Assembly: GCA_002269645.1 (NCBI GenBank)
Contig: NIVC01000136.1
Span: forward strand, 372,001 to 436,000
DNA from: Macrostomum lignano
Taxonomy: Eukaryota
Direction of reading: 5' to 3'
Length of the DNA stretch: 64,000 nt
The notes under the pieces are model-generated. The model worked only from the letters and a program-made list of their open reading frames with translations, was not told the origin of the DNA and did not search any database. The translations under genes were made by a program, and so were the position numbers. Numbering within the stretch: position 1 is the stretch's first letter; each line of letters begins with the position of its first letter. This document shows positions 1 through 64,000 of the stretch, one piece after another.

Positions 1-3000
1 TTCTGCTGGCGTTTGGCTTCTTATCCTCCTTTGCTTGGCTTTCATCCACTGAGGATTGGTCGTCTAATGGCTGGAAACCCTTGGGATGAGGCCCGTCCTT
101 GTCTCCTAAGTCGGAGGGCAGAAGGACTGGTTGTTTTGTTTCGTCAGCTGCGGCTTCAGCGTCGGAGTCAGGCGGCGCTGTCGGCTCCTCCCTGTCCCCT
201 GTGTCGCTGAGTTTGCTTCGGTACGACGGCGGTTTCCGAGGTTTATCGTCCCGTCTGCCCGGTTCGGAAGGTACAAATATTGGCACGGGCATCGGCAGGC
301 CACCCTCTGCGTCCTTCTTCTTTTTCCTCTTTTTATCCCGCTTGGCTTCGTCAGAGTCGCCAGCAGCGACGCGGCTCCTCGGGCGCTTGGTTGGTGCAGC
401 TTTCCCACCATCGTCAGCTCCTCCACCGCTGTCAATCTGCAGCTCTGGGGCCTCCTTGCCGCCCTCATGCTGGTCATGCTCTGCGCTTTCATCGTCAGCG
501 TGTGAATCTGCCTGCGCCTGGTGCCTCCGTAGTCGCGGCGTCGGGCTGGGACCCCGGCGCGGCGCCTTCGGCGTTTCGTCATCTGGCGGTTGGGGCGTGA
601 GTCTTCTTCGAGATGGAATCGGAGGTCCGGGGGGCTCCTTGCCACCCTGAATCGCGTCGCGCTCCGTGGGTGGCTCCGTAGGCCGAGCTTCCTGATTTGG
701 TTGGCTCGGCGGGACAATCACACCCACTCCAGACGCTCCAATTATGCCACCTCCAATGCCTGCAGCTCCAGCTGCAGCCGCCGCCGCGGCCGCCATCTTG
801 CCCCCGCCACCCGGCTTGGGTTCCTCGTCCGAGCCATCTTCCAACCCTCTTCCTCCTCGCGGCCTCAGGTTTGACTTAACGTCGTATTCGTCAACCGATT
901 CTTCAGCTGGTGAGTCATGATGTTCGTCTTCGTCCGCTTCGGGCAACTCTTTGCCGCCCTGTTGATGCACAGTCTCCTTTTCTGGCTCGTCGGGCGTTTC
1001 CGCGGTCACAACATCTTTGCGCCCTCGCTTGCCCTTGACGTGGTCCCACAGCTTCTTGCCGCCAACGCCAGCCGCAACTCCTCCCGCGGCACCGGCCACG
1101 GCTCCGGCCAGACCCTTGCCTCCGGGGCCCAGCAGGCCTGCCAGCTTGCTGGATTTGGAGCCGCCTTTGCCGCCGCTGTCGTCTCCGCTGCCACCACCGC
1201 CATCGCTATCGCCGCCGCCTCCAGGCTGTTGTTGCTGCTGCTGCACGATGGTCTTCAGAGTCTGCGGGGCCGCTCCGCCGGCCGCTTTGCCCTTCTTTTT
1301 ACCAAACAGTTTGCTGCCAAGGTAGACCGCTCCGGCACCCACGGCCGCGGCTGCCCCGTATTTAAGAGCGGTCTTCAGAACGCCTCCTTTCTTGTGCTTC
1401 TTGCCGCCGTGACCGCCGCCGCCGCCGCCGTGAGAGCCGTGGCTGTGCGAGCTGCCACTGCTGGAGCTGTGACTGCGCGAGCTGCGACTTCGATGGCTGT
1501 GATGAGAACGGCTGCTTCGACGACTGCGGCTGCTGCGCCGGCTGTGTCGGCTTCTGTTCGAGTCGCCAGAATCCCGCCTTCGTCTGTCTCTGTCGCGACG
1601 GTCGTCCTGCTGCTGCTGCTCCTGCTGCTGATTGCCGCTGCTTCCTGCAACCGCGATTGCCGTGGCGCCGCCGGCACCGGCGAGAACACCGGCTCCAGCG
1701 GCTCCAGCGGCCCCAGCAGCACCTCCGGGCACACCGCCACCGCCACTGCCGCCGTCGTTTCCACCGCTTGGCACTTGTGCCGCGGCGCCTGGTTCTGGAG
1801 CCCCCGATCCAGCGTCTTCAGCGTTCGGCTGCTCGCCGCCACCGGAGCCTCCGCCGCCGCCACCAGTGCTACCGATGCCACCTTCAGGGCCCCCTCCGCC
1901 CTCGTCACCGCCACCGCCTCCATTGCCGGAGCTCCGCGGCTCAGGAGTTTGGTCGTCGGCTGCTCCTCCAGCATCTCCGGTCTCACCAGCGCCTCCATCG
2001 CCTTCGACACCTCCCTCGCCTCCGCCGCGTCCGCCACCTCCGCCGTCAGCATCGCCGCCGCCTCCAGACGGGTCGGCGGGAACAAACGGAGTCACCCGAC
2101 CCGGAGGCTCTTCGTCGCCTTCCTCTCCTTCTCCGCCACTGTCGTCATAGGCTGCGGCCCTGGGCATCGGCATGTCCGGGCCGCCTTCATCTTCGCCTCC
2201 TCCTTCGCCACCTCCTTTGTCCTCACCTGTGCCGCCACCGCCGCCGCTGTCATCGTCAACCCCGCCCGGACGGAACGGTATCGGTCTAGGCAAGTCAGCG
2301 TCGTCATCATATCCCCCATCTTCGTCTCCCGCTACTCCACCACCACCACCGCCACCGCCTTCAAGATTTTCTTCATTGTCGTCATCCACGTCACTGCTCG
2401 GCTGGTCGTTCCAGCCGCGGGGCTGCGGTTCTCCTTCTCCTTCACCGTCGCCTTCGCCCTTGCCTTCGCCTTCGCCTTCGCCCTCGCCTCCACCGCCGCT
2501 TCCGCCTCCGCCATTGATGATGTCATCAGCATCTCCAGAGCCTTCAGGCATGAAGCCGCCCCCTTCACCGTCGCCGCCGCCGCCCTCTCCACCGTCATCG
2601 TCGGAGATGTAGATTGAGTCACCTTCACTAGCTGAGCCTCTCCTCCGTCTCGGTCTGGGAGGTCCGCCGCCGCCTCCACCGCCGTCCTCTTCTCCGCTGT
2701 CCTCTTCGTCACCGATATAGAAGCCGAAGCCGCCCGTCGGCCGGTTGTCTGGCAGGCCGTGCGGGAACAGCAGCGGCAGGCCGAAGTCGTGCTCGTCGCT
2801 GAAGTCGGATCCGGCCTCGTCGGCAATTTTAGCGTCGCTGGCCCGCGGCTTTGGAGGCTCCGGCAGGTTCGGCCGCTGCCTGTGCGGCTTCACCGGCAAC
2901 CGGGGCACCGGCAGCGGTGTCACCGGCGTCGGCTCGTCGAGCTCCGGCAGGCCGCATTGGTAGTCTGGCACCGACAGCTCCTGCGTGAGCTCGTCTCCGT

Positions 3001-3466
3001 CCCGCAGCTGCAGGTCGGCCACCGTCCGAGTGTCCGGCAGCGGTGGCTGACCCTGGCCGAGCAGCCGCAGCGTCTGCACGCCCGCCGGTATACCGTCGTA
3101 GAACTCAATGAGCTGCTTGATGTCGAGCACGGAGTTGCCGGGCTCCAGGAACAGGCTGCACCGGTCGCCGCGCGGATGCCTGATGAAGATCTCCAGCCAC
3201 TCGGTGACTCGCAGCATCAACTGCAGCTCGGCTCCGGGCCTCAGGCCGCACTCGTCCAGCGTCCGGCTCGGATCCAGCGCGGCACCGTTATAGCGCAGCG
3301 CCTGCAGCGCCGGTGGCACCCGCGCCAGCGCCGGCACCTGCAGGGCGATGTGCTGCGCCAGGGCCGTCAGCGGCAGTCGCACCTGCCGTTTCTGGCCGAT
3401 AAAGCCGCGGACGCTGAACTCGATGGCTTCATCGATGTCCACGAGTGAGTCGCCGGTCGAACTCAT
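1..3466 (-). CDS. Long ORF (>=1155 aa, open past the window edge): two tandem ubiquitin-like domains, then Gly/Asp/Glu-rich, RS-rich and charged low-complexity regions
   Basis: ATG at 3466 reads MSSTGDSLVDIDEAIEFSVRGFIGQKRQVRL...LRYNGAALDPSRTLDECGLRPGAELQLMLRVTEWLEIFIRHPRGDRCSLFLEPGNSVLDIKQLIEFYDGIPAGVQTLRLL...LPDTRTVADLQLRDGDEL, i.e. two ubiquitin-fold patterns. I found no stop in the stretches of this frame I translated down to base 1. The track's plus-strand ORFs 917-2617 and 2759-3448 are its in-frame antisense shadows. Confidence 0.8.
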   Translation of the reverse strand, partial: MSSTGDSLVDIDEAIEFSVRGFIGQKRQVRLPLTALAQHIALQVPALARVPPALQALRYNGAALDPSRTLDECGLRPGAELQLMLRVTEWLEIFIRHPRGDRCSLFLEPGNSVLDIKQLIEFYDGIPAGVQTLRLLGQGQPPLPDTRTVADLQLRDGDELTQELSVPDYQCGLPELDEPTPVTPLPVPRLPVKPHRQRPNLPEPPKPRASDAKIADEAGSDFSDEHDFGLPLLFPHGLPDNRPTGGFGFYIGDEEDSGEEDGGGGGGGPPRPRRRRGSASEGDSIYISDDDGGEGGGGDGEGGGFMPEGSGDADDIINGGGGSGGGGEGEGEGEGKGEGDGEGEGEPQPRGWNDQPSSDVDDDNEENLEGGGGGGGGVAGDEDGGYDDDADLPRPIPFRPGGVDDDSGGGGGTGEDKGGGEGGGEDEGGPDMPMPRAAAYDDSGGEGEEGDEEPPGRVTPFVPADPSGGGGDADGGGGGRGGGEGGVEGDGGAGETGDAGGAADDQTPEPRSSGNGGGGGDEGGGGPEGGIGSTGGGGGGSGGGEQPNAEDAGSGAPEPGAAAQVPSGGNDGGSGGGGVPGGAAGAAGAAGAGVLAGAGGATAIAVAGSSGNQQQEQQQQDDRRDRDRRRRDSGDSNRSRHSRRSSRSRRSSRSHHSHRSRSSRSHSSSSGSSHSHGSHGGGGGGHGGKKHKKGGVLKTALKYGAAAAVGAGAVYLGSKLFGKKKGKAAGGAAPQTLKTIVQQQQQQPGGGGDSDGGGGSGDDSGGKGGSKSSKLAGLLGPGGKGLAGAVAGAAGGVAAGVGGKKLWDHVKGKRGRKDVVTAETPDEPEKETVHQQGGKELPEADEDEHHDSPAEESVDEYDVKSNLRPRGGRGLEDGSDEEPKPGGGGKMAAAAAAAAGAAGIGGGIIGASGVGVIVPPSQPNQEARPTEPPTERDAIQGGKEPPGPPIPSRRRLTPQPPDDETPKAPRRGPSPTPRLRRHQAQADSHADDESAEHDQHEGGKEAPELQIDSGGGADDGGKAAPTKRPRSRVAAGDSDEAKRDKKRKKKKDAEGGLPMPVPIFVPSEPGRRDDKPRKPPSYRSKLSDTGDREEPTAPPDSDAEAAADETKQPVLLPSDLGDKDGPHPKGFQPLDDQSSVDESQAKEDKKPNASR

Positions 3467-4649
3467 GCTGCCCCAGCTCTGAGCAGTGCTTAGTTGAGAA
3501 GCCGCTCAGTCAGGTGTTAAAATACAGTTGCAGGGGTGAGGGGGTCAGGAATGAACGAGTCGAGCCATCATCTGTTGAGCACTGTTGGCATGGCAACCTT
3601 TCTGCCTCTCTGCTCGCCCCCCCCCCCAGCGCAGGTTGCTTCTACGCGCGTACATTCATGAGCAGAGTGCTGGGGTTGGTGGAGGGTCCGAGCCTTCGCG
3701 CGGGTCTTAAAAATTGCACCTCTCTGCCCAAGCTTGTGCTCATTTTTCTCTTCTGGCCAAAAGCGCTGCTTTCTTTTGTTCCTCAGTGCAGTGCATCCTT
3801 CGAAAAAGTTATACAAGTAAATTTCCAGAATTTTTGATACCTAAAAAATAGCGGTTTCAATACCATAGCCTACTTACTAGTAGCGTAGTGTGAAGAGGAT
3901 TCTGAAGAAAAAATAATATATCAGGTTTAATTAACTTCTTTCATGTCTATTTAAGTAGTTACAAGTTAAGTATTTAAATAATTATATATATAGTTCAGAT
4001 TCTGTAGGATTTGAGTTCAGATTCTGTAGGATTTGAGTTCAGATTCTGTAGATTTTGAGTTCGGATTCTGTAAGAGTTTGAGTTTGGATCTGTAAACCCT
4101 GAGTTCAGAGTCTGTATGTAGACTGTGGGTTTTTTAAAACTTTCAAAATAAAGAATAAAAAGTCTCAATAATTTTGAAGTGAATTTTTTTAAATAAGGAA
4201 ATATTTTCTGACCATTGTTGCTAAACAACCCAGCTGTTCGCAGCTGACCCAGGTTGGTCTTATTCATTATTTTTAGGGAGGTCATGGACCATTTTTCAAG
4301 CTTAATATACTCGTCTCAACAGCCTTCAGGACAGGTGGTTGTTTGTACTATAGTTAATTTAATAATGATAAAAATATTCCGATGACTCATTAGCACAGAC
4401 AAGTGCGCCCATACTGTACACAGGTACGCACTCATGCACACAGCTCACACAGGGTGTCCAGCGGCCCTCACTTTCCCTGACGTCAGGGCATGTGCACTTT
4501 CTGAGCCTAGGGGTTGGCCCTGCTCAGTTAAGCAGTGTTTTTGCAAAAATCAAAATGAGGATTCGATACAAGAATTATAAATTTCATATCACCTGAAATC
4601 AAACGTTATCTTTTAGCAAAATTCCGGAGCTTTGTTCTATTTAGGTCGA

Positions 4650-5400
4650 ATGAAATTTAAGTCTAATGAAATTTAGGTCTAATGAAATTTAGGTCTGATG
4701 AAATTTAGGTCTAATGAAATTTAGGTCTGATGAAATTTAGGTCTAATGAAATTTAGGTCTGATGAAATTTAGGTCTAATGATATTCAGGTCTAATGAAAT
4801 TTAGGTTTAATGAAATTTAGGTCTAATTAAATTTAGGTCAAATGAAATTTAGGTCTAATGAAATTTAGGTCTAAGGAAATTTAGGTCTAATGATATTTAG
4901 GTCTAATGAAATTTTGGTCTAATGAAATTTAGGTCTAATGAAAATTAGGTCTAATGATATTCAGGTCTAATGAAATTTAGGTCTAATGAAATTTAGGTCT
5001 GATGAAATTTAGGTCTAATGAAATTTAGGTCTGATGAAATTTAGGTCTAAGGAAATTTAGGTCTAATGATATTTAGGTCTAATGAAATTTTGGTCTAATG
5101 AAATTTAGGTCTAATGAAAATTGGGTCTAATGATATTCAGGTCTAATGAAATTTAGGTCTAATGAAATTTAGGTCTAAGGAAATTTAGGTCTAATGATAT
5201 TTAGGTCTAATGAAATTTAAGTCTAATGAAATTTAGGTTTAATGAATTTTTTAAAAAACTTGTGTCTAGTGAGATTTTGGTCTAATGAAATTTAGGTCCA
5301 ATGAAAATTAGGTCTAATGATATTCAGGTCTAATGAAATTTAGGTCTGATGAACTTTAGGTCGAATGAAATTTTTCTAAAAAAATGTGTCTAATGAAATT
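4650..5400. repeat. 16-bp minisatellite AGGTCTAATGAAATTT
   Basis: Tandem copies read directly. Confidence 0.9.
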
Positions 5401-6077
5401 TAGTTCAAAGTAGATTTTGAGCCTGTGAAATTTACATTCATGTCTTACTTCTTATTACGCTATGCCAGTGAAAAAAAATTGAAATTTCGGTCTTCTGAAA
5501 CTGCCTCCTCTGCTTGCACACACAGCTTCGGAGCGAATCGCTGAGCACGCGAGGGCGGCCTCTCAGCCAATGAAATTCACCCTGCACCGCCCCAATGGGG
5601 CAGGCCAGGTTTCAACTGAAATATTTCAGTAGATCGCCAGGGGGGGGGGCACAAATCCCACCGCCGGCCTCCCGCAGAGCGCATTTTCAGCTCAGGCATG
5701 TCAGCTCAGGTTGGCATTAAATTTGAGTCAAATCAACTAAGACTGAGCACGGGCCTTGTTGAGAACAACAATAATAATAATAGTAATAATAATAATAATA
5801 ATAACATCGATGATAACAGGTGCGACAGCTTGACAGTCAAACAGGTGAGTTCTAATAATTATCATAAATGCGTTATTCATTAATTTGTTACTTGGCATTC
5901 ATTATATTTCAGTTGTGATTCCGTGTTGTGCACGTGACATTGAGGATGAAAAAGCGGCAGAGGTTCAGCAGATAAAATGATTGTTAAATTGCAATCAGAT
6001 TGTTGGGCTGAAATGTAATGGAAAAGATTATGTTGGATAGAGAGGGGAAATGTTAAGTAAAAAAAAAAGAAAAATAG

Positions 6078-7620
6078 TAGGTAGAGAGCGGAAATGACAC
6101 GGAAGAGAGCGGAAGATATTTGGTAGAGAGCGGAAGATATTTGGTAGAGAGCGGAAGATATTTGGTAGAGAGCGGAAGATATTTGGTAGAGAGCGGAAGA
6201 TATTTGGTAGAGAGCGGAAGATATTTGGTAGAGAGCGGAAGATATTTGGTAGAGAGCGGAAGATATTTTGTAGAGAGCTGAAGATATTTGGTAGAGAGTG
6301 GAAGATATTTTGTAGAGAGCTGAAGATTTTTTGTAGAGAGCTGAAGATATTTGGTAGAGAGTGGAAGATATTTTGTAGAGAGCTGAAGATTTTTTGTAGA
6401 GAGCTGAAGATATTTGGTAGAGAGTGGAAGATATTTTGTAGAGAGCTGAAGATTTTTTGTAGAGAGCTGAAGATATTTGGTAGAGAGCGGAAAAGTCACG
6501 GAAGAGAGCGGAAGATATTTGGTAGAGAGCGGAAGATGTTTGGTAGAGAGCGGAAAAGAAACGGTAGAGAGTGGAAAATATTTGGTAGAGAGCGGATGAC
6601 TTAAAAGGCACGGGAGGCATCATTACGAAGGTAGAGAACGACAATGCGACAAAAAGCCAGCGGAGGGATTCTTATAGGAGGATCAGGAAGCAGGTTAACA
6701 AGAGGTGGAGACAGACAGCATCCCACTCTCTCAACAAGTCCCAACAACAGGTCCCCTCCCGCAGTGCTGGCACTAGCGGGTCCATTATTTACCTCATAGC
6801 TCAGGTTGCTGTGAGTGCAGCGGACACTGCAGCACAGATCCCCCATTCAGTGTCACAGCGGGCAACCAACTGCATTCTGGGTAGCCACTTACTCACTGGG
6901 AGCGGGAACTCATCTCTAGCAGTTACTCAGTTGCGGCATGCGGGTAGCCTCAGCCTCCCCTACCTGCCTACCAGCCCCACCTGTGAGCTTGTTGGGAACA
7001 CATGTATAGGTGGGGGGGGGGTCCCGCTGGGCGGCTGTCCCATCCAGCTTCAGTAGATGAAGCTAAATGGCGGCTTGGGCGGAAATGAAAAATTAATGTC
7101 ACCTATAATGGCATCCCTGGAGCTCTGGATGCAACAGCTGGAGTTGTGCGCCCTCTGCGGCTTCAGCTTGGAAGCAAAACCAAATCAAGTGGGCGGGGTC
7201 GATAGCGGAAAGATAGGGAACGAGAGGAGGGCAGGATGTGGTAGACAGCTGAAGAAAGAGAGCAATGTTGCAGTAGAGGGCAGAGTAGATAGTGGAAGTG
7301 AGGAGGTAGAGAGCGGAAGTGAGGAGGTAGAGAGCGGAAGTGAGGAGGTAGAGAGCGAAAGTGAAAATGTAGAGAGCGGGAATGAGGAGGTAGAGAGCAG
7401 AAGTGAGGAGGTAGAGAGCGGAAGTGAAAATGTAGAGAGCGGGAATGAGGAGGTAGAGAGCAGAAGTGAGGAGGTAGAGAGCGAAAGTGAAAATGTAGAG
7501 AGCGGGAATGAGGAGGTAGAGAGCAGAAGTGAGGAGGTAGAGAGCGGAAGTGAGGAGGTAGAGAGCGAAAGTGAGAAGGTAGAGAGCGGAAGTGAGGAGG
7601 TAGAGAGCGGAAGTGAGGGT
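6078..7620. repeat. Two related 21-bp minisatellite arrays (GTAGAGAGCGGAAG core) at about 6078-6596 and 7280-7620
   Basis: GGTAGAGAGCGGAAGATATTT and GTAGAGAGCGGAAGTGAGGAG units; these generate the repeat ORFs in the track. Confidence 0.9.
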
Positions 7621-8094
7621 AGATCAACTTTCCCAATCCATTCTCTACCTGGAGAGATGATGTCAACAACTTCTAACGACTGCTGTTTTATCACAAAACA
7701 CTCAGGTAAAAACTTTAGTTGAAACAGAAACAGCACGCTTTGTTTTGTACAGTGTTTTATTATGGTTTCCAATCCAGATTTTACATCCGCAGTTGTCCAT
7801 GACCCCTATTCACATCGCAGCCCGCAGCTGACAAACTCAAAAAACCCTCAGGGGGTTGGGCTCAAGTGACTTGATGGGGTCGTGTTGGAGACTGCCCTGG
7901 TACCTGTTGATGGCAAATCCCCACCCCAACTCAGACTGCTACTGAATGCAGAACTTTAACCTCGTGTTTTGCGCGGCGACAACACCTGCGGCTGCATGGG
8001 GGCTGTGCCTGCGGCTCTCGTGCCCACATTTTAATGGGCCGGTCCGCCAACCGACCCATATAAACTCTGGGGACCGCTGACAACTGCAAAATCA

Positions 8095-8640
8095 GCTATC
8101 CTCCCCCATCCGCTCCTATCCTCCCCCATCCGCTCCTATCCTCCCCCATCCGCTCCTATCCTCCCCCATCCGCTCCTATCCTCCCCCATCCGCTCCTAGC
8201 CTCCCCCATCCGCTCCTATCCTCCTCCATCCGCTCATATCCTCCCCCACCCACCCGCTCCTATCCTCCCCCACCCATCCGCTCCTATCCTCCTCCACCCA
8301 TCCGCTCCTATCCTCCCCCATCCGCTCCTATCCTCCCCCATCCGCTCCTAGCCTCCCCCATCCGCTCCTATCTTCCTCCATCCGCTCATATCCTCCCCCA
8401 CCCACCCGCTCCTATCCTCCCCCACCCATCCGCTCCTATCCTCCTCCACCCATTCGCTCCTATCCTCCCCCATCCGCTCCTATCCTCCCCCATCCGCTCC
8501 TATCCCCCACCATCCGCTCTAATCCTCCCCTACCCATCCGCTCCTATCCTCCCCCACCCATCCGCTCCTATCCTCCCCCATCCGCTCCTATCCCCCACCA
8601 TCCGCTCCTATCCCCCACCATCCGCTCTAATCCTCCCCTA
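8095..8640. repeat. 20-bp C-rich minisatellite CTATCCTCCCCCATCCGCTC
   Basis: Tandem copies. Confidence 0.9.
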
Positions 8641-9112
8641 CCCTACTCAAACAGTCGGATTCGAAGTGATCAGTTGAGCCAGCAGAGCCAGGCGTGGGCC
8701 CTGACACAGCCGCTGACTTTCCTTGACTGATAGCCAAGCACAGAGAAGTCAAGCTGAAGACGCACTGAGCAAATTAACAGACTTGCAGAGCAAACACGGA
8801 ATCAAAACCTCGCCTCAGCGAAGGGGAAAGGGCGCGTCTTTAACGATTAAAAAAGTTGATAAAGTTTTCATCGGAATGGAAACGTGTCTCCCAGCTTCCT
8901 GATGCCGCTGAGTCGGGTGTCTCAGGCATTCAAATTTGTTCAAGCGAGAGGGGCTAAGAAATTAGATAGACTGTTCGCTGAAGGCATGACATCCCGTATT
9001 TACATCCTCCAATGCGTCACTTTTCCCCCGGATCCCAGTCGGATTGCCCAGCGTGACTTCACAATTAGAGACAGTTTGTGCTCAATCTTCTCAGCTGGAA
9101 ACAGCACGCTGC

Positions 9113-9500
<388 letters not shown>

Positions 9501-10109
9501 TACAGACAGACGCGCTCTGACTCGGCCCTCAGCCACCACTGGAGTCGACACTCTCCTCAGCCGCTGACGAGCCGATATGCCACCACTGCGAGGGGCTCAT
9601 CCGGGACCAGTTCTTCCTCCGGGTTGGCGACTTCTTATTTCACTGCGGCTGCCTGAGCTGCTAGGCATGCGGCCTGCATCTGGAGTCCGCAGGCAAATGC
9701 TACTGCAAGGAAGGCCGGATGTACTGCAGGGAGGATTACTGCAGGTGAGCCGAGCTCTTCTTAAGTGTTTTTTTATCCATTGAAATCGCAGATCCTCAAC
9801 TACACGCTTTCCCGGCACGCTTTAAGTGAAGTCGTGTTGCATCTGACAAGCTGGGCAAGAAACCGCACTTTCATTTTTACCCCCTCATTTTCCCTTGGCA
9901 ACAAAACTTATGGCGAAATCTTGCTGCCGGAATTCTTTGCGCTGACCTCTAAATGCAAAAACGCGGTTTTCTGGCGATTTGAGGGAAAAGGGGTCGGATG
10001 TCTGTCTTGACTGGCGCTTTTCAAGAGGATTTATCGAATTAAAGAATTGAAAAATTCTTAGTGTTTAGGCGAGAAAACTCGCAATGCGAATCTTGAACTC
10101 GTGACTGGA

Positions 10110-10840
10110 TAGGATTGGGGAGATTGTCCGGGTGTGAGATTGGGGAGATTGTCCGGGTATGGGATTGGGGAGATTATCCATGTGTGTGATTGTTGAGAAT
10201 ATCTAGGTGTGGGATTGGCGAGATTATCCAGGAGTCGGATTGGGGAGATTATCCAGGTGTGGGATTGGGGAGATTATCTAGGTGTGGGATTGGGGAGATT
10301 ATCCAGGTGTGGGATTGGGGAGATTATCTAGGTGTGGGATTGGGGAGATTATCCAGGTGTGGGATTGGGGAGATTATCTAGGTGTGGGATTGGGGAGATT
10401 ATCCAGGTGTGGGATTGGGGAGATTATCTAGGTGTGGGATTGGGGAGATTATCTAGGTGTGGGATTGGGGAGATTATCCAGGTGTGGGATTGGGGAGATT
10501 ATCCAGGTGTGGGATTGGGGAGATTATCTAGGTGTGGGATTGGGGAGATTATCCAGGTGTGGGATTGGGGAGATTATCTAGGTGTGGGATTGGGGAGATT
10601 ATCTAGGTGTGGGATTGGGGAGATTATCCAGGTGTGGGATTGGGGAGATTATCTAGGTGTGGGATTGGAGAGATTATCCAGGTGTGGGATTGGGGAGATT
10701 ATCTAGGTGTGGGATGGGGAGATTATCTAGGTGTGGGATTGGGGAGATTATCCAGGTGTGGGATTGGGGAGATTATCTAGGTGTGGGATTGGGGAGATTA
10801 TCTAGGTGTGGGATTGGGGAGATTATCGAGGTGTGGGATT
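10110..10840. repeat. 25-bp minisatellite GGTGTGGGATTGGGGAGATTATC(C/T)A, resuming at about 11170-11280 after the SINE
   Basis: Tandem copies on both sides of the SINE insertion. Confidence 0.9.
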
Positions 10841-10859
10841 AGGGCACTTTAAGCGACAT

Positions 10860-11166
10860 AGGCACACAACCGGCGAGAGGCATTACTGCCCATTCCGCCG
10901 ACTCCCCTGAGCAGGCATACAAGCGCGCGGATACGTACGCAGGCACACACTCACACAGGAGTGTACAGCGGCCCTAACTTTAAATTATCGTTAGGCATGT
11001 ACACTTCACTGCGCCTTGGGGGGTTGGCTCTCAAGGCCGTCAATTGCACGAGCAGAGCCAAGCCGAGATTCCAATTCAGCCCCAAATTAATGTGGCTGCA
11101 CTTGGAATCGAGCCTGGGTCGCTGGCACACCAGAGCAGCTGCGCTACCGCTGGGCTACGGCCCCCC
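10860..11166 (-). mobile_element. tRNA-derived SINE (family 1), full-length copy
   Basis: Minus strand GGGGGCCGTAGCCCAGCGGTAG...GGCTCGATTCC gives A and B boxes. The body (AGGCATGTACACTTCACTGCGCC, GTGTACAGCGGCCCT on plus) recurs at 13676-13910 and, more diverged, at about 4376-4545 and 60165-60310. Confidence 0.75.
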
Positions 11167-12589
11167 TATTGGGTAGAATACTTAAGTGTGGTATTGGGGA
11201 GATTATCCCGGTGTGGGATTGGAAAGATTATCCCGGTGTGGTATTGGGAAGATAATCCAGATGTGGTATTGGGTAGAATATTCAAGTGCGGCATTAAGAG
11301 GATTATTGATTTGGGAGATTTAATGACTGTTTATTTATTTAAAAGTGCAATAAAGAAAATAAAGTTCTGCTGGCCTTGCGGATACTGCATGGGCTGCACT
11401 GGTCTGACGAGGCTCTGTTGGGAGTCGCACTGAAGCGAGGAAGTGTGCGGATCATGATGTCGGGGCGCACAAATCTTGGGATTCTGACTGCAAGGTGCCG
11501 GGTTGCTGGGCCCTCCCTTTGTTTCTAAATGGGAAAAGAGGGTTTTTCTGCTGGACGAAGCTGAATGGGATAAAAGATTGCCTGATTTTGTGTCTTAACT
11601 ACTGGCAAACGGATAGCCCAGCTAGAATATGGCTTATCAAGCACTGCAGCTTACTGGGGAGTGGCTGAAATTAGATCGCACTTCCCTCCCACGGTTCCCT
11701 CTCTGCTGCCTTGGTATTCACAGTCTTCATTCTCCCACCTTCACTACTTTTGTATTTACACTTTCTATCTCCATATTGCCGTTCTTGGTAGTGCATTCTC
11801 TCCCTGTTTCTCTAACGTCATCTATTCTCTCCCCATGTCTCTCTTTCACCTTATCTATTCTCTGTTCATGTCTCAGCTCATCTATTCTCTCTCTATTTCT
11901 CTCTCACTTTATCTGTTCTCTCCCTATGTCTCTCGTCTCACCTATTCTCTTCCAAAGTCTCTCCCTCACCTCATCTATTGTCTCCCTGTCTTTCTCTCTC
12001 TCACTTCACCTATTCTCTTCCAAAGTCTCTCTCTCACCTCATCTATTCTCTATCCATGTCTCCCTGAACTCATCTATTCTCTCTTCATGTCTCTCAGCTC
12101 ATCTATTCTCTCCCCATGCCTCTCTCTCACCCTATCTATTCTCTCACCTCATCTATTTTCTTCCTATGTCTCTCTCCTTATCTATTCTATACCTAAGGCT
12201 CTCTTTCACATTATCTATTCTCTCCCCTAGACTAATCTATTTCCAGTCGCTCTGACCTTCTCCGCCCTCCGTTGCCAGGCTGTTCAGCGAGTCGCAGAGC
12301 TGCCCCGCTGCCGACTCCGACTGCACCCGAACGACCTGGTGATGCGAGCTGGCAGCCGCCGCTATCACCTGGCTTGCTTCACCTGCGGCACCTGCCAGAG
12401 ACCGTTCGCTCCGGGCGACACCTTCGGGATGGACGCTGGGGGCCAAGTGCTCTGCCCGCTGCACCTGCGGCCGGGTGGCGCCGGAGTCACGGAGGCTAAA
12501 AAAATGGGAAAGCTTGCCACTGCCGCCTGCCTGCCTGCTGTGAGCATGGGGTCTTGGGGTCATATGGCGAGATTCTGGGGAATTTAGGA

Positions 12590-13210
12590 TTAGGGGGATT
12601 CTGGATTTGACAGAGTTTTAAGCTTATAGGGAAAGTGGGATTTTGGGGAAATTTAGGATTGAGGGGCATTTAGGATTTGGGGGGATTTAACACCTGTGGG
12701 GAATTTAGGATTTGGGGGGATTTAACACCTGTGGGGAATTTAGGATTTGGGGGGATTTAGCACCTGTGGGGAATTTAGGATTTGGGGGGATTTAACACCT
12801 GTGGGGAATTTAGGATTTGGGGGGATTTAACACCTGTGGGGAATTTAGGATTTTGGGGGATTTAACACCTGTGGGGAATTTAGGATTTGGGGGGATTTAA
12901 CACCCGTGGGGAATTTAGGATTTGGGGGGATTTAACACCCGTGGGGAATTTAGGATTTGGGGGATTTAACACCCGTGGGGAATTTAGGATTTGGGGAGAT
13001 TTAACACCTGTGGGGAATTTAGGATTTGGGAGATTTAGAGGAATTTAGGGTTTGGGGGAATAAAGGATTTAGGGGATTTAGGGGGATTTAGGTTTTGATG
13101 AATTTGGGATTGGGGAGATTTAGGGGGATTTGGGATTTAGGGGAATTGGATTTGAAAGAACTCGGGATCTATGGGGAATATACAATTTTAGGGATTTAGG
13201 ATTCGGGAGG
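12590..13210. repeat. 35-bp G-rich minisatellite GGGGAATTTAGGATTTGGGGGGATTTAACACCTGT
   Basis: Tandem copies. Confidence 0.85.
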
Positions 13211-13675
13211 TGTATACGATTACAAATATTATTTAGAGAAATTTATAATTGGCAAAAAAGGAATTGAGAGAATCAAAGACGCAAGGGATGCGAAGAGTTC
13301 TGAGCAAATTCCAGCAATCACGCATCATGCAACCCCAACAACACACGCCAGCAGCAGCGTCCGAAGGGCCGACCAAAGAAGTCACCAAAAGCCGTCGTCC
13401 CCGCCGACTCTGCAACTTCCACCACGGCCGCCACGGTCGCAGCCGAGGTGGCTGAAGGTCACCCAGGTGCCCAGCAGCAGTTCAACCCGCTGACATCATC
13501 GGTTGCCACCACCGTCTCTGTTGACGCTGACTTCCATTCGTTGGGGCAGGGTGTAGGCGACGGAGGAAAAGAGCTGATTGGCTGCTTAGGCTTGCCTCCT
13601 GTCTCCGGTGAGTTGATTTCCGCGTCCGATGGCTGTGACTGAGCCTCTTTAATTAGAGTTTAGAGGCAACATTTT

Positions 13676-13910
13676 TAGTCCGCCGACTCCCCTGAGCAGG
13701 CACACAAGCGCGCGGATACCTACGCAGTCATACGCACGGGCACACATCACACAGGAGTGTACAGCGGCCCTAACCTATTTATCGTTAGGCATGTACACTT
13801 CACTGCGCCTTGGCCCTCAATTGCGTTAATTGCAGAGTTAATTGAGAGCCAAGCTGAGGTTCCAATTTAGCCCCAAATAAATCTGACTGCACTTGGAATC
13901 GAGCCACTGG
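13676..13910 (-). mobile_element. SINE family 1, copy with truncated head
   Basis: Close match to 10895-11115, ending inside the B box (CTTGGAATCGAGCC). Confidence 0.7.
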
Positions 13911-14949
13911 ATATGGGCCCCCATCTGATTTCCCCTCCTGTCTCCTCATGTGGTTTGATTTGAGTCCTCCTGGCACACGTGGTTCCGTGGCGTCTGCTTG
14001 AACCTCCCGATTTGCATCTAATCAAAACCGAAGTCATACTTGCTCGCTTCAAGACTGCTCTCACACCGCCTATGGGACGAGCGGAACTGCACCTGAGGCC
14101 ACTCGATAGCTGCAGACATGACGCGCTTCAGCGAAGCTCAGCCGCACTAAAGTAGGAAAAGTCGCCCCGTAGCAACAAGACCAGCATTGAGTGAACAGCA
14201 GGGAGGTGTGCGGCCATAGACTAAAAACCCCCCAGAGACCCTGACAGTTGTATCTGCGGCTCGATCTGCGGCTCCGCCAAAAGCCAAGGACCCTTGAAAA
14301 GCTCCTCAGACCCCCAGTTAAACACATTATGGAGTCGGTCGCCTCTCTCAACACCCACTCGAGTTTGTTTGGCCGCCGGCTCTTCACCAGCCGGCTTCTC
14401 AGTTTAAAAACAAAGGAAGGAGGGGGTGGAGGCGGTCAGGCCTGGTGTGTAGGTGAGCCGTCGTGTGACCGCAGTGTCAGCCTGCCGAGTGTGAAGGAGA
14501 AAAACACCAGAGGAGCTCCGCCTACTCAAGTGAGTGAGCTGGTCGCTAGCCCACCCGCTGGGCGTTGAGTCCAGCTCAGTCTGTGGCAGACCATCTGAGC
14601 TGAGCTGCTCTCAAGGGGAGGTCCCTTTAGGGAGGCTTCTTTGTATCTCACGAATTCAAGAGACCGGCTGAGCAGAGAGTTGAGGAGGGAGAGAGTGAGT
14701 GAGCATGTCGCGTTGGATACTCGGACTGGGGTCTCACACCTTCGCCAATGCCGCCGAGTTCAATAGCCGCACAGCAGGGGGTCTGTGGGCCGGTCTGAGA
14801 CGTCACCTACTCAATTCTGCACGGCAACTCACCCTGAGGCGGCTGCGGCGGCGGCGGCGGCGCACCCAGCCTTTGTGTTCTGAGCTGGTTCTCTCTCGTG
14901 TGCCTCTGCGTGATATTTTATGTAGCAAAACATTTCAGGGTTTCTGAAT

Positions 14950-15295
<346 letters not shown>

Positions 15296-17086
15296 CAATT
15301 CAAGCGAGCAAAAACCAATCATTTTCAAAACTTTCTGCAGAGTCTTCATCTGACCACATCGCCTTGCCAACAAGTTCTTCATCGGAGCTCGGCGGCCAGC
15401 CTCCGGAGCAGCCGCACCAGCGCTCGGAAGTGACTTATCGGCACCAGCAGCACCCGCAGCGCCAGAAGCGAGTCCGCACGAGCTTCAAGCACCACCAGCT
15501 GCGCGCCATGAAGGCCTACTTCTTAGTGAACCACAATCCCGACTCGAAAGATTTGAAGCAGCTGGCGCAGAGGACCAGCCTGAGCAAGCGGGTGCTGCAG
15601 GTGTGGTTCCAGAACGCCAGGGCCAAGTACAGGAGGTCGCTGCTGAAGCAGTCGCAGGCTCAGCTGGACCTGTCACCAGGCAATCAGGAGCCGCTGCAGC
15701 TCATGCAGCAGATGGATGAGGAACCCAGCGGCTCGGACATCTCATCCGGCAATGTCGGTCTCATGCCAGCTCAGGCTGGGACAGGAAAAGCAGGTGCTGC
15801 CTCCGATGATGATGCTGATGTTGATTCCATGCAAGGCTTCATCACTTTGCACAGCGTAAATTGCCACTGAGACTGCAGACTACTGATTAAAATAGCGGTG
15901 AGTAGTGTGGAGTTGTACATTGAAAGTTTAAACACTGATTAAGTATATATTTGGTGTTTGTCAGTAGCCAAGTCACGAATATGTGCGTATTGTATTTTAA
16001 ATGCAATCGAATTCAAATGTTGGCATGTGACACAAATTTGTATTCATTGAAAAACTTTATTGGCCACTTGTAATATTGCGTAATTTTGTTTTAATCAGCA
16101 TGCACTTGACTTGAGCACTCGAATTTAGCAAACTTTTGTGCGTATGCAATTCAGACTTGCTTAGACATGCTTTATCGTGAAAGAAGATTTTCTGGTTTAT
16201 TATTGATAGCTAACTGTCTAATGTTTCCATTGCTACTGAAAGCATAACATAATTATTGAAGTTTAGATATTCTACAAAATTGTACGCCCGGATTACTGCC
16301 ACTTTTTACTTCAATAAAATGAAATTGAAACGGTAATTAATCTTGTTAGTTTCTAGAACATGGCGCTATTAATATCCTATCAAAAAATGCGTAAATAAAA
16401 CCGGCCTATTTTCAATGAAAATATATACAGTCTGCCCTATCGTGAAAATTTTTTTGTTTAGAAACTCGTGCCTTGGTCAGTTTCTTCCGGATTTAATTTT
16501 CCAGTCTATTTAAACAATTATAATAAAAGAATAGCTAAACAGTTTAATCAAATGCACAATAAGTAGTGACTCGATATAATGTTAATCCCGTAAGAAAAAT
16601 AAGAAAGGAATTTTTAAATAATTTATTACCTGTATTAATTATTCTATTATTTCAATATTTAAGAATAAAAACTTTCTTCAAACGCCCAGCAATCTATTTT
16701 AGAATAAATTTATTTGTTTAAGTATCACAAGAGTTGCAGTTTGAAATTTATAGAACCATATACCTGCTGACACTTATTTCTATTCGCTGGAATGCAAACC
16801 AGAAACCGACAAGCATTAAAATAAATCCTTATTAAGAAGAATACAATAAACTTTAACAATAAAATTGCATACTTTTCAGCAATATTATTCCTGACAATAA
16901 TTAGCTAATATAACTGTTTGCTCATGCAATGATCATTTAGACATAGATTCAATCAGTAGTCATGACAGAAAAGTAAAACAAAATAATAATAAAGTTAAAG
17001 GCTTAGCCAACTTTGTTTTCATAAGGCTTCCTCCGACATTCCTGCACTGTATTATCTTTAGAATTAAAATGTCTCGATTCCTACTG

Positions 17087-20000
17087 TCAGTAGTAGCGTA
17101 TAAATGAATCACCAGCCAGCATTTGACTCCCTACTGGTCGCAGCTGGCCGCGGCTGGCCGCGGCTCCAGTGGCTCCTGGAGGGCAGTTGGCGGCAAACAC
17201 CCAGTGGTTGGCGTCTGTCTCGGCCTTGTGATCGGTGAAGTAGGTCTGGCTGGACACATCGAACTCGGTGCCCATCAGGCCTCTGCAGTTTGAGTCAGGG
17301 GGTATTGCTAATTTATCGTCGATATACGTGTCCTGATTACAAATCAATTGTGTCCTGATTACAGATCTATTGTGTCCTGACTACAGATCTGTTGTCCTGA
17401 TTACAGATCTATTGTCCTGATTACAGATCTATTGTGTCCTGATTACAGATCTATTGTGTCCTGATTACAGATCTGTTGTGTCCTGATTACAGATCCGCTG
17501 TGTCCTGATTACAGATCTATTGTGTCCTGATTACAGATCTGTTGTGTCCTGATTACAGATCTGTTGTGTCCTGATTACAGATCTGTTGTGTCCTGATTAC
17601 AAATCAATTGTGTCCTGATTACAGATCTATTGTGTCCTGATTACAGATCTGTTGTGTCCTGATTACAGATCTATTGTGTCCTGATTACAGATCTATTGTG
17701 TCCTGACTACAGATCTGTTGTCCTGATTACAGATCTATTGTGTCCTGATTACAGATCTGTTGTGTCCTGACTACAGATCTGTTGTCCTGATTACAGATCT
17801 ATTGTGTCCTGATTACAGATCTGTTGTGTCCTGATTACAGATCTATTGTGTCCTGATTACAGATATGTCGTGTCCTGATTACAGATCTGTTGTGTCGTGA
17901 TTACAGATCTATTGTGTCCTGATTACAGATCCGCTGTGTCCTGATTACAGATCAGTTGTGTCCTGATTACAGATCAGTTGTGTCCTGATTACAGATCTGT
18001 TGTGTCCTGATTACAGATCTGCTGTGTCCTGATTACAGATACTGTCCTGAGTACTGTTCTTGCGCTTGTGCACTGTTTAAATACTCAAAGTACATCTCTT
18101 ATTGTTCGATCGACAAGTCGATTAGCAAGCCGAATCTCAGTACCTGATAACGAATTTGTCCTCCACAGCCAGACCCTGGTTGGTCTTCGCATGCTTCAGG
18201 ATCAGCGGCTCGCCAACCTGGAACCAAGGCGATGATATGGAATGAAGCTCAAGGCTGAGGAAAATCTGCGCAATAATTTGAAAATATGACGGCTGGCTGG
18301 AATCTAAACGTTGAAGTTTAAAATCTGATTGATAAAGTTGCAGTTTAGGATTCAAATATTGCAGTTTAGGGTGTAATGATTGCAGTTCAGGATGTAATGA
18401 TTGCAGTTTAGAATCTGATTGATAAAGTTGCAGTTTAGGTTCAAATATTGCAGTTGATGATTTAATGATTTCAGTTTAGGATGTAATGATTGCAGTTTAA
18501 GATGTAATGATTGCAGTTCAGGATGTAATGATTGCAGTTCAGGATGTAATGATTGCAGTTCAGGATGTAAAGATTACAGTTTAGGATGTAATGATTGCAG
18601 TTTCAGATGCAAAGACTGCTCTGAAAGCACAGGTAATTCCGCGCTCACAGGAATTGGGGCGCCCTCGTACTCCATGCGCAGCTGCGGGTTGAAGTACTCA
18701 GCCCGCCAGTGTGTCAGGAAGCTGCTCTCGGCGGTGAACTGCACCGCCTGCTTGCCGTGCTTGCGCGGTGTGTCGCCAAATTTCACCCGATCCGACGATA
18801 GAAACATCTGCGGGTTTTTCATGCCCGTTTTGTACTACTGGCAGCGTAGATGCGGTGTTCTTTGTCTTTTTTTAATAAAAGGATCAGCTTTAACCATAAA
18901 TAAGACAAACTAGTATGCGTGCCCGCTCCTTTTATGTTGAGTACATATTCGTCAGAAATCCATCAGGTATAGGCCCATCAAACACACAAGAAATCCATCA
19001 GGTCTAGGCCCATCAAACACACAAGAAATCCATCAGGTCTAGGCCCATCAAACACACAAGAAATCCATCAGGTCTAGGCCCATCAAACACACAAGAAATC
19101 CATCAGGTCTAGGCCCATCAAACACACAAGAAATCCATCAGGTCTAGGCCCATTAAACACACCAGAAATACATGTACATCAGGTCTAGGCCCATTAAACA
19201 CACCAGAAATACATCAGGTCTAGGCCCAAGAAACACATCAGACAGAAACGCATCAGGTCTAAGCCCAATAAACACTTTAGAAACTCTTCAGGTCTAGGCC
19301 TCTTCAGTTCTGAGAATCAGCGCATTAGAATCTATCTGCTTCAATCGACTTCTTCAACACATAAAATCTCCTTGAGCATCTCTCCAATCTCTTTAAAGCC
19401 AGTATAGTTCAGCAGCTCAGCAGGCACTCACCGGCTTGCCCAAACTGGAGTGAGTTGCCAACTGGAACGGCTGATTGAAGGTCACCGGCTTGCCCTCGGG
19501 CGTGCCGTCAACGCTGACGATGGTGAAGACGTTGCGGCCCATGGCCTGGCAGGACTGGGCAGCGGAGGCCGGGCTGGGGTCGGGCAAGGCGCCAGCAGGG
19601 CTGCTCAGCACCTCCTCGCCGATGGACACGCTCAGCACGGAGGGGCAGCGGGGCTGGCAGCGGCCGAGACGTACGAGAGCAGCGTCAGCGCCCGGGTTGC
19701 GCAGCTGGACCCGATCGCCGAAGTGCAGCAGGCCGTCCTGAGAGGTGCTCAGCGCGGCGCCAGACTGCAAGTTCCCGACAGAATTTAGTTATGAGCTGAT
19801 TCGATGAGAACAACGAAAAATTAGCTTATTAGAAACCCCTCAGCTTCAGTTTTATGTTGCTGAGTGTTACATGTTGTTGAGTGTTACATGTTGCTGAGTG
19901 TTACATGTTGCTGAGTGTGTTACATGTTGCTGAGTGTGTTGCATGTTGCTGAGTGTGTTGCATGTTGCTGAGTGTGTTGCATGTTGCTGAGTGTGTTACA

Positions 20001-21341
20001 TGTTGCTGAGTGTGTTACATGTTGCTGAGTGTGTTGCATGTTGCTGAGTGTGTGCTACATGTTGCTGAGTGTTACATGTTGCTGAGTGTGTGCTACATGT
20101 TGCTGAGTGTGTGCTACATGTTGCTGAGTGTTACATGTTGCTGAGTGTGTGCTACATGTTGCTGAGTGTGTGCTACATGTTGCTGAGTGTTACATGTTGC
20201 TGAGTGTGTGCTACATGTTGCTGAGTGTTACATGTTGCTGAGTGTGTTACATGTTGCTGAGTGTTACATGTTGCTGAGTGTGTTACATGTTGCTGAGTGT
20301 TACAGGTTGTTGAGTGTTACATGTTGCTGAGGATGATAAATAAGTCAATGCGCTGTTCTCTCTATATACCCCGTGTGAGTAGCTGCTTTTTAATTTCCCT
20401 CACAATAAACTAATTTGGTACCGTAATTACTTACATCGGCAGAAGTTGATGACGAATTTGAGGCAACTGACTTGTACAGATTGCCCACTTTCTGGGACAG
20501 CAGTTCACCGCGCTCTTTTTTCTCGAGGAAGTTCTTGATCGTGTCCTATGAATAATTTAGAAACAATGGGGTAAACTTTTATAGATACAAAGTTTGTAAA
20601 TTGTTAAATTTGCTCAAAAATAGCATCTCATGATTCGTGACACTCTTTTTAGATATTCGCATTAAACCTATGGACTGATCGATTCACTTATTTAGAGATG
20701 AGATTGAGAAATATCGATTGCTTTCAAATCTTATTTTATCAGCGTATTTTTTACAGCGCAGACTGGTAAAATGCTCTTTATGAATGCATAGGTCTATACA
20801 GAATGCAATTAGTAAACTTAAATATATCTGAATAAATGCAATATTTAAAAAATTGCAATACTTTATCCGGTAATAAAAGCAACCATTAAGCACGGAAATA
20901 TTGTTTATTGAAATATAAATATTATTGGATTGCATATTTGCCACAAAAATTACTGATAAGAATTAATGCCCTGAATTATTAGTAAAGGATAAAGTATAAA
21001 GTATAATTTGAAGTCGTCAGAAGGCAGAAGCAAAAATGCAATATACCCATGCAGTTCCTTTCATGACCATCAACCCAAAAATTGTAAAAGTAATTTTTTA
21101 TGGAATGATCAGTCATAGATAATTAAATTCTCTTCGTAAGTAGAGTTTGCTTTGAAATACGTATTCATCGGACGTTTTACGGTTTGCCGCTCATATTAGT
21201 GTTGGACACTGGAAACTGGAAAGTCTCACTGATGGGTGGACTGGTTAGGTTAATCCCGCGGTAACTTACCTCTTCAAGCTGGCAATCCTCAAACCAGTTT
21301 CCTACTCGCACCGACGGGTTGTATGTTCGAGCATGCGCCAT
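17087..21341 (-). CDS. CFAP161: Cilia- and flagella-associated protein 161 (C15orf26 family), 6 exons, about 314 aa
   Basis: Exons 21341-21270, 20545-20435, 19764-19432, 18807-18649, 18217-18144, 17282-17087, all GT-AG and phase-compatible. The protein has MAHARTYNPSVRVGNWFED, LSTSQDGLLHFGDRVQL, GRNVFTIVS, PQLRMEYEGAPIP, HAKTNQGLAV and NHW motifs matching CFAP161 as I recall it. Confidence 0.88.
17330..20330. repeat. Intronic minisatellites of CFAP161: 22-bp (17330-18050), 21-bp (18360-18600), 35-bp (18950-19290), 17-21-bp (19855-20330)
   Basis: GTGTCCTGATTACAGATCTATT; GATGTAATGATTGCAGTTTAG; CCATCAGGTCTAGGCCCATCAAACACACAAGAAAT; ACATGTTGCTGAGTGT(GT)T. Confidence 0.9.
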
Positions 21342-21759
21342 ATTTCAGTATGCTTTCGCACCAGATGCTGAAAGCTCTAGAACGGACCGGATCAACTTGA
21401 AAATAAGAAATTAAGCTTGACAATATTAACTTTCAACAAGTACCACGGATCAAATAAAATTTGTGTTGCTTAACATAGTAACTATAATGCTTAACATTCT
21501 AACCATTTAAGTCATAATGTGCTATAAAGTAAGTATTTAAAATAGTTAAAATAAAGAATGCGCTAAAGCTAGGCATTTTTAATATTACACACGGTACTTT
21601 TTCTTATACCTAAAATAATTGCGGAATCTTTTTATTATTATTTACGTGCACTGTTTACGGCTCGTCTTTGTTTCTTGACTGGTATCAAAAGTTAGGCGCT
21701 ATCACCAAGATATTATATACTCAGTGGTAAAAAATAAGCACAGCAATTAGCTTGCGAAA
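21342..21759. promoter_or_regulatory. Shared bidirectional promoter/5'UTR region between CFAP161 and NCBP1
   Basis: 418 bp separate the divergent ATGs at 21341 (minus) and 21760 (plus). Confidence 0.6.
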
Positions 21760-21829
21760 ATGGCTCATCCTCACAGATATAGCCACGGCCGACACGATCG
21801 CTCGCAGCACAATGACGATGAAGAAGGGG
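21760..21829 (+). CDS. NCBP1: NCBP1/CBP80 exon 1
   Basis: MAHPHRYSHGRHDRSQHNDDEEG(G) ends at a GTAAG donor in phase 1 and joins in frame to the exon at 47224 (GSRSKRSRLE...). This resembles the MSRRRHSDENDG/GQPHKRRK start of vertebrate CBP80. Confidence 0.7.
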
Positions 21830-22571
21830 GTAAGTTGCTAACATAATCATAATCATGATTTTACCAGGTTAGGGCCTATTTATTTAAGATTTATAATTTT
21901 TCCTGTGCTAGGTATACATATATAAAATATTGATATTATTTTTTATATATCAGTAATTTAATTCAATAATTACCATTATTATTAGCTGATCGACTCATAA
22001 CCTTCCTTTTTTAAGTTTAAAAGTTTTTATCTTATCTGTCTTATCAATCTTAATCTGAACATGTTCTACTACGATGTCGATGGATTGCAGGGATTGATAT
22101 AACTTACACTTCTTAAATTTTGTCCAACTTGGAATATTCCAACTGTTATTCTGACTTATAATGAGGTTAATTAAAAGTTAGAACAATGGTCTGAATCTTC
22201 CAACTCTTATTCTGACTGATTATTTTAAATATACTAAAAGTCTAAATATAGCAAGTCCTGTGAGTGGGTGCCAATCATTTTGTCTGCTGACAGTTCGTCT
22301 GCTAAGCAGACGAAAAGTTTTCTCTTTCTAAAACTGTTTGTCTGCCAGGAAATGTGGGAGCCACATATTTGGTGCTGCTATTGACTGCAATCATCATATT
22401 GCAAATAAGCTTGCTGTCAAGTGCTCACATACTTTTTACAAATGACACAGATGTCCTTGCATTTGAGAAATTTTAAATGAGAATAACTATTCACCAATAA
22501 TTTTATCTTTATCAAATTTTTTACAGTTTCCGTTCCACTGTTTTTAGTTAAGCTTTCTTATTTTAGGTGTA

Positions 22572-23700
22572 TACTAGCAATCTACGCCCCCATTGGGAGC
22601 CAAAGAAATGCAATACACGTTTTTTTAATAAACTACATATATCCTTGAAATCTTAAAAAATCTCTTGTCAAACCTTGTAAGCCTTGACATGTCAGTAATT
22701 CCCCCCCACAAGCTTTAACATATCAACTTCCCCCCTTGAGCAATGCCCCCGGCCCAATAAACCTTGGAAATCTAAAAATATCTGTCAACCTTCTAACCCT
22801 AACCCTAGCCTAACCCTAACCCTAACCCTAACCCTAACCTAACCCTAAAGCATTGAAATTTCACTAATTCTCTCCAAGAGTCATTATAGCACTACAGCGT
22901 TATAGCGATTCCCTGCAAGCCTCGACATCGTAGGGATTCCCAAATGAATATCTTAACTTCGACATGAAGCTTTTATTTTTTACATTACGCTTTTTTTATC
23001 AGCAATCCCTCCCCTGAGGAGGCATCAAATAATGTAAGAAAAAGTTTTCAATAAACTACATGTAGCTTTTGACTTTAGCCTTGAAATCTCATTTATACTC
23101 CCGTGAGCCTTGACATCTCAGCTATTCCCCCCCGTAAGCCTTAACATGTCAGCGATGGCACCCATAAACCTTGAAATATGAAAAATCCCCTGCTAACCTT
23201 GAAACCTGATAAAATATAACCCTCAAACCACACCTGACCTAAACCTAACTTTAACCCAACCTAAAGCCTTGAAATCTCAGCAATTCTTCTCCCCTAAGCC
23301 TTGACATTTTAGTGATTCCTTCTTTAAGAATCACAGCACTATAACGATTTCTACCTAGCTTTGACATCGTAGCAATTCCCAAATGAATCTTTTAACTTCG
23401 ACTATGACTTTTCTTTTATGTATACATAGTGCTACTTTTATTTTTTACATGACTCTTCTTTTATCAGCGCCCGTGGCAAGCCAACAAAGAATGCAATAAA
23501 AAAATTGAGTAAAGTACATGGACTTTGAATTAGCTTCTGACTTTTGCTTTGACATCTCAGAAACCCCCCCCTCCCGTAATCTCAGTTATTCTCTAAGAGC
23601 CTTTACGTCTCAGTTTTTCTCCCTAGCACAGCATTATAGCTGCATTTAATTTTTCCATGACACCCTTCATGTCTGACATGACGCTTCTTTTATTCTACCA
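22572..23700 (+). mobile_element. Degenerate tandem of about three ~430-bp Helitron-like units containing (CCCTAA)n
   Basis: Similar blocks start at about 22572, 23000 and 23462 (..GAAATGCAATA..AAACTACAT..CCTTGAAATC); (TAACCC)n at 22794-22847. Confidence 0.4.
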
Positions 23701-23739
23701 TGATGCTTCTTAATTTTTTAAATGACACTTTCATTAGTT

Positions 23740-24800
23740 TTTAAATGATGCTTCTATGATTTTTTAAATGACGTTTTTTTGATTTTTATATGACGCTTCT
23801 ATGATTTTTTACATGACGCTTCTATGATTTTTATATGACGCTTCTATGATTTTTATATGACGCTTCTACGATTTTTACATGACACTTTTATGATTTTTAC
23901 ATGACGCTTCTATGATTTTTTACATGACGCTTCTATGATTGTTTACATGATGCTTTTATGATTTTTACATGACGCTTCAATGATTTTTTACATGACGCTT
24001 CTATGATTGTTTACATGATGCTTCTATGAGTTTTTAAATGACGCTTCTATGATTGTTTACATGATGTTTCTATGATTGTTTACATGACGCTTCTATGATT
24101 TTTATATGACGCTTCTACGATTTTTACATGACACTTTTATGATTTTTACATGACGCGTCTATGATTTTTTACATGACGCTTCTATGATTGTTTACATGAT
24201 GCTTTTATGATTTTTACATGACGCTTCTATGATTTTTTACATGACGCTTCTATGATTGTTTACATGATGCTTCTATGAGTTTTTAAATGACGCTTCTATG
24301 ATTGTTTACATGATGTTTCTATGATTGTTTACATGACGCTTCTATGATTTTAATATGACGCTTCTATGATTGTTTACATGATGCTTCTATGATTGTTTAT
24401 ATGACGCTTCTATGATTTTAATATGACGCTTCTATGATTGTTTACATGACGCTTCTATGATTGTTTACATGATGCTTCTATGATTTTTTACATGACGCTT
24501 CTATGATTGTATACATGATGCTTCTCTAATTGTTTACATGACGCTTCTATGATTGTTTACATAACGCTTCTATGATTTTTTACATGACGCTTCTATGATT
24601 TTTTACATGACGCTTCTATGATTTTTTACATGACGCTTCTATGATTCATTACATGACGCTTCTATGATTGTTTACATGACGCTTCTATGATTCATTACAT
24701 GACACTTCTATGATTTTTTACATGACGCTTCTATGATTTTTTACATGACGCTTCTATGATTGTTTACATGACACTTCTATGATTTTTTACATGACACTTC
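23740..24800. repeat. 22-23-bp minisatellite ATGACGCTTCTATGATTTTTTAC
   Basis: Tandem copies. Confidence 0.9.
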
Positions 24801-27329
24801 TATGAAAATTCAAACCATCGTCGCTGCATTTAGCAGTTCAGTTTGTTCACCTCTAGGCTAGTTCTCATCGTTTTGATAACATCAAATTTTGCACTTATAT
24901 AATTCAACACTTTAAAATCCAAGCATAGAGTAAATCACACAAAGCAGTTATGACATAATCAATTTCACAGTCAGTCAGTATCAGTTAACAATATGCATGG
25001 TTACGCAATTTAAATCAAGTCTGGTGCTACGCTTCCACACTGCATTTTCAATTCAAGTCGGAGTTACAATTCAGTTATGATGCAATCTATTTCAGAATCA
25101 GAATTCAACCAGTCAGTTTTTTGTCTAGCATTCTTACAATGCATTTCAAGTCGAAAAGTTTGCTTGACCTTTGCAAAAAAGCATGTTTTTCGAATATTTA
25201 ATGCCTTTAGCATCAAGCAATTTCTTAGCCACGATGCATGTACCGTCACGGGAAAATTTCTGATCGAACAGTGCAAGTTCGAACAAAATCAGTCCAGCCA
25301 TTTTTTCTCTAATTGATCACATAGATAGATAGATAGATAGATAGACACAGACAGACCATTTTTAGTATATTTAGATTAGAAGATTATAAAATAGTTTGTT
25401 AAAATGATAAAAGACCCCTATACATGCAGCACTTTATAACAATGTTAACGGACAGAGAAGTCGAGGTCTATAGAGGTAGCTCCCCAGTCCCCACCCCACT
25501 CCTTATCCCCACCCTATTTCCTAGTAGACGAACAGTTTTAGAAGGAAATGAGGCCAACTCGTCCAATGGAAAAAAAGGGAAGAACTCCCATCACTGGAAT
25601 TCCATTTCCTGAAACCTATCAGCTGAATCCCATGACTGAATCCCATCATCTGAACATCTCTAAATCCATCAAAATCCTCTCCGCAAAACAGAAATCCTCT
25701 CCATGAAACTGAACACCATCAAAATCCTCTCCACGAAATAAATTCTCTCTATCAAAATTAAAACATTGAAATCGTCTCTGCTAAACTAGACTCAATCAAT
25801 CAATTTTTTTTCTGTCAAACAACTTGACTCTCCAGATTTAATCGTTAGGGTTAGAACTACGCACAGGTTCATGTTAAAAGGCACTGATAAAAATATTGAA
25901 CTAATTGAATCAATTCATTGTGCAACTGATTTCACAGTCAATCCGTCAATCTAAATCAACCTTCCAATACACAGCAGCAGTGAGAAGTTGAACCTTCCTC
26001 CCAACTTTATCTATTATGTCTCGCAAAACTGATTACAATTTTTGCAAAAAGTTAAAAGTATGGGAATAGTTTTCCCAATGAAGAGCTTTTAATTTTCATA
26101 TATAAAGCAAACAACTTATATCCTCGAACTCAGCGTTGCAAGATCTTTCTAGCAATATAAGTTTCTCCTCTCAAAGTTTAAAACTCAAGGAACAGTTAGC
26201 GTTTGAAATTTACTGATTTCCCGACTGCTTGCTAAAGAAGCTCGCAATTCATTGAATTTCACTGCCAATCTAATACACAGGGCTACCTATGGAGAAAAAA
26301 GGTGCCAATAATAAAACCAATTGAATCTTGACATAGTCTATCTGTTTACACTGCACAACTGCTATGTACACTCAGCCCAATCCCAACCCTCCATTCTGGG
26401 GGAAGCATTAAATTTAACTGAACCCCCCAATACGCAGGGGGTTTTATTTGCATTGAACGTAGAACACGCGCACCCCCCTCAATACACAGCAATTCGCAGG
26501 GGGAGGTTGAGGTGGCTATTTTTACAAACAGACCGACAACCCTCTACTAGAAAAACAGAAGGGCCAAAGAAGGTTAAGAAATCAGATTTCTGCTTTTTTA
26601 GGGATGTTAAAATGTGAAAATTAGAAATTAAAATAGCTATAAACCCAGTCCGAAAAATTTGCAGTTTACCCATATAAGTTTCAATGCTGACTTGCCAGTA
26701 GTCTATGAGAAAAATTGTACTAGTGCTATGCCTTTATCATAGTATACTCGAATGTTCTTTCAATGTAATAACTGTATATTCGAATCTTTCTTAGAAACTG
26801 AATCTACGCGAACGCCAAATAATAGTTTGTTTTAATGCGCGAAATAAATTGGAGAATTATTTTTTTGTTTTAATCGTATGTGGGGAAAATCACTATATAT
26901 AGGAGCGGTTTCGCGACAAATATACTCTAACTGTCTTTTACCCGTGAGCAAATAGTTGCAAACAGAATAAGCAGTTCAATCTAAACCATTTCAAAGTCTT
27001 TGAGCTAAATAGCGACTTATTCATTTGCAAAACCTGTGAAATGATTCTAAGAAATTTGCTAAGAGAAGGGAATTGGGACTAATTCTTGGAGATATACTAA
27101 GAGAGGCGCCGTGACCCTCTAGTCTTGGTGAACGCCCGATTAGGACTATTCACTAATACATATATCAGTACTAGACCGCTCAGGCCATAAGCTACCAGAA
27201 CGCTACCAGAAAGCAGGCCATAAGCTACCAGAACGCTACCAGAAACGCTACTAAGAACGCTACCCAGAAATATTTAAATGAAATTCTAAGAAATAGTTAG
27301 GGAGTAAAAACAAGTATAATCAGGATAAC

Positions 27330-27491
27330 TGTAGTTGGCAAACAGAAATAACCCCTGTTACAACTTGGTGGCAATAGAGGGATAATTTGTAGGGACAGAA
27401 GTAAGCCTTGTCACAACTTTGGTTACAGCGGTAGGATTTTGTACCGTACGGGAATACCCCTACCACAACTTTGGTGGCAGCGATAAGGATT
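27330..27491 (+). repeat. Array of three TGTA...ACA units each followed by a PBS-like repeat at the LTR 3' end (copied at 31596-31733)
   Basis: Units 27330-27362, 27388-27415, 27440-27467. Repeats ACTTGGTGGCAATAGAGGGATAATT, ACTTTGGTTACAGCGGTAGGATTT and ACTTTGGTGGCAGCGATAAGGATT. Confidence 0.85.
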
Positions 27492-27571
27492 AGAGAAACG
27501 GCGCGAACTCTTAAAAACTAGATTCAGAAGAATTCCGAAGAATAATTTGAAAAGTTTTTCGTAGAGAAAAG

Positions 27572-28150
27572 ATGAATCAGAATCAGGCTAATGATGCCAT
27601 CGCCATGCTGGCAGAGGAACTGAGGAAACATCTCAAGTTAGGATCGAAGGAGGCTGAAGTGCAAGTAGAAAAGTTCACACCTGGTCAGAACATTAGGCAG
27701 TGGATGAACACGTTTGAGCAGCAGTGCAGAATCCAAGGGATTACAGGCGAGAAACAGAAGGAAGCTCTCTTTGCTAATCTAAACATCCCAGAGGGACTGA
27801 AACGCCGAATCAGTCACAGAAAAGAGCAGAGTCAGTATCAGGAAATTAGGCGACGAATAATCGAAGAATTTGAGCCGAAGCAGCAGAACCGAAAAGAGGG
27901 AATTGATGCATTAGTAGAGTGTCTAATGACCTTGACCTTTGTGCTAACGAACATTAGCCTAGAACCAAAGACAGGGCAGCAGCAGCAGTCAGTGCCAAGA
28001 CCGCGCCGCCTGAACAGATTCAGTGGAATCAGGCCAGAGCCGAAACCTGGTCACTGCTTCTTCTGCAACCAGCCAGGACCCATTAGGCCTCAGGCAGGAC
28101 ACCAGTGCCGAATCAACTTCAACCGGCACGCCCAGCAGAAGCCACCCTAA
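27572..28150 (+). CDS. Truncated gag-like ORF
   Basis: VEKFTPGQNIRQWMNTFEQQCRIQG resembles the capsid N-terminal motif; broken zinc knuckle CFFCNQPG..GHQC; lies directly after the PBS. Confidence 0.7.
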   Translation: MNQNQANDAIAMLAEELRKHLKLGSKEAEVQVEKFTPGQNIRQWMNTFEQQCRIQGITGEKQKEALFANLNIPEGLKRRISHRKEQSQYQEIRRRIIEEFEPKQQNRKEGIDALVECLMTLTFVLTNISLEPKTGQQQQSVPRPRRLNRFSGIRPEPKPGHCFFCNQPGPIRPQAGHQCRINFNRHAQQKPP

Positions 28151-28482
28151 GAAGACTCGTACACAGGAGCGCGAATCTGAAAGCTATTTGTAAATATGTT
28201 TCAAATATGCAAAAAAAATATAAAAACGAATAAAAAAATTCAGAAAACCCAAAAAAATATTTGTTTAAGAAGTATTTCGTCTGCATACTGCAATGTACTG
28301 ACCAAGTAATCCGTCTAAAGTTCGTTAAATAGCTAAAAATTTAGGAGGTAACCCTTAAAAGGGCCGTTTGACCTTAAAAGGGCCGTTTTACTAAGAAACT
28401 TATTTAGGAAAGCCAGGGAACTGCAATTTCGGACTGAAAACATTGAAGGAAGATTATTTTACTCAGAGAAGTTGACGAGAAG

Positions 28483-29417
28483 TTGATGCTGAGAGAATTG
28501 TGCAGAATTGTGCGAAGAGAATTGTCGAAAAGATTGGATTGCAGAGATTGGCATGACGCGCGGACAGCTACGCATGCTGACCAATTGCGGATTGGCCAAA
28601 GGCAGAAAGAAGAGGCCGATGACGCTTTCAGAAGAGCCAAAAAAGGTTCAGAGAGTCAGGCCATGCAGGAAAGGAAGGGCAGTAAGGCCTAAAGAGCAGA
28701 TTAATACAGAATTTCTATGATTCTACTGACGAGGCCAAACTGAGATAGCGGAAGGGGATTCGAGATTTGAGAATTTGTTAAGAGTTGTAGGACCCGTGAC
28801 AGTAGAGCTGTAGCTGGCATGAGTTCAGCAGAGAAGCTTTCGAGAGGTCAGGGTCGAGTTGAGATATTGAGTCGAGAAGTTGTTGAGTTGAGATGAGATG
28901 AAATGAAGATGAGATTTCGAAGAGAAGCTGTGAGAATTTGCAAAATTGTTCGAAGAAAAACAGAAATAATCTGACTCCAGTGCCGAAATCCGAAATTGAT
29001 TTACCAGAGGAAATTAATAATAATTTAAAACCAGCACCAGTGCCAACTAAGAAGAAAGAACAGCCGAAGCCGAAGAAAAGAATTTGCCATAGACAAAAAG
29101 AAATTAGAATTCCAGAAGTTCAAATTTTAGAGGAGGAAAGCTCAGACGAAGAAAACAGAATTCAATGGAGAGTATTCGCAGATCCGAATTCGCAGAGTGA
29201 AAACAAAGGAAATGAAGAATTGAACAGTGAAAATACAGAGAGAGCGACTGACTCAGATGAGCCATCAGAAGAAGAAGAAGGAGCATTAGAGTTAGAGGAG
29301 GAACGAGTTCAGCCAGAGAATAGGTATAACTTTAGGATGACTCAGCGAAGGAGAGAAAGAGAAGGCGCGACAGGACTTGTGCCCCGAAGGCGCTACGCGA
29401 AATATTTAGCACCTTAA
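28483..29417 (+). pseudogene. Remnant of the pol (integrase) C-terminal region
   Basis: RVVGPVTVEL* near 28780-28815 resembles the Gypsy integrase GPY/F region, followed by an acidic tail with RYNFR (28938-29417). No RT or RNaseH/DDE core seen. Confidence 0.5.
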
Positions 29418-29819
29418 ATCATGACGTAAGCAATTTCCCATAAGAAACAGTGTTAAATAGTTAAAAATTCCGTATTAGAATTACTTATCTGCTTATAAAA
29501 TTTGACATGCTGTACATAGAGCGAATCTGTAAATACCATATTAATCTACAAAATGCGATCTTTAATTTGATACTTTACTCAAGAAAATCTATCAAAAAAT
29601 AAAAAAGTTATAAAAAGAAATAGAAAATCCATAAAAAATTTAGTTGCCAAATCTGTCAAATCTGACATGCCCCGCCCCACGCGCGAGGGGAGTGCTTCGA
29701 AGAGGTCCAGTTTTTCGGCCCGCCAGCCTATAAATACGAGCACCCCGCAGGCCCCACAGATCCCATAGCTCACTGCTAGCTTCCTTTCTATTCTAAGAGC
29801 CATTCGCAGAGAAATCAAA

Positions 29820-30695
29820 ATGAACAACTCTATTGACATCTTGGACGAGTTAATTGGCAATCTGTCAGACGATATGGAGCCCCAGCCAGCGCCCAACACC
29901 GACGAAAATGAGGCACCGCTTCGATGTGCAACACGTCCAAAGGCGCCTGGTGTATCCAGCAAACGGCCAAGAACATCATCGCCAGCTTCATCGCCTTGCC
30001 GCCAAATGAGGGTCGAAGGCCCCGAGCAGAAGCGCGCCGCCCTGGTGGCAGCACAGGCAGCTGCGCCCGTGCGCTCTTATGTTGTCAAGGCCACGCCAGG
30101 ATCGTCGACATCAAGCCGAACGCAGCAGTTGGTGTCACCGCCAGCTGCCCCATCATCGAGAAAGACCCCGGCACCACGGCAGAAGAAATCGACAGCTGCG
30201 ACACCGCCAGCTCAGCAGCCAGCGTCGCAGCCGAGCCTGCAATCAGCGCAGCAGTCAGCGCTGCAGCCGAGCCTGCAATCAGCGCAGCAGTCTAGCCAGC
30301 CATCAGCACTACAGCCGAGCCAGCAGCAATCGAATTCGCAGAGAGATTTTCATCGCATCGTCCGAGAACTTGTGGAGACTCGCGGAGCAGAGGTGGAAAA
30401 GCTACGCTTCCACATTGAGCAATACGCACTGAAAGTAGCGTACCACCGATCCGACAGCCGACAGCGCTACCCCCAATGCTCGCAAATTTGGACACACCTG
30501 AAGTTTCTGAGGGATCAATTCAGTTACCAGGAAGCTGTCGCTGTTCTCCAGGACGTCGCCTATCGCCTCCAGCGAGCTATAAGAGCCAACCCGCCGCCAG
30601 CGCTGACGGTCCTCGACGAAGAGTACCGATGGTTTTTTGCTCAAGTCGGCTGGCCCTACTATCGCGACCTCCCGGAGCCCTGCATGTTTATCTGA
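29820..30695 (+). CDS. Intact orphan accessory ORF (291 aa) inside the LTR element
   Basis: ATG-initiated; S/P/Q/A-rich N-terminal part with KRPR and PRQKK basic patches; about 115-aa predicted helical C-terminal domain (DFHRIVRELVE...EYRWFFAQVGWPYYRDLP). Preceded by a GC box (about 29669-29679) and TATAAAT (29729-29735). Confidence 0.7.
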   Translation: MNNSIDILDELIGNLSDDMEPQPAPNTDENEAPLRCATRPKAPGVSSKRPRTSSPASSPCRQMRVEGPEQKRAALVAAQAAAPVRSYVVKATPGSSTSSRTQQLVSPPAAPSSRKTPAPRQKKSTAATPPAQQPASQPSLQSAQQSALQPSLQSAQQSSQPSALQPSQQQSNSQRDFHRIVRELVETRGAEVEKLRFHIEQYALKVAYHRSDSRQRYPQCSQIWTHLKFLRDQFSYQEAVAVLQDVAYRLQRAIRANPPPALTVLDEEYRWFFAQVGWPYYRDLPEPCMFI

Positions 30696-33327
30696 ACTAT
30701 TGAGGTGAACTAACTTTTGCGTTGCCTTTAATAACAATTTTGCCTTTTATAATACTTTTATAATAGTTCGTTTTGCTTCCATAATAGTTCTCACTTTAAT
30801 GGTTTACCTACATAATAGTTCTATCACAACCATTTTATGCACCAATTGTTTTAGCACTGAATTGTGTTTTCTGCACCTTGCTTTGCACCTTTTCACCTGC
30901 ATTTTCCTACGATATCAATTTTTCACTGTATACATATAATATAGTATTTCGTTCAAAATTTGATATATAGAGGAGGAAAGTTGTACTAGTGCTATGCCTT
31001 TATCATAGTATACTCGAATGTTCTTTCAATGTAATAACTGTATATTCGAATCTTTCTTAGAAACTGAATCTACGCGAACGCCAAATAATAGTTTGTTTTA
31101 ATGCGCGAAATAAATTGGAGAATTATTTTTTTGTTTTAATCGTATGTGGGGAAAATCACTATATATAGGAGCGGTTTCGCGACAAATATACTCTAACTGT
31201 CTTTTACCCGTGAGCAAATAGTTGCAAACAGAATAAGCAGTTCAATCTAAACCATTTCAAAGTCTTTGAGCTAAATAGCGACTTATTCATTTGCAAAACC
31301 TGTGAAATGATTCTAAGAAATTTGCTAAGAGAAGGGAATTGGGACTAATTCTTGGAGATATACTAAGAGAGGCGCCGTGACCCTCTAGTCTTGGTGAACG
31401 CCCGATTAGGACTATTCACTAATACATATATCAGTACTAGACCGCTCAGGCCATAAGCTACCAGAACGCTACCAGAAAGCAGGCCATAAGCTACCAGAAC
31501 GCTACCAGAAACGCTACTAAGAACGCTACCCAGAAATATTTAAATGAAATTCTAAGAAATAGTTAGGGAGTAAAAACAAGTATAATCAGGATAACTGTAG
31601 TTGGCAAACAGAAATAACCCCTGTTACAACTTGGTGGCAATAGAGGGATAATTTGTAGGGACAGAAGTAAGCCTTGTCACAACTTTGGTTACAGCGGTAG
31701 GATTTTGTACCGTACGGGAATACCCCTACCACAAAATTGCAACATACATATAGACAAACAAACAAACATCGCACCACTTTCAGTATTAAACAAGGCCAAC
31801 TCCTCCTCTGGAGGAGAAAGGGGAAGAATTCCCATCACCGGAACTCCATTCCCTGAAATGCCATTCTATGAAACCCATCATCCAACTCCTCTCCGCAAAA
31901 CTGAACATCATCGAAATCCTCTCCGTAAAAGAGAACTCCATCAAACACCTCTCCGTGAAACTGACATTCATCAAAATCCCCTCCGAGAAATAGAAATCCT
32001 CTCCGTAAAACTGGACTCCATGGAAATCCTCTCCGTGAAACTGACATTCATCAAAATCCCCTCCGAGAAACAGAAATCCTCTCTGTGAAACTGGACTCCA
32101 TGGAAATCCTCTCCGTGAAACTGACATCCATCAAAATCGTCTCCGCAAAACAGAAATTCTCTCCATTAAACTGGACTGAATCGAAATTTTCTCTGTAAAA
32201 AAGAATCAACTCTCAGGATTTAGTGGTTAGGGTTAGGGTTAGGGTTAGGGTTAGAGCTACAACGCAGCAGCGTGTTGAACCAATTGAATTAATTGAATGC
32301 GCAACCGATTTCACAGTCAGTCAGTATCAGTCTAGGTAAAAGTTAACAAAAAGATTGCGCAAACTAAATCAACCCTCCAATACACAGCGACTGACCCCCT
32401 TCCAATACGCAGTGGCAATTAAAAGTTGAACCCCCCCTCCTACCAACTGTTGGGGGGTTGGTCGAACCCCCATTGAACTCCAAAATGAGTACACTGCCAA
32501 AAGTTAAAAGTATGGAAATCGTTTTTTAAATGCTGTGCTTTTTGTTTTCACATTTAAAGCAAACAACTTATATCCCCGAACTCAGTATTGCAAGATCTTT
32601 CCAGTAATATAAGTCTCTCCTCTGAAAGTTTAAAACTCGAGGAACAGTTAGCGCTTGAAATTTCCTGATTTAAAGCATTAAAGTATCGAGTGTACGTTCA
32701 CAGCCTGCTAAAGAGGCTCGCAAGTTTATTCATTAAATTTTACTGCCTAGCAAATACACATGGCTGCCTATTGAATGCCGCCGATAATAAAACCAATTAA
32801 ATCTCGACACAGTCCTAGCTATCTCCTTACACTGTACAACTGCTATGTACACTCAGCCCAAGCCCAACCCCCCATTCTGGGGGGAATCGTTAAATTTAAT
32901 TGAACCCCCCCAACACGCGGGGGTTTTGCATTTAACGCAGAACACGCGCACCCACCCCCCCAAAACACAGCGACCCGCGGGCGGAGGTTGGGATGGCTAT
33001 TTTTACAAACAGACTGCAACCCCTCCACTAGAGAGGCAGAGTGGCCACAGAAGGGCCAAAGAAAGTTAGGAAATCAGTTTTCTGCTTTTTTAGGGATCTT
33101 AAAATGTAAAAATGAAAGATTAAAATTGCTATAAACCCAGTCCGGAAAATTTGCAGTTTACCCATATAAGTTTCAACGCTGACTTGCCAGTAGTTTAGGA
33201 GAAAAGTTGCAACATACGGACAAACAAACAAACATCGCACCACTTTTAGTATTAAGAAGAAGAGGGCATTTTGTCTACTCAGCAGACAAAATGACTGGAA
33301 ACCCTATGAGCTATATGCAATGTAGGA

Positions 33328-33931
33328 TAGAGCTCGAATGGGATCCCAATCCCAATCTCGAATTCTCGGGATCCCGAAGATTTTTCGGGAATTCGGGATT
33401 GGGATCCCAAAGGCTTAGAGAACTCGGGATTCGGGAGCACAATAGATTGATAATGAAGATGATGCTTTGAACAATCAAGAGCAGTAATCAATACTAAGCC
33501 AATTTTTGTAATAGCAACTATAAATATGTTGAAAGTCTGATCTTGAATTCACCAAATAAAGCAGCAGATTTTTACTTAGTAACAGATTTGTAAAGAGTTG
33601 TACTCGTAAATAACGAACTATCAAGTATGAGGCTTTTCACGAAGCGATTCGAGTTTGAGGCTTTTCACGAAGCGATTCCAGAACCAGAATTTTACAAGAA
33701 AAAAGCAGTATAACTAATGCAATTCAATATTACATTAACGCAGAACAGTCCTTGAAATATAAAATATATATAATAATATAAAACTATCCTTGAATCCTTG
33801 ATTTGATTCATTAGTAAGTAATATATTCCCAGATCCCGGATTCCCCAATACTAATCCTGAATCCCAATCCCGAAATTATTTTCAATCCCAATCCGCCCGA
33901 TCCCAAAAATTCTGCTCCTGTTTGAGCTCTA
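33328..33931. mobile_element. hAT-like MITE
   Basis: TIR TAGAGCTC(G/A)AA...TTTGAGCTCTA; 8-bp flanks ATGTAGGA/ATGTGGGA (1 mismatch); GGGATCCC subterminal repeats. Confidence 0.65.
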
Positions 33932-34087
33932 ATGTGGGAAAATTGAAAAATGTAAAAAAGGTATCAACTTTAAAAATGAATAAAATAAAAACTATAAAAA
34001 GTATAAAAAAGCCACAATATAAACTAAAAATATGATGAATACTACTTTCTAGTGAGTGTCTGACTGTTTAAATGAATTGTGTAGGTA

Positions 34088-34661
34088 CCATAGTCAGGAT
34101 CATGTCATGGTATACTCCGGAATAAAAAAGTCCCCTAAAAAATCTATGCCACTACTGAAACGTATGCCAAGGTCCTAGGAACTTATGCTAGGTTTTCTAG
34201 GCTTTGCGACAATAAATGACCTTTTTTGCATGTTACAAGAATTTCTTTTTCTTAAATAAATTATTTAACAAATGTGTGGTTTTTATTTAAAGTAAATTGG
34301 CTTACAGATAATGCCAACAAAAATCATTTTTTTGTTTAAGTTTTTTTAGAAAATTACATGATTAGTTTGCATGGAATTTTAAATTTTTATAAATCACGAA
34401 TAGTTATGAACCTAATTATCTTACAAGTTTTATGGTTTTTAAGGTTTTTATAATAAGATTCTGAGGTTACGGCATTATGCCAACAATTTTTAATATTAAC
34501 TTTGGCGTGAAGGTTGGAGTTGGCGTACGCTGCTTGGAATATTTACGCCATGGCGTCACTCCAAAAGGTACGTCAAATATATTTTGCCTCATTTTTTACG
34601 CCAACTGTATGCCAAAAAAGTAAAATTTTTAATTGTACACTGGAAATTATCCTGACTATGG
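34088..34661. mobile_element. MITE with 13-bp TIR CCATAGTCAGGAT
   Basis: CCATAGTCAGGAT at 34088-34100 and ATCCTGACTATGG at 34649-34661; internal (AC/AT)GCCAA repeats; no clear TSD. Confidence 0.55.
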
Positions 34662-35663
34662 ACTATGGTGCAAGTATGAAAAAAGTAACACTTGGTAAAA
34701 CTTAATACAATTTTTAAATTAAAAAAAAATACATTTTATATTTAATTTATAAAATGAAGCCGAAAAAACAAGAAAAACATGTTATATATGCTTCTAGAAA
34801 ATGGAAAATCTTGACAAATCCTGACCATAGAAAAAAAGCTTTTTCAAAACCCAAGTTATCCATTTTGCAATTTTCATGAATAAAACATAAATTTTAAGAC
34901 TTGTAAGCTAAAAAAGAGTAATTTTTTATTACTTAAAAAATAGAAAGTAATTTAATCTTTTATATTTTTATTTAAAAAGAAAAAAATAAAAGGTTTTCTA
35001 AAGATTTTAAACTTTTTTTCTAAAAAAAATCATATGTTCCTAAAAATAATACTATTGTAAAATTAAAGTACAAAAATTGCTAGCAAACATATTTTCCAAA
35101 AGTAAATATATTCATTCCTTATAGCAAAGGTATTATAAGTTTTTTTATTTAAATAGCAACTTATAAAGTATTAGTGCATGCAACAGGTCCAAATTTAAGC
35201 TTTTAAATTTTGGGTAAAAATAATACCATTAAATGTGAACCTAGCAATCAAATCCAATACTTTTTATATGCTTTTTAAGCAATAAGTACAATGAAATTAT
35301 ACCTAACTATCATTGTGGCATATTGTAAAAATAAGATTTTTTTTCAAAAAAAAGAATTTTTAAATTGCTTCAAGTTCATTAGAAGCTAAGTAAATGCAAT
35401 TTTTTATCTTTATACAAATTCTTGTTATTTGACTTCTAAATCAAATGCTTCTTATATACTTATTAAGCAATAAAAAACAATGAAATTATACTTAAAAATG
35501 TATTATTGTGACTTATACAAGAAAAAAAGAAAGAACTTTCTAAATTTTTTTCATAGAAAAAGAGTATAATGTATTCTTATTGGAATTTGTATACATTCAA
35601 TAATAGAATTTATGTCTTATTAGAATAACTTTCCAAAACCTATAAACACACAACACTGTTATA

Positions 35664-36648
35664 CGAGGGGTGTCCAAAAAGTAATGATACTTTTAACCAT
35701 ACTTCTTGTTCTATAGCTTCCTGTGATTTAAAATTTTATGAACTGATAGTGGCAAATCTCTTCTATAGACTGCTTTTTGAATTTAAAAAATTGATACCAG
35801 AGAACAAAAGTTATACCCACAAAAGTAATAGTACCTGTACCATAGAGTTACACAAACTATATCAAAATTTATGATAGTCAACTTCTGCACTTATTCATTA
35901 AGAAGGCATTGATAAATGTCTTGTTTAAGCAATACCAAAGCCCAATTGCAAAATTATGCTCACTGTGACTAACTGAAATTTGTCTATGGATAGAATCATG
36001 CGCAGAAAAATAAAGCATTAAATTCATTACTTTACTTGCAAACAGAGGAGCTTGCATTTTGCAATTGATTTCATTGCCCATACTCGACAACACACATGGA
36101 TGTGCACTCAGTTGTTGCTCAGCAAAGTACTATCTTTACTCTTTGGGGTGCTGGCCATAGTGCCTCAGAAATTCACGCAAAACTTTGCTCTGCGCATGGA
36201 TCCTCTGTGGTCAACAAAATGACAGTTTATCGATGGATGGAGCAGTTCAGCGAGGGAAGGACTGACTTGGCAGATCAGCATTGGATGGGGCAGCCATACA
36301 TTCATTGACCTGATGTACTGGTGGACTCCATTCTGAATCTTCTTGACAAGGACTCCCAAATGACCATTAGAGAGATTGCTGACAGGTTGGACAAGCCGAA
36401 ATCAACAATTCATCGAAGCTTACTCGGCATGGATCTCATGAAGCTCAGCCTATAATTTGTGTAACTCTATGATACAGGTACTATTATTTTCATAGGTATA
36501 ACTTTTGTTCTCTGGTATCAATTTTAAAAATTAAAAAAGCAGTCTGTAGAAGAGATTTGCCGCTATCAATTCATAAAATTTTAAATCATAGGAAGCTATA
36601 GAACAAGAGCTACGGTTAAAAGTATCACTACTTTTTGGACACCCCTCG
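35664..36648 (+). mobile_element. Internally deleted mariner (Tc1/mariner) element
   Basis: TA-CGAGGGGTGTCCAAAAAGTA...TACTTTTTGGACACCCCTCG-TA with TIRs of about 155-200 bp. Internal remnant 36096-36450 encodes a mariner HTH-like segment (ASEIHAKLCSAHG...TVYRWMEQFSEGRTDLAD...*...MTIREIADRL); no DDD domain. Confidence 0.85.
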
Positions 36649-36659
36649 TAGTCTTATAG

Positions 36660-39600
36660 GCTTTTAGACTCAGTTATTTCTTTTATATTAACAAACAAAA
36701 CACTTACTACTCATTCAGTCATTGTCATTGCCACTTACAATAGCAATTATCAAAATCAGTCAAGCTTAATGTAGCCTATAGTTGACTTCAGCCAGTTGAT
36801 TACTAGACATGCTAGAATAGACTTAAAGTGCTTATTATGCACCTTTTGCAACATACTATGCTTGGTCAGCCACCTCTGTGCAACTTTGTAGATTGTCTGG
36901 GATATTAATGACACTGCAAGTGGCAAGTGCCAGGCTATTTGCGTACAAAAATCCAGCATTTTAGGCAGCTGAAGTCTGCCCTGCATGCACTAGTAGCCTA
37001 TAGTGCTATATCCTTTTTGTGCCAGAGCTAGAAATACAAAAGCTCTATTCTTGCCAACATAATCAGCAGGGCTAACCATAGACTATAGCTAGAATCTTAA
37101 TGCACCCTTGTGCAAAGCCTTTCTAGCCAAGAAAGAACCATTTTATACTTGGCTTGGACAAATCTTGGTCAAAAAAGCAGTTCAAAGTGCATTTCACTTA
37201 ATGCTGTCTAAATAGATTATGTAGTGTGTATACTTGATATCTAGATATAGGCACTACAGTTCACTTTAAAATCTGCAAACAGAAATTTTTGATAGAAAAA
37301 GCACTGCACCTCGTTAATATGAGTAGTGCATCATTTTATTGAAAAGTAAATCAGCTATAACCATGGACATTTTTGTATACATTGGATTCCAAGACTGATG
37401 ATGTCATCACAGAGAATGCTGAAACCTAGTTCCTGCAAGTTCCATTATAGAAAAGTATGACTTTTTCACCTATTTTTGTATGAACAGTGCTGTTGACCAT
37501 GCTCGACAGGAACAGCTATTATGCAGCATATCATTTTTCTTTTACCATAGACTTCCAAAAATTACCAGCAGTAATGGTTGTTGGCCCATGGTTAGCTCTG
37601 CTGACCATCTAGCAGCTTAAAAATATAGACTCTCCATAATAGCCTCTAGATAGCTTTTGGCTAGGGCCCAGTTAAATAGCACATAGATAGCATGGCAAAA
37701 CTTGCTGTGGATTACACTTTTGGCATACATTGCTGACATAAATGCTACTTTGTCCATGTAAAAATCATTTCTAACAGTGTTGAAGTTTAGTATAAAGATA
37801 AAATCTAGGTCTTTTGGACTTCTATAATATGTTAGCATTTTTAGCTATTGCTTAGCAAGCAAGACATTGTCAAGGACTGCTTGACTTAATATCCTAAAAG
37901 TGACTCTCCAAAAAGATGCCTAGCATCAGTATCACACTAAGAGGGTCTTAATTATATAAGGCCAAATACTATATAGCTTTTTTATTGCTAAGTGAATTTG
38001 TACTAAGTAGGACGTCTAATTCTAGCCTTGTCCCCCTATCTTTGGCAACCTTAATGGAAGCATGAAAACCTAGGCTATAGTAGATTGCTTTGTTTGGTAG
38101 CAAAGTCTTTGTATAGTAAAATTGGCTACTGAGAGCCACCATATAGTTCTTTATGTAGCTAAAGGCTGCATTCAGTTGATATATGCCAAGTGTGGTAGCC
38201 ATTGCCATTCATTTGCTAAGGCATTGTCCAATGGTATCAACTAAGTGCAAAATATCTTCCAAGGGTTTCTAGGCCATAAGCCTATTAGTATCTACTGCCA
38301 CATGCTAGCTTGTTATTAGGGCCATCTCTAAGTCCAAGTTGCTATCATCAATGTTGTACTTTGCTTGTTCAGCCTAAAATATAAAAAGGCAAAATGCATT
38401 GCTAGAAACTATAATGTTACCAAAGTGGTATTGACCTAGAATTAGTGTTAGTAGAATAGAAAAGTTTATTATTAAAAAGCTAGACAACACAAATCACATA
38501 TGGCTAAAAGATTGTATTTGAAAAATGGGACCATTGCAGTCTTCACTTAATGCATTGCTTTATTGGCTCTGATATAAAACTTGCCATGCTAAAGCTTGCT
38601 ATGAAGCCAATTCAACATCAAAACAATATATTGCAAAGTTTTGCAAATGATGACCAAGTTGAGCATGTGAGTGGCATCCTACATGACAATAAAAAAGTAG
38701 TTGTCAATTTTGCCATCTCAATTTCTAATTTGATCTTCTTCTTTGGGTCACGGACATTGTAGCTAGATGTAGCTAATAGGACCGTGTGCATAGCACCATG
38801 CAGTCGGGGCACAGACTCTTTGCGGGCAAACAGTAGACAGTGGAATCCAATTTGCGGCCTGTGGCAGGTGGCCAGAAAGTGAGAGGAGTAGGGGACCCAA
38901 ATCCCAGTACACAGGGCTCCTCTGCAGACCGACTTATGCTGTAAAAACCACCATCCACTGCCAACCCAACGTTGGGAGACAGCTCTCCCCAGCTGCATAC
39001 CTAGAGGTGAGACCAATTTGTCATCCCATCAATGGCAAGGACGCATGGGGCTTTTGCCACATTGGCGGGGTGTCCAGGGGCGCGACGTAGACGCTGGTCT
39101 CGTGCCACCCCTAAGTTGATCTCCTCTTGCTGCTGCAGTGGCATTGGCAATGGCATACTCATTGTCACTATCAGCGTTAGTGGTAGTCATACATGCGCAA
39201 CGTCCAAAATTCGGTCGGCCGTGCGACTTAGTTTTAACAAAAATGCGACGTAGTTTTTGGCCAAAAATGCGACTTACATGTAAAAAAACCCTAAAGCAAA
39301 ATTGACGCAACTTTGGGTAAACGGCGGGAGTAACTATGACTGTCTTATCAGGCAAAAATGCCTCGTCAGCTACTTAGTACTACTGCGTGGGTATTTTTGG
39401 GTGGGCATTTTTGCGACTTCCTTGGTTGGCTGCCAAATCAGTCGGCCGGATCGGCCGACTCGGCCGACTGTTGCGCATGTATGGTGGTAGTGGGTCTAGC
39501 AGTATGAACAATGGCATCCTTTATCCTTAACAATGGTATCCTGCCTGGTACTGGCTTGGTGTCCCTCCTGGAAACCTTTGACACAGACACCAGAGGCGGC

Positions 39601-40780
39601 AGTGTCGTGCCCTTGACTGGATCAATTAGTGAAGAGTCCTTATCTGTGCAAAAATTGGCATAGTTTTCTAGTGGCATTTTTTAGTTTCTGAACAAAAGCT
39701 TTTCTAAGAAATACAGTATTTGTGCATAAAAATAGTTATTACTTCAGTACTTCTTAGGCACTATATCATTAAGCAATATAATATATCATAGTATAGTTAC
39801 ACAGAGTAAAAGCAGTAGAATTTAATTTTCCTATAAATTAATCAAGCCTTACTTGACTTAATTGACTTAGTCAAACTTAATTGACTTTCTAGTCTCTAAC
39901 CACATTATATGCTTTGGAAATAATTAGGCCACAGATTTTTAGTAGCTTGTCTAGCTAGTATTCTAGCTCTTGCCTTGTCTTGTTAGACTGGTTTCAATCT
40001 AGCCATTGGTGAATTTTGTTGCACATATTGATCTCTTTTTGAACTTTGGTATCTTATCCATAAACTTTACATCATTGACACATTATAGCATGTCTTCAAT
40101 ACATGTTAGCAATTGTCTTAGCCTTTTCTGCCTCCAATTGTTCAGCTGTTTTGCAAGGCACCAATGTCATGTTGTATGTAGTAACCAGGGGTTGTTTGAA
40201 AAATCATTGAGTATAGAATAATGATAAGTCTAATATGAGCTAACAAATTCTAACCAAAGTCAAACTCTAACCAGAAAAGTTAACAGATTTGGATATTAAA
40301 TTGATTGAATGCTTGACTATTTATAAAAATAGGATCTAGGATGTTACCTAACTACTATTAAGAAATACTACCTAGAAAGATAGATTAGGCCTAGCACTAG
40401 CAGTATTAAAAATTAGGAGAGTCATATAAAAATATATTATCAAAGTCCACATTATTTATACAATCTGGTTTTGGTGCATTTTTGATATAATGTACATCCA
40501 AAATAGTCAACCTATACCTACATTTTAAAGTAAGAATACAAATTTTCATCATCTTTTTTTTCAACTTTCAACTTTATAAATGTTAATGTATGATGGCAGC
40601 AAAAGTAATCACTATTTGCACCTTGATTTTCAAGTATGCACAGTATATTTTTGCTTTGGTAAAAATTAGCACCCAAATATCTAACAAAAATAAGTATATA
40701 AAATATCAAAACTATGCACTTGAAAATTGCATATACTACCATCAACTAAGTTATTAACTCATAAGAATAGTGAGCACTAG
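36660..40780 (-). pseudogene. Decayed, multi-exon Cys-rich transposase-like gene (possibly CxC/KDZ type)
   Basis: One minus-strand frame from about 38370 to 36760 gives protein-like text with many stops but no obvious frameshift (CQKCNPQQVLPCYLC, FWKSMVKEK*YAA, KVILFYNGTC). Removing the 39188-39483 MITE plus one TSD (304 nt) fuses ORFs 39438-39677 and 39029-39355 in frame, continuing via one TGA into 38618-39016. The family call is tentative. Confidence 0.4.
39188..39483. mobile_element. 296-bp MITE, TIR CATACATGCGCAAC, 8-bp TSD GTGGTAGT
   Basis: Perfect 14-bp TIRs; identical 8-bp flanks at 39180-39187 and 39484-39491; (A)AGTCGCA/TGCGACT subterminal repeats. Confidence 0.85.
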
Positions 40781-40999
40781 AATATTATCATACATGCGCA
40801 ACTGCTGGCCGACCTGGCCGATCCGGCCACCGTAAATCGTGGCTGACCAGGGGTAAGTCGCAAAATTGAGTCAACCAAAAACAGAAAAACACAAGAACCA
40901 AGAAAGGCAAGAGGAAAGCGAAAGAAAGAGCAGTTCAGGGAAAATAATGAAGCAAAAGAAAAACAATTCGCAAAAGAAGCAAACTAAGTTGTAAAAATA

Positions 41000-41890
41000 A
41001 TCAGGTAAGTCGCAAAAAGGATCAGGTAAGTCGCAACAGGAATCAGGTAAGTCGCAAAAGGGTTAGGTAAGTCGCAAAAAGGATTAGGTAAGTCCCAAAA
41101 AGGATTAGGTAAGTCGCAAAAAGGATTAGGTAAGTCGCAAAAGGATCAGCTAAGTCGCAAAAGGATTAGGTAAGTCGCAAAAAGGATTAGGTAAGTCGCA
41201 AAAAGGATTAGGTAAGTCACAAAGGGTTAGGTAAGTCGCAAAAGGATTAAGTAAGTCGCAAAAAGGATTAGGTAAGTCGCAAAAAGGATTAGGTAAGTCG
41301 CAAAAAGGATTAGGTAAGTCACAAAGGGTTAGGTAAGTCGCAAAAGGATTAAATAAGTCGCAAAAAGGATTAGGTAAGTCGCAAAAAGGATTAGGTAAGT
41401 CACAAAGGGTTAGGTAAGTCGCAAAAAGGATTAGCTAAGTCACAAAGGGTTAGGTAAGTCGCAAAAAGGATTAGGTAAGTCGCAAAAAGGATTAGGTAAG
41501 TCGCAAAAAAGATTAGGTAAGTCGCAAAAAGGATTAGGTAAGTCGCAAAAGGGTTAGGTAAGTCGCAAAAGGATTAGGTAAGTCGCAAAAAGGATTAAGT
41601 AAGTCGCAAAAAGGATTAGGTAAGTCGCAAAAAGGATTAGGTAAGTCACAAAGGGTTAGGTAAGTCGCAAAAGGGTTAGGTAAGTCGCAAAAGGATTAGG
41701 TAAGTCGCAAAAAGGATTAAGTAAGTCGCAAAAAGGATTAGGTAAGTCGCAAAAAGGATTAGGTAAGTCACAAAGGGTTAGGTAAGTCGCAAAGGGTTAG
41801 GTAAGTCGCAAAAGGATTAGGTAAGTCGCAAAAAGGATTAAGTAAGTCGCAAAAAGGATTAGGTAAGTCGCAAAAAGAAGCAACTAAGTC
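41000..41890. repeat. 19-21-bp satellite GGTAAGTCGCAAAAAGGATTA expanded from the host element's subterminal repeat
   Basis: The unit contains the same AAGTCGCA motif as the element ends. Confidence 0.9.
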
Positions 41891-42139
41891 GCAATAAGAG
41901 GGAAGTAAGTCACAATCAGAGGCAATCAGGGGGTAGTAGGTGCAAGTGTGGCAGGAGAGCAAAAACAGAATAGAAGCCTTCAACCACAGACAAGATCTTT
42001 GAAATCAGAAGCCCGCGTCATTTCTTAAACTCTGGAGCAGGGGTTGGCAAACTCCGGCTCGCGAAGCCCCTCTATCTGGCCCTCGCCCCTCGGGTTCTTT
42101 GAAACTTCCTAACTACGAGTAGCAAGGTTGGTGTCTCTT

Positions 42140-42800
42140 CAACTCTCATCTCTCTCTTCTTCTCTACCTTGCCTCCCCTCTTCTCTCTCTCCCCCCTTTT
42201 CCCTCTTCTCTCTCCTCTCATTTTTACTCTCCTCTCTTCTCCCCCTTTCTCTCTACCCTTTCTCCTCAATGCCCTCTTCTCTCCTCTTGTCTTCAGCAAA
42301 AATATGTGCATATTTTCTTACTTCAAAGTAGAGGGAATAGAAGATTAGAGATAAGCAAACAGAGGAGAGGCGAGCGATGCGATGGGAGAAAAGATAGAAG
42401 AGGAGAGAAAAGCTGAGGGAGGAAAAAGAGATGAGAGAGAAGAGGAGATGAGAGAAAAGAGGAAAGAAAAGATGATGGATAAGATCAGAAGAGAGGAAAG
42501 AGGAAAGAGGAGAGAGTAGATGAGAGAAGAGAGGATAAAGAGGAGATGAGAGGAGAGTGAAGAGAGGAGAGATGAGAGAGTAGAAAAGAGAGGAGAGATA
42601 AGATGAGAGAGTAGAGTGGAGAGAGACGAGAGGGAAGATAAGATGAGAGAGTAGAGTGGAATGGAGAGAGACAAGAGGAGAGATAAGAATGTAGAGAGGA
42701 GACAGAAGAGATAGGAGAGGAGAGGAAAGAGAGGAGAGAGGAGAGGAAAGAGAGAAGGGATAAGGGATGAGAGAGAAAAGAAAAAGAGGATGAGAAGATT
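42140..42800. repeat. CT-rich then GA-rich low-complexity tract
   Basis: A pyrimidine run (42140-42295) followed by a purine run (42330-42800). Confidence 0.8.
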
Positions 42801-43203
42801 GAGGAATGGAGAGAATTTGCAAAGGCCTCAAATCTTAGTTTAACATGCATTACTCCCATCTTTGCCTTTTTCCTAACTGTTAACAAGTTTTTGTTTGAGC
42901 ATGACTTCAAATTTAGAATCTATGCAAAAATAGTTCCGGGAATTAGAATTCAGTGGTTTAAAAATCTGTGGGTTTTCACAGCTTGTATCTCTACTGGATT
43001 CGTATTCTGCATCTGATGAGCCATCTGAATCAGGGCTCTCATCTTCCATGCCAAATCGTCTAGCAAATCGTTCTTGAGCTATAGGTCACACTGTATTCAC
43101 TTCACTTACTTCTGGACATTCATGAATCATGACTTTTGTAGTATGCTCACTACACTGTACTGACAATTTACCAATTGCTTCATGCCGCCACTAGATGACA
43201 TAC

Positions 43204-46200
43204 CACAGGTAGGAGGAATTCAAGTTAAATGCAAAAAAATTGCCCATAATCGGTTTTTTGCTCATGGGATAGAATTTGTACTCCTGATTCTAAAATGACC
43301 TCCCATGAAATCCTAACTGATTGGGTTCGCGAGAAATGCTCATAATTAAGTTTTTACCATAGATATGAGGCAGTCCAACAAGCAAAACTCGCCATTCAAG
43401 GATAAGTTGAATGTATTTTGTCCAAAACAGTTCTCACCACTGTGAATTCAATTTGTAGTGTGCAATAGTTCAGGCACTATTTCAAAATATATATTTTAAT
43501 TTAAACAGTGAATCAGCAAATTAATAATTATTATCATTATTTACCTATAGAATTTTTAAGATAATGGCTAATCTTTCTAAGTCTAAACCAAAACAGAAAA
43601 CTGTAATGCAATAGATATTGAGCTGTAAATTCAAATAGATTGTCATTGAGCATTTTTAGTTTTACAAGCAATTACAAATGACAGCTATTAAATTGTACCG
43701 TAGCCTGTAGAAGCTGTTGTCCCATCGCTGGGTCACCACTCCGGCGCTTAAAGTTTTGCCATACTTTACTGAAATCATGGTGAGCACTTTCACCAGCCTG
43801 CTCAGAAAATGTGCCCAGGCCTTTGCCATGCAGTCTGCAAAACTCGACCACATGGACGAACACACAGTGAACTTTGGTGTCACTCTAATAGGTAGCTTGC
43901 AGTAGGACTCTCGAAACTGCTGAATCAGCTGTTCATATTCAGGCTGTAGCTTCTCCCCAAAGCAAGCATGTACCACTTCACAGAAGCATCGAAGGGCTTC
44001 ACCAAACTGCTTCAGCTGCTCAGGCAGGATGCTCGTCAGTTCATCAGCTAGTTGCAGGATTGCGTGGCACTGGTTGCCCTCGAATGATCCTCCGCGATAG
44101 TCAGCGCGCCCGATGTTATGGCTTGCAGCCCAGCTGAGTACATGACCTCCGTCAGCTTCAAGCGAGTCGACGATCTTGTTAACAACTCCAATGAGAAGAT
44201 GCAGTTCAGGTGGGGGCAGCTTGTTGAGTATCGGCTCATCTTCTCCACCAGACAAAAGGGGTTTGTTAACACAGCTTTTAAAAAGCTTGGCCGATCGCAA
44301 CTCATTGCCTGCTTCGGAAAAGGCAGCTGCATTCTTTGTTACACTGCCAAATGTGCGCGTCAGACCATCCGCAGTGAATGGAGCCTTTGCCTCGCACCAT
44401 GTACATGGGTACATTGCCGCGTGATTCTGCAAGCCAATCACTATGTTGGCAAGCTTGAGATCACAAGCAACAGTAAACGAAATCGCCTGTAGATTCAGAG
44501 AGTCCAGTAGTAGTTTTACGTTGAGATAAGTCTCACTAACATCAGGAGCAATAGCGATGATCATTAATTTTTTAACACCAGAGTTGAGAAACTGGCGGCT
44601 GCAGGCTAACTTCTTTACTGGCGATGCTGCAGGCTCAGACTCACCGTTCACAGTCAGCACAACTTTCAGAGAGCCTCCTCCACCATCAATTCCAATCTTG
44701 ACAAAGCTGTTCTCGATGCCACGCTCGGTGCAAATATGATTTAGCAAACCTTGAAGATCGGAGCAGATCACGGCTGGCCTTGGTCCCGAAACCTCCTGAG
44801 TCTGTCCAGATGAACGTATGAATGGCAGCTGAACTAACGTGAAGAAGCTTGTTAGGCAGCGGCCTCTCTTCTGCAGCTCTTCACGAAGGTTAGGCTCGAT
44901 CACATGCTGGCCTGCACCTAACCTAAGAATGCTGGCCAGCTTTAGAGTCTGCTTGCTGCTTAAACTAAGGCCGACTTTCAAAGCCGAAATTGTTTCGTGG
45001 CTTATATATCCTTTCCTAGAAACACTTGTTATAGGTTCAGCAGCTGAGCTAGAAGCTACCTTGACTCGAAGAGGTTTACCAGCAGTTTGACTTAGTACAA
45101 TACCACCTGCTGCAGCCTCATTACACTCCTTGATGACTGAGCTAGCCAGCTGGTGCTTGGTAAGAGGAGATATTTTGTCTCGCAAATTCTTTAATTTGGT
45201 TGTTTTATTGCAGCGATGCTCCAGGCCGGGTCCGATCCGTGACATGCAATGCGAGCAGAGTTTTTGAATCGCAGTAGCCTCTGCCACAGCAGGATGACCT
45301 CGGCCTGCTGGTGGACCTGTGGCCAAGTATTTGGTGTCTGGCACTGCACTGCTGCTCCTGTGTGAGCTGGCCAAGCTACACAGCTCACAGTTGCAGTCAG
45401 GGTTGCCACGAGTTGAAGGCGGCAGAGACTGAAGGTCGGTAACTATCTGGTCATACGCCAGTAGGACTGGAATAGGTCGCGAATCTGGGCAGGACAAAGA
45501 CGAAAGCTTCCTTCTGCAGCCATCACATATGCCAGATGGAAGATATTGTCTTTCTACCTTGAAGCCTTCGTACACTGTAGATTGAATTAGTTCAATCTGA
45601 TGCTCCGTCAAAGGGCAATGCGCTCTTCGAAGACACATGGCACACAGTGCCTGGAGATTTTCTTCGTGGTTTCTTTTCTTTGGCATTGTAGATGATGATG
45701 AGTAAAAACAAGAAAATTGTTTGGACAGTTGATCAATTGAAACAAAATATTCTAAAATGCTCTAAATACTCATTTACATCACCATAAATTGAGCAACTGC
45801 TCATGATTTAGGTATAAAGGGATTGATAAAAAATAATGTGCAAATCGTGTGAGTGTGATCACAAGCAAAATTTTGCCTTTTGCCGTTTAATGGTGGCGGG
45901 TTGAATGTACATATTTTTATCAATTATACGTCAGGTGATTTTTTTGCATATTTCATGATCGTGGTGGTAAATAGACTTAGAAGACTGTACAATACTTGTT
46001 ATCTTCTCTAATTTAGAGAATCAAACTTATTTATATAGAAGAGGCCAATTCTTTACGCTAAGAATGTACAGCATAGCATCAGTTGTAACATCGCACACTT
46101 AACAAAGTTGCCTTAAGTTTTTTGTTTTGTTTTACCCTACAAAAAGGATGATTAAACATACATGCACTCAATACAAATTGAATTCACAGTGGTGAGAACT

Positions 46201-46425
46201 GTTTTGGACAAAATACATTCAACTTATCGTTGAATGGCAAGTTTTGCTTGTTGGACTGCCTCTTATCTATGGTAAAAACTTAATTATGAGCATATCTTGC
46301 GAACCCAATCAGTTAGGATTTCATGGGAGGTCATTTTAGAATCAGGGGTACAAATTCTATCCCATGAGCAAAAAACCGATTATGGGCAATTTTTTTGCAT
46401 TTAACTTGAATTCCTCCTACCTGTG
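43204..46425 (-). mobile_element. Chapaev (CMC superfamily) DNA transposon
   Basis: About 255-bp TIRs CACAGGTAGGAGGAATTCAAG...CTTGAATTCCTCCTACCTGTG; 4-bp TSD ATAC (43200-43203, 46426-46429). Confidence 0.88.
43672..45686 (-). CDS. Chapaev transposase with a single 1-nt frameshift near 43871
   Basis: Chapa zinc finger H-x7-C-x2-C...P-x2-I-C-x2-C (HEENLQALCAMC...PSGICDGC); core IGIDGGG, CDLKLANIVIGLQ..YPCTWC, PPPELHLLIG, FEGNQC, TPK. After a 1-nt shift it continues HCVFVHVVEFC..LGTFSEQAGESAHH to a stop at 43672. Confidence 0.88.
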
Positions 46426-47223
46426 ATACTGATTAGCTGTTATAAAAACGCGGAATCTGCACGCAGCACTAATTAGCTGGCGAGGCATTTAGCTTTAAAA
46501 ATATGGTCATAGTTACTCCTGCCGTTTACCTAAAGTTTTTGCTTGGCTCTTTCATAGGTAAGTCGCATTTTTTATCGAAAACTAAGTCGCACGGCCAGCG
46601 TAATTTCAGAAGTTGCGCATGTATGTAGAATATGAACAGATATACAAATAGATAATTTCAAGGTATATGAACAAACCTCAAATATTTTAATACTTTTTTA
46701 ATCCTCTTTAAAAATATCACCTTCAATATTATCCTAAAACCTCAATTGATTATTGAAACTCACATGCTTAGGTGCAACCTAGGGATTCACCCAGCCATTT
46801 CTATTGGCAGCACACACATGCTTGTAAGTTGCTATTGGACAGTATTTTTTCTCTCAGGTATTAACATTTTTTGGGATTTTAAAAGCTTTTTTTTAGCTCT
46901 CAAAAGTAGGATTCACAAAAGCCTAAGCCTAATTAATATTATAGCTGTAAATATGGCTGCTATAAAAACTCAATGACAAAATTGGTACCTACAATAGTAG
47001 TTATTGATACACCAATAGAAACAGCTGTAGTTTTACCTATGAATATTCCTATGGTAGGATATTCATTTCAGTGGAACACACTTAATTATCAATAATTTAA
47101 TCAATCCATATTTTACAATTTATGATATCTGAAACATTGAAATTGCTATGACCATAATAATATTTTTATTACCTACTCATCAGCATAATTAACAAAAATG
47201 TATCACTATCCATTTGCACACAG

Positions 47224-59854
<12,631 letters not shown>

Positions 59855-60510
59855 CAGCGTTTGATCAGTTGTGAAGCAGTTTTGCATTGAAAACACTAAA
59901 AATCAGTTGGTCCCAGTGATTCGGCTTGCGTTTTACGACTCATTTAATAAACTCAATGTTGCATTCAGTGTCGGCTGCAATTGTTTATTACCAGTGGCTG
60001 ATGATCATTTTCATAATTATATGATTAAAAACATTTATTATTAAATAAGCAATTTTGTTGCAAAAAGCATTCGTAGAAGTGTATGTGTTCAATTCAATTT
60101 CGCCCAAAGGTTTAGGGTGCCTTCGAGTATCGTAGTTCCAAGTCTATTTTTAAGAATTGACCATGGGTGTTGATCTGCGGATACTTACTGTACACAGGTA
60201 TTCACTCATACAAACGCTCACATTGAGTGTACAGTGGCACCGATGACTTTCTAATCGTCAGGCATTTACACTCTATGTCATGAAGGGTGGGGTGGTTTGG
60301 CCCTTATGAGTGTGAATTGCAAAACAATTGATAAACAATTAGGTATTTATTGGCGGTTACTGTTTAATATTTGATGGTCTTCTCTGTCAATTTTAGGCAT
60401 AAACCTACTAAAAAGTTCTAACAATAGTCAGCTCCAGAAATGCTGTTGGATAATACTGCTGGATAGGTACATTTACATTAGAAATCGTAGTGCTACCAAT
60501 TGCTGCTAAG

Positions 60511-60777
60511 TCACATGACCAGCTGCAGAGTAAGGCATCGCCGTCCTTCCACATCCTGGTTTGTGTAGCTGTAATAGTTCAGCAGCGAATCCGTGTCCTG
60601 CAGTTCAAAGTTGCCGCAGAATAGTCGCATCAGGTTGGCTGGTACGGAGAGAGCGCGATGGATCTTGGACTTCACCTCGGACACGGAGTCTTGCAGCAGC
60701 AGTTCCAGTCTGAGGTGGCTCGGCTGCGCTCTCTGCGAGCTGCGACCATTGTACTCGATGGTGGCTAATATTGACAT
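60511..60777 (-). CDS. Small single-exon ubiquitin-like protein (88 aa, no C-terminal di-Gly)
   Basis: MSILATIEY...LELLLQDSVSEVKSKIHRALSVPANLMRLFCGNFELQDTDSLLNYY...LTLQLVM* matches the ubiquitin-fold pattern (TV.elK.kI....gip...qRL.f.G..L.D...L..Y). Confidence 0.65.
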   Translation of the reverse strand: MSILATIEYNGRSSQRAQPSHLRLELLLQDSVSEVKSKIHRALSVPANLMRLFCGNFELQDTDSLLNYYSYTNQDVEGRRCLTLQLVM

Positions 60778-62004
60778 CTTCCACTTAGTCAATATCCGTG
60801 TCTGAACTATGCTTGCTTGTTATAAAACAGACACAGCCAAAGTTGAAAGCCAACAGAACAAAGACAGGTTGGGCCATAGACGTAAATTCCTGACTGAGTG
60901 ACGATCGCTAGCTTAGAATACTTCAGTTATGTAGGAAACCCCCCCCAATTTGCATTGTGTATTTTGATAGAGTTGATTCAGTGCTGCAAGCCGTGTGGCG
61001 AGAAATGTGTACAGCTAATTCCAAGGTCTTGTTGATGTAGTCAGCTCACATATAGGATCGGTAAGGTTCATTGTATCTTCCTTGCAACTCTTCGATCAAC
61101 TTGATGCGGCCAACATACATGTTGGACATATCAGCCCACCCCATACGCATGTACTTGGCAGGCGTCAGCAATTGGCAAATTGGCTTCTTAAAAGCGCATC
61201 AAGGACATAAAATTCTTGACAACGCATTAAAACTCGGCATAAAAATCGATCGGCCTTTTGAATAATATACTCCACGAAGAATGTTTAGACCAATAAAAGG
61301 CATTGATTTAATTCTCTCCATGGTAACACTGGATTCCACTAAGTACTTCGCTGTTGGTCTTTATCGTGATGGTGTTAAATATGTTATTTTGTTAGTCTTT
61401 AAATTGGGTAAACATCTGGGGTGAGCAAATGCTAAACAATTCAGTATAATGCTATGCTGAAGTTATCTTAGATTCCTAATTATATATTAAATTAGGGAGG
61501 AATACCTTCGAAACTATTAACTCTAAAGAATAACTAAAAAATTATAAAACCACCGAACCCCAAAATCGTTTCATTGTTAAAAAACCTTTTGAACTAGCTA
61601 CAAGTTGTAAGTATAAAGCACAAAAATGGGAAAAATCCATGTGAAGTATGTTTTTGTAAAAATACTGCGTTCAACCCAGCGTACAAACAAAAATTGGGGA
61701 TCGCAAGAACAAGTTAGACCCCCGGCAAGTTATTATCAAATTACCCTCCGAGGAAAGATCACATTTTCTTCTATTCGCTGTTTTGCTCGAAACCTGTTGC
61801 TAAAAATAGCTACAGAAATGAAAGCTGCTCCCGTCAGCAAAATTCCATTGAAAAAAACAGTAAAAACTTGTTCGGCCAAGGCGCTGAGCAACCTCATTGA
61901 TTGAACTTAGTAAAAATTATAAATTTATGACAGAATGAGATCCATACATTGCTTGAGGTTAGGTCCTGAGGCGTGACACGTGCAAGTTGCATGTTGCAAA
62001 CAAT

Positions 62005-62300
62005 GGGAGTTGTAGCCTAGTTGTTAGTCGGACTCACGACTTGAAGGTCGGGGGTTCGATTCCCGATCCCACGGGAACAATTAACTATGCATTGCTTCAG
62101 TTCACCCAGCAGTAAAATGGGTGCCAGCATTAGCTGGGGTAATTGAGGCTGTGTGTGGCGACCCCCCCCCCGTCCTTGGACTGAACAGCCGTACGCAGCC
62201 TTCAGATGCGCCGCGCAATAGCTGCGGCTGAGCTGTCGGTTGCATACATCTGGTCTAATTGAGGCAGTTGTAATAAATTATTATTATTGTTATATTATTA
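62005..62300 (+). mobile_element. tRNA-derived SINE (family 2) with CORE-like central block and (ATT)n tail
   Basis: A box TAGCCTAGTTG, B box GGTTCGATTCC, central CAGTTCACCCAGCAGTAAAATGGGT, 3' TAATAAATTATTATTATT. Confidence 0.75.
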
Positions 62301-63148
62301 TAAAGCATTAAACAAGCATATCTTACATGCGACTTTAAACATAAGAGCTACTGAGAAGAAAGTCTATGCATGGATTGCTCAGATCAAAGCTGTATTGCAA
62401 TAGAGCTTCGATCGAGCGCAGACTTTTGTTCGATCAAACTACGGAAAACATTAAGAAATAGGAGACGCCAAAAATTGCTGAAAAGTCTGCTTTAACTCCA
62501 CACAGAGTTTGTCGATCTGCTGAACTAGACGAAATTCAATAATCAGTTGAGAGAGAGAGAAAGTTGAGGGATCACTCATCGCGGAAGCCGTCATTGACGC
62601 AATAGTTATGCGAGGAAAAAAATGAAAACCGAAAAAATGGAGATCAATTGTGAAGAGAGAGAAAGAAAGAAAGAAATGGGGGGTTGAGAATCGAGAGGGC
62701 GATCGAGTCCAACATCTGGCAAACACATGTCACTCCTAAACTTGCTGCTAACCAAAGTGTTCTGGGATAGAATTTCGCTCACGCTGCTAAGGTATGGAGC
62801 GCTTACTCTTGTCTCCAAGCCTGTCCACCGTGAGCTTTGCTGAAGGCAACAGTCGCCTCCGCGGTCACCACCTCCTCCTCGACTCCGCTTCGGCGATCGG
62901 GTTTCCGCCGCCTGAGTCGGACAAAATTTTATAAAACCCCCCCGCCGACTCAGGAGGTTCCGTCGAATCCCTCGGCTGCCTACTAGACTATTTTGCTTCT
63001 GCCCAGCAACAGAGTCTGGGAGCTGACGTGTTCATAAGAAACTCTGCCGATTATTCCTCGTAGAAGCCTGTCGCAGTGCACTGCTGTTATCAGGTATATC
63101 CTGTGCCAGTTTATTTTTAGGAAGCAACTGCAATCAAGACAGCTGCTG

Positions 63149-63452
63149 ATGGGACCCGGCAGGTACCCAGCCGCTGTGCTGCTGTCGGCTGTACTGCTGT
63201 AAGTGCCTTCGAGATGAAGCCAATAATTTTACCTCCACAGTGCCATATTGCAGGAAGCTCACCAACTCTCGATATTAATATTCGCAGGTACTGCTCCGCC
63301 GTGGCAACCGCCTCTGGCAGCATGAGCAGCAGCAAGAATCACTTTTGCAACAGCACTCGAACAGAGGACTACGTAAAGTGCTCTGATGCCAAAGAGAAGG
63401 GCTACGTTGTGCTCAAGACCCACAGCGATGGGGTCAACTGTCAGGTGCAAAT
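63149..63452 (+). CDS. 5' exons of a putative secreted or membrane protein (signal peptide); gene continues beyond the window
   Basis: Exon 63149-63198 (MGPGRYPAAVLLSAVL) with GTAAG donor; exon 63288-63452 in compatible phase (LYCSAVATASGSMSSSKNHFCNSTRTEDYVKCSDAKEKGYVVLKTHSDGVNCQVQ) with GTAAGT donor. Confidence 0.5.
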
Positions 63453-63559
63453 GTAAGTCAGCTCTCTTGTTCCTTATGATTAATTTGTGTTTCCAGTGTA
63501 GAAGACAAATATGCAATAGATTTTATAATTTCTAAATGATTGTTCATGGCAATTCATTC

Positions 63560-64000
63560 TACTGTATTTCAATAATTCATGAAGTTGGCTAGATTAGCAA
63601 TCCATTTTTCCATGTAAATCATTCATGAAGTTGGCTAGATTAGCAATCCATTCTACTACATGTACATCATTCGTAAAGTTGACTAGATTAGCAATCCACT
63701 CTACTGCATACACATTATTCACGAAGTTGGCTAGATTAGCAATCCACTCTACTGCTTGTACATCATTCGTAAAGTTGGGTAGATTAGCAATCCATTCTAC
63801 TGCATGCACATCATTCGTAAAGTTGGGTAGATTAGCAATCCATTCTACTGCATGCACATCATTCGTGAAGTTGGCTAGATTAGCAATCCATTCTACTGCA
63901 TGTACATCATTCGTGAAGTTGGCTAGATTAGCAATCCACTCTAATGCATGTACATCATTCGTGAAGTTGGGTATATTAGCAATCCACCCTACTGCATGCA
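63560..64000. repeat. About 48-bp minisatellite CATCATTCGTGAAGTTGGCTAGATTAGCAATCCATTCTACTGCATGTA
   Basis: Tandem copies to the window end. Confidence 0.85.

What the first reader, a model, noticed from the sequence alone, without database searches (positions are those of the whole stretch)
27330..27491. LTR ends in a polar array of 'micro-LTR + tRNA primer site' modules
Seen: both LTRs end with three 28-33 bp units, TGTAGTTGGCAAACAGAAATAACCCCTGTTACA, TGTAGGGACAGAAGTAAGCCTTGTCACA and TGTACCGTACGGGAATACCCCTACCACA. Each begins TGTA like the LTR start and ends ACA like an integrase att end. In the 5' LTR each is followed by a 24-25 nt repeat ACT(T)TGGT..CA..G.T.GGAT (period 52-53 nt), of which the last is the real PBS. 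A still more decayed repeat (..CAGGATAAC) precedes unit 1, so decay increases away from the PBS. Each unit holds a hairpin with different, compensating stems (AACAG/CTGTT; GACA/TGTC; GTA.GGG/CCC.TAC). Known: TGGTGGCAGCGGTGGGATT is the complement of the tRNA-Leu 3' end; U5 hairpins next to the PBS govern RT initiation; TRIMs consist of LTR-PBS-PPT-LTR and can form tandem arrays. Inference: the element serially adds new U5/PBS modules at its end. The older modules could be spare priming sites for other tRNA isoacceptors, decoys for tRNA-fragment silencing, alternative integrase ends, or a ~52-bp minimal TRIM-like unit, since the purine-rich repeat tail abuts the next TGT like a PPT. Caveat: the units are homologous to each other, so this is reiteration and not capture of foreign spacers.
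Basis: partly seen in the sequence, partly recalled or inferred. Interest (0 to 1): 0.75.

Follow-up and report, generated by a model that had tools for sequence, protein, structure and literature searches.

The report
Shuffled primer-site arrays in retrotransposon ends
A whole group of flatworm jumping genes ends its terminal repeats in a variable string of up to eight interchangeable 'old end plus old tRNA primer site' modules, likely written and reshuffled during reverse transcription, and some insertions end at an inner module instead of the last one.

Summary
The array is real and clade-wide. The window holds a young, deleted Ty3/Gypsy element (identical 752-bp LTRs, 4-bp TSD). Across 121 other copies the LTR ends in 1-7 modules (8 in one solo LTR), mostly 49-56 nt: an integrase-type end plus a decayed tRNA-Leu(AAG/TAG) primer site. 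Modules come in dozens of types and in changing order, and are shared between copies with unlike LTRs. Four of 60 TSD-bounded insertions end at an inner module, three with a perfect 18-nt tRNA copy behind it; two have a longer 3' than 5' array. Inner repeats mostly carry the tRNA's own signature, not that of the bulged terminal PBS. Best reading: former LTR-end/PBS junctions, written by reverse transcriptase, internalised and shuffled by template switching. The order is not strictly chronological and no function is shown. Ten literature searches found no description. The scan noted smaller, similar stacks in two other genomes (unchecked). New variant of a known kind; interest 0.6.

The parts
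26712..26715 (+). 5' target-site duplication (AAAT)
   Evidence: a paralogous repeat at about 32494-33208 reads across the site without the element
26716..27467 (+). 5' LTR, 752 bp, TGT...ACA, ending in the three-module array
27330..27362 (+). module 1; its first ~13 nt are a decayed primer-site repeat and its last ~12 nt an integrase-type end
27366..27383 (+). inner repeat 1, 14/18 to the tRNA-Leu(AAG/TAG) complement, 8-nt unbroken run
27384..27415 (+). module 2 spacer and end; this module type is the TSD-bounded end of solo LTRs L016 and L017
27420..27437 (+). inner repeat 2, 15/18 to the tRNA complement, 4-nt unbroken run
27438..27467 (+). module 3 spacer and end, the LTR end used by this insertion; an inner module in L061
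27472..27490 (+). terminal PBS: 11 nt match the tRNA, then a bulged family-type tail
27551..28150 (+). shortened gag-like ORF (199 aa against 341 aa in L061); no Pfam hit above cut-off
28902..29417 (+). C-terminal tail of pol; protease, RT, RNase H and integrase core are absent from this copy
29769..30695 (+). third ORF, 308 aa, same translation as in L061, unknown function
30969..30980 (+). polypurine tract
30982..31733 (+). 3' LTR with the same three modules (31596-31733)
31734..31737 (+). 3' target-site duplication (AAAT)

Best explanation
The array is a variable stack of LTR-end-plus-primer-site modules in a Ty3/Gypsy clade, likely former priming junctions that reverse transcriptase wrote and then moved inside the LTR and shuffled by template switching. 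SHOWN: each module ends in an integrase-type ...CCT.....ACA followed by a decayed complement of tRNA-Leu(AAG/TAG); number and order vary; inner modules serve as TSD-bounded ends; this clade inherits exact 18-nt tRNA copies at the PBS. INFERRED: (1) tRNA primes at a junction and the plus strand copies 18 nt of it. (2) That strand pairs with one of several PBS-like repeats on the acceptor, on its own or a co-packaged relative's DNA, or tRNA primes at an inner repeat; either leaves modules outside the LTR. (3) A later cycle primed at the last PBS copies them into both LTRs. (4) Premature transfer or slippage between repeats removes modules. Inner repeats then decay by G loss, mostly stop priming, and act as recombination points. 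Autonomous and deleted copies exchange modules. I read the array as self-perpetuating and tolerated, with occasional back-up use, not as a proven adaptation.
For: Modules per 5' array in 122 rows: 0:1, 1:12, 2:49, 3:27, 4:24, 5:5, 6:3, 7:1; a solo LTR with 8 and a TSD. Of 62 TSD-bounded rows (60 distinct flanks), 53 have the same array in both LTRs. L061, L136, L156 and L165 carry extra modules 3' of the 5' LTR, with the TSD at an inner ACA. L118 and L225/L226 (one insertion) have the longer array in the 3' LTR. A perfect tRNA copy follows the LTR end in 3 of those 4, against 3 of 100 inner junctions and 14 of 52 terminal ones in symmetric insertions. The L165 and L156 arrays also occur with all modules inside both LTRs (L125/L152, L155); L165 differs from L125/L152 at 2 of 885 upstream LTR positions. 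A tRNA-type GT[GA][GA][GA]AT motif is in 73 of 109 unique inner repeats and the terminal-type AAGGAT motif in 0 of 109. The terminal PBS is a perfect copy in 27 of 109 arrays. L170 has tandem modules joined by perfect copies. 88 of 2729 array pairs with <70% upstream-LTR identity share a module at >=90% (45 of 79 arrays). Premature and aberrant second-strand transfer are documented in HIV-1 (PMC12657518, passages); about 50:50 inheritance of the tRNA copy is discussed for ERVs (PMC7472051, passages).
Against: No cDNA ends were seen; every step is read from integrated copies. The asymmetric cases are few, and the three perfect inner sites in the control are the same junctions as in L156 and L165, so the Fisher p (4e-4) is not independent. 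By alignment score 33 of 109 inner repeats were closer to a terminal-type PBS, 68 closer to the tRNA copy, 8 tied. Deletion between module ends in the 3' LTR could mimic L061 (29 shared nt) and L156 (8 nt), less easily L136 and L165 (3 nt; read). L155 is not a direct daughter of L156. L168 ends at an inner module without a TSD. Order reversals (12 of 73) deny a simple chronological record. The upstream-LTR identity uses a fixed window and is lowered by indels. Inner priming, plus-strand mis-transfer and minus-strand switching are not told apart.
Confidence: 0.62

Rival explanations
1. The array is selected: inner repeats are kept partly matched as back-up primer and integrase ends, extra tRNA contacts, or decoys for 3' tRNA fragments, with mismatches near the tRNA 3' end keeping them from competing.
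For: Arrays persist across lineages with RT identity 78-100%. Inner ends are nearly as intact as terminal ones (ACA in 62/70 middle and 58/62 terminal). In 43 ungapped inner repeats G5 and G6 changed 19 and 28 times but G2 and G3 only 6 and 2 times. A PBS-like hairpin inside the LTR occurs in 15 of 18 stretches of a sister family with about 60% RT identity and in 12 of 121 clade rows. Mismatched PBSs are proposed to escape tRF silencing in mouse ERVs (PMC7472051, passages). Drosophila Gypsy has two tRNA sites (PMC1635307, abstract).
Against: The commonest young subfamily has only two modules. The substitution spectrum is dominated by G>A and G>T, which drift could give. Intact inner ends follow from frequent shuffling to the terminal position (16 of 28 terminal types also occur inside). 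No structure is conserved. No small-RNA data were examined.
Confidence: 0.2
2. An ordinary tandem repeat turned over at the DNA level after integration (slippage, unequal crossing-over, gene conversion between LTRs), starting from one old duplication.
For: Adjacent same-type modules in 4 of 79 arrays. Shared suffixes could explain L061, L156 and L118 by deletion. The window is rich in minisatellites.
Against: DNA-level turnover cannot write a perfect tRNA copy at an inner junction (9 of 216). Modules are mostly heterologous (mean between-type body identity 0.51). 53 of 62 TSD-bounded rows have matching arrays in near-identical LTRs (median 99.8%), so most variation predates integration.
Confidence: 0.13
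3. The modules are minimal TRIM-like units (micro-LTR, PBS, PPT) or spare sites for other tRNA isoacceptors.
For: The window's three units do begin TGTA. One inner repeat is 16/18 to Leu-CAG and one has an 11-nt CAG run.
Against: TGTA start in 15 of 127 spacers. All module hits that I parsed lay at LTR ends. No inner repeat equals Leu-CAG or Leu-TAA, and no other tRNA-like end in the 100 of 183 listed pattern hits resembled one (by eye).
Confidence: 0.05

Closest known systems
Canonical U5-att/PBS junction of Ty3/Gypsy (Metaviridae) elements and retroviruses
   Same: TG...CA LTRs, short linker, tRNA-complementary PBS, PPT, 4-bp TSD, pol order PR-RT-RH-IN. Inheritance of the 18-nt tRNA copy is as described for HIV and MLV (PMC7472051, passages) and unlike Ty1/Ty3 (PMC5371799, passages).
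   Different: The junction is present 2-8 times, in heterologous versions that change order and are exchanged between subfamilies.
Premature and aberrant second-strand transfer in HIV-1 (PMC12657518, passages)
   Same: Mis-pairing at plus-strand transfer yields 5'-LTR deletions and tRNA-derived inserts.
   Different: In HIV these products are defective dead ends; here the products appear to go on replicating and have become a clade trait.
Second or bipartite tRNA sites: Drosophila Gypsy (PMC1635307, abstract), yeast Ty3 (PMC5371799, passages)
   Same: More than one tRNA-complementary site on the RNA.
   Different: Those are fixed sites at the two RNA ends, without an integrase end in front; here they are tandem, variable and each has its own LTR end.
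Cassandra TRIM tandem arrays (PMC7215508, abstract)
   Same: Head-to-tail repetition involving LTR and PBS.
   Different: The TRIM unit is a whole LTR plus internal domain; here only about 30 nt of U5 plus a PBS, without U3, promoter or TG start.
cqgypsy_1 of Culex, Osvaldo lineage (PMC3286476, passages)
   Same: Atypical LTR-PBS region with a 26-nt duplication of the LTR end and tRNA-derived sequence.
   Different: A single element with two inserted whole tRNAs; not a variable clade-wide array.
Dual-PBS laboratory HIV-1 variants and two-PBS plant Ogre elements (both recalled; not confirmed)
   Same: Tandem primer sites.
   Different: Two sites at most as recalled, and no library of exchangeable ends.

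Membership tests
Ty3/Gypsy LTR retrotransposon | pol order protease-RT-RNase H-integrase | tested here: met
   Pfam on the family copy L061; the window copy lacks these domains
Ty3/Gypsy LTR retrotransposon | TG...CA LTRs, TSD, PBS and PPT | tested here: met
Ty3/Gypsy LTR retrotransposon | gag with zinc knuckle | tested here: met
   zf-CCHC in the L061 gag
Gmr1/Osvaldo cluster as used in PMC12801592 | RT clusters with a labelled member | tested here: inconclusive
   Quick tree only: the clade has 100 support but only weak (81) grouping with id38 copies, plant elements intermixed; RT identity 45-46%
Mag clade | RT clusters with Mag; usually 5-bp TSD (as in the PMC3286476 table passage) | tested here: not met
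   RT identity 33-34% to id115 copies, separate branch; TSD 4 bp
CsRN1 clade | RT clusters with CsRN1 | tested here: inconclusive
   43% identity to one id55 copy on a long branch
TRIM | unit bounded by two terminal repeats beginning TG | tested here: not met
   15 of 127 spacers with TGTA near the start
TRIM | independent insertions with own TSD | tested here: inconclusive
   None among the 30 loci; no genome-wide search for lone modules was run
CRISPR-like ordered spacer record | strictly polar order of acquisition | tested here: not met
   12 of 73 type pairs in both orders
CRISPR-like ordered spacer record | spacers of foreign origin | tested here: not met
   Every spacer ends in the family's own LTR-end motif
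U5 stem-loop controlling initiation | conserved, covarying hairpin next to the PBS | tested here: not met
tRF decoy array | binding of 3' tRNA fragments | not testable with these tools
   No small-RNA reads were available

The most novel reading that the evidence does not exclude
The clade keeps a shared, selected library of interchangeable LTR-end cassettes. Reverse transcriptase writes each cassette's repeat from the primer tRNA, elements swap cassettes in mixed particles, and detuned inner sites give back-up priming and integrase ends or soak up tRNA fragments. That would be a self-written, recombining end cassette and a readable record of past priming events in a retroelement population.
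Probability: 0.2. Interest if true: 0.85.

Novelty: new variant of a known kind. Interest (0 to 1): 0.6.

Why it matters
LTR ends are normally treated as fixed by one primer site. Here the end is a movable choice among stacked junctions, and integrated copies preserve apparent intermediates (modules outside the LTR, perfect tRNA copies inside it). That gives a natural read-out of primer choice, plus-strand transfer fidelity and recombination between co-packaged autonomous and non-autonomous RNAs, in a laboratory animal. It also offers a test of the priming-versus-tRF-silencing trade-off, since about three quarters of terminal PBSs stay bulged although perfect copies keep arising. Annotation tools that assume one PBS will misplace these LTR ends.

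Tried and rejected
Hairpin across the att-PBS junction: no covariation in 144 inner junctions, and real junctions fold no better than re-paired ones. Hairpin within spacers: not enriched, although a few types fold well. Direct descent L156 to L155: rejected. An exact two-junction pattern found 0 hits in viral contigs and 0 in metagenome contigs; the pattern was narrow and these collections hold few animals, so this says little about distribution. Expression: no RNA holder listed. Contigs of 4 of the 23 listed runs show module-replacing joints, but these may be other copies and may be DNA. ORF3: no Pfam hit above cut-off and no atlas hit. Rows dropped before the symmetry count: those without an LTR pair, without a clean start, or whose 3' array ran off the locus; 12 'no TSD, different' rows were mostly truncations or tandem elements; L169 and L215 were parser misses. 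Ten truncated rows were completed and none showed extra modules (7 with a matching TSD). Literature searches without a matching description. PMC12801592 has no occurrence of 'PBS', 'primer binding' or 'tRNA' in its main text; its sequence supplement covers only six other families and long cells were cut, and the earlier classification paper it cites was not read, so a mention there cannot be excluded.

Full report
THE ELEMENT. The finding lies at the end of the 5' LTR of a 5.0-kb element: LTRs at 26716-27467 and 30982-31733 with no mismatch, an AAAT duplication on both sides and a polypurine tract before the 3' LTR. A paralogous repeat at about 32494-33208 reads across the site without the element. 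Inside are a shortened gag, the tail of pol and a 308-aa third ORF. A relative in the same genome (L061) has gag with a zinc knuckle, pol in the order protease-RT-RNase H-integrase, and the same third ORF. The window copy is therefore a young non-autonomous Ty3/Gypsy derivative. The RT-RNase H region is 100% identical to an NCBI protein labelled Macrostomum lignano, so the host is taken to be that flatworm. A quick RT tree gives the family 100 support, excludes Mag and leaves Gmr1/Osvaldo only weakly supported.

THE OBSERVATION. The three units and their 53/52-nt spacing are as stated. Host tRNA-Leu(AAG/TAG) genes give the 18-nt PBS exactly. The window's repeats match it at 14, 15 and 13 of 18 positions, and only the last keeps an unbroken 11 nt. 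The TGTA starts, the monotonic decay and the compensating hairpins do not hold up.

THE FAMILY. A gag search scored 150 of 547 candidates; I fetched 121 of the 150. A profile of end, linker and repeat found 1 background hit in 242,000 nt and 1-7 junctions per 5' array, mostly 49-56 nt apart, with one common 80-86-nt module. A solo LTR has eight modules and a TSD. Clustering gave 60 module types in 79 unique arrays. Sixteen of the 28 types seen last are also seen inside; 12 of 73 co-occurring type pairs occur in both orders; among 56 pairs with the same upstream LTR but different arrays the first module is shared in 66% and the last in 30%. Eighty-eight of 2729 pairs with under 70% upstream-LTR identity share a module at 90% or more (fixed windows, so indels lower the LTR figure). 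The array is thus polar on average but shuffled, and modules move between subfamilies. It spans lineages with 78-100% RT identity. A sister family at about 60% identity has an inner PBS-like hairpin in 15 of 18 stretches but no regular array.

INNER ENDS ARE USED. Of 62 TSD-bounded rows (60 distinct flanks; L146/L149 also look like one insertion by eye), 53 have the same array in both LTRs. In L061, L136, L156 and L165 the 5' end carries one or two modules more than the 3' LTR, and the TSD follows an ACA that is internal in the 5' array. In L118 and L225/L226 the 3' LTR is the longer. L169 and L215 were parser misses. Ten more 3' LTRs showed no extra modules. Solo LTRs with TSDs end after 2, 3, 4 or 8 modules. 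Three of the four 5'-extra cases have a perfect tRNA copy right after the LTR end, against 3 of 100 inner and 14 of 52 terminal junctions in symmetric insertions. Those three inner cases are the same junctions fixed inside both LTRs of L125, L152 and L155, so the comparison is not independent; it does show the same array in both states. L165 and L125/L152 differ at 2 of 885 upstream LTR positions, while L155 is not a direct daughter of L156. Deletion between module ends could mimic L061 and L156 (29 and 8 shared nt) but hardly L136 and L165 (3 nt).

WHERE THE REPEATS COME FROM. The terminal PBS is a perfect 18-nt copy in 27 of 109 arrays and otherwise a bulged family type matching about 11 nt. 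Such dimorphism is expected if the tRNA copy is inherited, as discussed for ERVs, HIV and MLV (PMC7472051, passages) and not for Ty1/Ty3 (PMC5371799, passages). Inner repeats carry the tRNA-type motif in 73 of 109 and the terminal-type motif in 0 of 109; by alignment score the split is 68 tRNA, 33 terminal, 8 tied. Most inner repeats therefore likely descend from tRNA copies, not from duplicated genomic PBSs. They decay mainly by G>A and G>T; predicted duplex energy with the tRNA end is -20 kcal/mol at the median against -31 for terminal sites. None equals Leu-CAG or Leu-TAA, though a TGGTGTCAG group may be a relic of CAG priming.

MECHANISM. Shown: variable number and order, inner TSD-bounded ends, inherited tRNA copies, exchange between subfamilies. 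Inferred: tRNA primes at a junction; the plus strand carrying the tRNA copy pairs with one of several repeats, on its own or a co-packaged relative's DNA, or tRNA primes at an inner repeat; modules left outside the LTR enter both LTRs in the next cycle primed at the last site; premature transfer or slippage removes modules. HIV-1 shows both premature and aberrant second-strand transfer (PMC12657518, passages). Which step dominates is not resolved. A selected function is possible, given persistence, hot G5/G6 positions and the sister family's inner hairpin, but is not shown.

WHAT IS KNOWN. The 2025 survey of this species' LTR elements (PMC12801592: abstract, passages, sections 6 and 14, supplement 1, part 1 of 2 of supplement 3, term searches in all five supplements) does not mention PBSs. 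Its sequence supplement covers six other families with long cells cut, and the earlier paper it cites was not read. Ten searches found no description of such arrays; the library lacks most subscription journals. Nearest cases are second tRNA sites (PMC1635307, abstract), TRIM arrays (PMC7215508, abstract) and a Culex element with a duplicated LTR end (PMC3286476, passages). PMC6317226, PMC5407846 and PMC2790888 (passages) gave nothing relevant. Dual-PBS HIV variants and two-PBS Ogre elements are recalled only. The scan's notes list smaller stacks in two other genomes (unchecked), so the principle may recur.

VERDICT. A real, clade-wide and apparently undescribed variant of the LTR/PBS junction, with intermediates visible in the genome. 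The mechanism is likely and the function unproven. New variant of a known kind; interest 0.6.

Noticed in passing
window 29769-30695 (+); L061 1612-2538 (-): Third ORF of 308 aa behind a TATA-like motif near 29729, same translation in the deleted and the full copy; no Pfam or atlas hit. Its retention in non-autonomous copies is unexplained.
   Followed up: partly
L255-L272, about 105-210 nt upstream of the PBS; also L125-L132, L152, L164-L166: A PBS-like sequence folded into a short hairpin inside the LTR is shared between this clade and a sister family with about 60% RT identity; possibly the ancestral inner site.
   Followed up: partly
terminal PBS of all lineages (window 27472-27490): About three quarters of terminal PBSs keep an 11-nt match plus a lineage-specific bulge although perfect copies keep arising; suggests source copies with imperfect PBSs are favoured.
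   Followed up: partly
L141/L142 (G000:C2404), L150 (C241), L126 (C1833), L179/L180 (C1098): Tandem elements apparently sharing an LTR.
   Followed up: no
L018 about 1600-1660: Solo-type LTR whose last module is cut short yet still ends in ACA; no exact TSD.
   Followed up: no
window 32228-32254: A short interstitial run of TTAGGG repeats just beyond the element.
   Followed up: no
window 26043-26717 and 32494-33208: Two 80%-alike copies of a host repeat; the element is inserted in one, the other is an empty site.
   Followed up: partly
window 43662-45761 (-): 699-aa open frame without a Pfam hit.
   Followed up: no
window-wide, e.g. 4481-5244, 52257-54253, 57351-58342: Many minisatellite arrays with periods of 8-40 nt.
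   Followed up: no
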